Shown piece by piece: positions 1-64,000 of a stretch of 64,000 nucleotides of DNA. Each line of letters begins with the position of its first letter. The first letter of the stretch is position 1. The notes beneath the pieces are model-generated. The model was not told where the DNA came from, ran no database searches, and worked only from the letters and a program-made list of their open reading frames with translations. A program made the translations under genes and the position numbers. The stretch lies in assembly GCA_025061115.1 (NCBI GenBank), contig JANZKC010000002.1, forward strand, positions 32,001 to 96,000, given 5' to 3'. The stretch is from Candidatus Culexmicrobium cathedralense (GTDB lineage: Archaea; Thermoproteota; Methanomethylicia; Culexarchaeales; Culexmicrobiaceae).

Positions 1-1618
1 AGGTTGTTCTCCCTTTCATTACTTCCTTCAAGTCTTCAACTAAAGCTTTCTCCGTTTCAGCATCCAAATTTGAGGTCGGATCATCCAAAATTAATATTCT
101 CGGATTGGTTAGTAATGCCCTTGCTATGGCCAGCCTTTGCCTTTGACCTCCTGAAAGCGTAACCCCCCTCTCACCTATAACGGTATCATACTTCCTAGGC
201 AAGGTCATTATAAAATCATGAATTTTTGCAGCTTTAGCTGCAGCAATTATGTCCTCCATCGAAGCATCAGGCTGCCCAAAAGCAATATTTTCTTTAATTG
301 TTCCGCTGAAAAGAAATGGTTCCTGAGAAACGAAGGCAACTTGCCTTCTTAATGACTTAAGCTTAACATCCCTAATATCGACATTATCAATTAATATCCT
401 ACCTCTATCCGGGTCGTAAAATCTCGGAATAAGCCTTATCAACGTGCTTTTCCCTGAGCCAGGTGGACCCAATAAAACTACCTTCTCGCCCGGATTAACT
501 TTAAATGAAATATTTTTGAGGACAGGTTTACCTTTAATATAGCTGAAAGTTACATCTTCAAATTTAACTTCACCTTTCACAGGCGGAAGCTCTATTGCAT
601 TTGGCTTTTCTTTAACTTCAGGAAGCCTCTCCATTATTTCAAATAATCTTTGAGCTGCAGTCATTGATCTTTGAAAACCGCTAATAAAGAATCCCAAGGC
701 CCTCATCGGCCACATTAACATAAGCAAGTATGAATTAAATGCAGTTAACTCGCCAATCGTAAATTCTCCTCCAATTATCGCATAACCACCATACAGAAGA
801 ATGAAAGCCATTCCCAACCCCAATATCAAGCGACCGCAATAACCATAAATCGACCTAATCTTAGCTGCCTTAACATTTAATTCAAAAAGCCTGTCATTCT
901 CCCTCGAAAACCTCTCCAATTCAAAATCCTCAATTGCCAATGCCTTAACTGTCTTTATTCCACTTAAATTGCTGTTAACTATTGACGTTAAAACGCCAAT
1001 TTGATACCTTATGGTTGAGTAAAGTGGTCTAATCATGGAGCTATACTTCAAATTCACGATAATCATCACAGGCAGTATGAGCATGGTCAACAGGGAAAGC
1101 TTAAAGTTCATCTGAAACATGTAGACATAAGCCAAAATAGTAAGAGTTATCGCATTTATAAAGCTCCTTAATTGAAAAGATAAGAACCTTGACATAGCAT
1201 CTGTATCATTAGTTACTCTAGCAATTAGTTGACCGGTCGGAACTTCATCAAAGAAAGCGTAGGACTGCCTTTGAATTGCCTTAAAAACATCATTACGTAA
1301 ATCGAAAACAACATTTTGAGAAAAAAGAATGCTGGCATACCTTTCAAAGTAGCCTAGAAGGCTCATTAATGCCGTAACTATAATTATCAAAGCGGAATAA
1401 TATGGGATAACTTGGAAATTACCTGCACTTATCCCTTCATCAATTATGACTCTAGTAAACGAAGGTATTAAAACGCTTAGTAAAGATGATAAAAACATGC
1501 TTGCAACTGCAATTGCAAAATACTTTCGTTTCCTCAAAATATATGGTATCAACTTCAAAAACGTCTTAAAACTAGAACTTCTAGACTTTATCGTAACTGC
1601 GTCCACTGAAGTTTTAAT
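1..1618 (-). CDS. ABC transporter, fused permease/ATP-binding subunit (MsbA/Sav1866-like exporter); 3' end runs off the window
   Basis: Not in the ORF track; hand-translated in part. N-terminal TM domain, Walker A GPPGSGKST, signature YDTVIGERGVTLSGGQRQR, Walker B ILILDD. Start is ATT 1618 (5 nt after GGAGGTG) or GTG 1606. Confidence 0.9.
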   Translation of the reverse strand, partial: MKTSVDAVTIKSRSSSFKTFLKLIPYILRKRKYFAIAVASMFLSSLLSVLIPSFTRVIIDEGISAGNFQVIPYYSALIIIVTALMSLLGYFERYASILFSQNVVFDLRNDVFKAIQRQSYAFFDEVPTGQLIARVTNDTDAMSRFLSFQLRSFINAITLTILAYVYMFQMNFKLSLLTMLILPVMIIVNLKYSSMIRPLYSTIRYQIGVLTSIVNSNLSGIKTVKALAIEDFELERFSRENDRLFELNVKAAKIRSIYGYCGRLILGLGMAFILLYGGYAIIGGEFTIGELTAFNSYLLMLMWPMRALGFFISGFQRSMTAAQRLFEIMERLPEVKEKPNAIELPPVKGEVKFEDVTFSYIKGKPVLKNISFKVNPGEKVVLLGPPGSGKSTLIRLIPRFYDPDRGRILIDNVDIRDVKLKSLRRQVAFVSQEPFLFSGTIKENIAFGQPDASMEDIIAAAKAAKIHDFIMTLPRKYDTVIGERGVTLSGGQRQRLAIARALLTNPRILILDDPTSNLDAETEKALVEDLKEVMKGRTT

Positions 1619-1705
1619 CCCAACACCTCCCTGTAGCTACATACTCGTATGGAGCTTGATTATATAGAATATAATCATCCTAGATAAAAATGTTACGTAG
1701 ATAAC

Positions 1706-2832
1706 TCACAAACTATTACCTTTACCTCCATGCTTATATGCTATGGCGCAGGCACCTTCGCTAGAAACCATGCATGGCCCAACTGGATTTAGCGGATTAC
1801 ACGTCCTAGCAAAGAGCGGGCATTCCCATGGCATTATTAGACCTCTTAAAACATCGCCACACCTGCATCCCGGAGGCATTTCATAGCTCTCTTCAACCTC
1901 AAGGTCAAATTTCAACTCTGCATCATACTTCTCAAACTCACTTTTAAGCTTCAATCCCGAATTCGGAACCCTACCAATTCCCCTCCAGTCGGCATCGTAA
2001 ATGTCAAATACTTCCTTCATCATTCTCTGCGCCTTCACATTGCCCTCCTCCTTAACAACCCTCGCATATTCATTGAAAACATCATAGTGACCCTCCCTAA
2101 TCATTTGAATGAGCATCGCAGTTCCTATCAAAACATCAATCGGCTCAAATCCAGCTATGACCATTGGAGCCCTAAACCTCTTCGCAATCGGTCTATAAGG
2201 TTTAACTCCAATTATAGTTGAAACGTGACCTGGACAAATGAAGCCATCTATTTTAAGTTCACCGAGCCTAAGCAGGAACTCCATGACCGGCGGAATAAGC
2301 AGGTGAGTGCATATTATCGAGAAATTGCTGGGAGGCTTTTCAAGCAGAACTGCAGCTGTGGATGGAGCAGTAGTTTCGAATCCAATTGCAAAGTGAACCA
2401 CCTCCTTATCCGGATTATTAAGAGCTAACTTAACCGAATCCCAAATACTATACACCACAACAACATTTCCACCCATGGACTTAGCTTCCATAAGCGATTG
2501 CCTCGTCCCCTTAACCCTAAACATGTCTCCAAAAGTAGTTACTATCACGTCATTCCTCATTGAAAGCTCAACCGCCTCCTGAACTTTAACTGGAGAAGCC
2601 ACGCATACTGGGCATCCTGGACCTGCTCTCAAATCTACTTTAGAAATTAAACTTCTAATTCCAAAGTGGGTTATCGTATATTCGTGAGTCGGCCAGCCGC
2701 TTAATGCGGCTGTGTGCCGCACACATGCATAACTAGGAACCTATCCTCACCGCACAACCTATTTATATATGCAACCAACTTCTCAGCCAATTTCCTATCC
2801 CTATACTTTGAAATCAAATCGAGAAGTTCCAT
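1706..2832 (-). CDS. hypD: [NiFe]-hydrogenase maturation protein HypD, split by a 26-nt BHB intron (exon 1 2832-2714, exon 2 2687-1706; 366 aa spliced)
   Basis: Exon 1 gives MELLDL...MHVCG(T). Exon 2 gives HEYTI, GPGCPVC, GFETT, PGHVS, GFEP and the C-terminal CxC...C...C...PVGPCMVSSEGAC Fe-S motif. GGGGGTGA lies 5 nt before ATG 2832. Confidence 0.95.
2688..2713 (-). other. Predicted bulge-helix-bulge pre-mRNA intron, 26 nt (ACAGCCGCAUUAAGCGGCUGGCCGAC)
   Basis: mRNA GUG|CGGC|AC^A|CAGCCGC-AUUAA-GCGGCUG|GCCG|AC^U|CAC: 4-bp central helix, two 3-nt bulges, 7-bp inner stem and an exon-exon outer stem. Removal restores GGC ACU CAC GAA (G-T-H-E). Confidence 0.88.
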
Positions 2833-2846
2833 CACATTCACCCCCA

Positions 2847-3329
2847 TCAGCTTGCCAATGCATAATATAGAAGTGAAAATGCAAATGCGCAAACCGCAAA
2901 GTTAGCTAAATGATTATCATACCTTACATTTGCAATTTTAAAGTCCATTCCATGCTTAATAAAGAAATCCAATGTGAAACCAATAGTTCTAACTCCAGAA
3001 GGATTTAGCGCATCCAAAAGCCAGTGAAGAAAGACAGCTAAAGCAGCAACTACGGGATTAAAGCGAATCAAATACGCAACTATTGGAGCCAATGCAGTAA
3101 ACGTATAAACGCTATGCGTTAACCCGCACCTATGCTGAATTAACCCCTTAAACAAGTGGTCAAAATCAGGAGCTATACCAAATATTGCACCCTGAACTCC
3201 AAGAGAAATAAACGAAAGATCAACAAATGAAGCTAAATCGGATTGAATATCAACTTCAAACCCATATAGAAGCTTAGCTAGAATTACAGAAAAAGTCCAG
3301 CCCACAACTAAATGCGTGTACTTCTGCAT
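2847..3329 (-). CDS. Membrane-bound metal-dependent hydrolase (YdjM-like)
   Basis: TH, PDFDH, HRxxxTHS and HWLLD motifs in a hydrophobic protein; ATG 3329 after GGAG; 14 nt upstream of hypD on the same strand. Confidence 0.8.
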   Translation of the reverse strand: MQKYTHLVVGWTFSVILAKLLYGFEVDIQSDLASFVDLSFISLGVQGAIFGIAPDFDHLFKGLIQHRCGLTHSVYTFTALAPIVAYLIRFNPVVAALAVFLHWLLDALNPSGVRTIGFTLDFFIKHGMDFKIANVRYDNHLANFAVCAFAFSLLYYALAS

Positions 3330-3736
3330 TACAATCTCCACAAATGAGAAGCAGGTAAGCACTTATTAAATTTTGGAAGTTAATGGTGCAACCTTAATTT
3401 GAAACTTTTAAAAAGGCTTGATTTGAAGGTGCCCTAGAACCTACCTCCTAAAAAGACTTAGAAGCAGCTGAGCAGTATAGGGAAGAGATCGAGAGCCTGT
3501 CTTGCAACGTTAAATAAATTAGTTAACTAAGGAATTCATAGGTAATGAAATTTACAAGCAGTTTTTAGCTTAGGTAGCTAGAGAGCTCCTTTAAGTTAGT
3601 GGTTTTCCATTCCGTTAGTTTAGTTACTCTAGATGTTTAAAATAACTATGGACGCTGAGTTAGGAGAACGTTATCTCGTTCATATTGCAGTCTGATATCT
3701 GCTATAATTGGCCGTTGAGTTGGCTTAGAAAATTAC

Positions 3737-4570
3737 TTAAAATATGTTATTGTTTTTGGGTTTTATTTTGAATTGGCAGTATGGATCTCCTCTTGCTATG
3801 CATTTGGTTTCGATGGCGATTACTTCCTTATTAAAGAAGCTGCCAAACCATCCTGCCATCATTCCTCTAACGAGGTGTGATTCTGGCTTGTTAGATCCTT
3901 TGAAGAGTTCACATTCGAAGCCGTCATATATTTTCACCGTTGCTTCGCATTTATCTAAATCATAGTATTCAACTTTCATAATTCCGCTTCCTGCATGTTG
4001 GAATAAGGTCTGTGCAGTCTTAATCAGCTTCTCCGGATTCCTCCCCGCAATCTTTTTATGCGATTCATACGCTAATCGTCCAATCTCATATCCCGCGAGG
4101 TAAAGGATCATATCATATCCGGTGCCTATCTTCTCCCTCAGCACTTTACTTAATGCTAAGTAGTTTCTCTTGTAAAATATAATTGCCCTTTCACCGCCAA
4201 CCATAAATGGGAAGAAGTAGGAATCAATTGTGAAGCCATCGAACAATGGAGTAATAATCCTAACATCCTTAACGTATGACAGCCTCCTCAAAATTGTGAG
4301 AAGATTAAAAGCGACGTTCACGTCTCGCCCACTTAAATCAATAAAGACAACCGCATGAGACTTCCCTTTAGGATTAAAAGAGACAGCAAGATGAATGATC
4401 GGAATACCTCTTGAAGAAAAGGCCTTAGTAATTTGCCCCAAAATACCAGCATGATAAATCGCCCTCTCATCCAATACAAAATGAAAACCATAAACAGTCC
4501 TATTGGGAAAATGAACAAACAACTGAAAATTAAAGGGAACCTCCCCTTCAACCAAACCTATCATATCCAA
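3737..4570 (-). CDS. ACT-like plus V4R domain ligand-binding protein
   Basis: N-terminal ACT-like GILGQIT segment; C-terminal V4R motifs FEC...RGMMAG...ETKCIARGDPYCQF. Confidence 0.8.
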   Translation of the reverse strand: MDMIGLVEGEVPFNFQLFVHFPNRTVYGFHFVLDERAIYHAGILGQITKAFSSRGIPIIHLAVSFNPKGKSHAVVFIDLSGRDVNVAFNLLTILRRLSYVKDVRIITPLFDGFTIDSYFFPFMVGGERAIIFYKRNYLALSKVLREKIGTGYDMILYLAGYEIGRLAYESHKKIAGRNPEKLIKTAQTLFQHAGSGIMKVEYYDLDKCEATVKIYDGFECELFKGSNKPESHLVRGMMAGWFGSFFNKEVIAIETKCIARGDPYCQFKIKPKNNNIF

Positions 4571-5271
4571 TTTTAAACCTCCACGAAATAATGTATAAGA
4601 TATATTTTTAACAATTTATCTTACAAAATCATTTAGCCTAGGATACAATTAAATAGTTGTCCATTATGCTTAATATTTCACATAAGACATACTTTTGCAC
4701 TTGTTACCTTCACTTTCTTTTCCTTTCAGGATGCCTGTCTTATAGGAGTGTGACTGCATTACATAACGCATGAATCTTCGGATGGGACTTACAGCTACAA
4801 TGCTTTGAGTGATCATCATGTTCCATTTAGGTTGAATTGCACGGCTGTGATTTTCTACAATTACTTAACTACCGCTCCCTATCAACACCATCCAATGTCT
4901 GAGAGAATCCTAAGGAGAATTCATTCGAGAAAATTGAGATTAGAAATGGCGGGAGTTAAATTAAATGTCTAAGTAATAAGGATCTCAATAGGCTACTTAA
5001 AACGGCTAGAGAAACATATGCATTTAAAGAACAACTAAATAATTTATCAAAGTAAATTATAGCATAAAGCAAAATCCAATAAACTCTTTATTGCATAAAA
5101 TTATTATTTCTTAGTGTTTCACTTACTTTCTGCTTAGCAGTCGTTTTACTTTGAATTCTCTAAATACATTCTATGTTTACAGCATCCCTCGATCGTAGAA
5201 CGTATTTAAATCACCACCGAAATACCATTAAGTACTTAAAATTCCCTTCAAAATCCATTCTAGTGGAGAGT

Positions 5272-6522
5272 ATGCCAGCTAGAATCTCGCCAACATTATG
5301 CGCGCAGTGTAAGGGAAGTCGAAGGCTTTGTGGGAGAATTAAGTGTCCAATATTAGTTAGACTTGAAGCTCAATTGGATCTCGAGGAAAAGCTAAGGCGA
5401 AATGTAGTTTTTGGAGCAACGCCGCCGGAGATTCTTGTTGGAGAATTTGGGTACCCTGAAGTTAGAGTCGGTCCTTTAATACCTCCAATTCTTGATGATG
5501 AAGTCGCAGCAGAATACGGAAATCCTTCGAAATGGTATGGCAAAAAGCTTGAGGATATCATTAAGATTAGATCTAAAATTGTAAGAGCAAGTTTTAAAGT
5601 TAAGGTTAGAGAAGCCTCAACGCTAAGTAGTAGGCTTTTAAATTTAACTCAAGAGTTAGCAATGTCCATTAAGCCAGTCGATACTGAAGCGCACTTCCGT
5701 AAGCCTCCAACGCCGAGAATAGCTTTTGACGGAGTATTATCTCCAATTGGCCCATCAGCTAACATTAGGAAGTTAATTATCGCAGAAAATCCATCAGTTC
5801 CAAAGCGAGTCGAACAGGCAATATATGATTATGATGCTAGAGCCAGCATAATTGTTGGAGAGCTCTACGACAGAGGATACTCAAACTATTATTTAACACA
5901 ACTATTAACAGCAGGGCTTCTCGGCCAAAGACGCGAAAGACGCATAGTACCAACTCGATGGGGAATAACAGCCGTAGACTCCATAATTGGAGATCACATC
6001 CTAGAGAAAATTAGGGATTATCAAGAGCTCAACCAAATACTACTATACTCAAACAGCTACCTCGACAATCACTACTACATTCTACTAATGCCAGGAGCGT
6101 ATGCATTTGAAATGATCGAAATCTGGCTTCCACAGACAGTTTGGGTAAAAGAGGTCAAACCCTACATAGTAGAAAACTTCGAACTATACGATGGTAAGTG
6201 GAGGAGGAGCGACATAGACGGAGGATACAAGGCAATGCGACTGGCTGTACTAGAACATTTAAACAAGATTAAAAGGCAAGCAATGACCCTAGCAGTAAGG
6301 GAAATAGGTCCAGGATATTACTGCCCAGTTGGCGTTTGGCAAGTTAGAGAGGGGATGAGAAAAGCATTTCTGAAAAAGCCACAGAGATTCTCCAGCATAG
6401 ATGAAGCACTAAAAATTATTCAAACAAAAATTAGAGTAAAGCCTCAATACTGGATTAATGAAGCGCGAATTGTGAAGTTATTCAAGTTTCAAAGAAAAAT
6501 AACATCATATTTTAAGCAATAA
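5272..6522 (+). CDS. nreA: DNA repair protein NreA (Nre family)
   Basis: CxxCKG...LCG...CP N-terminus, VPTRWGITAVD, PVGVWQVRE, C-terminal PIP box QRKITSYF; ATG 5272 after GGAG. Confidence 0.9.
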   Translation: MPARISPTLCAQCKGSRRLCGRIKCPILVRLEAQLDLEEKLRRNVVFGATPPEILVGEFGYPEVRVGPLIPPILDDEVAAEYGNPSKWYGKKLEDIIKIRSKIVRASFKVKVREASTLSSRLLNLTQELAMSIKPVDTEAHFRKPPTPRIAFDGVLSPIGPSANIRKLIIAENPSVPKRVEQAIYDYDARASIIVGELYDRGYSNYYLTQLLTAGLLGQRRERRIVPTRWGITAVDSIIGDHILEKIRDYQELNQILLYSNSYLDNHYYILLMPGAYAFEMIEIWLPQTVWVKEVKPYIVENFELYDGKWRRSDIDGGYKAMRLAVLEHLNKIKRQAMTLAVREIGPGYYCPVGVWQVREGMRKAFLKKPQRFSSIDEALKIIQTKIRVKPQYWINEARIVKLFKFQRKITSYFKQ

Positions 6523-6589
6523 GCAAAATTGTTCTAGAAAAATTGTTGCATATATTAATAATCTTAAAGTTGATGCGAAAGAATCCATA

Positions 6590-8302
6590 TTATGAGATGA
6601 TGAATGGACGCTTAATTTTCTTCCTAACTTCATTTAGTTCAGCATTAATTCTATTTAGGAAGTCATCCGGGAGCTTCTTGAAAAGCAGTTTTGGTTTGGC
6701 AATCTCATGGCCAGGTTTTAAAGTTAGCTTTGCCGCGTAATCCCACCTGGAATCATGAACCGAGCCTTCCAACTTAAGAAGAGACCACAATTTTTCAGCT
6801 GTAAAAGGCATGAAGGGCTCCATTAAGATTGCTAAGGACTTCACTGCGTTGGCGGCAAGCCAAAGCGTAGTGGATGCATCTTTCAAATTCACCTTGATTT
6901 TGCGCCACGGCTCTTTTACATTTATATACTGATTGCCTTGCCTTGAAAACTCCAGAAGAGCTTCAGCCGCTAGCTTTAACCTCATATTCATAATGAGCCC
7001 ACCAATTTTTGATGGCGCTCTCTCAATTTTCTTGACGAAATCCTCATCTTCAACATCGAATTCAGCTGGCTCCGGAACTTTTGCTTTGAAGTACCTATAA
7101 ATGAAAGTGAGCGTCCTATGCACAAAATTTCCAAGGTTATCGTTTAGCTCAGCATTGACTATCCTATAGAAGTCCTTCCAAGTGAAGTTTAGATCCCTAA
7201 CTTCAGGCCTCATCATTATGAGAGCGAATCGCCAATAGTCAGCCTCAAAAAGCTCCAGCGCTTCATCTAACCATACACCTATGCCTCTACTTTTGCTAAA
7301 CGCTTGACCTTCAAACATCAAGTACTCTATGGCAGATATTTGCCAGGGAAGCACGTAGTTTTCACCCGAAGCGATAAGCATGGCTGGAAGGATGATTGCA
7401 TGAAAGGGAATGTTATCTTTACCAATAAAGTACACTGTTCTAGCATCACTATTTAGCCAAAACTCCTTCCACCTATCTGGCTCACCTTGATTTATGAAGT
7501 ATTGTAAAGTAGCTGAAAGATAGCCTAGCAGCGCTTCAAACCACACATAAATTGTTTTACCTTCAGCACCTGGGAAGGGAGCTGGAATTCCCCACTCATT
7601 ATCCCTAGTTACCGATCTGGCCTTCAAACCCTCCTTTAGCCATGACTTACAGTAATTTTTAACGTTATCCGGAAAACGCGGGTGATTCTCTACAAATTCA
7701 GCTAGCCTACTGGTGAGCTTAGGCAAGTCAAAAAACCAGTGCTTAGTCGACTTAATGATTGGAGGCGACTTGCAGAAAACGCAGTAAGGATCAATAAGGT
7801 CAAGTGGGTCTAGAAGCCTTCCACAATTATCGCATTGATCTCCCCTAGCTGACGGATAACCACAATATGGGCATTTCCCTTCCACAAACCTATCTGGAAG
7901 AAAAGTCTTACAGTTTTCGCAGTAAGGCAGGCTCACATTTTTCTCATAAACATAGCCATTTTCATAGAGTTTCATGAAGAACTTTCTAACAAAGTCTATG
8001 TGAACTGGGTTTTCAGTTCTTGTGTAATTGTCGTAGCTTATTCCAAACTTCTTAAAAAGCTCTACAACATAGTTATGCAACTCATCCGTTAAGACTTTAG
8101 GCGAAATGTTCCTCCTTCTAGCTTCAACCTCGATTGGAGTACCATGCTCATCAGAGCCACTTACAAAAACAACTTCCTCTCCTTTAAGCCGAAGATATCT
8201 GGCTAATACATCCGGTGAAACTACGCATGCAATTAAAGTACCTAAGTGTGGAATAGCATTAACGTATGGCCATGCTCCGCATATCACCCATTTTCCCATC
8301 AC
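6590..8302 (-). CDS. metG: Methionine-tRNA ligase (short form, no C-terminal tRNA-binding domain)
   Basis: [19 protein letters not shown], zinc knuckle, [18 protein letters not shown]. Confidence 0.97.
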
Positions 8303-8345
8303 TTATCTCCTCGCGGCTCGCATAATTTAAGTGCGTTAGAAAAAA

Positions 8346-9209
8346 TTAAGTATTACTGGGCTCCTGAGAAGCGGCAGGCTCCATGAGCTTTCTCTTAAAC
8401 CTAACTGCGCCAGATTTTACGTGAGGAGTGCGAATCACCGAGTCAATTGACTTTTCAATTTCCCTAGCTTCATCAGCGAGCTTCGCTGCAAATCTCATTA
8501 GCTCATGTGCAGCAGCAACAATTGGAATATACTGCTCCCTACGCTTAAGTACGTAGCATCCCCTCGTCGATAGGCGAGCAACTCTTCTAGCAGCTTCATA
8601 GCACGCAATGGCCTTGGCTCTCGCGTATGGGTTTGTGAAGCCCCCATAATTGTTCACTACGAATTCCGCTGAACCAATTATTTTTGGAAGATCAACTTTA
8701 CCTCCAGACTTAATTTGACTTATAATGCGGTCAATTTCACTGACAATCATCCTAAACACGCCAGCTACTGCAAGAACCCTTAAGACATCGCTGTTGAATA
8801 GCACCATTTCAGTCGCATCCAAGAAATCCCTTCTAGCACCAATCATGGAGTCAGCTTCAACAATTATGTACCCAAATCCCTCAGACTCAAGCTCATCGGC
8901 AACTTTCTTGGCAGGCTCATCAGATATTATAATGATTGAAGCGTTAGGCAACCTTTTCCTCAATTCCCTTCTACCAGCAGTCGGCCCTTCGAGAGCAGCA
9001 TTTGGAGTAACAACTACTACTAGTTGAGGCTCAAACCTTGCAGCTTCAACTGAAACTTCAATACAGTCCTCTGGACTCATTTTACCGCCAGTGGAGTACA
9101 CTCTAACTTTAATGTCCTCCCTATTAGAACGCTCGTCCAAAGCTATCTCTAGTAGGGGAGAGCAACCTATGCAGCCAAACTTGACAACCGCAATTCTAAC
9201 TGGCTCCAA
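8346..9209 (-). CDS. mtd: F420-dependent methylene-tetrahydromethanopterin dehydrogenase homologue
   Basis: LDERSNREDI, PNAALEGP, DSMIGARRDFLDATEM, FTNPYARAKA, AAHELMR...ADEAREIEK...RTPH match the Mtd family end to end; TTG 9209 after GGGGGTGA. Confidence 0.93.
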   Translation of the reverse strand: MEPVRIAVVKFGCIGCSPLLEIALDERSNREDIKVRVYSTGGKMSPEDCIEVSVEAARFEPQLVVVVTPNAALEGPTAGRRELRKRLPNASIIIISDEPAKKVADELESEGFGYIIVEADSMIGARRDFLDATEMVLFNSDVLRVLAVAGVFRMIVSEIDRIISQIKSGGKVDLPKIIGSAEFVVNNYGGFTNPYARAKAIACYEAARRVARLSTRGCYVLKRREQYIPIVAAAHELMRFAAKLADEAREIEKSIDSVIRTPHVKSGAVRFKRKLMEPAASQEPSNT

Positions 9210-9299
9210 ATCATTCACCCCCCTAAATTAGCTTTCTAAAAATATAAGTATATGAGTGTAAGATTTGGTGAAAGTGACTGAATTTACGGAGGTTTGCGG

Positions 9300-10952
9300 A
9301 TGTCCTCATGCGAAATGAAACCAATTATTGAAATAGCTAAAATGCTTGGATTAAGCGAAGACGACATAGAGCTCTACGGCAAGTATAAAGCCAAGATCAA
9401 ACTTGAGGTTTATGAGCGATTAAAGAACAAGCCAGACGGGAAACTCATAGTAGTAACAGCAATAACGCCAACCAAAGCAGGCGAAGGAAAAACAACTGTA
9501 GCAATAGGACTTGGAGAAGCGCTTGGAAAGCTAGGTAAAAAGAATATAGTAGTACTGAGGCAGCCATCACTTGGACCAATTTTTGGAATAAAGGGAAGCG
9601 CATGTGGAGGTGGACGCGCCCAAGTAGTTCCAATGGAAGACATCAGCCTACACTTCACAGGAGACTTGCATGCAATCACAGTTGCGCACGACCTATTAGC
9701 TGCAATGCTAGATAACCACATTTACAGAGGCAATGAACTAAACATCGACATACACAACATCCTACTAAAGAGAGTACTAGATGTCGAAGATAGGCCGCTT
9801 AGACATATAGTTATAGGACTTGGAGGAAAGTTGGGCGGAATACCCAGAGAAAGCGGCTTCGAAATAACCGCAGCATCAGAGGTAGCTGCAATACACGCAC
9901 TTGCAGTCAATTTGAAAGACCTAAAAGAAAGGCTGGCCAGAATGACGATAGCATATACAAAAGATGGAAAGCCAATAACCCCAGCAGACATTAAAGCCCA
10001 CGGAGCAATGACTGCACTCTTAAAAGACACACTAAAGCCAAATCTAGTTCAAACCTTGGAGAATACGCCTGCAATAGTTCACGGAGCACCATTCGCGAAC
10101 ATAGCTCACGGCTGCCCCAGCTTAATCGGAATAAAGATGGCGTTAAAGCTCGCAGACTACGTGATTGTAGAGCCAGGATTCGGAGCAGACTTAGGCTTAG
10201 AAAAGTTCTGCGATATAGCTTGCAGAATCGGCAATTTGAAGCCAGATGTAGCAGTCATAGTTACATCAATACGAGCTCTCAAAGTTCATGGAGGAGTTAA
10301 ATTTAAAGAAGTAGACAAGCCTAATGTTGAAGCAGTCCGAAAAGGACTTGAAAACCTCGAGAAGCAAGTTGAAAATGCAAGGAAATTCGGACTGCCAGCA
10401 GTAGTTGCGATTAATAGATTCCCAAGCGACACGGATGAAGAGGTAGATTGCGTCAAAAAGTGGTGTGAAGAAAAGAAAATACCAGTAGCAGTAGTTGAAG
10501 TATTCCAGAAAGGCGGGGAAGGAGGAATAAAATTAGCTGAAAAAGTACTCGAATTACTTGAAAAAGAAAAGGCAAACTTCAAATTCCTCTACGACCTAGA
10601 CATGCCGATTGAAGAAAAAATCAAGACAATTGCAAGAGAAATGTATGGAGCTGACGATGTCGAATTCACACCCGAAGCCAAGAAGGCAATAAGAAAGATA
10701 AAGAAACTTGGATTCGACAAACTACCAATAAACATGGCCAAAACACCGCTCTCATTAACCGATAACCCAAAGAAGGTTGGAAGGCCAAAAGGATTCAAAA
10801 TTAAAATTACGGATATAAGGCCATTCACTGGCGCAGGATTCCTCGTAGCATACTGCGGAGAGATTAACACGCTGCCAGCACTGCCGTCAAAGCCAGCAGC
10901 AGAGGAAATCGACGTTGATGTTGAAACCGGAAGGATAATTGGACTTAGATAG
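9300..10952 (+). CDS. fhs: Formate-tetrahydrofolate ligase
   Basis: TAITPTKAGEGKTT, LRQPSLGP, LHFTGDLHA, PNLVQTLE, PFANIAHG, GFGADLGLEKF. Confidence 0.97.
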   Translation: MSSCEMKPIIEIAKMLGLSEDDIELYGKYKAKIKLEVYERLKNKPDGKLIVVTAITPTKAGEGKTTVAIGLGEALGKLGKKNIVVLRQPSLGPIFGIKGSACGGGRAQVVPMEDISLHFTGDLHAITVAHDLLAAMLDNHIYRGNELNIDIHNILLKRVLDVEDRPLRHIVIGLGGKLGGIPRESGFEITAASEVAAIHALAVNLKDLKERLARMTIAYTKDGKPITPADIKAHGAMTALLKDTLKPNLVQTLENTPAIVHGAPFANIAHGCPSLIGIKMALKLADYVIVEPGFGADLGLEKFCDIACRIGNLKPDVAVIVTSIRALKVHGGVKFKEVDKPNVEAVRKGLENLEKQVENARKFGLPAVVAINRFPSDTDEEVDCVKKWCEEKKIPVAVVEVFQKGGEGGIKLAEKVLELLEKEKANFKFLYDLDMPIEEKIKTIAREMYGADDVEFTPEAKKAIRKIKKLGFDKLPINMAKTPLSLTDNPKKVGRPKGFKIKITDIRPFTGAGFLVAYCGEINTLPALPSKPAAEEIDVDVETGRIIGLR

Positions 10953-10962
10953 GTGCAAGGAT

Positions 10963-11811
10963 ATGGCAAGAATACTCGACGGAAAAGCTCTTTCCAATAA
11001 AATACTAAATAACTTGGCCGTTGAAGTTGAAAGGTTGAAGAGGGAAGGAGTAATTCCGAAAATTGCACTCGTACTAGTAGGCGAAGACCCATCATCAAAA
11101 ACCTATGTGAAGTTGAAGGCTAGGAGAGCCAAAAAAATTGGAGCTCAATCCGAGGTCCACAATTTACCTGAAAGCATCGGTGAAGAGCAGCTCATAAAAC
11201 TCATTGATAAACTAAGTAGAGATGAAAGCATCCATGGAATAGTCATTCAAATGCCACTTCCAAGCCACATCAACGAAAGGAACGTCATAAATGCACTAGA
11301 CCCTAAAAAGGATGTAGATGGCTTACACCCATTAAACCTCGGAAAACTATTGCTGGGGGAAGAATGCCTAGCCTCACCAGCAGCAGAAGGAATAATTGCA
11401 CTACTAGAAGAATACGATGTCCCGATTAAAGATCAAGAGGCAGTAATATTGGGTGCCACCGAGCTAACGGGCAAGCCGCTAGCAGCAATGCTAATAAATA
11501 AAGGAGCAGATGTGACAATCTGCCATTCAACATCAACTAGAATTGAAGATTACACCAAAAGGGCAGATATAATAGTTGCTGACATCGCTAAGCCTAAAGC
11601 AATCCACGGCTCAATGATTAAAAGAGGAGCAGCAGTCATAGATTGCGGATTCAACTACATTGAAAATAAGCTGGTAGGCGATGTGGACTTCGAATCAGCC
11701 GTGCAAGTTGCTTCAGCAATCACTCCAGTTCCCGGCGGCGTCGGCCCAATGATCATAGCAATGCTGCTATCTAACCTAATTAAAGCAGTAAAAGCATATT
11801 TTCTTACGTAA
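10963..11811 (+). CDS. folD: FolD-family methenyl-THF cyclohydrolase / methylene-THF dehydrogenase with a divergent dinucleotide-binding site
   Basis: YVKLK (YxxxK), QMPLP, KDVDG, GDVD, TPVPGGVGPM; directly downstream of fhs. Confidence 0.92.
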   Translation: MARILDGKALSNKILNNLAVEVERLKREGVIPKIALVLVGEDPSSKTYVKLKARRAKKIGAQSEVHNLPESIGEEQLIKLIDKLSRDESIHGIVIQMPLPSHINERNVINALDPKKDVDGLHPLNLGKLLLGEECLASPAAEGIIALLEEYDVPIKDQEAVILGATELTGKPLAAMLINKGADVTICHSTSTRIEDYTKRADIIVADIAKPKAIHGSMIKRGAAVIDCGFNYIENKLVGDVDFESAVQVASAITPVPGGVGPMIIAMLLSNLIKAVKAYFLT

Positions 11812-11832
11812 ATAACAATCAGCCAAGAAAAC

Positions 11833-12198
11833 ATGAAGTACGTGAGACTGAGAGATGCAATTAAGGACTTCCTGAAAGATAATCAAATTGAAATTCAAGA
11901 CATCCTGGACGCAATGGACGAAAGCAAAGAAAACGCTGAAAAAGCATTGCTACGCAGAACAAACTTAAGTAAAAAAGAGGTAAGAGCTCTCGTAAATTCA
12001 ATATCAAGTAAAAAAATAAACCTCCTTCTTTTTGCACTACAAACATTTTACATTTCAAATCCAAGCGGAATGTATAAAGGTCGAATATTAATCCCCTTAA
12101 GAAATGAAGTTATTATCCACGGAAAAGCTTCCAAACGAGGATTAAGACTACTAATGCATGAATTGCGAATTACAGCCGATTGGGCTAAAACAATTTAA
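11833..12198 (+). CDS. Hypothetical protein, 121 aa
   Basis: Same strand as folD, 21 nt downstream; normal composition; no motif recognised. Confidence 0.65.
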   Translation: MKYVRLRDAIKDFLKDNQIEIQDILDAMDESKENAEKALLRRTNLSKKEVRALVNSISSKKINLLLFALQTFYISNPSGMYKGRILIPLRNEVIIHGKASKRGLRLLMHELRITADWAKTI

Positions 12199-12212
12199 TG
12201 AAAAATTTTCAT
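12198..12212. promoter_or_regulatory. Lrp/AsnC (FL11-type) operator palindrome ATGAAAAATTTTCAT upstream of glnA-lrp; weaker copy at 12282-12296
   Basis: Palindrome seen directly; matches my recollection of the Pyrococcus FL11 consensus; an Lrp gene follows glnA. Confidence 0.6.
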
Positions 12213-12335
12213 AAAAGCTCAGCATACAGATGGAAGCCCCATCACAGTTGCTGAAAAAATTGACCAGCTAATCAAAAAATTATGAAAAAATTTTATAGAA
12301 AAATATAAATTTATAAAAAATATTCAATAATAAAC

Positions 12336-13679
12336 ATGATTGCAAGTAAAACTTACGACGTAGAAAGCGCAATTAAGAAGCTTGAGCAGGAAGACGTGAA
12401 GTACCTCAGACTCATAATAGTTGATATACACGGAGTGCCAAAAAGCTTAATCATCAAAAAGGACGATTTCGAAGATGCATTAACCTATGGAGTTGGCTTT
12501 GACGGATCATCGATTCAAGGGTATGCCCAAATTGAAAACAGCGATTTAATTGCAATTCCTGATCCATCGACTTTAACATTAGCGTATTGGGAAGAAGGGA
12601 AAACAGCCGCAGCCATATGCGACGTATATACTCCGGAATACAAGCAATTCCAAGGAGACCCTAGATTTATATTGAAGAGAATTGTTGAGCAAACTTCATC
12701 AAGAAACTTGAAAGTTAAAGTTGGAATCGAACTTGAATACTTCATTGTAAATAAAAGCGTTGAAAGCGAAATTAAGCCTCAAGACTCTGGACAGTGCTTC
12801 GACACTGTGCCAATGGACTATGGAGATGATCTAAAGAAGAGGTTGGGAGAAATCATATGCAGAGTAGGATCTTCATTTGAGAAAATGCATCACGAAGTAG
12901 CCCCAGGACAACATGAACTGTCCATTTCAGCTACAGATCCAGTTAGGCTAGCAGACATAATGATAATATCAAAGCTAGCTGTAAAATCGATAGCTAGGAA
13001 AGTAGGATTCACGGCTACATTCATGCCTAAGCCATTCTTCGGAGTAAATGGCAGCGGCGCCCATGTCCACGTAAGCTTGCAAAGCAAAGAAGGGAAAAAC
13101 CTATTCTATGATAAAGCGAGTAATGGGCTTTCGCAATTAGCCATCCAATTCACTGGAGGAATCCTATCTCACGCAAAAGGCTTATCATTATTAGTTGCGC
13201 CTCTAGTAAATTCATATAAGCGCCTAGCTCCAGGATATGAGGCCCCAGTATACATATGCTGGGGATATAGCAATCGCTCCACGCTCATCAGGATACCTAG
13301 ACCAATAAGGGAAAAAACTTGTAGAATCGAGTATAGACATCCAGACCCATCATTCAACCCATACTTGGGGTTGGCAGCCATAATAGCTTCAGGATTAGAT
13401 GGTATAGACAGAAAGTTAAATCCTGGAGAGCCATGCCAATTAAACGTCTATCACGCCGAAAACAACTTTGAAAGACTACCTGAAAACCTCCATGAAGCAA
13501 TCATAGCATTTGAAAACGACAAAACAGTTAAAAGAGCAATCGGAAAGCATGCTTCAAGCAAAATTGTCGAATTAAAGATAAAGGAGTGGAATTCATATAT
13601 AGAGTCTGAAGGAGACTGGAATTCAACTAAAAACAAAATTACCGCATGGGAAATTCAGAAATATTTGGAGAGAGTCTAG
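12336..13679 (+). CDS. glnA: Glutamine synthetase type I
   Basis: FDGSSI, ELEYF, HHEVAPGQHE, NGSGAHVH, NSYKRLAPGYEAP, NRSTLIRIP, RIEYRHPD. Confidence 0.93.
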   Translation: MIASKTYDVESAIKKLEQEDVKYLRLIIVDIHGVPKSLIIKKDDFEDALTYGVGFDGSSIQGYAQIENSDLIAIPDPSTLTLAYWEEGKTAAAICDVYTPEYKQFQGDPRFILKRIVEQTSSRNLKVKVGIELEYFIVNKSVESEIKPQDSGQCFDTVPMDYGDDLKKRLGEIICRVGSSFEKMHHEVAPGQHELSISATDPVRLADIMIISKLAVKSIARKVGFTATFMPKPFFGVNGSGAHVHVSLQSKEGKNLFYDKASNGLSQLAIQFTGGILSHAKGLSLLVAPLVNSYKRLAPGYEAPVYICWGYSNRSTLIRIPRPIREKTCRIEYRHPDPSFNPYLGLAAIIASGLDGIDRKLNPGEPCQLNVYHAENNFERLPENLHEAIIAFENDKTVKRAIGKHASSKIVELKIKEWNSYIESEGDWNSTKNKITAWEIQKYLERV

Positions 13680-13681
13680 CG

Positions 13682-14131
13682 TTGAAAAGTGTTGAGCTCG
13701 ACGAAATAGATATCAAAATCATTAAAGAACTGCAGAAAAATGCAAAGCAAACCTACAGAGAATTATCAGACAAGCTGGGACTAGCAATTGGAACAATATA
13801 CAATAGGATTAAGAAGTTAGAGGAAAATGGAGTAATAAGAAACTTTACAATTAATTTAGACTACTCCAAGCTTGGATACGATTTAACAGCAATAATAATG
13901 ATGCAAGTTGAAGGTCCATACATCATTGAAATAGAAAAGCGACTAGCCAACTACGAAGAGGTAATGAGCGTATATGATATAACTGGAGAATTCGACATCG
14001 CAGTAATTGCAAAATTTGTGGATAGAGAACACCTAAACAAATTCATTAAAGGAATACTCACTATGCCCCACATAAAACGAACAGTAACTAGCATCGCGCT
14101 AAGCGTAGTAAAAGAAAACTTTAAACAATAA
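13682..14131 (+). CDS. Lrp/AsnC family transcriptional regulator
   Basis: LDEID..II..LQ.NA N-terminal HTH and RAM domain VYDITGEFD; TTG 2 nt after the glnA stop. Confidence 0.93.
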   Translation: MKSVELDEIDIKIIKELQKNAKQTYRELSDKLGLAIGTIYNRIKKLEENGVIRNFTINLDYSKLGYDLTAIIMMQVEGPYIIEIEKRLANYEEVMSVYDITGEFDIAVIAKFVDREHLNKFIKGILTMPHIKRTVTSIALSVVKENFKQ

Positions 14132-14826
14132 AGTATTTATTTAAAGATACAACCCTATTAAATCAGCTTATAATGATTGTTTGATAAATGATCTTCTCCA
14201 GCCGGCTTTTAGCTTCCTTCAGCAATTCGCCGCAATTAAAACTGCTGAAGTAATTTCATATCCAACTTACTTATCCTGCACCTTTGCTACTTCAAATTCG
14301 TTCGGTTTTGCGCACTTTATGTCCACATCCATAAGGGTTTCTAATTTAGTGGACATCTCTTCCCCTAAGGAAAAACAATGCAACCAAACAAGATGCTGCA
14401 ATATGAATTGCAGGTACATATAACACGTTTAATTCAGCATCCGTAATAATTCGTTTGCATATTATGGTCGGAAGCCCATTGCATGACGTGCTTGAAGAAG
14501 AGATGACACCGCCACCATATCAAGCGTGCGCAATAAGCCTAAACTCAACGCAAATATAGATTAGGGAAACATAAGCTATATGCTTCATGCGTTGCGGCTA
14601 CTCCATAGGGAGAAGCATGAGCAGGGGTAAGTACGGCATATTTTAGACCTAGTGAAGATAGTTATTGAAGACTGCGCTTAGCAGCTAATTCACATACGGA
14701 TTATATTGAAGAATGTTCTTGGAAAATCGAGTTAAACCTGAATATGATTGGCCAATAAGATCCGATTCAAATAGCTTTGCATGGCAAAAGTTATAACTGA
14801 AATAGAGTAAATATTAGTTAAAAGAG

Positions 14827-16059
14827 GTGCTCATCTTGAAACAGCTTGATAAACCTGCGATTGAAGGAGGAAAGCCCATTAGGAGCAAGCCGATTTCCGC
14901 ATTCCCGAAATTCACTAATGAAGAGATAGAGGCAGTTGTTGAAGTTCTTAAGTCTGGCAAGCTGACGACGCTCGTCGGCGAAGTAACGAGGAAATTTGAG
15001 GAGGAATTCGCGAAATTCCATGGAGTTAAGCACGCCATTGCGGTTTCGAATGGAACCGTAGCCCTTCATGTAGCATTGAGGGCAATTGGAGTTAAACCTG
15101 GAGATGAAGTAATAACTACTCCATTTACCTTTGTGGCTTCAGCATCATCAATACTTCACCAAAATGCAATTCCAATATTCGCCGACATAGACAGGGAAAC
15201 ATTCAACATAGATCCAGCCAGCATAGAGGAGAGAATAAGCAATAAAACCAAGGCGATAATCGCGGTTCACCTGTGCGGTCATCCAGCTGAAATGGATCAA
15301 ATAATGAAGATAGCCGATGACCACGACTTAATGGTAATTGAAGACTGCGCACAGGCAATAGGAGCAGAATACCGAGGAAAAATCGTTGGTGGATTAGGTC
15401 ATGTAAGTGCATTCAGCTTCTATCAAAGTAAAAATATAACGACAGGAGAAGGAGGCATGGTTCTCACAAACGATGATGAAATTGCTGAGAAGGCTAAATT
15501 GATTAGGCATCACGGCGAACCTGAGTGGTATCACTACGTGCTTCTGGGCTACAATTATAGAATGACTGAAATGCAGGCAGCATTAGGATTAGCTCAACTA
15601 AATAGGCTTGAGGAATTGAACAGGAGAAGAATGGAGATAGCAAAAATATACACTGACGAGTTGGAAGATGTTGATGCACTAACACTGCCTACAGCTAAGC
15701 CGCACGTAAAGCACGTCTGGCACATATATAACGTTCTAATTGACTTAAAGAGAGTAAGGAAGACTAGAGATGAAATTGTCAAGGCAATAAAAGCTGAAAA
15801 TGTTTGGGTGGGAATCTGCTATCCAACAGTATTATACCTAGAGCCAATATTCCAAGAAAAAATAGGTCATGGCAACGGCTGCCCATGGAAATGCCCACTG
15901 TATGGAAGAGAAGTAGAATATAAGAAGGGATTATGCCCAAATGCAGAGTGGGTCAGCGAAAGAGTATTCACACTGCCAACCCAGCCAGCGCTAAGCGACG
16001 ATCAAGTCATCGATATCGCGAGAGCAGTGAAAAAGGTAATCAAGTATTATCAGATCTAA
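14827..16059 (+). CDS. DegT/DnrJ/EryC1/StrS family PLP aminotransferase
   Basis: SNGTVALH, IEDCAQA, FSFYQSKNITTGEGG, GYNYRM. Confidence 0.93.
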   Translation: MLILKQLDKPAIEGGKPIRSKPISAFPKFTNEEIEAVVEVLKSGKLTTLVGEVTRKFEEEFAKFHGVKHAIAVSNGTVALHVALRAIGVKPGDEVITTPFTFVASASSILHQNAIPIFADIDRETFNIDPASIEERISNKTKAIIAVHLCGHPAEMDQIMKIADDHDLMVIEDCAQAIGAEYRGKIVGGLGHVSAFSFYQSKNITTGEGGMVLTNDDEIAEKAKLIRHHGEPEWYHYVLLGYNYRMTEMQAALGLAQLNRLEELNRRRMEIAKIYTDELEDVDALTLPTAKPHVKHVWHIYNVLIDLKRVRKTRDEIVKAIKAENVWVGICYPTVLYLEPIFQEKIGHGNGCPWKCPLYGREVEYKKGLCPNAEWVSERVFTLPTQPALSDDQVIDIARAVKKVIKYYQI

Positions 16060-16529
16060 GCACGTCCAGCTTAAATCCAAGAAAGCTCCCAGCAAACATT
16101 CAGGATGAATTTCACGAATTCAAGCTCCAAAGCATGCAAGAAAATGAAAATCATGGCATTAATACGCATCCCCTTTTACTTGACTGCGCAAAGATGCACA
16201 AAATAACTACTAAGAGTGTTTCAAAATGAAACTTACACCAAATCCCCTCCACTTTACCTAAAACTTTGGAAGTCAATTCAAGCCACTGCAAAATTGCGCT
16301 CATCATAAAAACTCTCATCATAAAAACTATTACTCCAGCACGCACCCATATCCAAATATTTACTATAAATAAACTCTAAAATTAGCTGGATACGCGAGTT
16401 TAAAGAAGCTCTAAGTATCATTTATCCGATAATGAGCATGAGAATCCAAGTGCAGCTCTAGAATGAAACAAAATAAGCTTCAGCATCAATTATAAGCTTC
16501 AACCAATCATTCTTTAATGGTGATTTAAA

Positions 16530-17618
16530 CTGAAATCGCACGATCTCGATAGGGTGGACATCCTAATAAAAACAACCCTGGGCATGGAAAAAGTTGCAGC
16601 CACAAGAGTCGAGGAAACAATACCTGAGGTGCAAGTCATACCTAAGCCATATGGATTCATGGGGCTAGTAGCAGTAAAAACAGAGCTCGATAAAAAAGAG
16701 GCGGCGAAAAAGATTGAAAGCAACGTATTGGAGGCAGATAGGGTAATAGTAGTTGAAGAGTGCGTTCCCGCCAATCTAGATGAAATAGCTGAAGCAGCAG
16801 CAAGAATAGCCAAAAAGAGCATTGGAAGCAAAGATACTTTTGCAGTAAGAACAGTTCGAAGAGGCAAGCATGAATTCACGAGCATCGATGTTAACGTCGT
16901 AGCTGGAGCTGCAGTTAAAAAAGCAACTAGAGCACTTGTAGACTTAAAATACCCATCAAAAATCATTAGAATTGAAATTTTGAAGAACCTAGCATTAATA
17001 GCGATTGAAGATGGAGAGAAAGAGCTGAAAAAAATTAGGCCTGGCAAAATCCCAGTTATAGAGTTCTTGAGGAAAATTGCCATAATTCAAATGCCTTACC
17101 TCGGACCGCTAAACGCCATTAGAGCCATTGGAGTTAGAGTAGGAAGGGAAGTTCAAACATTTGAAGTTAGAGAACTAGTCATATCTCCAATAGGAGCAGT
17201 AAAAGCCGAGGAATTAAAGGTATTTATTGAAGGAGTATTTGAGGGAATAAACTCAAGATATGAAATTCAACGAAAAACTTATGGAAGAAAAGTGTGGAGA
17301 GTTCCAGTTTTCATCCAAGATCTACATCAGCTAGTTAGGGAGAGAAGAAGGAGAGAACCAATAATCGTGCTTGAACCGGAAGGAGAACCCCTACCTAAAG
17401 TTAAAGATAACCTCGCCGAGATACTGCTAAGTGAAAAGAAAAGAATTAATGTTCTCATTGGAGCTAGAGAAGGCATTCCACTTGGAATCTATAGATTCGC
17501 CAACCTAGTAGTTGATATATGCCCTGGAATAACAATTTCAACAGATTATGCTGCAGCTTCAGCATTGATAGCATTCTCAACAATAATCGAGGAAAAACTT
17601 CTTGAAAAGAAATCATAA
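16530..17618 (+). CDS. THUMP-domain SPOUT-family RNA methyltransferase
   Basis: THUMP domain (FAVRTVRRGKHEFTSIDVN..AG) plus SPOUT knot (IGAREGIP...D..PG). Probable CTG start at 16530 after GGTGA; alternative GTG 16554. Confidence 0.85.
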   Translation: MKSHDLDRVDILIKTTLGMEKVAATRVEETIPEVQVIPKPYGFMGLVAVKTELDKKEAAKKIESNVLEADRVIVVEECVPANLDEIAEAAARIAKKSIGSKDTFAVRTVRRGKHEFTSIDVNVVAGAAVKKATRALVDLKYPSKIIRIEILKNLALIAIEDGEKELKKIRPGKIPVIEFLRKIAIIQMPYLGPLNAIRAIGVRVGREVQTFEVRELVISPIGAVKAEELKVFIEGVFEGINSRYEIQRKTYGRKVWRVPVFIQDLHQLVRERRRREPIIVLEPEGEPLPKVKDNLAEILLSEKKRINVLIGAREGIPLGIYRFANLVVDICPGITISTDYAAASALIAFSTIIEEKLLEKKS

Positions 17619-17694
17619 AATGCTTTGACCCGAAATGAGTTGATGGACATCCCTACCTAAAAAGACAATGAAGAAGGGTGGTGTAATTATTAAA

Positions 17695-18695
17695 CTAAAA
17701 GCCTGGAGACCTTACTTGCACAACCTCCCTATTAACTAGGTTTGGAGGAACTTCTCCTTTGGCAAATAAAATTAAGTTATCTGCAACCATCATTGCAATC
17801 CTCTCCCTAGCTTCCCTGGAGTCACTGCCAATGCGCGGCGCAACAACATTTGGAAACTTTAGAAGGGGATTATCCCTAGGCGTCGGCTCAACCTCAAATA
17901 CATCCAATGCTGCACCCGCAATCCACTTGTTCCTTAAAGCTTTAATTAGAGCCTTCTCATCAACAATAGCTCCCTTTGAAGTATTTATCAAGTAGACTGT
18001 GGGCTTCATTAATTTAAGCTCCCTCTCGCCTATCAAGTGGTATGAAATTTTATTTAATGGAACATGTAGGGAAACGAAATCCGAGTTACTTAGAAGGTAG
18101 TCCAGATCCACATACTCTGCGCCAAGCTCCTTCTCCAATCCAATCTTCCTCTCAACATCAAAGTACAGGATTTTCATGTTGAAGCACTTAGCCCTCCTAG
18201 CTACTGCTGAGCCAATTCTGCCTAATCCAATTATGCCCAAAACCTTTCCATGAACATCCAATCCCAACATCATTGTTGGATGCCAGCCAGTTTGCGTCTT
18301 CTCCCACGACCCGCTTCTAACGAACCTATCTGCCTCAACAATCCTCCTAGCAACTGCCAAAATTAAAGCCCAAGTCAAGTCAGCTACAGCTTCGGTCAAT
18401 ACGCCAGGAGTGTTAGTTACATATATTCCCCTTCTCGTGCACTCTTCAACGTCGATATTGTCGTAACCCACAGCATACTGGGCAATTATCCTAAGCCTAG
18501 GCGCCTCATCGAGAAGAACTTTATCTATCTTGTCAGTCAACAGAGAGGCAAGTGCATTTACATCCCTAATTTTTCAAGCAATTTGTGCCTTGGCAGAGGC
18601 TGATACTCCCCCCAAACTTCCACTTCATAGTATTCTGAAACTCTATTAATGGCATCTCCAGGAAGCTCCCTAGTTATAAACACTCTCGGCTTCAC
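17695..18695 (-). pseudogene. gyaR: Glyoxylate/hydroxypyruvate reductase (GyaR-like D-2-hydroxyacid dehydrogenase), frameshifted
   Basis: GTG 18695 gives MKPRVFITRELP. One A is missing in the run at 18570-18574 (LLEK/IRDV). Catalytic motifs are also altered: NTSKG for NTxRG, APRIGS for APHIGS. Confidence 0.85.
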
Positions 18696-18802
18696 GGCAA
18701 TCACCAGCAGCAATCAATCATTTCCAACTCATCATGATTTAGCGTCAAAGCTACATTAATATGACTGAAAGTAAATGGTTAATAGAGCATCGAGGTTAAA
18801 TT

Positions 18803-20722
18803 ATGCGCAGAAGTTCTAAATGGACTATCAAAGCAGATTTGAGATGGTGCAAAAACTGCAACATTCCACTCCTCAGCCCAAAGTGCGATTTATGCGGAGA
18901 AGTTGGAGGAAGAATTCATGCATCTCCCCCATTAGATGTAAGGCCAGCATTTGAAAAAGACCTTCAAAAAATAAGGAAAAGCATTGCCGAAGAATTTGAC
19001 GACTGGAAATTGGCATACATGCTTATACCAAAAAGGAAAGTCGCTCTACTAAACAAAGTCACTTACATTGATCAAGCAGACGAAGTAATAGTTGACGGCT
19101 GGACTATTGGACACTGCTTTTACGACCCATTAAAGAACAAATGGAGATTTAAGCCAGTTGCAGAGGGATGCGCAAGAATAATTAATTTAGAAAGAGGCTA
19201 CTGGGCTCAGCTAAAAACCCATAAAGTCAAATTATGGGAAAAAATTCCAATTTCAAATGTCCTAAGGGGAAACATACCCCCACAAGAAGAAAAGTTCACA
19301 GCCATAGCTTCAAGAACAGGAAGCGCAATTGGAGTAGCAGTGAGAGAAGGCGACTACTTGAAGGTCATAAAGGTATGGAAGCCTCAAAAAACCCACATAA
19401 TAGAAGTCAACTCCACAATTAAAGACACCATTAAAGGAAATAGAAACCACATAGCGCACTTGGAAAGAAGAGCAATAGCATTCATAAAAGAAGTTAGCAA
19501 GAAAATAGGAAAACCAGTTATCGTCTCTTTCTCCGGAGGAAAGGATAGCCTCGCAACACTTCTACTCACTCTTGAAGCAATAGGCGAAACACCAATAATG
19601 TTCAACGACACGGGAATCGAAATGCCCGAAACAGTAAGCTACGTAAAGGAAGTTGCCGAATACTATGGATTAAAGCTCATTGAAGCAAGCGCACACAACG
19701 CTTTTTGGAACTCATTCGAAGTCTATGGCCCCCCAGCTAGAGACTACAGGTGGTGCTGCAAAATATGCAAGTTAATTCCAATAGCCACAATCATGAAAAA
19801 CCACTTCCCAGAAGGATCACTAAATCTAGTTGGCCAGAGAAAGTACGAGTCACTTGCCAGATCAAAATCCCCACAAGTATGGAAAAACAAGTGGATGCCA
19901 AGAATAATTGGAGCAAGCCCAATAATAGACTGGACTGCACTGCACGTATGGCTATACTTGATATGGAAGAACGCCAAGGTAAATCCGCTCTACTACATGG
20001 GCTTCGATAGAATTGGTTGCTGGCTATGCCCTTCATGCGAACTAGCGGAATTTAAGCTAGTTGAGGAAATACATCCAAGCTTATGGTTAAAGTGGGAGAG
20101 AAAGCTAAGTTCATGGGCTAAGCTCAAAGGATTCCCGGAGGAATGGGTTAAATATGGATTTTGGAGATGGCAGAGGATCCCGGGAGACCAAATGAAGTTG
20201 GCAAGCAAAGTTGGACTTAAAATAAACTTGCAAGAATACAGGGTGCATCGAGCGCCAGCTAAAATAGTTAAAATCAAAGGATTTGAACCATGTGCAGGCT
20301 CATACACTATCGAAGGAATCCTAGACACAAGCATAGACATAATTAAAGTCAAAAACATAGCTCCCGTCATTGGAGAAGTAAAGGCCTCAACAAATCTCGG
20401 AGCCATCTCAATCAAGTCCGAAATTGGAGAATTAGTCATAAGCACAACAGGAAGAATTGCAGCAACCTCCACAGACGAGATTTCTGCAGAAAAACTATTC
20501 AGCGAAGCATTAAAGGTCATATCAAGAAGCATGTACTGTACCCTATGCGGATCATGCATCAACATTTGTAGAGCTCAAGCAATATCATTAAATAATCCGC
20601 CTAAGGTAGATTTTAAGAAGTGCAATAGGTGTGGAAGATGCCAAGAAGCATGCCCAGCCTCAAGCTACATCGGTAAGCTACTGGCAGATCAATTTAAATG
20701 GCAGGTAGCAAAACATGATTAG
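18803..20722 (+). CDS. PAPS-reductase-family (PP-loop) protein with N-terminal Zn ribbon and C-terminal ferredoxin domain
   Basis: WCxxC...CxxCG, SFSGGKDS, RWCCKICK, RIGCWLCP and two CxxCxxCxxxC motifs. Confidence 0.88.
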   Translation: MRRSSKWTIKADLRWCKNCNIPLLSPKCDLCGEVGGRIHASPPLDVRPAFEKDLQKIRKSIAEEFDDWKLAYMLIPKRKVALLNKVTYIDQADEVIVDGWTIGHCFYDPLKNKWRFKPVAEGCARIINLERGYWAQLKTHKVKLWEKIPISNVLRGNIPPQEEKFTAIASRTGSAIGVAVREGDYLKVIKVWKPQKTHIIEVNSTIKDTIKGNRNHIAHLERRAIAFIKEVSKKIGKPVIVSFSGGKDSLATLLLTLEAIGETPIMFNDTGIEMPETVSYVKEVAEYYGLKLIEASAHNAFWNSFEVYGPPARDYRWCCKICKLIPIATIMKNHFPEGSLNLVGQRKYESLARSKSPQVWKNKWMPRIIGASPIIDWTALHVWLYLIWKNAKVNPLYYMGFDRIGCWLCPSCELAEFKLVEEIHPSLWLKWERKLSSWAKLKGFPEEWVKYGFWRWQRIPGDQMKLASKVGLKINLQEYRVHRAPAKIVKIKGFEPCAGSYTIEGILDTSIDIIKVKNIAPVIGEVKASTNLGAISIKSEIGELVISTTGRIAATSTDEISAEKLFSEALKVISRSMYCTLCGSCINICRAQAISLNNPPKVDFKKCNRCGRCQEACPASSYIGKLLADQFKWQVAKHD

Positions 20723-21443
20723 TCAACTAGAGAAGGTTAAGGCAATAGCTGTAGATGTAGATGGAACAATCACAGATGAAAGTGGAGCACTTCACCTGGA
20801 AGCAATAAAAGCACTGAGGGAAGTCAAAGAGAAAACAAGCGTAAAAATAGTATTAGCCTCAGGAAATGCGTACCCCGTGCTCATGGGCCTAGCCAGGTAT
20901 CTCGGAAATGTAGATCTGGTAATAGCCGAAAACGGAGGTGTAGTTGGATTTCAAAATAACTTCAAAATAATTGGCAGACCTGAAATAGGATTAAAAGCAA
21001 GAAAGCTCGTAAGCAGCAAGCTGGGATATATGCTATATGAAAGCTGGCAAAACAAGTTCAGGTTCGTGGACTTCGCATTCAAACTGAAAAGGGGATACAA
21101 TTGGAACGAAGCATTAGAAAAGGTTAGGCAACTAATTGAAAATGAAGTGCCTGAAGCAACAGCAGCATTTAGCGGAGTAGCAATACATGTTAAAGATAAG
21201 GTCGTTAACAAAGGTGCAGGATTAATCATGGCAGCCAAATTGTTAAGGCTAAGTCCAATGGACTTCCTAGCTATTGGAGATAGCGATGTCGACGTTGAAA
21301 TGATGATTAAAGCTGGAATCGGCATTGCAGTTGCAAACGCTTCTGAAAAGGCAATTAAAGTAGCCAAGATAATTACTAAAAATCCGAGAGGGCAAGGATT
21401 TGCTGAAGCCGTAAAAATGCTAATAAATGCTAAAATTAAATGA
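20715..21443 (+). CDS. Phosphoglycolate phosphatase (HAD superfamily, archaeal type)
   Basis: DVDGT, ASGN, AENGG, NKG, GDSDVD. Confidence 0.88.
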   Translation: MISQLEKVKAIAVDVDGTITDESGALHLEAIKALREVKEKTSVKIVLASGNAYPVLMGLARYLGNVDLVIAENGGVVGFQNNFKIIGRPEIGLKARKLVSSKLGYMLYESWQNKFRFVDFAFKLKRGYNWNEALEKVRQLIENEVPEATAAFSGVAIHVKDKVVNKGAGLIMAAKLLRLSPMDFLAIGDSDVDVEMMIKAGIGIAVANASEKAIKVAKIITKNPRGQGFAEAVKMLINAKIK

Positions 21444-21445
21444 AA

Positions 21446-21838
21446 TCAAGACTCAGCAATTTTACCTAACTTATCTATCACGCTATTAACATCATCATAA
21501 AATAGCGCAGTAACCTGTTTAGGGCAGAACATTAGCTCATCTTTAGCATTAACTGGAAGAACAACAACAGTCTTAAAGTCTTTTAAATCTATAGCCTTTG
21601 CGCATGAAGCTAAGGTAGCAATATTAACATCTTTAGGAGGAAGCACAAAGTCAATAGCCAATTTCCTATTATGACTACTAGCGACGATGTCGAACTTATG
21701 TCTAATGCCACTCTCACCTATGACGAAGCCTTCAACTTCAACTTGAAAACCCATACTTCTCAACGTTTTAACAATTAGTTCTCTCACAACTTTCACCTTA
21801 TTAATATACTCATCATCAGCCACCAGCATTCTACTCAA
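21446..21838 (-). CDS. PD-(D/E)xK restriction-endonuclease-like domain protein
   Basis: GESGIRHKFDIV motif typical of archaeal Mrr-like domains; catalytic ExK not evident. Confidence 0.6.
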   Translation of the reverse strand: MSRMLVADDEYINKVKVVRELIVKTLRSMGFQVEVEGFVIGESGIRHKFDIVASSHNRKLAIDFVLPPKDVNIATLASCAKAIDLKDFKTVVVLPVNAKDELMFCPKQVTALFYDDVNSVIDKLGKIAES

Positions 21839-21969
21839 ACTCAGCTAGGTTTGATATTTTAATATTATGTAATTAATTTACAAATCTTTACCATCAACAA
21901 TTTGTAAAAAAGAAAAAATTAAACGCCAAGCTAATAAGCATACTACAACCAAAAATAACCGGCGATCAA

Positions 21970-22428
21970 ATGACGTCCGATCCAATACCGATAATCACGC
22001 CAGATAACTTCATCCCATATCTATCTGGAAACTGGACGAGAATGGTGATTTACACCGCAATATCCATGCTAGTTGAAGCTGCACTATTCAAAATAGCTTA
22101 TAGGGAAAGCAAATGCCATAAGGCCATTGCATTTTTCAATCTAATATCAACGCCGATTTCCTGGATCTTCGCCGTCCTTTTGGCTTTACCCTTCACCTAC
22201 AACATAGTCATTGGCGAATTGAATCCAACGTCCCTACCAGAGTGGAAAATGGTTTCATGCATATACGCCTCGGTATACTTCATGACTTTCATCTTATTAA
22301 CATCACTTATAGAAATAGTATTATACTCAGCACTGAAAATTAAATGTAAAAAATTAACTTCAACAGTTTTAATTGCAAATTTCATTTCCTTACTTGCAAT
22401 TCTATTCGCATCCACCACTTTGCCCTAG
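21970..22428 (+). CDS. Hypothetical integral membrane protein (about 4 TM)
   Basis: Four hydrophobic stretches with a repeated E...NxIS pattern. Confidence 0.65.
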   Translation: MTSDPIPIITPDNFIPYLSGNWTRMVIYTAISMLVEAALFKIAYRESKCHKAIAFFNLISTPISWIFAVLLALPFTYNIVIGELNPTSLPEWKMVSCIYASVYFMTFILLTSLIEIVLYSALKIKCKKLTSTVLIANFISLLAILFASTTLP

Positions 22429-22443
22429 CTTTGGGATGAGCTC

Positions 22444-23427
22444 ATGAGCGCAAAGATAGGGATAAATGGAGCAATAAAAATTGGAAAGTACTTCGCATGC
22501 GATGCGCATGACCCAGCTAGCGAAGTTAGAGTAGTTACCCATGCTCACTTCGACCACATAATAAACCTCAATTCAAGCTTAAAGGAAAGCAAAAGGGTTG
22601 TCATGACCGAAGCAACGAGAGACCTACTTCAAGTAATTAAGAGAAAGCTCAATCTTAAGAGCAAAGTTCTACCAGCACGGTATGGTGAAACGCTCAAGTG
22701 GAAGGATCAGAAGCTAACTCTCCATTATGCAGACCACATTATTGGTGCTGCCCAAGTGCTCGTCGAAGATGAGAAAGGAAATAGAATCGTCTATACGGGG
22801 GATTTCAGGCTGCCAAAAACTCCAATTCTGGATGCAGACATACTCATAATGGAAGCAACATACGGTAAGCCGGACCTCAAAAGACCTCCAACAGACGTCA
22901 TAAGAGAAGCACTAGTCAAGTTGGTGAAGAAAAGCCTCGCTATAGGACCCGTCCACATATTCGGCTTCCATGGCAAAGCTCAAGAGGTCATGGAGCTTCT
23001 AAGGAACAGCGGATTCACTCAGCCATTCATAGCCACATCCAAAGTTTATATAGTAACCGAAGTTTGCAGAAAGCATGGAATGAGAGTGGGGGAAGTTCTA
23101 CTTAAGGGAACTATGGAAGCCGAGGAAGTCATGAAGAGTGGAGAGTACATAATGTTCCACCACGCTTCAACCCTAAGAACAGTTAAGATTAACGGAGTAA
23201 AAATACACTTAACTGGCTGGGAATTTAGAAAAATTATTTGGAAAGTAGCAAACAAACATTACAGAGTGGCACTTAGCGACCACGCAGACTTCACACAACT
23301 AATACTTTACGCGGCTACAAGTAAGCCTAAACTCGTCATAACCGACAACTATAGAGTTGGATACGCAGCCATTCTTGCGAAGGAAATAGAAAGGCGCCTA
23401 GGCATAAAGGCAATTCCAATGCCATGA
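22444..23427 (+). CDS. Metallo-beta-lactamase-fold (beta-CASP-like) nuclease
   Basis: THAHFDH, DHIIGA, YTGDF, EATYG, LSDHADF. Confidence 0.88.
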   Translation: MSAKIGINGAIKIGKYFACDAHDPASEVRVVTHAHFDHIINLNSSLKESKRVVMTEATRDLLQVIKRKLNLKSKVLPARYGETLKWKDQKLTLHYADHIIGAAQVLVEDEKGNRIVYTGDFRLPKTPILDADILIMEATYGKPDLKRPPTDVIREALVKLVKKSLAIGPVHIFGFHGKAQEVMELLRNSGFTQPFIATSKVYIVTEVCRKHGMRVGEVLLKGTMEAEEVMKSGEYIMFHHASTLRTVKINGVKIHLTGWEFRKIIWKVANKHYRVALSDHADFTQLILYAATSKPKLVITDNYRVGYAAILAKEIERRLGIKAIPMP

Positions 23428-23496
23428 TCGCTCAAGTAACTTTATAACTGAAAAAACCAAAAATGAATTGGCGAAAAGATAAGGCAAAGTGGTAGT

Positions 23497-24051
23497 ATGA
23501 GAATATTCAAGTTCTTCCGCAAAGAGAAAAAATCCCCTGAGCAGCTAGTTAAGGAGTTCGAAATTGGAAGAAAAGCACTTTTACAGAAAGTGAGGGAGGT
23601 GTCCAGCGACCTTAGAAGCAAAGGTTACAGGGTTCTGGAACTAATTCCACTAATAGCTTCAGTTGGAAAAGCAGAAAAGAAAAAGCCATTCGGCCTAATG
23701 CTAGTAGTTCCAACCGAACTATTTAGGAAATTCCACGAATACGCTGACATGGGCAAGTACAGCAACAATCAGCTAAGCATGTTCTTTGTCGGAGACTATG
23801 CATTCCTCTTAATTACAGCTAGAGATGACGAGAAGAAACTTGCAATATGCTATTCATCAGCATTTAGGAAGAAACACGTTAAGAAAATTCGAAGTATGGA
23901 TACTATATACGTATACATAATAGATGGCCAAACCTCAAAGTACACCCTAATATACTTCCCAAACGTCAAATGGGAAGCACCTAAAGCTTTAAAGAGCGGC
24001 CTTGAAGAAAAGAGTAAAAGCGAAAAACGCCCCTCAACGCAAAGCTGGTGA
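23497..24051 (+). CDS. Hypothetical protein
   Basis: 184-aa ORF with normal codon use; no firm family call. Confidence 0.65.
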   Translation: MRIFKFFRKEKKSPEQLVKEFEIGRKALLQKVREVSSDLRSKGYRVLELIPLIASVGKAEKKKPFGLMLVVPTELFRKFHEYADMGKYSNNQLSMFFVGDYAFLLITARDDEKKLAICYSSAFRKKHVKKIRSMDTIYVYIIDGQTSKYTLIYFPNVKWEAPKALKSGLEEKSKSEKRPSTQSW

Positions 24052-24060
24052 GGTGAAAGC

Positions 24061-24258
24061 GTGAAAAGCGCAATTAAAAGCATAGTAATACCAGTAGCAT
24101 CATTTATGATATTTCTCTCAAGCTACATTTCCTGGATGGCTGAAAGAATTCTGCGCTTTAGCCACACTTCAAGTGCAGTATTAGGTATAATCGTAATAAT
24201 CTTAGGCATTTTAACAATATACTACTGTGAGGGAAGAATAAGGTTCAAGAGACCGTAA
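24061..24258 (+). CDS. Small two-TM membrane protein
   Basis: GAGGTGA before GTG; two hydrophobic helices. Confidence 0.6.
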   Translation: MKSAIKSIVIPVASFMIFLSSYISWMAERILRFSHTSSAVLGIIVIILGILTIYYCEGRIRFKRP

Positions 24259-24262
24259 AGAA

Positions 24263-25420
24263 CTACCTCGCCCTAATCTCCACCACATCTCCATCAGCGA
24301 GAACGTGATTAGCTCCAACCTTCTGCCCGCCAAATTTCACGGAACTACCCCAAACTTTAGCATATTTAAATTCCTTGTAAAGCCTGCTGTGAATCATTTT
24401 TGCAACATCAATAACCCTAGTTCCAACCGGAACTACTAGCGGTTTACTAGCAACTTCACCTCCAACCTCCTTAGTGTAAATTCTAATAACTCCCAAAAGG
24501 CTGAAAATTTCACGCTTAACCACATCCAAATTTTGCTTAGAAATTGTAGAGAATGGAATTACCTTAACAGCCCCCTTAAGAGCCCTAGATAACCTATCAA
24601 AGTTAACTCTAGCTATTTCGGAGTCATATTTGTTCGCAATGATTATTGAAGGCTTATAAACGACGTTTAAGCCGATGTATTCTTCAACATCCTTGATAGA
24701 TACATCTCCCCATATCTTCACTATAGCGCTCGTTATTCCATAATCCGCAAGCAATTGTTTCACATCATCCAAGCTACAGTCAATGAAATTGCCAGTGCAA
24801 AAAACTTGAATGCCACCTGAGGATTTTCTTTCAATATCTATCCTAACTTTAGGCCTCTTCAGGATAATTCTAGCTTGCCTCAAGCTTTCAACCATAAATT
24901 TAAGTTGATGAAATGGATTCCTAGTCAGGTCAACTAGCAATATTAGAGCATCAGCGTTCCTAGCTAAACTTAAAACCTGAGATAGCCATGGAGCTTCGGG
25001 AAAAATGGCTGGAGCCTCAACCAACTGCACTTGCACTCCATCAAAAATCATCATTCCGGGAACAGGCATCCTAGTGGTACACGGCACATCAGATATCCTC
25101 GGCTTAGCATTGGTTAAAGTAGCTAAAAAGCTGCTCTTTCCACTTTTAGTATCTCCTAGAATAACTACTTGGCCCGCCCCATCTTTCTTTATTGCAAATT
25201 TCCCACTTGTAGCTTTAGTCCTCTTCCTCTTTCTCTCCTCCAGCTCAACCTTAAGCTGAGAAAGCCTTCTCCTTAATTGCCTTCGAATCTTCTCGGTGCC
25301 CTTATGCGCAGGAATTGCTGAAATTAAAGCTTCTAGAATCCTAATCTTCTCTGGTAAAGTTCTAGCCTCTTGATATTCCCTCATAAGAGCTTTTGCTTGT
25401 GGAGGAAGGTTTGCAGGCAT
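24263..25420 (-). CDS. DRG/Obg-family GTPase with C-terminal TGS domain
   Basis: MPANLPP, HKGTEK, GxxxSGKSS, NKYD and TGS (IH...F.YA.VWG.S.KF.GQ.VG..H.L.DGD). Confidence 0.92.
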   Translation of the reverse strand: MPANLPPQAKALMREYQEARTLPEKIRILEALISAIPAHKGTEKIRRQLRRRLSQLKVELEERKRKRTKATSGKFAIKKDGAGQVVILGDTKSGKSSFLATLTNAKPRISDVPCTTRMPVPGMMIFDGVQVQLVEAPAIFPEAPWLSQVLSLARNADALILLVDLTRNPFHQLKFMVESLRQARIILKRPKVRIDIERKSSGGIQVFCTGNFIDCSLDDVKQLLADYGITSAIVKIWGDVSIKDVEEYIGLNVVYKPSIIIANKYDSEIARVNFDRLSRALKGAVKVIPFSTISKQNLDVVKREIFSLLGVIRIYTKEVGGEVASKPLVVPVGTRVIDVAKMIHSRLYKEFKYAKVWGSSVKFGGQKVGANHVLADGDVVEIRAR

Positions 25421-25468
25421 ACCCAAGAAAAAATAGCATATGACTCTAATATTTCGTTCGCAATGAAC

Positions 25469-26446
25469 TTAACTCAAAATTGGAAAGGGCTCTTCATCAA
25501 AAATGGCCACTGCAGGCTCATCCATTCCAGAAGCCATTAAAGCCCTTCCCATTCCTGCAGTGTTAAATGCAAAGCCCCAATTTCCCTTATCATCAACGGC
25601 TATTATACCAGCATTACCTTTGCCAAATTTATTCGTAATCAAGTCTATGGCTGCTTCACATGCCTTCTGCGCAGATACGCCTGCTCTCATCAAGTCGCAG
25701 CAGAATTTCGATAGAGTTAATCTTGCAATAAGCTCTCCAATTCCAGTTGCAGATGCAGCTCCACCATTATTGTCAGCGTAAAATCCGCAGCCAACTAGAG
25801 GAACATCGCCCACTCTGCCTGGAAGCTTAAGCCAATATCCTCCGGTTGAAACTGCAGATGCAACATTACCTTCCGAGTCTATAGCAACTGCTCCAACAGT
25901 TCCAGTAAAATCGAAAAGCCCCTTCCTCTCGAGAATCATCTTCCTTATTTTAAGCATTCTGGAGCGCTTACCTTCAATCCAATCATTATATACGCGCTCA
26001 AAGCGCTTCAATTTAGCTTCAGTAATTAAATTCCCGCATCGCTTAAATCCAAAGAATTCAGCCAGCCTTTCGGCAGCCTCACCAACAATCAATATGTGGT
26101 CAGTTTCCTCCATAATCCTCCTCGCAATTGAAACTGGATTTTTAAATCCACTTATGCAGGCAACTGCTCCAACGCACAGGTCTCTGCCATCCATAATTGC
26201 AGCGTCCATTTCAACTTTCTTATTAAGGCTTAGAACCGAACCTAAACCTGCATTAAATACTCCGCTGTCCTCCATCACTTTAACTGCAACTTCAACTGCG
26301 TCAAGAGCAGACTTGGAGCTCAAAGCATCAAAGCCCTCAGCAGCGGCTTTCTTAAGCCAAACTCTGCGCTTCTCAAGATCCTCAGCGGCAAATCGCTTAT
26401 AGTTGCCAGCTCCACCATGAATTAAAATTACAGGTCCAACCTTCAA
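25469..26446 (-). CDS. Isoaspartyl peptidase / L-asparaginase (Ntn hydrolase)
   Basis: IHGGAG, FNAG.GS, EMDAAIMDG, autocleavage site G|TVGAVA, STGG, GRVGD. Start TTG 26446 or ATG 26458. Confidence 0.93.
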   Translation of the reverse strand: MKVGPVILIHGGAGNYKRFAAEDLEKRRVWLKKAAAEGFDALSSKSALDAVEVAVKVMEDSGVFNAGLGSVLSLNKKVEMDAAIMDGRDLCVGAVACISGFKNPVSIARRIMEETDHILIVGEAAERLAEFFGFKRCGNLITEAKLKRFERVYNDWIEGKRSRMLKIRKMILERKGLFDFTGTVGAVAIDSEGNVASAVSTGGYWLKLPGRVGDVPLVGCGFYADNNGGAASATGIGELIARLTLSKFCCDLMRAGVSAQKACEAAIDLITNKFGKGNAGIIAVDDKGNWGFAFNTAGMGRALMASGMDEPAVAIFDEEPFPILS

Positions 26447-26462
26447 TTCAACCACCATCCAA

Positions 26463-26756
26463 CTAGCTTTCTTCTTCAACAGCTTTACTCATAAACTTCT
26501 CCAAGTACTCCTCAATAGAGCGAACCTTAACATTCTTAACTTCCAATAGCCCCCAAACACCTGGCGATAAGAGCTTAAACAAGTGCTCAAAACCGCAATT
26601 AAAGCACATCATTAAAGCGTATATTTCTTCATTAGGCTTCATGAAATTCTCCGCATAAACTTTGCAAATCTCAAGTGAGCCCCCGCACTTACTACACCTT
26701 AAAATCATCCTTCCATCCCTGACAACCTCTAAAACTTGATTGTAATTCAATGCCAT
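26463..26756 (-). CDS. Small Zn-ribbon protein
   Basis: CSKCGG...CFNCG; GGAGGG before ATG. Confidence 0.7.
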   Translation of the reverse strand: MALNYNQVLEVVRDGRMILRCSKCGGSLEICKVYAENFMKPNEEIYALMMCFNCGFEHLFKLLSPGVWGLLEVKNVKVRSIEEYLEKFMSKAVEEES

Positions 26757-26922
26757 CCCTCCTAAGGGTCAACTGCCAACGCTAATTGAAGAATAGATGA
26801 AGTTAATTTAAGCATTACTCCCTTATAGATTAAAGTGCAAGTCAAGCGCGCTTACACCAATCAACATTTGATGAAATCACAACAATCACATAAGGTAGCC
26901 ACTTAAAATAAAAGCTAGGAAA

Positions 26923-27657
26923 TTAAATCTCAAGACTCAAAAAATCTTCAGCCACAATTACTTCACCGTCAAAAATGGAAGATGCTTCCTCCACCAACTT
27001 AGCCTCATCTTCACGGAAAATGTGAAACAAAGCCAGCTTCTTAACCTTAGCTAGACGAGCTACTTCACCAGCAACACTCGCAGTTGAATGACCAGTTCTG
27101 AATGCAAGATCTGCACGGCTACTACTAAAAGACGATTCATGAATTAGGAGATCAGCATTTTCAGCCAGCTTAACGAGGTTACCGCTAAATCTCGTGTCGC
27201 CGCTATAGCAAATGCTAATTCCACGCCTATTAACTCTATAAGCAATAGTTGGTATAGTGTGAGAAACCTCGCAAGTTGCGAACTCTTCCAGCGAAGTGCC
27301 GCCTACAATCTCCTTGACATCAATGGCATATGATATAAAGTCATCAGGAGTGTTAAGCGCTTGAAGTAGCGTGCAAATAGTTCTTCGAACTCCAACTGGA
27401 CCAAAAATAACAAATTTACTCCTCCTACCCTCAAGCTCCATAGCCCAAAGCAAAGGAACAATATCTGCAATGTGATCAGCATGACAATGCGAAATCAATA
27501 GGCAACTTAAGTCGAGCAAATCAACTTTTAAATGCCTCAAATTTCTCAGTGCTCCACTGCCACAGTCAATTAAAACGTCATTATCAACTAGAATACATGG
27601 GCAACATCTCTTTTCAGTTACAACAGGGCCGCCTGATCCAACAAACGTGACTTTCAT
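26923..27657 (-). CDS. RNase Z-like MBL-fold hydrolase
   Basis: LIDCGSG, SHCHADH, YSGDT, HESS, GHST, LFH. Confidence 0.88.
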   Translation of the reverse strand: MKVTFVGSGGPVVTEKRCCPCILVDNDVLIDCGSGALRNLRHLKVDLLDLSCLLISHCHADHIADIVPLLWAMELEGRRSKFVIFGPVGVRRTICTLLQALNTPDDFISYAIDVKEIVGGTSLEEFATCEVSHTIPTIAYRVNRRGISICYSGDTRFSGNLVKLAENADLLIHESSFSSSRADLAFRTGHSTASVAGEVARLAKVKKLALFHIFREDEAKLVEEASSIFDGEVIVAEDFLSLEI

Positions 27658-27703
27658 GGAAACACCCCAAACACGCCATGGGAAATAATGATGATTACCC
27701 GCA

Positions 27704-28264
27704 CTAAAGTGAAATTTTTCCAGACTTCTCCAACCTCTTAACTATCAATAGAGTGAGCATAATGGAAATAGGCGCAGGCGCATAAACCATAAGAAATGAA
27801 GCTTGAAGAGCATAGTCAAGGCTAGCAAACGACCCAAGTTCAGGCATCAAAGTCATGGCTAAAAACCATAACCCAAAAGCAATGATAATCGATCCAACAA
27901 ACAAGCCTAGAATAGAAGATAAAATAATAGCGTATATCCAGCCGACATTCCTAAGCCTCAAACGCCTATAAGCAAAGCCCATCAAACAGAAGCCTGCAAA
28001 GTTGGCCGGAGTGCCGCTAAATATTGTTAAAAGTGGAGTGTGATATCTAGCTATACTTGCAATGAAAGTTCCCAAAGCAGCGCTCAATCCAGCAACTATG
28101 GGGCTAAACATTACTGAAGCAATCATAGGAATAGCTATTGCTGGTCTAAATTGAATGAAAAACGGCCCAGTAGGAATATATGCAGTTAAAAGTGAAGCTA
28201 CAGCGTAAAGTGCAGCAAATATGCTCACGTTAACCGCATCCTTAGAGCTAAGCAATAGCACCAC
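27704..28264 (-). CDS. ECF transporter S component
   Basis: About 6 TM helices, FAALYAV N-terminus, QFRPA, P..G..SAALG. Confidence 0.75.
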   Translation of the reverse strand: MVLLLSSKDAVNVSIFAALYAVASLLTAYIPTGPFFIQFRPAIAIPMIASVMFSPIVAGLSAALGTFIASIARYHTPLLTIFSGTPANFAGFCLMGFAYRRLRLRNVGWIYAIILSSILGLFVGSIIIAFGLWFLAMTLMPELGSFASLDYALQASFLMVYAPAPISIMLTLLIVKRLEKSGKISL

Positions 28265-28300
28265 CGCTAAACAATAAATTCAGCCACATTATTACGTTTA

Positions 28301-28540
28301 CCGTTTCCTGTCCTAGGTCATTCTAGGTCCTTGGTAGAATGCTCCGCGTCTCTACCCATGCTTCATTGCAGTTACAATCCACTTCACATAGGCGTAATTG
28401 CCGCCCTTCATCCTCACCGGCATGGAGGACACATCTAGGAAGTGTTTTATAAACAGATTCATAGCACCCATATAACGTCTCTATCAACGTGCGAAACGCA
28501 TCCAGGGCATTTCATTATCCTCGATTCAACGTAAATTGAG
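28301..28540 (-). mobile_element. tnpB: Degenerate 3' remnant of an IS607/IS200-family tnpB with a probable right end
   Basis: Hand translation RIMKCPGC.SHVDRDVI/GAMNL (Zn finger plus RuvC-III DRD..GA.N, frameshifted), then two GACCTAG direct repeats and GAAACGG ending at 28301. Confidence 0.65.
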
Positions 28541-28598
28541 ACAAACATTGAAAGGTTTTTAATACTCTTTCTAATTAGTCTAGAGGGGAGAGAGTAGG

Positions 28599-28994
28599 GT
28601 GAAAGTTTTGCCTGGAAGAATAATGACTACGCTAATCATAGAAGTACCTGAAAGCGATTTAGCCAGCAAAATGGCGATCATAAGTGAACTTCACCGAAAT
28701 AGAATAGTGTATGACGTTGATGATGCAGGGAACATCCTCATAGACGGTTTTGAGCTAGAGAAAGTTAAGGAAAATAGAACTGATTATTTCTTCATAAAAT
28801 ACGAGCTTTCAGGCAGAACTTTAATTAAGTGGGTGTATGTCAGGGCCAGAGAGCCTGGCGCGTATTATCGAATCAAAGCCGTGCACTGCGCTTCCGCAAA
28901 GTCTTACATTAAAGCTTTAAAGCGAAGAATGCTGCCTGCAAGCTACGTCAAACTAGCAATGTGCGCGCAGAAAGTTGAAGAGAACTACGCTTAA
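28599..28994 (+). CDS. Hypothetical protein
   Basis: 131-aa ORF after GAGGGGAG; stop overlaps the stop of the convergent ATPase gene. Confidence 0.7.
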   Translation: MKVLPGRIMTTLIIEVPESDLASKMAIISELHRNRIVYDVDDAGNILIDGFELEKVKENRTDYFFIKYELSGRTLIKWVYVRAREPGAYYRIKAVHCASAKSYIKALKRRMLPASYVKLAMCAQKVEENYA

Positions 28995-31972
28995 GGCTTT
29001 AAGCACAACTTGCAGCCCCTCTTAGTTCTAAATAGCCTTTTAACTGTTATTAAGCAGGATGAGCATACTTTCCTCCCGCAATTAGGGCATTCCACCACGT
29101 GATCAGGGCAAACCTTTCTTCCACATGCTGGGCAGGTAAAAGCATCATCATTACAAAGGGTTTTTCCGCAGATAGCGCAAGTATAGCTTTCCTCTTTAAC
29201 GCAATAAGTTTTACCGCATACATCGCATTTCCACGAGTGCTCTACACAGACATTTGAGCCGCACGCACTACATTTCGCAATACAATTTGGACAAAATAGC
29301 TTGCTGCACACATCGCATCTAATTAATGCTAAGCTACATACTTCTCTACCGCAGCGTTCGCATATTGCCAAGTGATTTTTATAGTGCTCTTCACAATAAG
29401 GCAGCCCACAATCCTCGCAGATTAAGATGTGGTTTTTACAGTAGGAAACATCTAACCCGCATTTAACGCAGTGCTCAATGCAGTCTTCACATAGGGGAAT
29501 GCCACAAACTTCGCAGTAACTTTTACTTTCATTTGTACATAAAACTGAATTACAGTACTCGCATTTCCACGAATGGTCAGGGCAAATCGTTAGATTACAC
29601 TTTTCGCAATGCAAAGCATGATTACTGCAAATTGGTTTTAAGCATAAAGCACAAAGCCAAGTTGAAGTTAGATTCGTAATCGCATCTCCACAATAACTAC
29701 AGTTTCCAAAGAAGCCCCTTCCATTTAATGCATTCCACTCAACTTCAATTTCATTTTCAGCATGCTGATTCGAAACAATCAATTTAGCACTGTAAATTGG
29801 AAGCCAAATTAATTGCATTTCCTGGACATGAACTTCGCTCCTTTTCGGCGTAATCATCAGCGACCTAACATTTTGTTCTTTAAGATCCAACAATTTTTTC
29901 TTAATACTATTTAACTTCCCTTTCAGCTCCTCCTTAAGCCTCTTTAAAAATTCACTTTCACCTTTAATTTTAACCGACAATTCACTTAATCGCCTATTCA
30001 GCCTTGCAAGCTTGAGCTCCCTACTTCTAATTTGACTTGCAACTCTAAGCGAAGATTTCTCCTCCTTAACAAGCTTAGAGAGCTTTTTCTTGAGCAGTTC
30101 AATTTCCTTAATCAAGTCCTTTGCAACTTGAGCAGTTATGGCAAGCTCATCCTTCAAAGCTTTAAGTTGAGCTTCATGGCGCTCAATTTCCAACCTATAA
30201 TTATTCCTTATCTGACTTGAAGCTTCATTTAGACGTTTATTAAACTCCTCATCAATTCTAAGTTTAAATTCTTCCAGCGACTCCTGAGGCTTTGAAGTTA
30301 ACTTGAAGCCTGGGTGGTATAGGATGTGAGTAGCTGAAGCTAGGGCTGAGTAGTCAATAAAACTATTTTTGAGCTCCTCAATACCACTTACACTTTTAAG
30401 TTCACTTATAACTTCCAAGTAAGTGGACTCTTCTTCAGCCTCGTCAAGTAAATCGCAACTTTCAATATCATTTAAGCTAGCCCAATAAGCTGACTTTGAA
30501 CTCCAATCAACTTTCTCCAAGCCTCCACCTACCGGAATGAAGCTAACCACTTCAGATTCATAAATCAAGTTTGGACGCCTTCTCTCAACTCGAATTATAG
30601 CTTTAAGCAGGAGTGCTGGAGCATACTTCAATTTAAGTGAAGTTAGCTTGAAGTCGTATGGCATTAACTCCCTTAGAGTATTTAGCAAAGCTTTATCATC
30701 AAAATTAACAGCAGCAAAATACTGCGGGATTGCCGTTGGAATTCTCGGCTTTCTAGCCTTTCTAACTCCACTAACCCCTTTAAATTTCTCCAAAGCTACT
30801 TTAACTTTCCATCTAGCCTTATCAAGCTCCTCTTTGGAAACGAAATCTAATGGATTAAATCCAGGAGCCCCATGCTTAGTCTCTCTACACCTAATTCTAA
30901 CGATTATTGGAACCCTTTCAACTGCCTCTCCAGTTATTATTGCTTCACCGGGCTCAAGCCAATTTATGTCCTTTTCCCAAGCTTTCGAAAGCCCTCCACT
31001 TTCGATAGCTATTTTAACATCATTAGGGTCTGTTAACCTGTGAATAATCCAAGTTCCACTCAAACTTCTAACAGTCATATCTAAAAGCTGTGGGCGCTGA
31101 GTAACAACAATCAAATTCGCGCCAAACTTTCTACCTTCCTGCGAAAACTTCCTCAAAACTAAAGCAGACTTAGATTTTTCTCTGCCAGCAAATCTATGCG
31201 CTTCATCTAGAATCAAGTAGAAGGGCTTAACCTCACCTTTAATGGCAGCTTCAAGCAGCTGTGAAGCAATATCAGCAACAATTGAAACCTGATCATCATG
31301 AGTTAAACCGCGCAAGTTAATTATAACACATTGCCCGGTCAAAACTAACTCTTGCGGAGAAATATCCTTTAAGTAGTAAATGTCTAGGTCGGCTCCAGGA
31401 TTAATATTGAGATCGGCGAACTCGAGAATTTTATCAGCATAACTGATTGGAGTAACATCAAATTCCGGACACGGCTCTTCACATGGAATTTTGAGGCTTG
31501 AGTATTCTCCATGAACATCAATTACTATAACGGGAACACCCTTCTTCAGGAACTCTTCAATTATAACTCCAACCGTATATGACTTTCCAGATCCAGGCTT
31601 ACCAACAATGAAAATTCTATTCAACTTCTTCACTGGAAGGTGAATTTTATATGGATAGCCCTTCAAAAGCCCCAGGTAAATGGACTTTTCGACATCAACT
31701 TTCAACCCTAACGCTCGCAGAATGCTCTCCTCACCTGCAGCGTAAACTGAAGCACCAATTTCGAAGGGAGTTTTAGGAAAACTACCTAAAACCTCGCACT
31801 CAGCATAAACATTAGTCCTACTCCGCCTAACGTTTTTAACTATAAGAACGTAGGTCTTGCCTTCATGATCAACTTCAACGAAATCATTCACACCAATTTT
31901 GCCAGTGACCTTTAATGTAAATCCAAATGCAGTTGGCTCTCCTTCAACCACGCCAACTACTTTTCTAGTCAA
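28991..31972 (-). CDS. HerA/FtsK-superfamily (DUF87-type) ATPase with coiled coil and C-terminal tandem Cys/His zinc-binding repeats
   Basis: HAS-barrel-like N-terminus, GKPGSGKS, IDVHGEY, LDEAHRF, EGRKFG, TQRP; heptad-rich middle; about 240-aa CxxC-x4-Cxx(H/C) array. Confidence 0.88.
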   Translation of the reverse strand: MTRKVVGVVEGEPTAFGFTLKVTGKIGVNDFVEVDHEGKTYVLIVKNVRRSRTNVYAECEVLGSFPKTPFEIGASVYAAGEESILRALGLKVDVEKSIYLGLLKGYPYKIHLPVKKLNRIFIVGKPGSGKSYTVGVIIEEFLKKGVPVIVIDVHGEYSSLKIPCEEPCPEFDVTPISYADKILEFADLNINPGADLDIYYLKDISPQELVLTGQCVIINLRGLTHDDQVSIVADIASQLLEAAIKGEVKPFYLILDEAHRFAGREKSKSALVLRKFSQEGRKFGANLIVVTQRPQLLDMTVRSLSGTWIIHRLTDPNDVKIAIESGGLSKAWEKDINWLEPGEAIITGEAVERVPIIVRIRCRETKHGAPGFNPLDFVSKEELDKARWKVKVALEKFKGVSGVRKARKPRIPTAIPQYFAAVNFDDKALLNTLRELMPYDFKLTSLKLKYAPALLLKAIIRVERRRPNLIYESEVVSFIPVGGGLEKVDWSSKSAYWASLNDIESCDLLDEAEEESTYLEVISELKSVSGIEELKNSFIDYSALASATHILYHPGFKLTSKPQESLEEFKLRIDEEFNKRLNEASSQIRNNYRLEIERHEAQLKALKDELAITAQVAKDLIKEIELLKKKLSKLVKEEKSSLRVASQIRSRELKLARLNRRLSELSVKIKGESEFLKRLKEELKGKLNSIKKKLLDLKEQNVRSLMITPKRSEVHVQEMQLIWLPIYSAKLIVSNQHAENEIEVEWNALNGRGFFGNCSYCGDAITNLTSTWLCALCLKPICSNHALHCEKCNLTICPDHSWKCEYCNSVLCTNESKSYCEVCGIPLCEDCIEHCVKCGLDVSYCKNHILICEDCGLPYCEEHYKNHLAICERCGREVCSLALIRCDVCSKLFCPNCIAKCSACGSNVCVEHSWKCDVCGKTYCVKEESYTCAICGKTLCNDDAFTCPACGRKVCPDHVVECPNCGRKVCSSCLITVKRLFRTKRGCKLCLKP

Positions 31973-32149
31973 TACTGGACACCGCCAATAGCTAAAGCAT
32001 TATAACTGATGACCATATAATTAATTAGCGCTTTTCATGTATAAGAATAAGGACTCCCCAAGCTCCAGTAAAATTTAAAGCTCAAAGCTCAAATCAAAAT
32101 GCCTGAATCAACTTCTAACCAACAAAGTAGCTAAAGCAGGTGGCGCTGC

Positions 32150-32788
32150 TTGGAAAGAAGAAAGCCAAAAGTAAGATACCTTGGACGCCACATGATGTTT
32201 AAGGGGAGATATGCAAAGCAAATACTTAGCGGAGAGAAAATAACAACCGTCAGACTTGGAATTGTTAAACCTAAATATGAAGATGTTATAATTCATGGCG
32301 GCGGAAGACCAATATGCAAAGCAAGAATAGAGAAAGTAGAGCACAAAATGGTCAAAGAACTATCGCATGTAGATGCGATCAGAGACGGATTTAAAGACCT
32401 CCTTCAACTACTAAAGGAGCTTGAAAAATTCTACGGAAAACTAAATCCCTACGACTGGGTTACCATAATAAAATTTAAAGTGCTAGAGAAACTCGACAAG
32501 CTAGAGCCAAAAGACCCATATCTAGGCCTAAAGCCAGTGGACATAGCAAGAATAGCGCTCAGATACCTAAACGACCTCACCGAAGAAGAAAAGAGCATTC
32601 TGCTAGAACTAACAAGATGCACAACTTTAAGAAGAACAGCCAAGAAGCTTTATGGAGACCCCCTAAAAAGGCATTATATTAGGAAGGTGGTTAAGAGAGC
32701 TTTGAGAAAACTACTTGAGAAGAAAATACTTAAAGTTGAAGAGGGAAAGTTCATCAGCTACAACAGGAGTAATGGAATTGGCAATTAG
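32150..32788 (+). CDS. ASCH (PUA-like) domain protein with C-terminal helical domain
   Basis: ILSGEKITTVRLG (GxKxxTxR) and DAIRDGF. Confidence 0.85.
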   Translation: MERRKPKVRYLGRHMMFKGRYAKQILSGEKITTVRLGIVKPKYEDVIIHGGGRPICKARIEKVEHKMVKELSHVDAIRDGFKDLLQLLKELEKFYGKLNPYDWVTIIKFKVLEKLDKLEPKDPYLGLKPVDIARIALRYLNDLTEEEKSILLELTRCTTLRRTAKKLYGDPLKRHYIRKVVKRALRKLLEKKILKVEEGKFISYNRSNGIGN

Positions 32789-33518
32789 AAGTAGAAGCAT
32801 CATCTACAGGCCATTCACCACAACTTACTTATTAGCTCTAATGATATTCACGCTTCTAATATTCCTATTAATGGCATATACGATACCGATTTTCGTTAGA
32901 GGCTTAAGAATCCCTCCTCCTGCAGCCATCATGCTATTCTACTTTGCACTAATTGGAAGCTACATAAACATTCCACTGACAAGCATAGAATCTATAGAGC
33001 CAAGCATCACCTTCAGACAAATAAGGTTTTTCGGAGTAACTTGGATACTGCCTGAACTCGAGTGGGGAATTAGAAAGACCATCATAGCAATAAACCTAGG
33101 CGGAGCAATCATACCAATAGCCCTATCCCTATACCTCCTCCTACACAGCATACCAAAATACGAAATGGACCCAACTTCAACATACATCAAAGTCGCATTA
33201 GCACTCATAATAATAACTTACTTCATGAAGAAAATTTCTAGAATAGTTCCAGGACTTGGAATCGCCGTCCCATCCATGCTTCCGCCACTCATAACTGCAA
33301 TTGTATCACTAATATTATATCAAATACCTCCAAGAAGCGACCCATCAATAATAGCATACGTATCTGGAACGCTGGGCACATTAATTGGAGCAGACCTGCT
33401 AAATCTCAAGCGCATATCAAAGGTAGGAGCTAGAATCGTCAGCATTGGCGGAGCCGGAACATTTGACGGAATCTACCTCACAGGGCTAATTGCAACAGCT
33501 CTAACTTTAATTGCATAA
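32772..33518 (+). CDS. DUF1614 membrane protein
   Basis: GSYINIP, AINLGGAIIP, GTLIGADLLNL, SIGGAGTFDGI. Confidence 0.9.
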   Translation: MELAIRSRSIIYRPFTTTYLLALMIFTLLIFLLMAYTIPIFVRGLRIPPPAAIMLFYFALIGSYINIPLTSIESIEPSITFRQIRFFGVTWILPELEWGIRKTIIAINLGGAIIPIALSLYLLLHSIPKYEMDPTSTYIKVALALIIITYFMKKISRIVPGLGIAVPSMLPPLITAIVSLILYQIPPRSDPSIIAYVSGTLGTLIGADLLNLKRISKVGARIVSIGGAGTFDGIYLTGLIATALTLIA

Positions 33519-33581
33519 GCTTCTGGAAACTACTCCAAAAATATTTTACCTTGAGACAGAGGTAGTTAAATGGGATCATAA

Positions 33582-34580
33582 ATGCCGACTTTACTAGACC
33601 CCCTTAAAGTTAAAGGATTAATCCTCCAAAACAGAATAGTCATGCCTCCAATGGCTACTGAATTAGCTACCGAAAATGGCGAAGTAACTGATCAGCTAGT
33701 AAAGCACTATGTTGATAGATGCGAAAAAGTAGGATTAATAATTGTTGAGCACTCCTACGTATCCAAGGAAGGCAAGCTATCTCCGAGGCAGCTGGGAATA
33801 TATGATGACAAACTCATTGAAGGGCTAGCTAGACTCGCAAGAGAAATTAAAAAGCATGGAGCCATAGCAGCTATTCAAATAAATCACGCAGGAGGAAAGG
33901 CATCAAGCAAGATCACGGGATTAAAGCCAATAGCTCCATCAAGCATAATTGTTCCAGGAGGAGCTGAGGAGCCATCAGAAATGACTTTAGCCGACATTGA
34001 GCGCGTACAAGAGGCATTTGAAAAAGCAGCCATTAGAGCTATTAAAGCAGGGTTCGACGCCGTTGAAATCCATGGCGCACATGGCTTTCTATTAAACCAA
34101 TTCTTATCGCCAATAACCAATAAGAGGCTAGATGCATATGGCGGCACACTGGAGAAAAGAATGAGATTCCCACTTGAAATCGTCGAAAGAATTAAAGAAG
34201 CCATAGGAGAACACCTACTCCTATATAGACTTGGAGCAGATGACATGATGCCAGGAGGACTAACAATTGAAGAGAGCAAGAGATTTGCAGTTAAACTTGA
34301 AAAAATGGGAGTAGACATAATTGACGTCTCCGGAGGTCTGTGTGGCTCAAGGCCTGAAAAACTAACCACGCAGGGATACTTCGTTCCACTAGCTGAAAAA
34401 ATAAAGTCTGTAGTTGACGTTCCAGTAATTGGAGTTGGAGGAATAAAAGACCCCCAATTTGCAGACAAAGTAGTCAGAGAAGGAAAAGTAGACCTCGTTG
34501 CAATTGGCAGAGCAATGCTTGCAGACCCGAAATGGGCTTTAAAAGCAGTAAAGAAGCTACGTAAAATCGAAAAACACTAA
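33582..34580 (+). CDS. NADH:flavin oxidoreductase (Old Yellow Enzyme family)
   Basis: NRIVMPPM, QINHAG, EIHGAHGFLL.QFLSP..N.R.D.YGG, GRAMLADP. Confidence 0.93.
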   Translation: MPTLLDPLKVKGLILQNRIVMPPMATELATENGEVTDQLVKHYVDRCEKVGLIIVEHSYVSKEGKLSPRQLGIYDDKLIEGLARLAREIKKHGAIAAIQINHAGGKASSKITGLKPIAPSSIIVPGGAEEPSEMTLADIERVQEAFEKAAIRAIKAGFDAVEIHGAHGFLLNQFLSPITNKRLDAYGGTLEKRMRFPLEIVERIKEAIGEHLLLYRLGADDMMPGGLTIEESKRFAVKLEKMGVDIIDVSGGLCGSRPEKLTTQGYFVPLAEKIKSVVDVPVIGVGGIKDPQFADKVVREGKVDLVAIGRAMLADPKWALKAVKKLRKIEKH

Positions 34581-34605
34581 AAGCCAAAGGCAGAGGAGAA
34601 ACACA

Positions 34606-35871
34606 TTGAAAATAAAGCTGCCATACGGCAGAATCCACATCACACTTGAACTGGAAAAGCTGAACATCAAAATAATAACTTCCAAAAAAGTTGATGCAAT
34701 CGAAAACCTAAGGGCGGCACTAATAAACAAACTTCAAAACCCAGCTGAAAGTCCACCCTTAAAGAAATTAGCTGGAAAGGCAGGTGAAATATTAGTAGTA
34801 ATTCCGGATAAAACTAGAGCATTCCCATCCAAATTAATTCTCCCAGAAGTCCTTCAAACAATTAAAGAAGCTAATCCAAATGCCAAGATAAAAATCCTAA
34901 TAGCAACTGGACTTCACAAGCCGCACACCCATAAAGAAATTTTTGAAATCGTAGGAAAAGAAATATTTAGAAACTATGAAGTCTCAAGCCACAATGCCGA
35001 AGACCCATCAACAACAGTAAACTTGAACAGAAAAACAAGCTATGGCACACCAGTAATAGTAAATGGCGAGGTCATGAAAAGCGACCTAGTTATAGGGCTC
35101 GGCCTAATTGAACCACACTTTTTTGCAGGATATTCTGGAGGCAGAAAAACAATCTTGCCAGGAGTAGCTGGAAAAGAAGCCATCTACATGAATCACAGCT
35201 ACAGAATGATAACCCATCCAAATGCTAGATATGGATTTTTAAGCGGAAATCCAGTTCACGAAGACATGGTCGAGTTCATGAAAATGACTAAGCTAGACTT
35301 CATAGTCAACGTCACAATAAATGGAGAAAAGAAAGTAACTGGAATTTTCTGCGGAGACCCAATCAAAGCCCACATCCAAGGAGCCAAGTTCCTAAACAGC
35401 TATGCGAAAGTCCAAGTAATGGAAAAGGCTGACATAGCAATTGTAACCAATGGAGGATATCCATTAGACAGAAACCTATACCAAGCAGTTAAAGGAATGG
35501 CGACAGGAGAACAAGTAGTCAAAAAAGGAGGAGTAATAGTGATCGTGGCGGAGTGCAAAGAGGGATTAGGAGGACATGAAGAATTCCACGACATCTTCCT
35601 AAAAGCCAAAAACCCGGATGATGTTGATAGGATAATAAGGAAAATGGAGCCAATTAAAGATCAGTGGGAAGCCCAAATCCTAGCAAGAATTCTCAAAAAG
35701 GCAACGGTAATCGCCGTTACAGACATGAATCAAAGCACACTTGAAGACATGCTCATCAAACCTGCAAGCAACATTGAAGAAGCACTGCAGGAAGCAAGAA
35801 GAATAGTTGGAAAGAATAGCCCAAACATAGTTGTAGTGCCGGAGGGCCCTTACATAATACCTGAAAGTTAA
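34606..35871 (+). CDS. larA: Nickel-pincer lactate racemase family protein
   Basis: PDKTR, ATGLH, EPHFFAGYSGGRK, GGYPLD.NLYQ.VK, DQW.AQ. Exact substrate not determinable. Confidence 0.9.
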   Translation: MKIKLPYGRIHITLELEKLNIKIITSKKVDAIENLRAALINKLQNPAESPPLKKLAGKAGEILVVIPDKTRAFPSKLILPEVLQTIKEANPNAKIKILIATGLHKPHTHKEIFEIVGKEIFRNYEVSSHNAEDPSTTVNLNRKTSYGTPVIVNGEVMKSDLVIGLGLIEPHFFAGYSGGRKTILPGVAGKEAIYMNHSYRMITHPNARYGFLSGNPVHEDMVEFMKMTKLDFIVNVTINGEKKVTGIFCGDPIKAHIQGAKFLNSYAKVQVMEKADIAIVTNGGYPLDRNLYQAVKGMATGEQVVKKGGVIVIVAECKEGLGGHEEFHDIFLKAKNPDDVDRIIRKMEPIKDQWEAQILARILKKATVIAVTDMNQSTLEDMLIKPASNIEEALQEARRIVGKNSPNIVVVPEGPYIIPES

Positions 35872-35884
35872 TGAAAGATGAAAA

Positions 35885-36382
35885 TCAAGAAGACCTCTTC
35901 ATTCTCTTAGAAAGCATTTCCACCAACTTCTCCTCTTCCAATGCATGCCTTTCCTCGCTAGTTAACTCGTCAGGCAGCCAATCAGGCTTCCGCTTACCCT
36001 TAAAGTACTCCCTAATAGCTCTTCTCAAAGCACCTACAGCAAGAACGCCGCAATGATACTTTATTGCAGGCAAACCGCCAAGCGCCTCCGAAAGCTGCAT
36101 CCAAGAAACGTTCCATGCCTCCTTCAAAGTCTTACCCTTAATCATTTCAGTCATAATGCTTGCCACAGCAATATTTGCCGCGCAGCCGTAACTTTCAAAC
36201 GTCGCCTTCTCGATCACCTGAGTTTCCTCGTCAATTTTCAAGTAGATTGCAATCATGTCCCCGCAAGCTAAACTACCAGCAACTGCAACCGCATTAGCAT
36301 CATCAAGCCTACCCAAATTTTTAGGATTCCTAAATAGCTCCAAAACCTTAGGTCCATAAGGCAGCGGGATCCTAGAAGACAT
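35885..36382 (-). CDS. iscU: IscU/NifU-N Fe-S scaffold
   Basis: NPKN.G, ACGD, GCAA, KYHC: all three Cys present. Confidence 0.9.
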   Translation of the reverse strand: MSSRIPLPYGPKVLELFRNPKNLGRLDDANAVAVAGSLACGDMIAIYLKIDEETQVIEKATFESYGCAANIAVASIMTEMIKGKTLKEAWNVSWMQLSEALGGLPAIKYHCGVLAVGALRRAIREYFKGKRKPDWLPDELTSEERHALEEEKLVEMLSKRMKRSS

Positions 36383-36385
36383 ATT

Positions 36386-37615
36386 TTACACCCCACGCTT
36401 TATTGGACTAATCGACCTAATTCTACTTATAGCTTCTCTCAATTGAACCAGCGCATATTCAATGTCATCAGCATTATGCATTGGAGTAACCTTCATCAAA
36501 ATGCTGCCATGAGCCTCCTCATACTTCCGCCCAATCGCTAAAAGCACGTGGCTTGGCTCCAAAATTCTACTTGTGCAAGCACTACCACTTGAAACATAAA
36601 TCCCCCTAGTGCTGAGCTCGACGGTTATAGCCTCCCCCTCACAGTAAAGAAAACTTACATTAACATTATCCGGAGCCCTCCTATCACCTCTAGGCCCATT
36701 CAAAATGACATCATCAATGCTCTCGAGAATTCCATCAATAAGCTTGTCCCGCAAAAACCTCATTTTACTAGTGTACTCATCAAAGTTATTTCGCATAACC
36801 TCAAGAGCCTTAGCAAACCCTGCTATAGCTGGCACATTCTCGATTCCAGGCCATAAACGCTGAGTGCTAAGCTGACCAAAAATAATTGGCTCAACCTTCA
36901 CGCCCTCCCTTATGTAAAGCGCTCCAGCCCCCTTAGGCCCATAAACCTTATGACTACTAAACGTCGCCAAGTCAACTCCTAACTTGCCTACATCAAATTC
37001 CACCTTACCAAGCGCATCAGCAGCATCAGTGTGAAATATAACCTCCGAACTCTTATCCTTCACAACCTCAACTAACCCCTTAATATCCTGAACAGTTCCA
37101 ATCTCATGATTCACAGCTGCGATACTAACCAGAAGCGTGTCATCATCAATTACATCGGATAGAACATCAACATCAACAAAACCTTCACTATCAACAGGAA
37201 CCTTAACCAAAGAATACCCATGCTTTTGAAGCTCCTCAGCCGGAAAAATTACACTTAAATGCTCAATACTAGATACGACGATCTTCTTCCTGCCATTCCT
37301 ATTGGCTTTAGCAACACCTAAGATCGCCACATTATTTGCCTCAGTCCCACTATGAAAGTGAGCTATTTCATCAATAGACGCACCAATAAAGTCTGCAATT
37401 ATCTTCGTTGAAACATGAAGTTTCTCATAAGACTCCCACCCCACTTTATGAGTAATTGAAGGATGACCAAAACCAACAGCTTCATAGCAATTAATCATCT
37501 CCTTCAAAGCCTCTGGAAGAATCAAGCCCGAATTCTCCGAATCCAAGTAAACCTCTCTCACAGGCTTACCATGCATTTTAATTAAATCCTTAACACCCCT
37601 CACAATATCCGACAC
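36386..37615 (-). CDS. iscS: IscS/NifS-like (group I) cysteine desulfurase homologue with divergent active site
   Basis: EH, SSHKVYGPKG (PLP lysine) and SSGSACTS (catalytic Cys); lies between tusA and iscU. Confidence 0.85.
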   Translation of the reverse strand: MSDIVRGVKDLIKMHGKPVREVYLDSENSGLILPEALKEMINCYEAVGFGHPSITHKVGWESYEKLHVSTKIIADFIGASIDEIAHFHSGTEANNVAILGVAKANRNGRKKIVVSSIEHLSVIFPAEELQKHGYSLVKVPVDSEGFVDVDVLSDVIDDDTLLVSIAAVNHEIGTVQDIKGLVEVVKDKSSEVIFHTDAADALGKVEFDVGKLGVDLATFSSHKVYGPKGAGALYIREGVKVEPIIFGQLSTQRLWPGIENVPAIAGFAKALEVMRNNFDEYTSKMRFLRDKLIDGILESIDDVILNGPRGDRRAPDNVNVSFLYCEGEAITVELSTRGIYVSSGSACTSRILEPSHVLLAIGRKYEEAHGSILMKVTPMHNADDIEYALVQLREAISRIRSISPIKRGV

Positions 37616-37639
37616 AGCAAATCAAACCTCCTACTACCA

Positions 37640-37867
37640 TCACCTAACTTTAACGCAAATCTCATACACATCACTTTCAACATCCATCCTTAAAAACTCA
37701 TGTCCAACAGCTTCAGCCCACTCCTTAGCATCAGGAACAGCATTCGGGTCAGTTGCAAGCAATTTAATAACAGCTCCAGCTTTAGCACACTTAACAGCCT
37801 CAAAAAGCATTATCAAAGGACCAGGACAGGACTTATATCTAGCATCAACAATGACATCTACCTTCAA
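37640..37867 (-). CDS. tusA: TusA/SirA sulfur-carrier protein
   Basis: DAR...CPGP, ATDP, W....GH. Confidence 0.88.
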   Translation of the reverse strand: MKVDVIVDARYKSCPGPLIMLFEAVKCAKAGAVIKLLATDPNAVPDAKEWAEAVGHEFLRMDVESDVYEICVKVR

Positions 37868-37923
37868 TGTAAATACCCCCACCTAATAAACAAACAGACG
37901 TAAAAAAGGCTCTCTCGAAAACG

Positions 37924-37940
37924 TTCGATGAAAAATCGAA
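37924..37940. promoter_or_regulatory. Palindrome TTCGAT-N5-ATCGAA in the tusA/sufS divergent promoter region
   Basis: Perfect 6-bp inverted repeat about 11 nt downstream of a minus-strand TTTTATAG box. Confidence 0.4.
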
Positions 37941-38167
37941 TTGCACCTGCACTATAAAACCCTTTAGAATTATAACTATGTTATATTTAAGGCTTTTCTC
38001 CTCTCATACTTATAAAGTACTGAAAAGCGCAAGGGCAGGAATATTAATAAAATATCACACCGTTATATTTAAATGATCCACAATCATTCGCCAAATCAAG
38101 CAGCATGCAAAACTGAGATGCAAATCAAAAATAGTGGAAGAAGCTTAAACTTCCACGTAGATATGAG

Positions 38168-39415
38168 GTGTTAAATATGTTAAATGTGAATGAAATTAGG
38201 AAGGACTTCCCAATACTTAACATCAAGATAAACGGGCATAAGCTCATTTACTTTGACAATGCAGCTTCAAGTCAAAAGCCATTACAAGTAATTGAGGCAA
38301 TAAAGAGATTTTACCTAGAGAGTTACGCTAATGTTCATAGAGGAGTGCACGCACTAAGCCAAAAAGCTTCCGAATTATATGAAGAAGCCAGAGAAGCTGC
38401 AAGTAAATTCATCGGAGCAGAAATGAATGAAGTGGTTTTTGTCAAAAATACCAGTGAAGCAATAAACTTGATAGCATACACTTGGGGTCTGCAGAACTTA
38501 AATGAAGAAGATGAAGTTCTAGTCACCTTAATGGAGCACCACAGCAACTTAACTCCATGGATTACCCTTTCAAAATTTAAGAAGTTTAAAGTAAAATACG
38601 CGGAAATAAATCCCGATGGAACTCTAAATTACGAAGACTTAGAAGAAAAAGTTAACAATAAAACTAAAATCATAGCCATAACACACATGTCAAACGTAAC
38701 TGGAGCCATAAATGACGTAAAGAGAATAATTAAGCTAGCTCACGATTATGGAGCGCTAGTTCTAATTGATGGAGCGCAATCAGTGCCCCACATGCCAGTA
38801 AACGTGAAAGACCTCCAATGCGACTTTCTTGCATTCAGCGGACACAAAATGCTGGGTCCAACGGGAATTGGAGTATTATACATCAGGGAAGACGTGATCA
38901 ACAAAATGGAGCCCACCATCAGTGGAGGAGGAACCATAAAAAAAGTTAGATGGAGCGCAGAGAAAGCCGCATGCACCATTGACTGGGCAACCACGCCTGA
39001 AAAGCTAGAAGCTGGAACGCCTAACATTGCAGGGGCAATTGGACTTGCAGAAGCCATCAAATATCTAGAGAAAATAGGGATGAAGCAAGTTAGAAAGCAC
39101 GAAGAAGAGCTAGTTAAATACACGCTTAAGAGATTTGAGGAGCTCAGTAAGGTAAAAATCTACGGCCCCCAAAAACCCGAAAATAGAGGCGGAATAATAA
39201 CATTCAACATTGGACAGTTAAATCCACATCAAGTAGCACTAATCCTCGATCAGTATGGAATCGCTGTTAGAAGCGGATTTCACTGCGCCGAACCTCTTCA
39301 CCACCTGCTGGGCGCAAATAGTGGAACTGTAAGAGCAAGCTACTACATATATAATACAAGTGAAGAAGTAGACAAGATGATTGAAATTATCAAGAAAATT
39401 GAGGAGATAGCATGA
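38168..39415 (+). CDS. sufS: SufS-type (group II) cysteine desulfurase
   Basis: YFDNAASSQKP, ANVHRG, EHHSN, DGAQ, SGHKMLGPTG, RSGFHCA, VRAS. Confidence 0.93.
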   Translation: MLNMLNVNEIRKDFPILNIKINGHKLIYFDNAASSQKPLQVIEAIKRFYLESYANVHRGVHALSQKASELYEEAREAASKFIGAEMNEVVFVKNTSEAINLIAYTWGLQNLNEEDEVLVTLMEHHSNLTPWITLSKFKKFKVKYAEINPDGTLNYEDLEEKVNNKTKIIAITHMSNVTGAINDVKRIIKLAHDYGALVLIDGAQSVPHMPVNVKDLQCDFLAFSGHKMLGPTGIGVLYIREDVINKMEPTISGGGTIKKVRWSAEKAACTIDWATTPEKLEAGTPNIAGAIGLAEAIKYLEKIGMKQVRKHEEELVKYTLKRFEELSKVKIYGPQKPENRGGIITFNIGQLNPHQVALILDQYGIAVRSGFHCAEPLHHLLGANSGTVRASYYIYNTSEEVDKMIEIIKKIEEIA

Positions 39416-39678
39416 TCAAAAAAAAGTACATCAAGCAAACAATTAAGGGTTGCGGAGAAAAAGCCAACTTCATCATAATTCTCAAGTGGAAGCACAAAGA
39501 CGAAGCATTAAAGAAAATCCTGGAAAAGTGCAGCGAAAAGCAGAACATGGCTGGACTATACATTAAAGGAAAAATAAATGGTGTTGAACTAAATATGTTT
39601 GCAACTGGAAAAATATTAATTCGAGGAATTGAAGAGGAAGAGGAACTCAACAAGTTTCTAGAAAAAATTCTAAAATAA
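39412..39678 (+). CDS. Small hypothetical protein overlapping the sufS stop
   Basis: 4-nt overlap with sufS; F.TGKILIRG resembles a TBP-like / MoeB C-terminal fold. Confidence 0.65.
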   Translation: MIKKKYIKQTIKGCGEKANFIIILKWKHKDEALKKILEKCSEKQNMAGLYIKGKINGVELNMFATGKILIRGIEEEEELNKFLEKILK

Positions 39679-39690
39679 ATCAAGTAATCT

Positions 39691-40107
39691 TTAACTTTCA
39701 CGCTCCAATTTCATCAATCTCTCAATGAAAGCTAACAGCTTTTCCAAGGTAACTTTACTTATGACATGCTCAATCGCACAAGCATCCCTCTCAGCAATCT
39801 CTCTCGGCACACCCAACACATTAACTAGAAAGTTTAGCAACTCCATATGCTTCCTATAAACTTCCATCGCTAACTGCTGCCCTGCATCCGTCAGCTTAAT
39901 TCTACCATACCTTTCATGATCAACCAAACCAGCTTCCTTCAACCTTCCAATAGCCTCACTCACACTCGAACTCTTCACATTTAAAAAGTCAGCAATCTCC
40001 TTAACTCTAGCCGAACCATACTCAAGCGAAATTAAGTAGATAGCCTCCAAATAATCTTCAAGAGATGGAGAAATCTTCCTACCACTCAAAAACATCCCTC
40101 TGCACAA
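39691..40107 (-). CDS. DtxR/MntR-family metal-dependent repressor
   Basis: EDYLEAIY HTH, I.LT..G, RKH..L..FL, A..DAC.IEH. Confidence 0.93.
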   Translation of the reverse strand: MCRGMFLSGRKISPSLEDYLEAIYLISLEYGSARVKEIADFLNVKSSSVSEAIGRLKEAGLVDHERYGRIKLTDAGQQLAMEVYRKHMELLNFLVNVLGVPREIAERDACAIEHVISKVTLEKLLAFIERLMKLERES

Positions 40108-40327
40108 TAATAAATTAAATTGGAAGGTAAAAAATTTACCTTAAGCCAAGAAAATGCAGATTAGGAATAATTTACCTCATCTAACATAAATTGCAATGAA
40201 AGCCGCATACTACTTAATCCCAAATGGAAAAAGGTGAATTAAATTACACTCTCCGCACCAATTTGACACTTATTTTAACATCAACATAAACTCCATCAAT
40301 CATTTTGTCAAGACATTAATAAAATAA

Positions 40328-42499
40328 TTAATTAAATCCCATGACCGATCCAATGCTGAAAAGCAGTAGCGAGCTGAAATATGCTAAAAGTAGCAGATAC
40401 GCTACTGCAATTATTGTCCACTTAATACTTCCAGTCTCCCTATAAATTGCAGCCAACGTGGCCAAGCAGGGTACGTAAAGCATCATGAAAATAAGCATCG
40501 AGTAGGCTTTGAGAGGAGTAAGTCCTATTACCCTAACAGCCTGAATCGGATCGTTAACTCCAGAAATAATCGCCAAGGACTCGGGAACTGCCTCTTTCGC
40601 TAGAAAGCCTGTTAATAGTGCAACTACAACTTTCCAATCTCCGAGCCCAATTGGCCTTAGTAAAGGTGAAAGCACCCTGCCTATGATAGCCGCGAACGAC
40701 TCTTCCGGAGATGAAACAGCTCCTACAGGTCCATATGAAGTTAATATCCACATCAATATTGAAACTCCAAGAATTATTGTTCCAGCTTTAATTATGAAGT
40801 GCTTGGACCTCTCCTCAGCATGCCAGAAAACAACTCTAGGTGAAGGCTTATGATATGGAGGTAACTCTAAAATTAAAGTTGAAGGCTCCTCCCTAAAGAT
40901 GGCCTTATTAAAGAGCGATCCCACAAGCACTAGTAAAGCGAGACTTAGAACATATAAAGATAGCATGACTAGAACTTGGCTTGTAAGGCTCGCAAAGACA
41001 GCTGCAACAATTATTGTGAAGGCAGCTAACCTGGCTTGACATGGAATTAATGAGCTCAGTAAGATTGCTAGCAGCCTATCTCTATAGCTGTGAAGTATCC
41101 TAGTAGCTGTGATGCTTGGAATGTTGCAGCCATATCCAAGCATTAGTGGCATAAAGGCCTTACCATTGAGCCCAAACCTACGCATAACCCTATCCATAAT
41201 GAAAGCAGCTCTAGCCATGTAACCGCAGTCTTCAAGTATCCCAAATAATATGAAGACAGTGAATATTAATGGGTAAAAGCTAAGCACTGCGCCCACACCA
41301 GCAATAATGCCATCCGAAACTAGGCTAACAAGCCAGCTTGGAGCTCCAATACTAGTTAAATAGCTTGAAGCAGCATCTGAAATATATCCAAAAATTCGAT
41401 CACCGATCAAGCTAGCTAAATTAAATTCCTCAAACTCAGGCATCAGCAAATTAAGTGGAAAGCCAATGTTAATGCTGAAGACCACGATAAATAGTAGTGA
41501 GAAAACGCCAATCAATATTGGCAATCCAAGAAACCTATTCAAAACGATTCTGTCAATTTTATCGGTGATTGTTATCGGCGCAACTCCAGTTCTCTTAACA
41601 GCATCTTTAACTATTTTTTCAATGAAATTATAACGCCTATCTGCAATAATTACGTCGACATCATCGCCTAAAGCATTACTTAAATTTCGCCTCAATTCCT
41701 CAACCTTAGTTATAACATTATCATTAATTTTGAGAACCTCTCTAACAACTTCCCTATCGCCTTCAAGAAGCCTTATTGCAATCCACCTAGCGGGATATGG
41801 CAGTTGAGATGCTATCCTACCTTCAACAAGCATTTTCACAATTTGATTAATTGCATTTTCAATTTCACGGCCATAATCAACTTTAACGCCTCCACACTTA
41901 ATTTCCCCTTTCGCAACCTTCAACACCATTTCAATGAGCTCTTCAGCTCCAACACCTCTAACAGCAATCATTGGAATTACAGGCACTCCCAAATTTTCTG
42001 AAAGCCTCTTAACACCAACTTCAATGCCCTTAAGCTCAGCTAAATCCATCATATTAAGCGCTACAATCACATTACTTGTCAACTCGAGAATTTGAATAGT
42101 TAAGTACAAGTTTCTCTCCAAGTTAGATGCATCAACAATATTTATAACAGCATTAGGTTTAGCCTCAACGATAAATCGCCTAGCCACTATTTCCTCCAGA
42201 CTTAATGCAGATAAGCTATAAGTTCCAGGCAAATCGATGAACTTCAATCTAACATTTCCAACAATTCTTTCCCCCTCCTTCCGTTCAACAGTTTTTCCAG
42301 GCCAATTTCCAACTCTCTGGCGGCCGCCAGTTAAAATGTTGAATAAAGTGCTTTTACCCACATTTGGGTTACCTGCAACGGCAATTGTGTACTCTTCAAT
42401 TGCCTCCTTAACATTAATCGAATCCTTGCCCGCATATTTTAAGCATGAGGAGTGGAACGAGCAAGTTGAACACAAGCTTTTAACTACCAAAGCTATCAA
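40328..42499 (-). CDS. feoB: Ferrous iron transporter FeoB
   Basis: GNPNVGKS, GNWPGKTVE, DLPGTYSL, NMMD, GYGCNIP, IPC..R, ELPPY, LYVPC. Confidence 0.96.
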   Translation of the reverse strand: MIALVVKSLCSTCSFHSSCLKYAGKDSINVKEAIEEYTIAVAGNPNVGKSTLFNILTGGRQRVGNWPGKTVERKEGERIVGNVRLKFIDLPGTYSLSALSLEEIVARRFIVEAKPNAVINIVDASNLERNLYLTIQILELTSNVIVALNMMDLAELKGIEVGVKRLSENLGVPVIPMIAVRGVGAEELIEMVLKVAKGEIKCGGVKVDYGREIENAINQIVKMLVEGRIASQLPYPARWIAIRLLEGDREVVREVLKINDNVITKVEELRRNLSNALGDDVDVIIADRRYNFIEKIVKDAVKRTGVAPITITDKIDRIVLNRFLGLPILIGVFSLLFIVVFSINIGFPLNLLMPEFEEFNLASLIGDRIFGYISDAASSYLTSIGAPSWLVSLVSDGIIAGVGAVLSFYPLIFTVFILFGILEDCGYMARAAFIMDRVMRRFGLNGKAFMPLMLGYGCNIPSITATRILHSYRDRLLAILLSSLIPCQARLAAFTIIVAAVFASLTSQVLVMLSLYVLSLALLVLVGSLFNKAIFREEPSTLILELPPYHKPSPRVVFWHAEERSKHFIIKAGTIILGVSILMWILTSYGPVGAVSSPEESFAAIIGRVLSPLLRPIGLGDWKVVVALLTGFLAKEAVPESLAIISGVNDPIQAVRVIGLTPLKAYSMLIFMMLYVPCLATLAAIYRETGSIKWTIIAVAYLLLLAYFSSLLLFSIGSVMGFN

Positions 42500-42728
42500 C
42501 CTCCACCATTATTTTCATTGCAACTCCACGTCCAAGAACCAACCTTGAATTTCTAACCATTATGAGAATTGGGCCAAAATTATTATGAACAACTTCAATC
42601 GGAGTACCTGGAGTAATCCCCATTTCAGCTAATCTAAGCGTTAAACCTCTACCAGCTACAACTTGAATTACAGTTCCAACCTCCCCGGGCTGAAGCATTG
42701 CCAACGGCTTAACCCTCCTCACCATCAA
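42480..42728 (-). CDS. feoA: FeoA
   Basis: RLAEMGITPG, GP..I, LGRGVA.KI.V. Confidence 0.93.
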   Translation of the reverse strand: MMVRRVKPLAMLQPGEVGTVIQVVAGRGLTLRLAEMGITPGTPIEVVHNNFGPILIMVRNSRLVLGRGVAMKIMVEVDSFGS

Positions 42729-42954
42729 TCACCTCAACGATCACTTCACGGGCCTCACTTCTTCGCAAAGACAAGTAATACCCCTTAACTCGAACTTCAA
42801 TTGGATCACCTAGTGGAGCAATCCTTTCAACCTTTAAAATTGCACCAGGCTCAATGCCCATTTCAATTAATCTCCTTTTGATGACCCCCCTTCCCTTCAA
42901 CCTCACAATTTTAACGGTTCGCCCAACATCAACTTCGCTCAGCCTAACAATCAT
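42709..42954 (-). CDS. feoA: FeoA
   Basis: RRLIEMGI.PG, APLGDP, LSLRRSEA. Confidence 0.94.
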   Translation of the reverse strand: MIVRLSEVDVGRTVKIVRLKGRGVIKRRLIEMGIEPGAILKVERIAPLGDPIEVRVKGYYLSLRRSEAREVIVEVIDGEEG

Positions 42955-42985
42955 AGGAAACCCTAACAGTTTTAGGGTTGCCTAA
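42953..42985. promoter_or_regulatory. Tandem DtxR-type operator boxes: TTAGG-N4-CCTAA (42972-42985) and ATAGG-N4-CCTAA (42953-42966)
   Basis: Both lie between CTTATAAG (42986-42993) and the feoA ATG; a DtxR-family gene ends the cluster. Confidence 0.75.
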
Positions 42986-43125
42986 CTTATAAGAATTATT
43001 ATGAGCGATTGCACAAAATTAAGAAATAATTATAAGTAAAGAAAATTATCTAACCAAAAACAAAGAAATTTCCAAATATTTTTAAGTTATTAAATTAAAT
43101 AATTGCTTAATCAGGAGTTCTAAAT

Positions 43126-45924
43126 CTACTTTTCCCAGTAATCTCTAGTCTCCAAGTACTCTTTCATCGCTTCCCTCAAGTCCTCAATAAGCTCATCCAG
43201 GTTTTTATGCATTTTAGCTAAAATCTGATATGCTGTTAAGGGTCCAACGCCTTTAACTGCAAGGGCTATGGCAGCCTTCTTCCCATAAAGGGTTATCAGA
43301 TCTGCTGACATTTTGGCGTATGCTATGAGCAGCTCCTCCTCTTCGCTCAACTTTTCTCCTCTCTTCATTTTGTTTAATGCATCTATAATTTCACTTCGCT
43401 TCCACTTTATTATCGAAATGCCTTTTGAATTGCATTTGGGGCATTTGATGTCGTCTGTAAAGTCTCTAACCAGAATTCTCCATGCATGTAGGCAGTTTAA
43501 ACAAATCAAGTTGATAATTTTATTCATGATTCTCTCCATGAATGTTCGACTGTCATTTATTGCAATTAAATCGCCAAGTTCAACTATTGGCTTAGCTAAG
43601 GGGGAAGGGCTGCTTGACTTTGCCAGCTGAACTACTTCCAGCTCGCCTCTTTTTATTGCAATTATTAGCTCCTTAAAGTGCTTGAAGTCGTAGTGCTCAA
43701 CTAGTTGGAATCTAAATGCTTCCTCGTAAACTGGAGTATCCCTAAATATTTCAGGCAAATGCAATAGGTAGCTTGCAGACTTGTAGTACATTCCTCTTGG
43801 AAGAGCTTCAAATTTCATCGCAACGTGCCTTAAAATATATGGATCTACGTGCTCCCAAATAATGTTTAAACCTTCTTCAACGCTTATTGACTTCAAAATT
43901 TCAGCAATATCTTTCAGCTCGATGGTGGGTGAAGTCATTATCAGAATTCTATATGCATCCCACCTAACTATGCAGTCGGCTTTCAGCTTCGACTTAATCC
44001 ATTCACCTACAACTCTAGCTATGCACCTATTAACTCCATGCCCATAGCAGGAGTGTATCACTATGAAGTTTCCGAAACCTTCAATAACTATCCTCCTATC
44101 ATGAGGCATGGGGCGTCCTTGCTCCAAATAATCTACAAAGGGTTTGATGGCTGCCTTTAAATCTTCAACTTCAACATTACAGGCATCCCTTAATTTATCA
44201 GCTATCTCTTCAATTGAATAGCCGCGGTTCCACAATTCTTCAATCAACCTTCTCAGCTTTCCAACCGAGATGGCTACATTCCATGAAGTTGGAAGAACCT
44301 CTCCCTCCCATCCAGGTATGGCTGCTGTGTAGTCGCTCACAGGCTTAACATGCACGTTGAAGCCACTTATGCTTGAAACTATCCATGGCCTACCCTTCAA
44401 GATTATTTTAACTCCAGGCTTCCCATACTCTGAAAAGAAGTCTTCTCCAAGATATCCAATTTCATCTCCAGTGGATTCATCAATGACTGGATATTTCACT
44501 TCCTCAGGAATGGTGGTTAAGTGCTTGTAGTAGTAGGCTCTAGTCCTCCTAGTCCTGCAAATTACGCTTCCCTCAACCTTCACAATCCCATTTCTGGACA
44601 AGTAATCTAGAACTTTAGCGAAATCTTCTCGGCTTAAATTCCTATATGGATAGCTCGACTTAACTATATTAAATGCACGGGAAATTTCAATCTCACCATT
44701 AAAGTCAAGAGTTAAGCCTGCAATTTGATGTGCAAGGACATCTAAGGCATTTTCATGAACTTTGAGCTCCTCTAATTGTCAGTTCAATGCCATTTTGGCT
44801 ATGATCAAGCTTTCAAGAAAGTCATCTGGGCTAACGCATAAAATCACTCCTCTTGAAGTCCTCTCTAAAAAGTGGCCGCTTCGCCCAACCCGTTGGATAA
44901 GCGCGGTTACCTGTCTTGGAGATAAGTATTGGATGACAAGGTCAACGCTTCCAATATCAAGTCCTAATTCGAGGGAGGATGTACAGACAATTGCAGGTAG
45001 AGATCCACTCTTAAATTTTGATTCAATCACCTCTCTAGCATGCCTAGATAATGAGCTATGGTGACATGCTGCCTCAACACCAGCCAACCTAAGCCTGCTA
45101 CTAATAAATTCAGCAAACTCCCTGCAGTTAACGAAGATAAGTGTTGAAGTTGAGGACCTAATTAACTCAATCATCCTCCTAAGCCTAGCTGCAAATTCGG
45201 GCTTACACATAAGCCTAATACTGGCCTCATAATCCTCTCTACTTGGAGCTGGATACTCAACTCTAATCGAATAAGGCTTAGCGCTCCTAACTTCAACAAC
45301 CTCAACTTCCCGGCTAGAACCAGCAATAAATTTGGATGCCAACCTAGGTTCGCTAACAGTGGCCGAAAGACAGATGAGCTGAACCCTATCTTTAGCAATT
45401 AACTTAAGCCTCTCAAGCCCAACAGCCAATTGCGTACCACGCTTACTCTCAATCAAGTCATGAACCTCATCAACGATCACCCACTTAACAGCGCTAAGCC
45501 ACCTCCTCATGCGCTCAAAGGGAAGCATAGCTTGAAGAGTTTCAGGCGTGGTAATTAATACCTCTGGAGGACTTCTAACCTGCATTCGCCTAACACTTCT
45601 AGGCGTATCACCATGCCTAACGCTTATTGAAACATCAACTTCGCTACAGATTTTCTCCAATCTTCTAAGCATGTCCCTATTCAAAGCCCTTAGGGGAGTT
45701 ATGTAAATTATGTGGATGCCAAGCTCGTAACCATGAGCACTTCGATAATCAAGATACATACTTAAAACTGGAAGAAAAGAAGCCTCAGTTTTACCTGAAC
45801 CTGCTGGACCAATGATAAGAACGTTCTTACCACCTAAAATTACGGGAATCGCTATTTCCTGAACCTCAGTAGGCTTGTCAAAAGCAACTGTTCTAAGCTT
45901 AGTATTTAAGAGGTTAAACACCAT
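43126..45924 (-). pseudogene. Lhr-family SF2 helicase paralogue interrupted by one in-frame TGA (44779-44781)
   Basis: The two track ORFs share a frame. ALN*QLEELKVHENALDVLAHQI is collinear with the intact paralogue's ALNEELEPIMVPEKPYDVLCHQI. Confidence 0.8.
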
Positions 45925-46012
45925 ATTAACGCTCTACTCCTCCATCCAATTATACACAATACCCAACTGCTAAAAATACCTAATGAAAGTGAAATTTACA
46001 AGCTAAGTTTCT

Positions 46013-46200
46013 TCACATTGCTAAGCAAGCTACGAGACACATCAAAGTCAAAGCATTACTTTTTCAAGTAGCTCATAATAATTCTAAGGGCTTTCTCACA
46101 ATCCTTCAAAAATCTTAATCCCTTTTTAGTAAGCTTAAGCCCAGTTCCATCCCAAACAACTAAATCTAAGTACGATTGAAATTAGCTTATTTAGTAATGT
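46013..46200 (-). pseudogene. Remnant of a winged-HTH regulator
   Basis: Hand translation YLDL...LKLTKKGLRFL resembles the C-terminus of the wHTH at 59263-59544; no intact start. Confidence 0.35.
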
Positions 46201-46210
46201 AGCAGCAATA

Positions 46211-46492
46211 TTACTCCTGAACATACGGCTCTATAAGTATTACTTCCGCCACGCTAATTCCAGGCACTTTAAGTGCTTCTTCCCTAACCTTCGCAACCAA
46301 GTACCTTGCAAGCGGACACATGAAAGATGGCGCAGTTAAAGTCATTTTTATCTTAGCTTTCTCACCCTCAATTTTCACTTCTCTTATCAAGCCCATTTCA
46401 ACTACATTTAAGCCAACCTCTGGATCAATAACATTTTTAAGTGCCTCCAAAACTTTCCTTTCCAAATCCCCAGATGGCACGACCACCACCAA
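46211..46492 (-). CDS. DUF59/SufT metal-sulfur cluster assembly factor
   Basis: V.DPE...NVV.MGLI, MTLTAP...CP. Confidence 0.9.
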   Translation of the reverse strand: MVVVVPSGDLERKVLEALKNVIDPEVGLNVVEMGLIREVKIEGEKAKIKMTLTAPSFMCPLARYLVAKVREEALKVPGISVAEVILIEPYVQE

Positions 46493-46514
46493 CCAAAAAT
46501 TTTGGGATATTTTA

Positions 46515-48494
46515 TTACTTTCTCCTCATTATTAACATTGCGGATGCAATGACAATTATAACAACCGCTACAGCTAAAACATAGGTCATCATTGAAGGCC
46601 CCAAAACCTCTAACACCCTAACTGCTTTCACATCGCTTTCGACATCATAGGTTTCGCAGACAACTTTACAGTTATATGTGCCTACTCTCTCGAAAACTTG
46701 AGTAAATGCGTACTCTCCGTTGGCTCCAGTCACTGTTGTCCCGACAAGCTCACCATTTACATGCAATGACACGCCAATATCAGGCACTGGCTCACCCTCA
46801 AATGCCAGAAAACCTGATAAGATTACTGTCTCGCCAGCGTAAATTTCTTCAGCGCTCGCCGTCAAGGACAACTGCGGCAACCCCCACCTAATTACCACCT
46901 CATGAATGCTGTGAGCGTATTTAGCGTATACAAAGTAGTGAGTTTCATTCGCGCTTACAGCTGCCTTAACTATATCGCCATCTACATATACGAATATTTT
47001 ACCAGTCACCGTCTCTTTAGGTATGGTTACGTTTAATGCACCTTTCGTACCCCTCAATCCCTCAACTTCCAGCTCAATTTTATCTGCTAAGTACTGAAAG
47101 CGCCTTATCGTCGAATTCGTAATTGCAATTATCTTCCTCTGCTCTCCAGCAATTAGCCCTTTAATCTCATGGATTTTTGCATCAGCAACTCCCCAAGTGT
47201 TTGGAGCAACTTTAAACGTTAGATTTCCTAGGTCAGTGAAGTTAACACCTCTAAAAACAATTCTATGTCTGCTCTTCTCAGCAAACTGCACGTGAGGAGG
47301 AGCTTCAATTTCAATAAACTCATTTTCAGTGCTTCCAGCTTCAATAACAAAATCTATATCTGCAATACCTTCAGGCGCTAAATCCGCAAGCTTGGAAAAC
47401 AGCTCATGAAATTTGAAGCCATCAGCAACTGCCTCTGCCGGCGGCTTCACTTTCAACCCAGTAAAACTAAATTTCAACAAACCTCCATCCCCGCCACTGT
47501 AAGTCACAGTTAGATCCAATGCTTTAGCACTCAAGCTTGTTTCTCCTAGAACTTCCTTGCAGAATATGTAAAATTTCGAAGAGACATTCGGAAATAGATC
47601 CTTAATGTAATTTACGTACATATTTTTGATCTCATTAACCTGCCTTTCAACATCGCCCATGAACTTTAGCCTGCAAACTAGCTTTAGGGTTCCATCACTA
47701 CTATTAACCACAAGATCAAGAGTAAAGGAGTCAAACTCAGTGTACCGCATATGCTTAAGTCTTTCCAAGAATTCATTCGATAAATACATTTTAACTGGTA
47801 TTGCAAATTTAGCCTTGCAAATAAGCGCCTTTTTAAGGTTCCCCTCTACCTCTCCTTGAAAATTCAAAATTGCCCTATCACTCTCAAGCATTGACTCAAG
47901 CGTTAAATTTACTAAAGTGACATTACTGCACGACCATTCATCAATTCTCTCGTGAATTATCCCCCTAAGTGCATCAAATTGATTCATGAACTCTTGAATT
48001 TTAGACCTGCTCATCAGCGAGTATGGAATTATTAAAGTTGCATTGAAAATTGCATCCACTACATCAGTATCATTATCGTAGATTGCAGTAAACTCTCCAC
48101 TCAAAGTCATCTTACCTGCACCCATTCGGCTTGACTCCAAATAGAGGGTTCCATTAGCTTTGTAATCCCTACAAGTTATGTGGAGCTCGGCATCCGGAAG
48201 CTGAAGTATCGTTGGATAATCGAAAGTTAAGTTGAGGGTGATGACGCTTTCCGCATCATCCCGCGTAATGTAGGAGCGCATTGCAAGAATGAAATCGGTT
48301 ACGCCTTGAATTTTACCCGATTCAATTGCACCATCAATTTCAATTCCAACTTCCCCTTCTGGATAAACCCTTAAAGTAATATCAATATCTGCAATAGAAG
48401 GCTGCGACAAAACTGGTTTTAAGACACCTATGAGAGTTATCAGAATTATGAATGCTAGAGAGAACTTCCCATTCATTCGAATATAACGATACAT
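46515..48494 (-). CDS. Secreted, C-terminally membrane-anchored cell-surface protein with an Ig-like domain
   Basis: N-terminal signal peptide, beta-rich body, TVTGANGEY Ig-like segment, C-terminal TM helix plus RRK. Confidence 0.75.
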   Translation of the reverse strand: MYRYIRMNGKFSLAFIILITLIGVLKPVLSQPSIADIDITLRVYPEGEVGIEIDGAIESGKIQGVTDFILAMRSYITRDDAESVITLNLTFDYPTILQLPDAELHITCRDYKANGTLYLESSRMGAGKMTLSGEFTAIYDNDTDVVDAIFNATLIIPYSLMSRSKIQEFMNQFDALRGIIHERIDEWSCSNVTLVNLTLESMLESDRAILNFQGEVEGNLKKALICKAKFAIPVKMYLSNEFLERLKHMRYTEFDSFTLDLVVNSSDGTLKLVCRLKFMGDVERQVNEIKNMYVNYIKDLFPNVSSKFYIFCKEVLGETSLSAKALDLTVTYSGGDGGLLKFSFTGLKVKPPAEAVADGFKFHELFSKLADLAPEGIADIDFVIEAGSTENEFIEIEAPPHVQFAEKSRHRIVFRGVNFTDLGNLTFKVAPNTWGVADAKIHEIKGLIAGEQRKIIAITNSTIRRFQYLADKIELEVEGLRGTKGALNVTIPKETVTGKIFVYVDGDIVKAAVSANETHYFVYAKYAHSIHEVVIRWGLPQLSLTASAEEIYAGETVILSGFLAFEGEPVPDIGVSLHVNGELVGTTVTGANGEYAFTQVFERVGTYNCKVVCETYDVESDVKAVRVLEVLGPSMMTYVLAVAVVIIVIASAMLIMRRK

Positions 48495-48551
48495 TTAAAA
48501 TTCCTCTTAAGCTACAAATAAGTGAAAATGGATACTTAAAAAGTTTCTCAT

Positions 48552-51422
48552 CTACCAGAAACTTCTTCTCAAAGCATTTCTTTCCGCCTGCAATATCTTC
48601 TCGTAGAATGCATCAGAGGCAACTTTAAAACTCCGCAGTATAGGTTCAACATCACGTGCACGAAGGCGCCTTCCAGCGAGAGCTATTGCCGCAAGCTTCC
48701 CATACATTTCAATTAGGCTGGCTTGCCGTAAAGCTTCCTTCACTACATCTTCCTCCTCCCTACTTAGGCGCGAGCCCTTCTTCGCGCATATCCTTTGGAC
48801 AACCCGCTCATCCTCATTTAAAGCTGCAATTCTCCTTGATCCACACTTGGGGCATGAAGGATTTTCAGGCAAATCAAATATTCTAATGGGCTCCCACCAA
48901 TCCCAACAGTTGGTGCAAAGGAACACTCTAACCTCATTGAGCAGCCTAGCCTTTGCAGCTTCCACGAGTATTTTCCTCAATCTTTCAGGAGGAATCACTT
49001 CAGTTTTCCTGGATATTTTCTCCATCGCAATTCTAGAAATCGGAGTGAGCTCTACTGAATCTAGAAGGGCGAACTCTATTCTACCATCTTTAACAGCTTT
49101 AAGAAAAACCTCCAGGTCTTTAACGTCGATGTCGCGTAATAGAAATTCTTTAAGAGCTTCATCGTAGATGACCGTTCCCCTAAACATTTCAACGAGCCTT
49201 CTCAAGCTCAACGTTGAAACGTCTGCCCACTTTGCAAGTGCACCAAATCTCCTAGCAACATGCACAAGCCTCCTCTTAAATAGACCTGAGCGCTCAGCAA
49301 TCTTAATAGCTTCACTACTCAAATCCTTTTCAGCTAAGCGCCTAATGACCCTCTCGATCTCTTCTACCTTAATGGACTTGGAAGCGTGAATCACAATTCT
49401 ATAGGGGTCCTGCTGGACGCCGACAGCATGCCCAACCATCTCGGCAATCTCATCTGCAATTAACCTTGCTAAAGCCCTATTAGCCAGTGTTCCTAAATGG
49501 GCGTGAATTATTATGAAGTCCTCCCACTTTTCAATTACAACTCTCCTATCAGTTGGAACAGGAAGCTGCTTCTCCACATGCACTGCAACTTCCTTAATTG
49601 CCTCCTTCAAAGTATCAGGATCGCATGGATACTTTCTAAGAAGCTCATCAACAACTTGCTCGAGAGAAGCTCCATTAACAAGCCTATCCTCAACATACCC
49701 CCTTATCCAACCAACTTCCCGCGCAACTTCAAATGGAACGGGGATTTCCTCTCCAACCCAGCTTGGAATAGCCCCCGTGGGGTCGCTGTCAGGAGCTACA
49801 TAAACTTTATCGCCAACAACCTCCCTAATCTTCCAAAGGCTACCTCTAAAAATGAATTTCCTCCCCGGATCACCATACTCCGCGACGAAAACCTCATCAA
49901 GCACACCTATCGGCGTATTGTTAGTAACATCGATGACCAAGAACTGCTTAACGTCAGGTATCATTGAGAGCTCATCAAAGAAGTACTCATAAACAGCCCT
50001 CCTATTTCTCGGAGTCAATACAACTTTATCTTCAAATGAAGCCCACACCAATCTCGGATAGCGATTATGCATGTAGCTTAAAACCTTTACAAGATCATCC
50101 TCAGTCAAGTCCCTGTAAGGATACGCCTTACCGTAAAGTTCAAGTATTTGGCTGAAAGTCCATCTCCTTCTCTGCATGAGCAGAGCTACAATTTGATGAC
50201 ATAGCACGTCATAGGGCTTCTCCGGAACCATTATTGGCTCCAACTCCTCATTAAGAGCCTTCCTACAAATAACCAAAGCTTCGAGCGTGTCGTCGGGATC
50301 AGCAGTTATGATCACGCCCTTAGCCACCCTTCCAACTTTATGGCCAGCTCTACCAACTCTTTGAACCAACCTAGTTACCTGCCTAGGAGACATGTACTGT
50401 ATAACTAGGTCTATGTGGCCAACGTCAATTCCCAATTCGAGAGATGATGTGCAAACAAGCCCCTTAAGAGCACCATCTTTCAACCCTCTCTCAGCAGCTA
50501 TTCTAGAAGGCTTTGAAAGCGATCCATGGTGAACGCTTATTGGAAAATTCAAGTCCCAAACCTTAAATCTCGAAGCCAAAACTTCAGCTATGGCACGCGT
50601 ATTCACGAATAGCAGCGCCGACCTATGATCTTCAATTAACATCCTAATCAACCTAAGCCTCGTAGCAACTTCAGGGTGGGTGTAGAGCTTAGCAGCTAAC
50701 TCATAGTCTTCAGATACGGGTTTAGGATATACGACTTTAAGGCGCATCAGCCTAGAAACTGGAACCTTAACTATCTCAACCGGCCTGCCATTTCCAACCA
50801 GAAATTGAGCTACAACTTCAGGCGAGCCAATTGTAGCTGATAGCCCAATGACCTGGAAATCCCTGCCAGCAATGTACCTGAGCCTCTCAAGGCCAAGCGA
50901 AAGCTGAGATCCACGCTTATCCTCAGCCAATTCATGAACCTCATCAACGATAACCCATCTAACCTCCCCCAAGTGCCTCCTCATAACCCTCCCAGATAAA
51001 ATGGCCTGCAAAGTCTCCGGCGTAGTTATCAGTAGATCTGGTGGAGATCTAGCCTGAGAAGCCCTCTCAGACTGATCGGTGTCACCATGCCTAACTGCAA
51101 CCTTAATATCTAGCTTCTCACTCCACCACTCAAACCTCTCAAGCATATCCCTATTAAGAGCTCTTAGAGGAGTTATGTAGAGAATTTTAATTCCAGGAGG
51201 CTTAATCGGCATTTCAATGTACATGCTAAATACAGGCAGAAGAGCAGCTTCAGTCTTTCCAGTAGCTGTAGGAGCAATTAAAAGCACATTCTTACCCTGC
51301 AAAATGAGGGGGATGGCTTTATCCTGCGGCTCTGTGGGCTGCTTAAACCCCTTCTTAATCAATGCTTTCTGCACAGGCTTTGCAAGTAGCTGAAAAGCAC
51401 CTGCAAGCACTGATTCACTCAA
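48552..51422 (-). CDS. Lhr-family ATP-dependent helicase (intact) with C-terminal Zn ribbon
   Basis: APTATGKT, TPLRALNRD, DEVH, SAT, HHGSLS, TSSLELGID, QRVGRAGH, IPSW.GE, CxxC...CPxC. Confidence 0.95.
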   Translation of the reverse strand: MSESVLAGAFQLLAKPVQKALIKKGFKQPTEPQDKAIPLILQGKNVLLIAPTATGKTEAALLPVFSMYIEMPIKPPGIKILYITPLRALNRDMLERFEWWSEKLDIKVAVRHGDTDQSERASQARSPPDLLITTPETLQAILSGRVMRRHLGEVRWVIVDEVHELAEDKRGSQLSLGLERLRYIAGRDFQVIGLSATIGSPEVVAQFLVGNGRPVEIVKVPVSRLMRLKVVYPKPVSEDYELAAKLYTHPEVATRLRLIRMLIEDHRSALLFVNTRAIAEVLASRFKVWDLNFPISVHHGSLSKPSRIAAERGLKDGALKGLVCTSSLELGIDVGHIDLVIQYMSPRQVTRLVQRVGRAGHKVGRVAKGVIITADPDDTLEALVICRKALNEELEPIMVPEKPYDVLCHQIVALLMQRRRWTFSQILELYGKAYPYRDLTEDDLVKVLSYMHNRYPRLVWASFEDKVVLTPRNRRAVYEYFFDELSMIPDVKQFLVIDVTNNTPIGVLDEVFVAEYGDPGRKFIFRGSLWKIREVVGDKVYVAPDSDPTGAIPSWVGEEIPVPFEVAREVGWIRGYVEDRLVNGASLEQVVDELLRKYPCDPDTLKEAIKEVAVHVEKQLPVPTDRRVVIEKWEDFIIIHAHLGTLANRALARLIADEIAEMVGHAVGVQQDPYRIVIHASKSIKVEEIERVIRRLAEKDLSSEAIKIAERSGLFKRRLVHVARRFGALAKWADVSTLSLRRLVEMFRGTVIYDEALKEFLLRDIDVKDLEVFLKAVKDGRIEFALLDSVELTPISRIAMEKISRKTEVIPPERLRKILVEAAKARLLNEVRVFLCTNCWDWWEPIRIFDLPENPSCPKCGSRRIAALNEDERVVQRICAKKGSRLSREEEDVVKEALRQASLIEMYGKLAAIALAGRRLRARDVEPILRSFKVASDAFYEKILQAERNALRRSFW

Positions 51423-51505
51423 ATCTCTAACCTCTCCAATTAGTTGTTGATACTCAGAATCTTTAACTAAAAGACACTTAATTCTTTTTTGCCGGAAAGC
51501 CGCGT

Positions 51506-51661
51506 CTACTCCTTAACATAGATGGTGTATCCGCAGTACCCGCAGGCATGCCTATCACCGTGAAAAGCCATGACCCTACCGCACCTCGGACAAAGCTTTC
51601 TCTTCAAAGCAATTTTGCCAGTAGCATAGTCGTACTCGTAAAGCTTATGCCTGTTAGCCAT
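51506..51661 (-). CDS. rps27ae: 30S ribosomal protein S27ae (eS31), 51 aa
   Basis: Too short for the ORF track. Hand translation MANRHKLYEYDYATGKIALKRKLCPRCGRVMAFHGDRHACGYCGYTIYVKE; AGGTGG upstream. Confidence 0.95.
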   Translation of the reverse strand: MANRHKLYEYDYATGKIALKRKLCPRCGRVMAFHGDRHACGYCGYTIYVKE

Positions 51662-51739
51662 CGCACATCCACCTTAGTATGCGTAGATAAAATTAAGCTT
51701 AAAAATCTTCCTCAAAATTGTGAGCTAGGAGGCTGAGAA

Positions 51740-52930
51740 TTGAGTAGGAGGCTGCTTGGAGGATTAACCCTCAACGTGATCCTTCTAGGATTAACTAGCT
51801 TCTTAACCGACGTAAGCACGGAAATGATACTTGCAGTACTCCCATTCTATGCAACTGAAGTTCTTGGAATAGAAATGGGCGCACTAGGCTTCATCGAGGG
51901 AGCGGCTGAAACCACAGCAAGCCTCCTCAAGGCAATTTCAGGAAAAATATCCGATAAATTTGAAAGAAGAAAGCCATTTGCAATTTTAGGATATGGAATC
52001 TCAGCTTTAATAAAGCCCCTATTCGGCTTAACTTCAACTTGGCAGCACGTGCTCAGCGTAAGAATAGCTGATAGAATAGGCAAGGGAATTAGAACGGCGC
52101 CCAGAGATGCGCTTCTAGCAAGCTCAGTTGAAGCAAAGGTGAGAGGCAGAGCCTTCGGGCTGCATAGGATGATGGACACGTTGGGAGCCATAACCGGCCC
52201 ACTAATATCACTAATAATGCTAAGCTACGGCTTCAACTACAGAACAATATTCTTCGCCACCATAATTCCAGGTCTAGCTGCAATAGCATTCCTAATTCCA
52301 GTTAAAGAGGCAGTACAGCGCAAGGAAAATGAAAGGCGAAGAAAACTTCCGGAACCAGCCGATTTAATAGCAATGGGAGGAGTGCTAACTTGGAAGTTCA
52401 TCATATTCATATTGGCAGTCACGCTATTCTCGCTAGGAAACTTCAGCTATGCCTTCTGGCTTCTAAGAGCAAGTGAAGCTGGAATACCAGCCGAAATAGT
52501 TCCACTATTCTACATGCTACATAACATAGCATACGCCCTATCAGCACTACCAGCAGGAGAACTCTCAGATAGAATTGGCAGAGAGAAAGTATTAGCACTA
52601 GGCTACACTGCATTTGCACTAGCATGCATTGGATTCACGCTTCCAAACACATTCGCAACAGCAGCACTACTACTCATACTCTACGGCGTCTTCAGAGCAG
52701 TGGCAGACACAGTTCAAAGAGCCATGGTTTCAGACCTAGCAAAGCGAAGAGAGCTCGGCACAGCATTCGGCGTATTACACATGGCAGTAGGACTAAGCGC
52801 CTTGCCATCAAGCACTGCAGCAGGACTTCTATGGAGCATTTACGGATCTTGGGCGGCATTCGCCTACGGCGCAGCACTAGCAATTGCATCGACAATCCTA
52901 ATACTAATTTGGACCAAAATGAGAGGCTAG
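51740..52930 (+). CDS. MFS transporter
   Basis: About 12 TM helices, GKISDKFERRK, DRIGKGIRTAPRD, G.LSDRIGR. Confidence 0.93.
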   Translation: MSRRLLGGLTLNVILLGLTSFLTDVSTEMILAVLPFYATEVLGIEMGALGFIEGAAETTASLLKAISGKISDKFERRKPFAILGYGISALIKPLFGLTSTWQHVLSVRIADRIGKGIRTAPRDALLASSVEAKVRGRAFGLHRMMDTLGAITGPLISLIMLSYGFNYRTIFFATIIPGLAAIAFLIPVKEAVQRKENERRRKLPEPADLIAMGGVLTWKFIIFILAVTLFSLGNFSYAFWLLRASEAGIPAEIVPLFYMLHNIAYALSALPAGELSDRIGREKVLALGYTAFALACIGFTLPNTFATAALLLILYGVFRAVADTVQRAMVSDLAKRRELGTAFGVLHMAVGLSALPSSTAAGLLWSIYGSWAAFAYGAALAIASTILILIWTKMRG

Positions 52931-53227
52931 CAGGAACCATAATAGGCAAGTTAAATACGCAATACCTATATTTTGGACAACCACATTTTCTTCAATAAAG
53001 CAGCTTGCCAACGTTATGACTCTCTGCGCAAAGCATCTTTAAGAAATAATGCAAATAACATTATTGGTAAAATCAAACTTAGGGGATTAGCCCGCACTCA
53101 TCCATCACTCTTCACGAATAATATTATAATTGAAATTAGGCTAACGGGCATTGTATTTCCAGCGGAAATTAAGTTTAATTTCCTGAAACCATAGTTCCAT
53201 TAAAGTATGATACAATGGCTATTGCAT

Positions 53228-53971
53228 TTAAAATGGTTTTCTTCCAACCATGCAGCCATAGCCTATGTAATCCTTGTATTCTTTAAAGATTCTCATGTAC
53301 TCGTACATTATTTTACGCATATCAGGGCGTATAAGAAGTTTACAAGCCATTTTTAGCATTCCTCTAAAGCCTAACTCTTTTCTAAAAGCCTTTTCTATGC
53401 CGGGTAATTCGTTGGAGAAATCAACTGCCTTAACTTCAACAAGGCCTCAGCCTCTCAAAAACTTTTCCCCTCTTCAAGGGTCATCATCTTTAAACCTCCC
53501 CAAACTCCGTACGCTTTCTCTTCTAGTTCCTTCGGCGGTTGCTTCTTCCATATCATTTCTAAATCACCGACATATCCACTGGGCTTTAAGACGCGAATAA
53601 ACTCACGAAAGCCCTCTCTTTATCCAACAGAATAGTTGTGCATTCTGCTATAACTATATCAAAACTTTCATCTTCAAATGATGGAACATGTGCATCTGCT
53701 ACTCTTAAACTAGCTTTCCCTCTAGACCTTTCTTCCTTGCTAGCTCTCTTGCATATTCAATCCTTCTCTCTGAAACATCTATTCCAATAACCTCGCAATC
53801 ATATTTCTGAGCTAGAAAACAGGCTGTTACTCCTTTGCCACAACCTATATCTAAAACTCTCATAACTTTCCCTATTTTGCACATTCTTGCCATTTCATCC
53901 ATCTTCTTTAAGCCTCCAGGATGCAGAACCTCTAAGCCACAAGAATACATGAACTCATCAGTATCAGCCAT
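53228..53971 (-). pseudogene. Class I SAM-dependent methyltransferase with several frameshifts
   Basis: LHPGG and VLDIGCGKG. Homology continues past the stop at 53705 in other frames (VADAH...FEDESFDIVIAE; YIGYG..VGRKPF*). Confidence 0.8.
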
Positions 53972-54455
53972 TTACCCATCTTGCCCATACCTCCATACTC
54001 CCACCATAAAGGGATCTTATCCCTGCAAGATATACAGACATAATCATTACTGGGCTTACGCCAAGATAAATCCAGTTGAAGGGGTAAGTAAGTATATTTA
54101 TTCCGGAAATGATGACCACAAATACGATGTCTAAAAGCATGCTCAATCCACAGAAAGCCAAAGCTATTCCTACAATGAATCTAGTAGTTACCTTCCGCCC
54201 TACTTTCTTAAAATAAAGACTTGCCGAGATATAGTAGCTTGGAATGGCAGAAAAGTAAATAATTGCAGTACTCAAGTATATCGGAATTCTCCCCATTAAT
54301 ACTTCATAATTCGTTATGAATAGAATTCTATACACGAATAAAACCAAAAGTATGAGAGGAATTGCGATAACCCAAATCAATACATAACTAATTAAGAAAT
54401 ACTTAATTAAAATCAAGAAGTCATCAGCACCGATCATTTTAGGGCATCTCCCCAT
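53964..54455 (-). CDS. Hypothetical membrane protein (about 4 TM)
   Basis: Hydrophobic ORF overlapping the start of the methyltransferase pseudogene. Confidence 0.6.
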   Translation of the reverse strand: MGRCPKMIGADDFLILIKYFLISYVLIWVIAIPLILLVLFVYRILFITNYEVLMGRIPIYLSTAIIYFSAIPSYYISASLYFKKVGRKVTTRFIVGIALAFCGLSMLLDIVFVVIISGINILTYPFNWIYLGVSPVMIMSVYLAGIRSLYGGSMEVWARWVNG

Positions 54456-54874
54456 GTTCTCGCTTAGAACCTACATCACTCATCCTCGCCATCTCCTAAG
54501 TCTTCAATCACAATGGTGAGTTTGCTTAACTAGAAATGCTAAACTATTAGATCAGCTTTTCACCAACTCAACAAATGTAGAAATAAGCTCCTTAGTCTTA
54601 AACAACACATACATAGAACGCATATATTTCCTCAGTTTAAGCTTAAGCCTTTGATGAGGTATAGTAACTAGGCAATCTGCTCATTTGCATCTGAGGAGAA
54701 CGGTATTAAGACACATGTATTACAGATCAGGATCGACCTAGTGATTTTATGGAAACTTTAATTGTTTTAGGTTCATGAGAGATTTTATCAGCACCAGAAA
54801 CCTTCATCATCAATCAGACAATCTAGCCATCATCACCAATTATTTAGAAATTCAAATCCCCCATATTTTTGTTA

Positions 54875-55612
54875 TTATTTACTTGAATTTATCCTTAAGA
54901 TGAAGCATGGAATTATTCCAAAGATTAAGCTTACCGATTCATCATGCATTATTTTTAGTAGCTCTTTTTCGCTTACATCTTTAAGGCATTTAATTAAGTC
55001 TAAGTACAAAAGCATTGGGTCTCCCTCATTTGAAACAACTCTCCAATATCTTTTAGCATCTCTATTTGCAAGCTTCTTCCTATTACTTAGCAATTCAATA
55101 AACTTTTCTTTTAGATTCGCTTCTTCACATGCTTTCAGAATTGCGGAGTATGCTTCAGTTGTTGTTTTTTCATGGAAATCTAAGATTGTATATCCCGCTA
55201 TCCTTAAGTGTCTCTTAATTTCTACCTCCGGAATTTTTCTGTTTGAAAGCACTTTTAATGTAGCTAGCTGCTCCAACTTTTTAGCTGACTTTGGAAATGT
55301 TATTAATGGAGTTACGTATGCTGATGCTAGTGCTAATGCCTCTACTATCACCTTATCGATCTTTGATTGTCTTGATATTAACTCCACTATTTCCTCGATG
55401 GCTTTTGATGGATAATAAAGCTCTATGAATGGCTTTTTACTAAATATGCTGTTTACTTCAGGGAGAACTTGAATTGATGGTGGCTTTCCAATGAATCTGT
55501 ATCTAAATCTCCTTGATAGCCACTTTAAACCTTCTAGCGGATTATCTTCTGGAGCAACATAAACTACTCCTTTGATATTCTTTAGTATTGAGATGAACCT
55601 TGGGTTTATCAT
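54875..55612 (-). CDS. Hypothetical protein
   Basis: 245-aa ORF, 3 nt downstream of the aminotransferase stop. Confidence 0.7.
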   Translation of the reverse strand: MINPRFISILKNIKGVVYVAPEDNPLEGLKWLSRRFRYRFIGKPPSIQVLPEVNSIFSKKPFIELYYPSKAIEEIVELISRQSKIDKVIVEALALASAYVTPLITFPKSAKKLEQLATLKVLSNRKIPEVEIKRHLRIAGYTILDFHEKTTTEAYSAILKACEEANLKEKFIELLSNRKKLANRDAKRYWRVVSNEGDPMLLYLDLIKCLKDVSEKELLKIMHDESVSLIFGIIPCFILRINSSK

Positions 55613-55615
55613 GGC

Positions 55616-56776
55616 TTACTCTGCGCTTTCATATGCTTTTTCAGCTGCCTTTAATGCTCCATTTACATCTACATTCGATCCCAATTTATTAAGCTCTTCA
55701 CCTACAACTTTAATGGTTTTAAGTATTAGACTTAACTTCGCCGTATTTGCCATGTGACCTATTCGAATTGCCTTATCCTTCAGTTTGCCTAATCCACTGC
55801 TTATCAGCATATTATGATTTTTAAGAAGCCTCCTTACTATGGTTGATGGCTTAACCTCCTCTGGAGTTAATGCTACTGTAACTGTGCTTGAAGCACAGTT
55901 ATCATCGGCTAGAATCTTGAAGCCAAGCATGTTAAGACCAGTTCTCGCGGCTTTAGCTACTTTCCTATGCCTCTTAAATCTCTTTTCCAATCCCTCTTCG
56001 AAGATTTCAAGAAGTGCTTCTCTTAAAGCCAATATTAGCGGTGATGGAAGAGTTGATGGGTATGGGTGGCTCGGCTCTTTCTCAGCATAATCTCTCCAAG
56101 TCTTAAGGTTTAAGTACCATGATGGCACGTTTGTTTTTCTATTCTCCAAATAATCCCAGAACTTTTCGCCTATAGCTATTGTCGTTATTCCAGCTACAGC
56201 TCCTAGGCACTTTTGAGGACCCACAAACGCGATATCTATGCTCCATTCATCCATGTTGAAGTCCATTCCACCAATCGAGGAAATTCCATCAACAACGTAT
56301 ATTAGGTCGTATTTTGATGCTAATTTTCCAAGTTTGGATACTGGATTAACTACTCCAGTTGATGAGTCACAATGAACTACTGCTAGAGCTCTAACCTTAT
56401 TATCCTCAGCTATTTTCTCCTCAACCTCTATTAAATCAATTTCTTCCCCCCAATTGAAATTGACGCACAGAACTTCTCCATAAATTTGAAATGTTTGTTG
56501 AAGTCTTTCGCCAGAGTAGCCGTTTGATGGAATTACTATTTTCATGCCTTCATCCATAACATTTATAGCGGAAAGCTCCACCGCTAAGCTTCCAGCTCCA
56601 GGTAGAATAAAAACTTCACCCTTCGTCTTGAAGAGCTACTTTAACATTTAAATTGTTTCATGGTAAATTGGCTTCCAGTTCTCGCCATAATGCGGAATTA
56701 CTGGACAACTCAAAGCCTTTAACACTCTATTAGATGCTTCAGTTGGACCTGGAATCATGAGCAGTGGTTTCCTCAT
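55616..56776 (-). pseudogene. Class V (serine-pyruvate / alanine-glyoxylate type) aminotransferase with two in-frame stops
   Basis: ATG 56776 gives MRKPLLMIPGPT. TAA at 56648-56650 and TAG at 56636-56638. The rest (VDGISS.GG, GPQKCL, RIGHM) is in the same frame. Confidence 0.85.
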
Positions 56777-56794
56777 GGTCCGCACCTTAATCCA

Positions 56795-58048
56795 TTACTT
56801 TATGTTTGATTTTAAATCTGCTTCAACCTTCTTTCGCCATAACCGATACTCCTTAATTGTTGATAGAGCGATTGCCATGATAATGTTGCTGAGCAGAAGT
56901 GCGCTTACCACTATACTTAGAATTATGTTTGCATTTTTAAGTCCATATTCCATAGGCATGATTCCAAGAACTGCTGCCGCGAGACCTCTTCCCATTGCGC
57001 ACGAAATAATTTTTCTCTCTTTGGTGAGCGCCGTGTGAATTGTAGTTGCAGTTATGGCAACGTATCTTACGGCGAATAGCATCGCTGTAATTGAAAGGCC
57101 GAGAATTATTTCCATTGGATCATCGAGAATGTAGTTTAAGCCTAAGAGAACGAAAAAGAAGGTCCTAACTAAAAAGGTGATTTCAGAGTGGAAGCGCCTA
57201 GTAAGCTCCTTTATCGGCCTCAGCTCTTTAACTCCTATCTTCAAGCCCAATATCGAAGATATTTTTTCGTCATTTCCAAGAACAAGGCCGAAAATTAGGG
57301 ACGCAAGAGCTCCACTTCCACCTATAAATTCAGCTAGAGAATATACTCCAATTAGCGCTGAAAGAGTGAACATATAGAAGTATTCCTCCTCTCTAAGAAA
57401 GTACACGACCAACAACCATAGAACTCCAATTCCAAATCCAGCCACTATTCCTGTTGAAAATTTTGATGTCAATCTAACAATTACCTCGCTCAGCGGAGTG
57501 CTAAGCCCCATGTACTCTAGGCATGACAGCGTAATTATAACTGAAAGCACATTCGTTAATGCAAGTTCAATAGTGAGTATTAGAAGCGCATCCTCCTCCA
57601 AAGGCATTTTCCTAATTAGGGTCATAAGAGTTACTGAACCGCTTCCACCAACAATTGCAGCTAGAATTAAGCTGTAAGCCCATCTAAAGTTTAGAGCATA
57701 CCTAGCAAAGAAAGTTATTATTATTACGCTTAAGGCGAAACTTAGAATTGATGGCGTCATAAGCGTTCTACCCTTCTCCAGAATTTTATCCAAGTCTATT
57801 CTCATACCGCTTTCAAATAGGAGCACTGCCAGTGCAAGCGAAGCCATGTAAGGTAGGATGGGCTGAATATCACTTACATTAATTAACTGTGCATAGGGTC
57901 CAATGAGTATGCCCAAAAATATTAGGAAAATGACATCAGGAATGCTTGTTTTCCTGAAAAGTAGGACCCCAAAGAATCCGAGAAGCATTATTATTGATGC
58001 CGTAAAAAATGCGAATAGTATGTCGTCCATACTTTTCACCGTCAACAC
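56795..58048 (-). CDS. Cation:proton antiporter (NhaP/CPA1-like)
   Basis: IPDV..LI.LG..IGP, LFESG, FFFVLLG, RGLAAAVL. Confidence 0.88.
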   Translation of the reverse strand: MLTVKSMDDILFAFFTASIIMLLGFFGVLLFRKTSIPDVIFLIFLGILIGPYAQLINVSDIQPILPYMASLALAVLLFESGMRIDLDKILEKGRTLMTPSILSFALSVIIITFFARYALNFRWAYSLILAAIVGGSGSVTLMTLIRKMPLEEDALLILTIELALTNVLSVIITLSCLEYMGLSTPLSEVIVRLTSKFSTGIVAGFGIGVLWLLVVYFLREEEYFYMFTLSALIGVYSLAEFIGGSGALASLIFGLVLGNDEKISSILGLKIGVKELRPIKELTRRFHSEITFLVRTFFFVLLGLNYILDDPMEIILGLSITAMLFAVRYVAITATTIHTALTKERKIISCAMGRGLAAAVLGIMPMEYGLKNANIILSIVVSALLLSNIIMAIALSTIKEYRLWRKKVEADLKSNIK

Positions 58049-58119
58049 TCTTATTTTGTTGTCATTAGAATTTAAAGTCTTATCAAATTAAGATCTTAAA
58101 ATTGTTGCTTTCCAGCAGC

Positions 58120-58509
58120 TTAGCCACCACTTAATTTTATAGACGACCTGTCAGCGTAATGCTTTTCAACTCTCCTCGCCTTTAGCTTTTCAGCTATATA
58201 GTTGAATGCCATTTCAGGGTCAGCTTTTTCACCGCAAGTATATACATCTACAGTTGCATAGGCATATTCGGTCCAAGTGTGAATAGAGATGTGGCTTTCA
58301 ACAACTAAGGCTATTACTGATACTCCCCCCTTTTCCCCACCGAACTTCCACGACTTTAAATCCCAAATAGTCATGTTGGCTAGCTCAGCTGCTTGAGTAA
58401 CTATTTCTCTTAGTTGCTGCTCATTTGCAAGTACTTCTTCATCGCAATCATACAGGTTTCCATAGACGTGCTTTCCAATAATGCCTCTACGACCCTCGGA
58501 CATTTCCAT
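58120..58509 (-). CDS. Pyruvoyl-dependent decarboxylase proenzyme of the SpeD/SpeH fold, probably crenarchaeal arginine decarboxylase
   Basis: ES|HISIHTW cleavage site, DVYTCG. GKHVYGNLY, W.FGGEKGG and YADRSS fit the arginine decarboxylase paralogue. Confidence 0.85.
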   Translation of the reverse strand: MEMSEGRRGIIGKHVYGNLYDCDEEVLANEQQLREIVTQAAELANMTIWDLKSWKFGGEKGGVSVIALVVESHISIHTWTEYAYATVDVYTCGEKADPEMAFNYIAEKLKARRVEKHYADRSSIKLSGG

Positions 58510-58538
58510 CGGAGACCGTCTTAAAGCTTGCTTAATAT

Positions 58539-59291
58539 TTAAATCTTACCTCGTATTTTCCTTCCAATTAATTCAGCCATTCTCCTTGCGTTACTAAGCA
58601 TGTCGTGATTGTTGTTGAAGAAAATATATATCCTATCAGCTTGTAGCTTGAGAACTTCCTCAGCGACCTCTATAAGCTCTTCATCTGAGTAATTGTGGGC
58701 GTACCAAGCTGTTCTGCCATGCATTCTCAGGTAGATGCTGCTCCCTGTCCCAGCGTAAAGTCTCATTTCAGGACTGTCAACTGAAACAAGCGTTACTTCA
58801 AAATCTCTACACCAATTAATCCACTTCTCGCAAACCCATTGCCTGTTTCTCCACTCCAAAGCGAATTTTTCACCTAGATTTACGCTCTTAATGAATTTTT
58901 CAAGTTTAGCGGTAAAATTCCTGGTTGGAATAGCTGTTGGGGGAAGCTGGAACAAGTAGAAATCTATTTTATCTCTGAGAGGCTCAAACAACCTTTCAAA
59001 TTTAATCCAAGTTTTAAGAGCTTTATCGCTGAACTTGTAAATGTGGGTTATCCACCTACTTACCTTAATGGACCACCTAAAGTTCGGCGGGCTTCTAAGC
59101 GCCCAGCTTTTAACTTGAGATGGAAATGGAAACCTGTAAAAGCTTGCATTTAGCTCGACAGCATTTAACTTGGAATTCCTGACATACCATTTAAATCCAT
59201 TTGGATTCCAGCTGTAAAGCCAGCCTGAAGTTCCTACGAAAAGCGAAGGAGTTCTGCCAACACTAAATTTTAATGCCGAATGCTTCTGCAA
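58539..59291 (-). CDS. DUF72 family protein
   Basis: VGTSGW.Y, VELNASFYR, ITH, LFQLPP, LEWR, YLRMHGR, FFNN; start uncertain. Confidence 0.9.
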   Translation of the reverse strand: MQKHSALKFSVGRTPSLFVGTSGWLYSWNPNGFKWYVRNSKLNAVELNASFYRFPFPSQVKSWALRSPPNFRWSIKVSRWITHIYKFSDKALKTWIKFERLFEPLRDKIDFYLFQLPPTAIPTRNFTAKLEKFIKSVNLGEKFALEWRNRQWVCEKWINWCRDFEVTLVSVDSPEMRLYAGTGSSIYLRMHGRTAWYAHNYSDEELIEVAEEVLKLQADRIYIFFNNNHDMLSNARRMAELIGRKIRGKI

Positions 59292-59544
59292 ACTCTTTAA
59301 TCCTCCTATACTCCTTCAAAAACTCATACCCCCTCTCAGTTAGAACGAAGATAGTCTTGCCGCTCTCTTCCATTTCACGTAGGAGTTTAGCTTCACTAAG
59401 TTCTTTCAAGTATCTAGTTAATCTGTCATAGGATAAGTTTGCTCCATAGAGTATTCTAGTAATTCCCGCTCTTCCGCCTTCATCTCTAATGGTCTTCAAT
59501 ATATCTGCCATTATTTGCAGCCTCGACCTATACTTTTTCTTCAT
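59263..59544 (-). CDS. Winged-helix transcriptional regulator (ArnR1/HTH_45-like)
   Basis: RSRLQIMADIL...IT.I.Y.ANLS....YL..L...LTERG..FL. Confidence 0.88.
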   Translation of the reverse strand: MKKKYRSRLQIMADILKTIRDEGGRAGITRILYGANLSYDRLTRYLKELSEAKLLREMEESGKTIFVLTERGYEFLKEYRRIKEFAEAFGIKI

Positions 59545-60155
59545 TTCCCTCTACCCACGCGAATGAGCATTAGAAGCATGCAGAAGAATCCTATTAGTTG
59601 GATGAAGTGCCCTATAAGGTACATTTGATGAATCATTACTGAGAACATGAAGGTAATGTGACTAATTAGAAGTAGCGTGAATCCTGCAAAGATTAGTAGG
59701 CTATTAAGCCCTCTATTTTCAATAAAGTTCATGGCCGATTGAGCTGCCACGTAAATTAGAAGCGTCATTTGAATAAATTCGAAGTAGGGATTCATTATTA
59801 TGGGTGGAATGACTGCGGTTGCCAGTTCTCCTTCAACTTTTGATCTGGCTCGCTCAACATATGCTAACGTGAATAAAATATAAGCTATAGTTCTCATTAA
59901 GCCGTAAATTATGCTAATGGTGAATATGAGCGCTCTAACCCTAGGATCAAAATCCTTTAAAAGCAAAGCTATGTAGCTGGACGCAATAACCCTCGTAATC
60001 ATTCCAGCTCCTAAAACCGAAAATCCAAAGTACAGGTGCATTAGGCTCTTACTTTGAGTTAATTTGTAGGCTTTCATTGCGAAGTAGGCCACTGAAAAGC
60101 TTATTAACGCGCTAATTGTCTCCATGAATAGGTCGGCTCGAAATGCTGATGGCAA
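59541..60155 (-). CDS. Polytopic (6-7 TM) membrane protein overlapping the wHTH gene
   Basis: Two internally similar halves (A..AY..T..KSL..LY.GF and A..F...R..NSL.IF.GF); ATGA overlap with the wHTH start. Confidence 0.75.
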   Translation of the reverse strand: MPSAFRADLFMETISALISFSVAYFAMKAYKLTQSKSLMHLYFGFSVLGAGMITRVIASSYIALLLKDFDPRVRALIFTISIIYGLMRTIAYILFTLAYVERARSKVEGELATAVIPPIIMNPYFEFIQMTLLIYVAAQSAMNFIENRGLNSLLIFAGFTLLLISHITFMFSVMIHQMYLIGHFIQLIGFFCMLLMLIRVGRGK

Positions 60156-60269
60156 TATTCCACCGCCAGCGCCTAGCCATCATGCTGACATAGTAATGTA
60201 CGATTCGTATAGACGATTAATGCTTCACTAATATATATAGTCTTTATCAAGTTGATTTCGGTGATTAGC

Positions 60270-60797
60270 ATGCTAAAAAGCAGATATGTAAAATTTGGAT
60301 TGGCTGCACTTATAGTTCTAGCAGTTTTTGCAGTACTAGCATTTCAGTCGACAGCAACTGCCCAGGAAGTTCAGGATTGCAAGCGCGCAGGATGGAAAGC
60401 TCGAGGCATTGCAATAATCAGGAATGAAAACGAAACCATTAAGCGTAGAATTATGCTGGGAATAGCCTTTAAAGCTCATGCAACGAATAGGACTATTAGG
60501 CTTCACGCCATCAAAGGCGCCATTAAGATTGGAGACGTCAAATACAATATCACTGAGGCAGCGGGAGTTATTGGACGTATTCACCACGTTGGAGAGTACT
60601 ACGCTGGATTGATGATGGTTAAAGGAACAGCCGTCAGCCAGTCTGGTGAGAAGTTTACATTTAGGCTATTTGGAAGAGTAATCTACGTGGATGGGAAGAA
60701 GCTGGCTTTCACTGCGATTACTGGCTCCATTTGGGGCGAACCAGGGAAGTGCTTTTTGGTCCTAGAAGGACTGATTAAGCTAGTCAACGCTAAGTGA
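60270..60797 (+). CDS. Secreted beta-rich hypothetical protein
   Basis: Signal peptide ending ATA|Q; GGTGA before ATG 60270. Confidence 0.75.
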   Translation: MLKSRYVKFGLAALIVLAVFAVLAFQSTATAQEVQDCKRAGWKARGIAIIRNENETIKRRIMLGIAFKAHATNRTIRLHAIKGAIKIGDVKYNITEAAGVIGRIHHVGEYYAGLMMVKGTAVSQSGEKFTFRLFGRVIYVDGKKLAFTAITGSIWGEPGKCFLVLEGLIKLVNAK

Positions 60798-60804
60798 CTT
60801 AGCT

Positions 60805-61128
60805 CTAATACTCAATTTTTTTAAGTTCGAGCAGCCATTTCAATGGGATGTCCTGCCACCGGCCATCAGGGCTTCTTCTCCTAATAGTTATGGGAAGAAT
60901 GCCCATTTCCAACTCCATTTCAGCTATTGTTAGGGGATCTTCAATGTCCTCCGGAATGTCTATTAAAACTGGAGCGCCCATAGATATTTGAAGCGCTCTA
61001 GCCCCAATAATTCTAGCTCGCTCATACCTCGTTAGCTTGGGCGGTCCAATCAATATCTTCATTTCTAATTCGGATTCACCTCTTTCAGTAATGCTTTTTT
61101 GAGCTGATGAGCTTTCATCTGACTTCAT
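60805..61128 (-). CDS. rpoK: DNA-directed RNA polymerase subunit K (Rpo6)
   Basis: [22 protein letters not shown]...IA..E......PITIRR. Confidence 0.97.
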
Positions 61129-61283
61129 ACAAATTCCTCCAACCTATTAATCCACCCATATGAGAGTAATTGACACAGGACGCCCGCACATATACCAGTA
61201 AATCTAGGCTTTGAATTAATTTGATACAAATATATAATATTTTGCTTTAACCTAATTAACTGTTAAGTGGCGGTGAATTAAAG

Positions 61284-61481
61284 TTGAATGAGCGGAGCGA
61301 GCTTTACCCCTTCAAGTGGTCTTTAATACTTTTATCCTCAATTTCACTCCTCCTTCTCTTCCTGAGACTTTTTGATAAGCAGTTTTTCCAACTTGACTTT
61401 GAACTTTTTCTTTTCCACATTCCAGCAATCCTATCGGTGATCGTATACGTCTACCTATTCATCAGAAGTAGGTTTAGCTAA
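61284..61481 (+). CDS. Small membrane protein
   Basis: GGTGA before TTG; two hydrophobic helices. Confidence 0.5.
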   Translation: MNERSELYPFKWSLILLSSISLLLLFLRLFDKQFFQLDFELFLFHIPAILSVIVYVYLFIRSRFS

Positions 61482-61486
61482 TAATG

Positions 61487-62638
61487 CTAATAATAATCGC
61501 CTAACAAATGCATATTTCCAATGCTCACATTTTCCAATCCAGCACGCTTAGCTGCCTTTAAGCACTCCAACGCGTGTTTTTTGCTTGTTGGAGGCAGATC
61601 CCTCATCATGTATGCACCGTAAAATGCGAGCAGCGTATATGGAATTTCAGGGCATATATCTGCTAGAAATCCAGCGATATTTTCAACTTCCTCTGCATCC
61701 ACATAGCCGGGCACGAGCAAAGTGCTTGCAATTAGAAGTGGAGGATTCCTCCTTTCATTAATTCTCTTTCCAAGCATTTTGAAGTTTTCATACACCGGCT
61801 TGTTCGTCACTCCGCACAGAGCAATGTAAATGTTCTCATTCCAAGCTTTCAAGTCGAACTTAACGTTTCCACCGCTTATCAATGAAAGTTCAAATGCTTT
61901 TTCAGCCAACTTCGGATTCATTAAACCATTGGTTTCCCAGCAAATTCTCATTATTCCATTCCAATTCCTTGACTTCTCAATGGCTAGCTCACTTACCTTT
62001 AATGCGTGCAGCATTTGAGGCGATGGATCTCCCCCGAAAAAGCATATGCATGAAACTTTTCTATTCACTTTCTCAACCAGATCATCAGCACTCACCAGAG
62101 GCGATAGCCTTAAAGTGAGCTCCCTATAGTGCCAGTTTTGGCAAAAAAGGCAGTCCAAGCTGCATGCTCCATAAAACACCGCCAAATTGTAATATCCATA
62201 CTCCGGGCCGGGACTATACGAGTATTTTGGATAACCAGTGCCAGTGCATCCAGGACACACCCAAGCTCCAACGCAATTTGTAGGTATTGGATCATAATAC
62301 CATTCAAGCAGCCCTTTACTTGGAGTACCTGCCAATCGCACCAATCGCCCATTTTCATTTTTCACCAAGCCACAAAACCCATAAGAATTTGGAGGTATAA
62401 TGCAGTTGTTTGCACAGGTTCCACACTTGATTCCCGGACCTTCAGGAGGCTTGCTTGGAAGCCCATACTGCCTTTTGCTCTTTTCATGCGATTTCAATGC
62501 TACTGGTAATGCTTCATCCGGCCTGTTAACTAGGCAGTCCTTGCACACGCCTATAGCGCTTGAAATCAACTTAGACTTCTTACCGCAAATTAAACACGTC
62601 TTATCTCGAGATGTTAACGAATTTATTATCCAGCGCAA
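61487..62638 (-). CDS. Radical SAM protein (PflA / AmmeMemoRadiSam-like) with N-terminal Cys clusters
   Basis: CSLDCLFCQNW (CxxxCxxC), FFGGDP, WETNG, KFDLKA, STLLVPGY. Confidence 0.9.
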   Translation of the reverse strand: MRWIINSLTSRDKTCLICGKKSKLISSAIGVCKDCLVNRPDEALPVALKSHEKSKRQYGLPSKPPEGPGIKCGTCANNCIIPPNSYGFCGLVKNENGRLVRLAGTPSKGLLEWYYDPIPTNCVGAWVCPGCTGTGYPKYSYSPGPEYGYYNLAVFYGACSLDCLFCQNWHYRELTLRLSPLVSADDLVEKVNRKVSCICFFGGDPSPQMLHALKVSELAIEKSRNWNGIMRICWETNGLMNPKLAEKAFELSLISGGNVKFDLKAWNENIYIALCGVTNKPVYENFKMLGKRINERRNPPLLIASTLLVPGYVDAEEVENIAGFLADICPEIPYTLLAFYGAYMMRDLPPTSKKHALECLKAAKRAGLENVSIGNMHLLGDYY

Positions 62639-62647
62639 TTTAGCACC

Positions 62648-63160
62648 TCAAGCCTCCCTAGCCATTACGTAGGCATCTTCCCCATCTAGGTAGTATCCTG
62701 AGATTCTCTTCGCAATCCTGTAATTCAGTTTTTTGTACAAGTTTATTGCAGGGACATTGCTTACTCTAACTTCCAAGTAATATTCTGAAGCACCATACTC
62801 CTTCATAGCTTCCATGGCCTTTTTCATTAAAGCTTCCCCTATGCCTTTACGCCTATATTCCGGCAGCACGGCTATAGATATCACGTGCCCCTTCCTAGCT
62901 AGCCCAAATCTAAGATTTGAAAGTCCAAATTCGACCCTGCACATGATGTATCCAACTACTTCGCCATCAACTTCAGCTACTAGAAAAGCCTTTGGATACT
63001 CATAGTGGTGATGCATGAAAAATGCTGGAGAATAATTCTCAGGTAGGCACATCTTATTTATCCAAACCACCCTTTCAAGATCTAGTGGCTTGAACTCTCT
63101 TATAGCAAAATTGAATTCCGATTTCTTTTTCACAACATGCTCTTCCACGGTTTCTCCCAA
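62648..63160 (-). CDS. ard1: N-alpha-acetyltransferase Ard1 (RimI family)
   Basis: LPENY, VGYIMCR.E, GHVISIAV...YRRKGIG, LEVRVSN..AI.LY, YY.DGEDA. Confidence 0.95.
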   Translation of the reverse strand: MGETVEEHVVKKKSEFNFAIREFKPLDLERVVWINKMCLPENYSPAFFMHHHYEYPKAFLVAEVDGEVVGYIMCRVEFGLSNLRFGLARKGHVISIAVLPEYRRKGIGEALMKKAMEAMKEYGASEYYLEVRVSNVPAINLYKKLNYRIAKRISGYYLDGEDAYVMAREA

Positions 63161-63241
63161 CCTTTTCCATGCCCTTTAGCGATTATGAAAGAGAAATATT
63201 TTTAGCTTTAGCTTATAAGGTCTCTTGGAGTTGAAACTAGC

Positions 63242-64000
63242 TTGAGCGGGGAGCTTCAGCATTTAGACTTCATGGAAGTTGATCCCATAGTTAGAAGATT
63301 CTTTCCAATATTAGATTCATACGTTGAATTCGGCATTCCAACATTCATCCTAGCGCCAGATGCTGAAACGAAAAAACCTTTCCTGAAACTTTATTGGGCC
63401 TTGAGAGAGAAAAATTACATTCCAGTTTTAAGGAGAGTTAATGGCACATTAATGATTAAGGTTGTGCCTTACACTCCGAGGAAGAGGAGGAGCTACATAA
63501 TCTTCATAATATTACTTATAGCAACTCTAGGCACGCTAATCTATAGTGGTTGGAGCCAAGTTTCAAGCAGTGCATTCGACATTGTAGATCCCAGAAGAAA
63601 CATAGTTTTAAACGTCTTCCTCTATGTTGCCTGCTTCATGATCATTGCTGGCCTGCATGAAATGGGCCACAAAATTGCATGTGAATTTCATGGAGTTAAA
63701 TCCAGCCCTCCCTACTTCATACCTGGACCTATGGAAACTGGCGGCACTTTAGGAGCAGTAATAATTCAAGAATCCCCAGTGGTCAATCGAGATCAACTAT
63801 TTGACATTGGCATCAGCGGCCCAATATTAGGCTTCATCGCTGCAATATTTGTCTCCATTCTCGGCTTAAGACTATCATACCCAACTAGATACGCCATAGG
63901 CATTCCAATACCAAGTCCACTAATATTCGACTACTTGGTATCATTAGTTGTAAATCTTCCTCCGGGCTACATCCTCCTACTCCACCCAGTTGCCTTCGCA
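63242..64000 (+). CDS. Site-2 protease (M50) family membrane metalloprotease; 3' end runs off the window
   Basis: Hand translation: HEMGH, PYFIP, GTLGAVI, LFDIGISGP, LHPVAFA. Confidence 0.9.
   Translation, partial: MSGELQHLDFMEVDPIVRRFFPILDSYVEFGIPTFILAPDAETKKPFLKLYWALREKNYIPVLRRVNGTLMIKVVPYTPRKRRSYIIFIILLIATLGTLIYSGWSQVSSSAFDIVDPRRNIVLNVFLYVACFMIIAGLHEMGHKIACEFHGVKSSPPYFIPGPMETGGTLGAVIIQESPVVNRDQLFDIGISGPILGFIAAIFVSILGLRLSYPTRYAIGIPIPSPLIFDYLVSLVVNLPPGYILLLHPVAFA

What the first reader, a model, noticed from the sequence alone, without database searches (positions are those of the whole stretch)
2684..2722. Bulge-helix-bulge intron in the hypD mRNA
Seen: the hypD N-terminus (…MHVCG) and the rest of the gene (THEYTI…) are in different frames because 26 extra nt sit in the Thr codon of the CGTHE motif. 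The mRNA reads GUG-CGGC-ACA-CAGCCGC-AUUAA-GCGGCUG-GCCG-ACU-CAC. CGGC (2719-2716) pairs with GCCG (2693-2690) as a 4-bp helix. ACA and ACU are 3-nt bulges on opposite strands, each 3' of the helix. A perfect 7-bp stem closes the inside, and exonic UGUG/CACG closes the outside. Established: the archaeal splicing endonuclease EndA cuts after the second nucleotide of each bulge and RtcB ligates. Applying that rule removes 2713-2688 and gives UGC GGC ACU CAC GAA (C-G-T-H-E) in a 119+982 = 1101-nt ORF (366 aa, normal HypD size). Inference: a functional pre-mRNA intron. The well-established archaeal mRNA BHB intron is in cbf5; I know of none in a hydrogenase-maturation gene. Pipelines would call this locus a frameshifted pseudogene.
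Basis: partly seen in the sequence, partly recalled or inferred. Interest (0 to 1): 0.96.

Follow-up and report, generated by a model that had tools for sequence, protein, structure and literature searches.

The report
Splicing-type intron inside archaeal hypD gene
The only hydrogenase-maturation gene hypD of this uncultured archaeon is interrupted by a 26-base insert shaped like a tRNA-type intron, and relatives keep that shape, so it is very probably a rare spliced protein-gene intron, not a broken gene.

Summary
On the minus strand, 2713-2688 is a 26-nt insert inside the Thr codon of HypD's CGTHE motif. It folds as a strict bulge-helix-bulge (BHB) motif. Cutting after the second base of each bulge gives a 366-aa HypD colinear with intron-less homologues.

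Contigs of four DNA runs carry the insert, so it is not an assembly artefact.

Thirteen of 62 genomes of the class (the one holding Ca. Methanomethylicota WYZ-LMO11) and 48 of 50 metagenome hits carry a 20-37-nt insert at this site. Inner-stem sequence differs but pairing is kept: 96% of cells pair, against 30-41% when partners are slid. The inserts shift the frame by 0, 1 or 2, which excludes frameshifting and codon-matched hopping.

The genome encodes two EndA subunits and RtcB. The same cutting rule reproduces four tRNA introns and a 20-nt cbf5 intron.

No RNA data were available, so splicing is inferred. No paper in the searched library links hypD to a BHB intron; a 2023 review counts two spliced archaeal mRNAs. 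Verdict: real, a new host gene for a known kind of intron.

The parts
2714..2832 (-). hypD exon 1 (119 nt). Runs from the ATG at 2832-2830 to the first two bases (AC) of the split Thr codon; encodes MELLDLISKYRDRK...FLVMHVCG.
   Evidence: It aligns without gaps to the N-terminus of the intron-less G003 HypD (27 of 39 identical). dN/dS is about 0.1-0.3 in the 7 of 9 intron-bearing pairs where dS could be computed. The start codon is my choice; GTG at 2835 or ATG at 2846 are not excluded.
2688..2713 (-). 26-nt BHB intron. Covers the third base of bulge 1, the inner stem-loop, the 3' strand of the central helix and the first two bases of bulge 2.
   Evidence: It is unique in the genome and has no Rfam match. 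Contigs of 4 DNA runs cover it without an indel.
1706..2687 (-). hypD exon 2 (982 nt including the stop). Starts with the third base (T) of the Thr codon, then HEYTITHFGIR...
   Evidence: Pfam PF01924 E 9e-133; TIGR00075 hypD E 9e-129.
2720..2723 (-). Outer helix h, 5' strand (TGTG, from the Val and Cys codons).
   Evidence: Pairs 8-50, 10-48 and 11-47 are invariant. Pair 9-49 reads GC 5, AU 3, GU 2, unpaired 3 among 13 sequences.
2683..2686 (-). Outer helix h, 3' strand (CACG, from the His and Glu codons).
2716..2719 (-). Central 4-bp helix H, 5' strand (CGGC, exonic, from the Cys and Gly codons).
   Evidence: All cells pair; the last pair is C-G in 7 and U-G in 6 of 13.
2690..2693 (-). Central helix H, 3' strand (GCCG, intronic).
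2713..2715 (-). Bulge 1 (ACA). The inferred 5' cut lies between 2714 and 2713.
   Evidence: Cut position inferred from the BHB rule, which was checked on 4 tRNA introns of this genome.
2687..2689 (-). Bulge 2 (ACT). The inferred 3' cut lies between 2688 and 2687.
   Evidence: The third base varies (T, A or C) among relatives, as a Thr wobble base would.
2694..2712 (-). Inner helix h' (7 bp, 2712-2706 with 2700-2694) closing the loop ATTAA (2705-2701).
   Evidence: Six of 7 pairs show changes on both sides among 13 genomes.

Best explanation
The 26 nt at 2713-2688 (minus strand) are an archaeal BHB intron in the hypD pre-mRNA.

The transcript folds so that conserved exon codons (Val-Cys-Gly on the 5' side, His-Glu on the 3' side) supply the outer helix and one strand of the 4-bp central helix. 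The insert supplies the other strand and a GC-rich inner hairpin. The heteromeric splicing endonuclease (an EndA alpha-like plus a beta-like subunit) cuts after the second base of each 3-nt bulge. RtcB joins the exons and recreates the Thr codon of the CGTHE motif, giving a 366-aa HypD. The 26-nt piece is released, probably as a circle.

Shown here: the motif, its conservation and covariation, exact restoration of frame and motif, the presence of the enzymes, and the insert in independent DNA assemblies.

Inferred: cleavage, ligation, and that splicing is constitutive.

The HypD tree needs at least three changes of state. That fits one old gain with precise losses in G003 and in one genus of family f3 (plus family f5 if the gain predates it), but it does not prove this.
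For: 1. Anatomy is exact.
2. The spliced ORF is 366 aa with no stop. It is 294 of 366 identical to the uninterrupted HypD of G003, with no gap within -15 to +25 residues of the junction.
3. In the class scan 13 of 62 genomes match the insert pattern and the reversed-pattern control matches 0. By family beyond G000: f7 9 of 10, f1 1 of 4, f2 1 of 1, f3 1 of 6, f5 0 of 32, f4 0 of 4.
4. In all 13 the cut rule gives ACN. Insert lengths are 20-28 nt, and length modulo 3 is 0 in 2, 1 in 6 and 2 in 5.
5. Covariation in 13 sequences: 96.6% of 177 cells pair, against 30-41% with partners slid, and 7 of 15 pairs change on both sides.
6. In 49 distinct sequences including metagenomes: 95.9% pair, against 33-38% slid, with 83 cells changed on both sides (that alignment was fitted to the model).
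7. The Gly codon's third base, which pairs in helix H, is C or T in 13 of 13 insert-bearing genes. It is A or G in 11 of 18 intron-less ones.
8. The metagenome scan gave 50 loci. Forty-eight are hypD with a hairpin insert at this site and 2 are false (L178, L195). They include a metagenome-only HypD clade with 28-, 33- and 37-nt inserts.
9. Exon 1 has dN/dS of about 0.1-0.3 in 7 pairs; dS was saturated in 2 more.
10. G000 has one hypD match. Of the 11 insert-bearing relatives among the 40 searched, 10 have one match; G009 has two.
11. G000 has HypC and at least four [NiFe]-hydrogenase large-subunit-like ORFs.
12. There are two EndA-family genes. The 186-aa one aligns to the catalytic half and the 174-aa one to the structural half of two-repeat EndA models. 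There is one RtcB. The EndA beta-like gene, RtcB and cbf5 lie on the same contig as hypD.
13. The same cut rule reproduces ARAGORN's independent intron boundaries for 4 of 15 tRNA introns of at most 120 nt. It also restores GTLDPKVTG in cbf5.
14. Contigs of 4 DNA runs from 4 studies cross the site with no indel and no joined form. X1 may be the source. X2 and X4 differ elsewhere by 6 and 4 substitutions.
Against: - There is no RNA-level evidence. No RNA run was available, so no junction read, cleavage product or circular intron has been seen.
- Single-sequence fold statistics are only moderate (z -2.6), and the minimum-free-energy fold shifts the outer helix register.
- The central helix and most of the outer helix never vary, so they give no covariation evidence. 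Their exonic strands are also fixed by conserved amino acids.
- My search patterns required AC, GCCG and CAYGA, so 'always restores Thr and the frame' is partly built into what could be found. The class pattern left the Gly third base and the inner sequence free.
- The relatives are not independent of each other, so the counts overstate the support.
- The genome is a MAG with 7.65% estimated contamination.
- 11 of 15 ARAGORN tRNA introns were not reproduced by my strict motif. The rule was therefore checked on few substrates.
Confidence: 0.87

Rival explanations
1. Recoding at the ribosome. The insert is skipped by programmed frameshifting or by translational hopping of the phage T4 gene 60 type, with the hairpin acting as the stimulator.
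For: A stable hairpin sits directly after the interrupted codon. In G000 the codon before the gap (ACA) and the triplet before the resumed frame (ACT) are both Thr codons.
Against: Insert lengths fall in all three classes modulo 3 (2, 6 and 5 of 13), so no single shift works. The two in-frame cases (G024, G028) contain a stop codon. The triplet at the would-be landing site is not a Thr codon in 8 of 13 (AAA, ATA, AGT three times, AAC, ATT, ATC), so matched take-off and landing codons are absent. No stop codon directly follows the take-off site. What is conserved is the two 3-nt bulges four base pairs apart, which hopping does not need.
Confidence: 0.03
2. A decaying or inactivated gene. The 26 nt are a small palindromic insertion that broke hypD, and the locus is a pseudogene.
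For: Read literally, the gene is frameshifted and the upstream frame stops after four codons.
Against: The insert sits at one site in 13 genomes of four families and in 48 metagenome contigs, with the shape kept and the sequence changed. Both exons stay open in the 12 insert-bearing genes examined (G036 was left out because its contig is cut), and exon 1 is under purifying selection. It is the only hypD in a genome with HypC and several hydrogenases. The 26-mer has no other copy in the genome.
Confidence: 0.03
3. A split gene. HypD is made as two polypeptides (about 43 aa and about 330 aa) that assemble, and the hairpin is an intercistronic element.
For: ORFs exist on both sides, and a GTG at 2722 opens a 338-aa frame.
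Against: The break falls inside the conserved CGTHE motif and inside a codon. The GTG start would add residues read from the insert. Its position is not a conserved start, because insert sequence and length vary. Nothing in this model explains the two 3-nt bulges, the constraint on the Gly codon, or why the third base of bulge 2 behaves as a Thr wobble base.
Confidence: 0.02
4. EndA cuts the motif but the exons are not rejoined. The site would be an mRNA-decay or down-regulation switch, as for yeast TSEN targets, or splicing would be conditional.
For: Endonuclease-initiated mRNA decay without ligation is described for yeast (review PMC10485636, passages seen). Nothing here shows ligation.
Against: Without ligation no HypD with an intact CGTHE motif could be made from the only gene copy, yet the gene is kept under selection. 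RtcB is present. The wobble-like behaviour of the third base of bulge 2 makes sense only if the exons are joined and translated.
Confidence: 0.04
5. An assembly or sequencing artefact.
For: The genome is a metagenome-assembled genome.
Against: Contigs from 4 runs of 4 studies cross 2684-2722 with no indel, and two of them are distinguishable strains. Independent genomes and metagenomes carry related inserts.
Confidence: 0.01

Closest known systems
cbf5 pre-mRNA intron of Crenarchaeota (Watanabe 2002, Yoshinari 2006, Yokobori 2009)
   Same: A short insert in a protein-coding gene that folds into a BHB-like motif. It is cut by EndA, the exons are ligated, and it is found in lineages with heteromeric EndA. 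It has a patchy distribution explained by gain and precise loss (PMC2738675, passages; PMC10485636). This genome has such a cbf5 insert itself (20 nt), as do 16 of 62 genomes of the class.
   Different: The host gene is different (the hydrogenase maturation factor HypD). The review describes the cbf5 motif as more relaxed than that of pre-tRNAs. The hypD motif is strict, with a 4-bp outer helix, two 3-nt bulges, a 4-bp central helix and a 7-bp inner helix. In G000's cbf5 the outer helix has a bulged A. I did not establish whether G000's cbf5 insert sits at the position of the published cbf5 intron.
HVO_1309 mRNA of Haloferax volcanii (Schwarz 2020)
   Same: An archaeal mRNA cut at a BHB by the splicing endonuclease. 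A 2023 review reports it as spliced (PMC10485636, passage).
   Different: It belongs to another phylum with a homodimeric endonuclease. I recall the site as lying in the 5' untranslated region, but I did not read that paper's text, only its search listing. The hypD insert interrupts a codon of a catalytic motif, so splicing is obligatory for function.
Archaeal pre-tRNA introns at position 37/38 (strict hBHBh' motif)
   Same: The geometry and cut rule are identical: two 3-nt bulges separated by a 4-bp helix at the exon-intron boundaries (PMC6379350, passage). Four tRNA introns of this genome, 12-24 nt long, obey the same rule in my scan. Their sizes are similar to the 26 nt here.
   Different: The substrate here is an mRNA with no tRNA body. 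The exonic parts of the motif are built from conserved codons.
HAC1/XBP1 unconventional mRNA splicing (IRE1 plus RtcB) in eukaryotes
   Same: A small, spliceosome-independent intron in a coding sequence, removed by a protein endonuclease and, in metazoa, joined by RtcB. Removal changes the reading frame. The XBP1 intron is 26 nt; that figure is recalled and comes from no call.
   Different: The endonuclease (IRE1) and the recognition motif (two stem-loops) are different. That splicing is regulated by stress, and nothing here shows regulation. This is a functional analogy only.

Membership tests
Archaeal BHB (EndA-type) intron | Two 3-nt bulges on opposite strands separated by a 4-bp helix at the exon-intron boundaries | tested here: met
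   for G000. The feature is kept in 13 of 13 class sequences, with all central-helix cells paired. The definition was taken from PMC6379350 (passage).
Archaeal BHB (EndA-type) intron | Flanking helices h and h' (the strict hBHBh' form) | tested here: met
   The outer helix has 4 bp (one G-U) and the inner helix 7 bp. Inner helix: 95.9% of cells pair and 6 of 7 pairs change on both sides. Outer helix: 94.2% of cells pair.
Archaeal BHB (EndA-type) intron | Cutting after the second base of each bulge and joining yields a functional product | tested here: met
   The result is a 366-aa ORF with the CGTHE motif restored, colinear with intron-less HypD. ACN is restored in 13 of 13. The rule was checked on 4 tRNA introns and on cbf5 of the same genome.
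Archaeal BHB (EndA-type) intron | Splicing endonuclease and RNA ligase encoded by the organism | tested here: met
   Two PF01974 genes over the cut-off, 31% identical to each other. One aligns to the C-terminal (catalytic) repeat and the other to the N-terminal repeat of NF006795. One RtcB. That the two subunits form a heterotetramer is inferred.
Archaeal BHB (EndA-type) intron | Spliced RNA, or cleavage at the bulges, observed | not testable with these tools
   No RNA run was listed for this stretch.
HypD (PF01924 / TIGR00075) | Full-length match to the family model, including the N-terminal Cys-Gly-x-His motif region | tested here: met
   Exon 2 alone matches PF01924 positions 28-350 of 351 and TIGR00075 positions 42-366 of 372. 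Exon 1 alone gave no Pfam hit, but it aligns to the N-terminus of intron-less HypD (27 of 39 identical to G003). The spliced product was not sent to a family search.
Programmed translational bypassing (T4 gene 60 type) | Matched take-off and landing codons flanking the gap | tested here: not met
   In 8 of 13 class sequences the triplet before the resumed frame is not a Thr codon.
Programmed ribosomal frameshift | A constant shift (+1 or -1) at a conserved slippery site | tested here: not met
   Insert length modulo 3 is 0 in 2, 1 in 6 and 2 in 5 of 13.

The most novel reading that the evidence does not exclude
hypD carries an ancient, obligatory BHB intron that makes [NiFe]-hydrogenase maturation depend on the tRNA-splicing machinery. 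It would be one of a wider, overlooked set of protein-gene introns in Methanomethylicia-related Thermoproteota: this genome also shows cbf5 and, on a 35.7-kb contig, a helicase split in its Walker A motif. In the boldest form, splicing is conditional, so that EndA/RtcB activity gates HypD synthesis in the way IRE1 gates XBP1/HAC1.
Probability: 0.12. Interest if true: 0.92.

Novelty: new member of a known kind. Interest (0 to 1): 0.76.

Why it matters
Protein-gene introns removed by the tRNA-splicing enzymes are among the rarest gene structures known. A 2023 review counts two archaeal genes (cbf5 and HVO_1309) and expects more.

A third host gene would give the field a clean test substrate and a second case for studying intron gain and precise loss. 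This one has a textbook-strict motif and is conserved with covariation across a class-level clade.

There is also a practical side. Gene callers that ignore BHB motifs will report hypD (and cbf5) in these lineages as truncated or frameshifted. That can distort metabolic reconstructions of hydrogen metabolism in Methanomethylicia-related archaea.

A simple motif-plus-frame scan found three candidates in one genome, which suggests a systematic search would be worthwhile.

Tried and rejected
RNA evidence. The look-up of sequencing runs listed no RNA holder, only 7 DNA runs. The single read-laying run was used on DNA contigs. No statement on expression can be made.

Wider taxonomic search. A looser pattern over 401 genomes of the phylum gave 5 extra matches outside the class (L050-L054). 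None lies in hypD, and the reversed control gave a similar number of matches. It returned mostly distant HypD genes and served only to name the class through L055 and to supply outgroups.

Genome-wide scans.
- The strict scan (outer helix at least 3 bp) found 163 frame-fusing motifs, most of them at gene boundaries. My first filter (both bulges unpaired in the minimum-free-energy fold) rejected even hypD and was dropped. The relaxed filter kept 6, of which only hypD is convincing; C1 idx 461412 is the start of an Mre11-like gene.
- That scan missed cbf5, so it under-detects relaxed motifs.
- A GC-rich scan without the outer helix gave 9 candidates. Three look real (hypD, cbf5, helicase). The other six, among them C1+629288 (37 nt) and C4+22137, were not followed up.

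Helicase. There is no orthologue at E 1e-30 or better in 40 relatives, so its insert could not be tested by comparison.

Other negatives. Rfam has no match in 2300-3100. The 26-mer has no second copy in the genome at up to 4 mismatches, so a repeated mobile element is rejected.

Literature.
- 'bulge-helix-bulge' + 'hypD': 0 papers.
- 'hypD' + 'intron' + 'archaeon': 2 papers, genome descriptions judged unrelated from the listing only.
- Broader searches listed no paper reporting a hypD intron.
- Passages matching the terms 'hyp', 'maturation', 'frameshift' and 'pseudogene' in the Culexarchaeia and Methanonezhaarchaeia papers do not mention hypD breaks. The listing shows 0 occurrences of 'intron' in both.
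- Supplementary files were not consulted. The gene tables of those papers could show how hypD was annotated.

Not run as unnecessary: structure prediction, complex prediction, and the large protein searches.
Full report
**What is in the window.**
Read on the minus strand, 2832-1706 is hypD with 26 extra bases. The upstream frame reads ...FLVMHVCG, then T-Q-P-H-stop (ORF 2701-2892). The downstream frame reads THEYTITHFGIR... to a stop at 1706. It matches Pfam HypD positions 28-350 of 351 (E 9e-133) and TIGR00075 positions 42-366 of 372.

- outer helix TGTG (2723-2720) with CACG (2686-2683);
- central helix CGGC (2719-2716) with GCCG (2693-2690);
- bulges ACA (2715-2713) and ACT (2689-2687);
- inner 7-bp stem (2712-2706 with 2700-2694) closing the loop ATTAA.

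ViennaRNA recovers the central and inner helices and bulge 1 in the minimum-free-energy fold (-23.9 kcal/mol, z -2.6). Removing 2713-2688 by coordinates gives 119 + 982 nt, a 366-codon frame without an internal stop. It is 294 of 366 identical to the uninterrupted HypD of relative G003, with no gap around the junction.

**Is the geometry the right one?**
A BHB is two 3-nt bulges separated by a 4-bp helix at the exon-intron boundaries (PMC6379350, passage seen). That each bulge lies 3' of its helix strand, and is cut after its second base, follows from the standard tRNA case. There an intron lies between positions 37 and 38 below a 5-bp anticodon stem; this is my derivation from established tRNA numbering.

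I checked the rule on this genome. For 4 of 15 ARAGORN-predicted tRNA introns of at most 120 nt (Gln-CTG, Glu-CTC, Glu-TTC, Leu-GAG; 12-24 nt), my strict motif with this cut rule gives exactly ARAGORN's intron position and length. The other 11 were not reproduced. They may be relaxed motifs, non-canonical positions or ARAGORN misplacements; I did not resolve which.

**Not an artefact.**
No RNA run was listed. Logan contigs of four DNA runs from four studies cross 2684-2722 with no inserted or missing letters and no joined form. X1 may be the source sample. X2 (6 substitutions in 801 nt) and X4 (4 substitutions in its 399-nt piece covering the site) are distinguishable strains, and none of their differences falls in the insert.

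**Relatives.**
HypD was found in 35 of 41 related genomes, counting G000. I read the junction in 30 loci. Twelve, including G000, have an insert at the same codon and 18 do not. L021 is intron-less but was missed by my regular expression because it has V-H instead of M-H.

A pattern scan of all 62 genomes of the class found 13 with the insert. By family beyond G000 the counts are f7 9 of 10, f1 1 of 4, f2 1 of 1, f3 1 of 6, f5 0 of 32 and f4 0 of 4. The reversed-pattern control matched none.

The class is the one holding 'Candidatus Methanomethylicota archaeon WYZ-LMO11'. The named contig (L055) is the same 6430-nt contig range as G037's locus. A looser pattern over 401 genomes of the phylum added 5 matches outside the class, none in hypD.

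One scan of JGI metagenome contigs gave 50 loci:
- 48 are hypD with a hairpin insert at this codon;
- L178 is an intron-less hypD that happens to match;
- L195 is not hypD.

In a HypD tree the insert-bearing genes fill three of four sister clades (FastTree). These are the f1-f3 clade (6 of 10 rows), the f7 clade (18 of 18) and a metagenome-only clade (16 of 16, with inserts of 28, 33 and 37 nt). The f5 clade has none (0 of 10). On the 35-row IQ-TREE tree the trait needs at least 3 changes. This is compatible with one gain and precise losses in G003 and in genus g5 of family f3. The root and the order of the four clades are unresolved, so gain and loss cannot be told apart.

**Why this is an RNA structure that is removed.**
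- The inner stem changes sequence but keeps pairing (for example CAGCCGC/GCGGCTG, CAGCCAG/CTGGCTG, CGGG/CCCG, CGAGGC/GCCTCG). In 13 sequences, 96.6% of 177 cells pair, against 30-41% when the 3' partners are slid by 1-3 columns. Seven of 15 pairs change on both sides, and 0 of 500 shuffles reach the covariation score.
- With a covariance model and 49 distinct sequences, 95.9% pair against 33-38% slid, with 83 cells changed on both sides. That alignment was fitted to the model, which favours the structure.
- Insert lengths are 26, 28, 26, 23, 21, 22, 22, 20, 22, 21, 23, 22 and 25 nt. Length modulo 3 is 0 in 2, 1 in 6 and 2 in 5. Yet the bulge rule always rebuilds ACN followed by CAY GAR in frame. 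My patterns demanded AC, GCCG/GYCG and CAYGA, so this is partly by construction. The hairpin, the bulge spacing and the Gly base were not demanded.
- The third base of bulge 2 varies (T, A or C) like a wobble base, while the first two vary freely (AC, AA, AT, AG).
- The Gly codon's third base, which closes the central helix, is C or T in 13 of 13 insert-bearing genes. It is A or G in 11 of 18 intron-less ones.
- Exon 1 stays open and is under purifying selection between insert-bearing genomes (dN/dS about 0.1-0.3 in 7 pairs; dS saturated in 2). G036 was left out because its contig is cut.

**Need and means.**
G000 has a single hypD. It also has HypC and at least four ORFs with [NiFe]-hydrogenase large-subunit domains. 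Of the 11 insert-bearing relatives covered, 10 have one hypD match; G009 has a second, divergent copy.

G000 encodes two EndA-family proteins that are 31% identical to each other. The 186-aa one aligns to the catalytic C-terminal repeat and the 174-aa one to the N-terminal repeat of two-repeat EndA models. It also encodes one RtcB. The beta-like EndA gene and RtcB are on the hypD contig.

ARAGORN finds 47 tRNA genes, 17 with introns. The enzymes therefore have plenty of regular work in this organism.

**An internal control, found in passing.**
cbf5 of G000 is also split. One ORF carries the DKCLD domain and ends ...GHGGTLEP-stop. The next frame carries TruB_N positions 16-149, TruB_C_2 and PUA. 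Between them lies a 20-nt insert with a CCCT/GGGG central helix, bulges AGA and AAA, and a GCCC/GGGC inner stem. The same cut rule rebuilds the catalytic GTLDPKVTG.

Sixteen of 62 class genomes have such an insert with covarying stems, and the control matched none. cbf5 is the classical spliced archaeal mRNA (PMC2738675, passages; PMC10485636). Whether the position equals the published one I could not establish from the passages seen.

**A third candidate.**
A GC-rich motif scan also turned up a third candidate. It is a ResIII/Helicase_C (XPB-like) gene on contig C5 with a 52-nt insert inside the Walker A motif (...ACTG | SGKT...). It has no orthologue in 40 relatives. C5 is a short contig of a MAG with 7.65% estimated contamination, so this case stays open.

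**Rivals.**
- Frameshifting and codon-matched hopping fail on the variable length classes, and on the non-Thr triplets at the would-be landing site in 8 of 13.
- A pseudogene fails on conservation, selection and single-copy status.
- A two-polypeptide HypD does not explain the bulges, the Gly-codon constraint or the wobble behaviour, and it would cut the CGTHE motif.
- Cleavage without ligation would leave the cell without HypD.
- An assembly artefact is excluded.
- A repeated mobile element is excluded, because the 26-mer is unique in the genome.
- No Rfam family matches.

**Novelty.**
The library holds no paper with both 'bulge-helix-bulge' and 'hypD'. The two papers with 'hypD', 'intron' and 'archaeon' are genome descriptions, judged unrelated from the listing only. 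Five broader searches listed no hypD case.

Yokobori et al. 2009 state that splicing was confirmed for no gene other than cbf5, and that others were only predicted. Hayne and colleagues' 2023 review (author name recalled, not from a call) counts cbf5 and HVO_1309 and expects more.

So this is a new host gene for a known mechanism. It is notable for its strict motif, its position in a catalytic-motif codon, and its depth of conservation. The library omits most subscription journals, and supplements were closed, so an earlier mention cannot be excluded.

**Verdict.**
The missing piece is any RNA-level observation.

Noticed in passing
G000:C2 about 254290-255310 (+), outside the window as read here; L035:1139-2157, insert at L035:1366-1385: cbf5 of the same genome is split by a 20-nt BHB-like insert inside the catalytic Asp codon of GTLDP. 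Sixteen of 62 genomes of the class (f1, f4, f7, f8; none of 32 in f5) carry a same-site insert with covarying inner stems. This would extend the known range of the cbf5 intron beyond Desulfurococcales and Sulfolobales.
   Followed up: partly
G000:C5:1311-2871 (-), insert C5:2414-2465; L198:1404-1455: A ResIII/Helicase_C (XPB-like) gene is interrupted inside its Walker A motif by a 52-nt insert that folds as a BHB with a loose outer helix. Removing it by the same rule joins ...LQACTG to SGKTEVA.... No orthologue was found in 40 relatives at E 1e-30, and the contig is only 35.7 kb, so it may be a mobile element or a contaminant.
   Followed up: partly
metagenome loci L149-L192 (for example L157, L170, L183, L189): A HypD clade seen only in metagenome contigs (16 distinct rows) carries longer same-site inserts of 28, 33 and 37 nt. 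The 33-nt type keeps one conserved mismatch in the inner stem. The organisms behind it were not identified.
   Followed up: partly
L004 (G003) against L003 (G004); L006, L008, L009 (genus g5) against L007 (G009): Close relatives differ by precise presence or absence of the insert. In the intron-less G003 the Gly codon is GGG, which could not pair in the central helix. This is the expected relaxation after loss.
   Followed up: partly
G000:C2:258860-259571 and G000:C4:125827-127817: ARAGORN reports a tRNA-Phe with a 637-nt 'intron' and a tRNA-Ser with a 1895-nt 'intron'. These may be artefacts, very long introns or split genes.
   Followed up: no
G000:C1 + strand, script index 629288 (37-nt motif): This is another GC-rich BHB-like motif whose removal fuses two open frames of 68 and 252 codons. 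The flanking translations look low-complexity, and homology was not checked.
   Followed up: no
window 2-1606 (-), 2847-3362 (-), 3737-4570 (-), 5173-6522 (+): The neighbours of hypD are an ABC-transporter-like ORF (by its motifs; not scanned), a YdjM-family membrane protein whose stop lies just upstream of the hypD start, a V4R-domain protein and an archaeal Nre protein. No other hyp gene is adjacent; hypC is on contig C4.
   Followed up: partly
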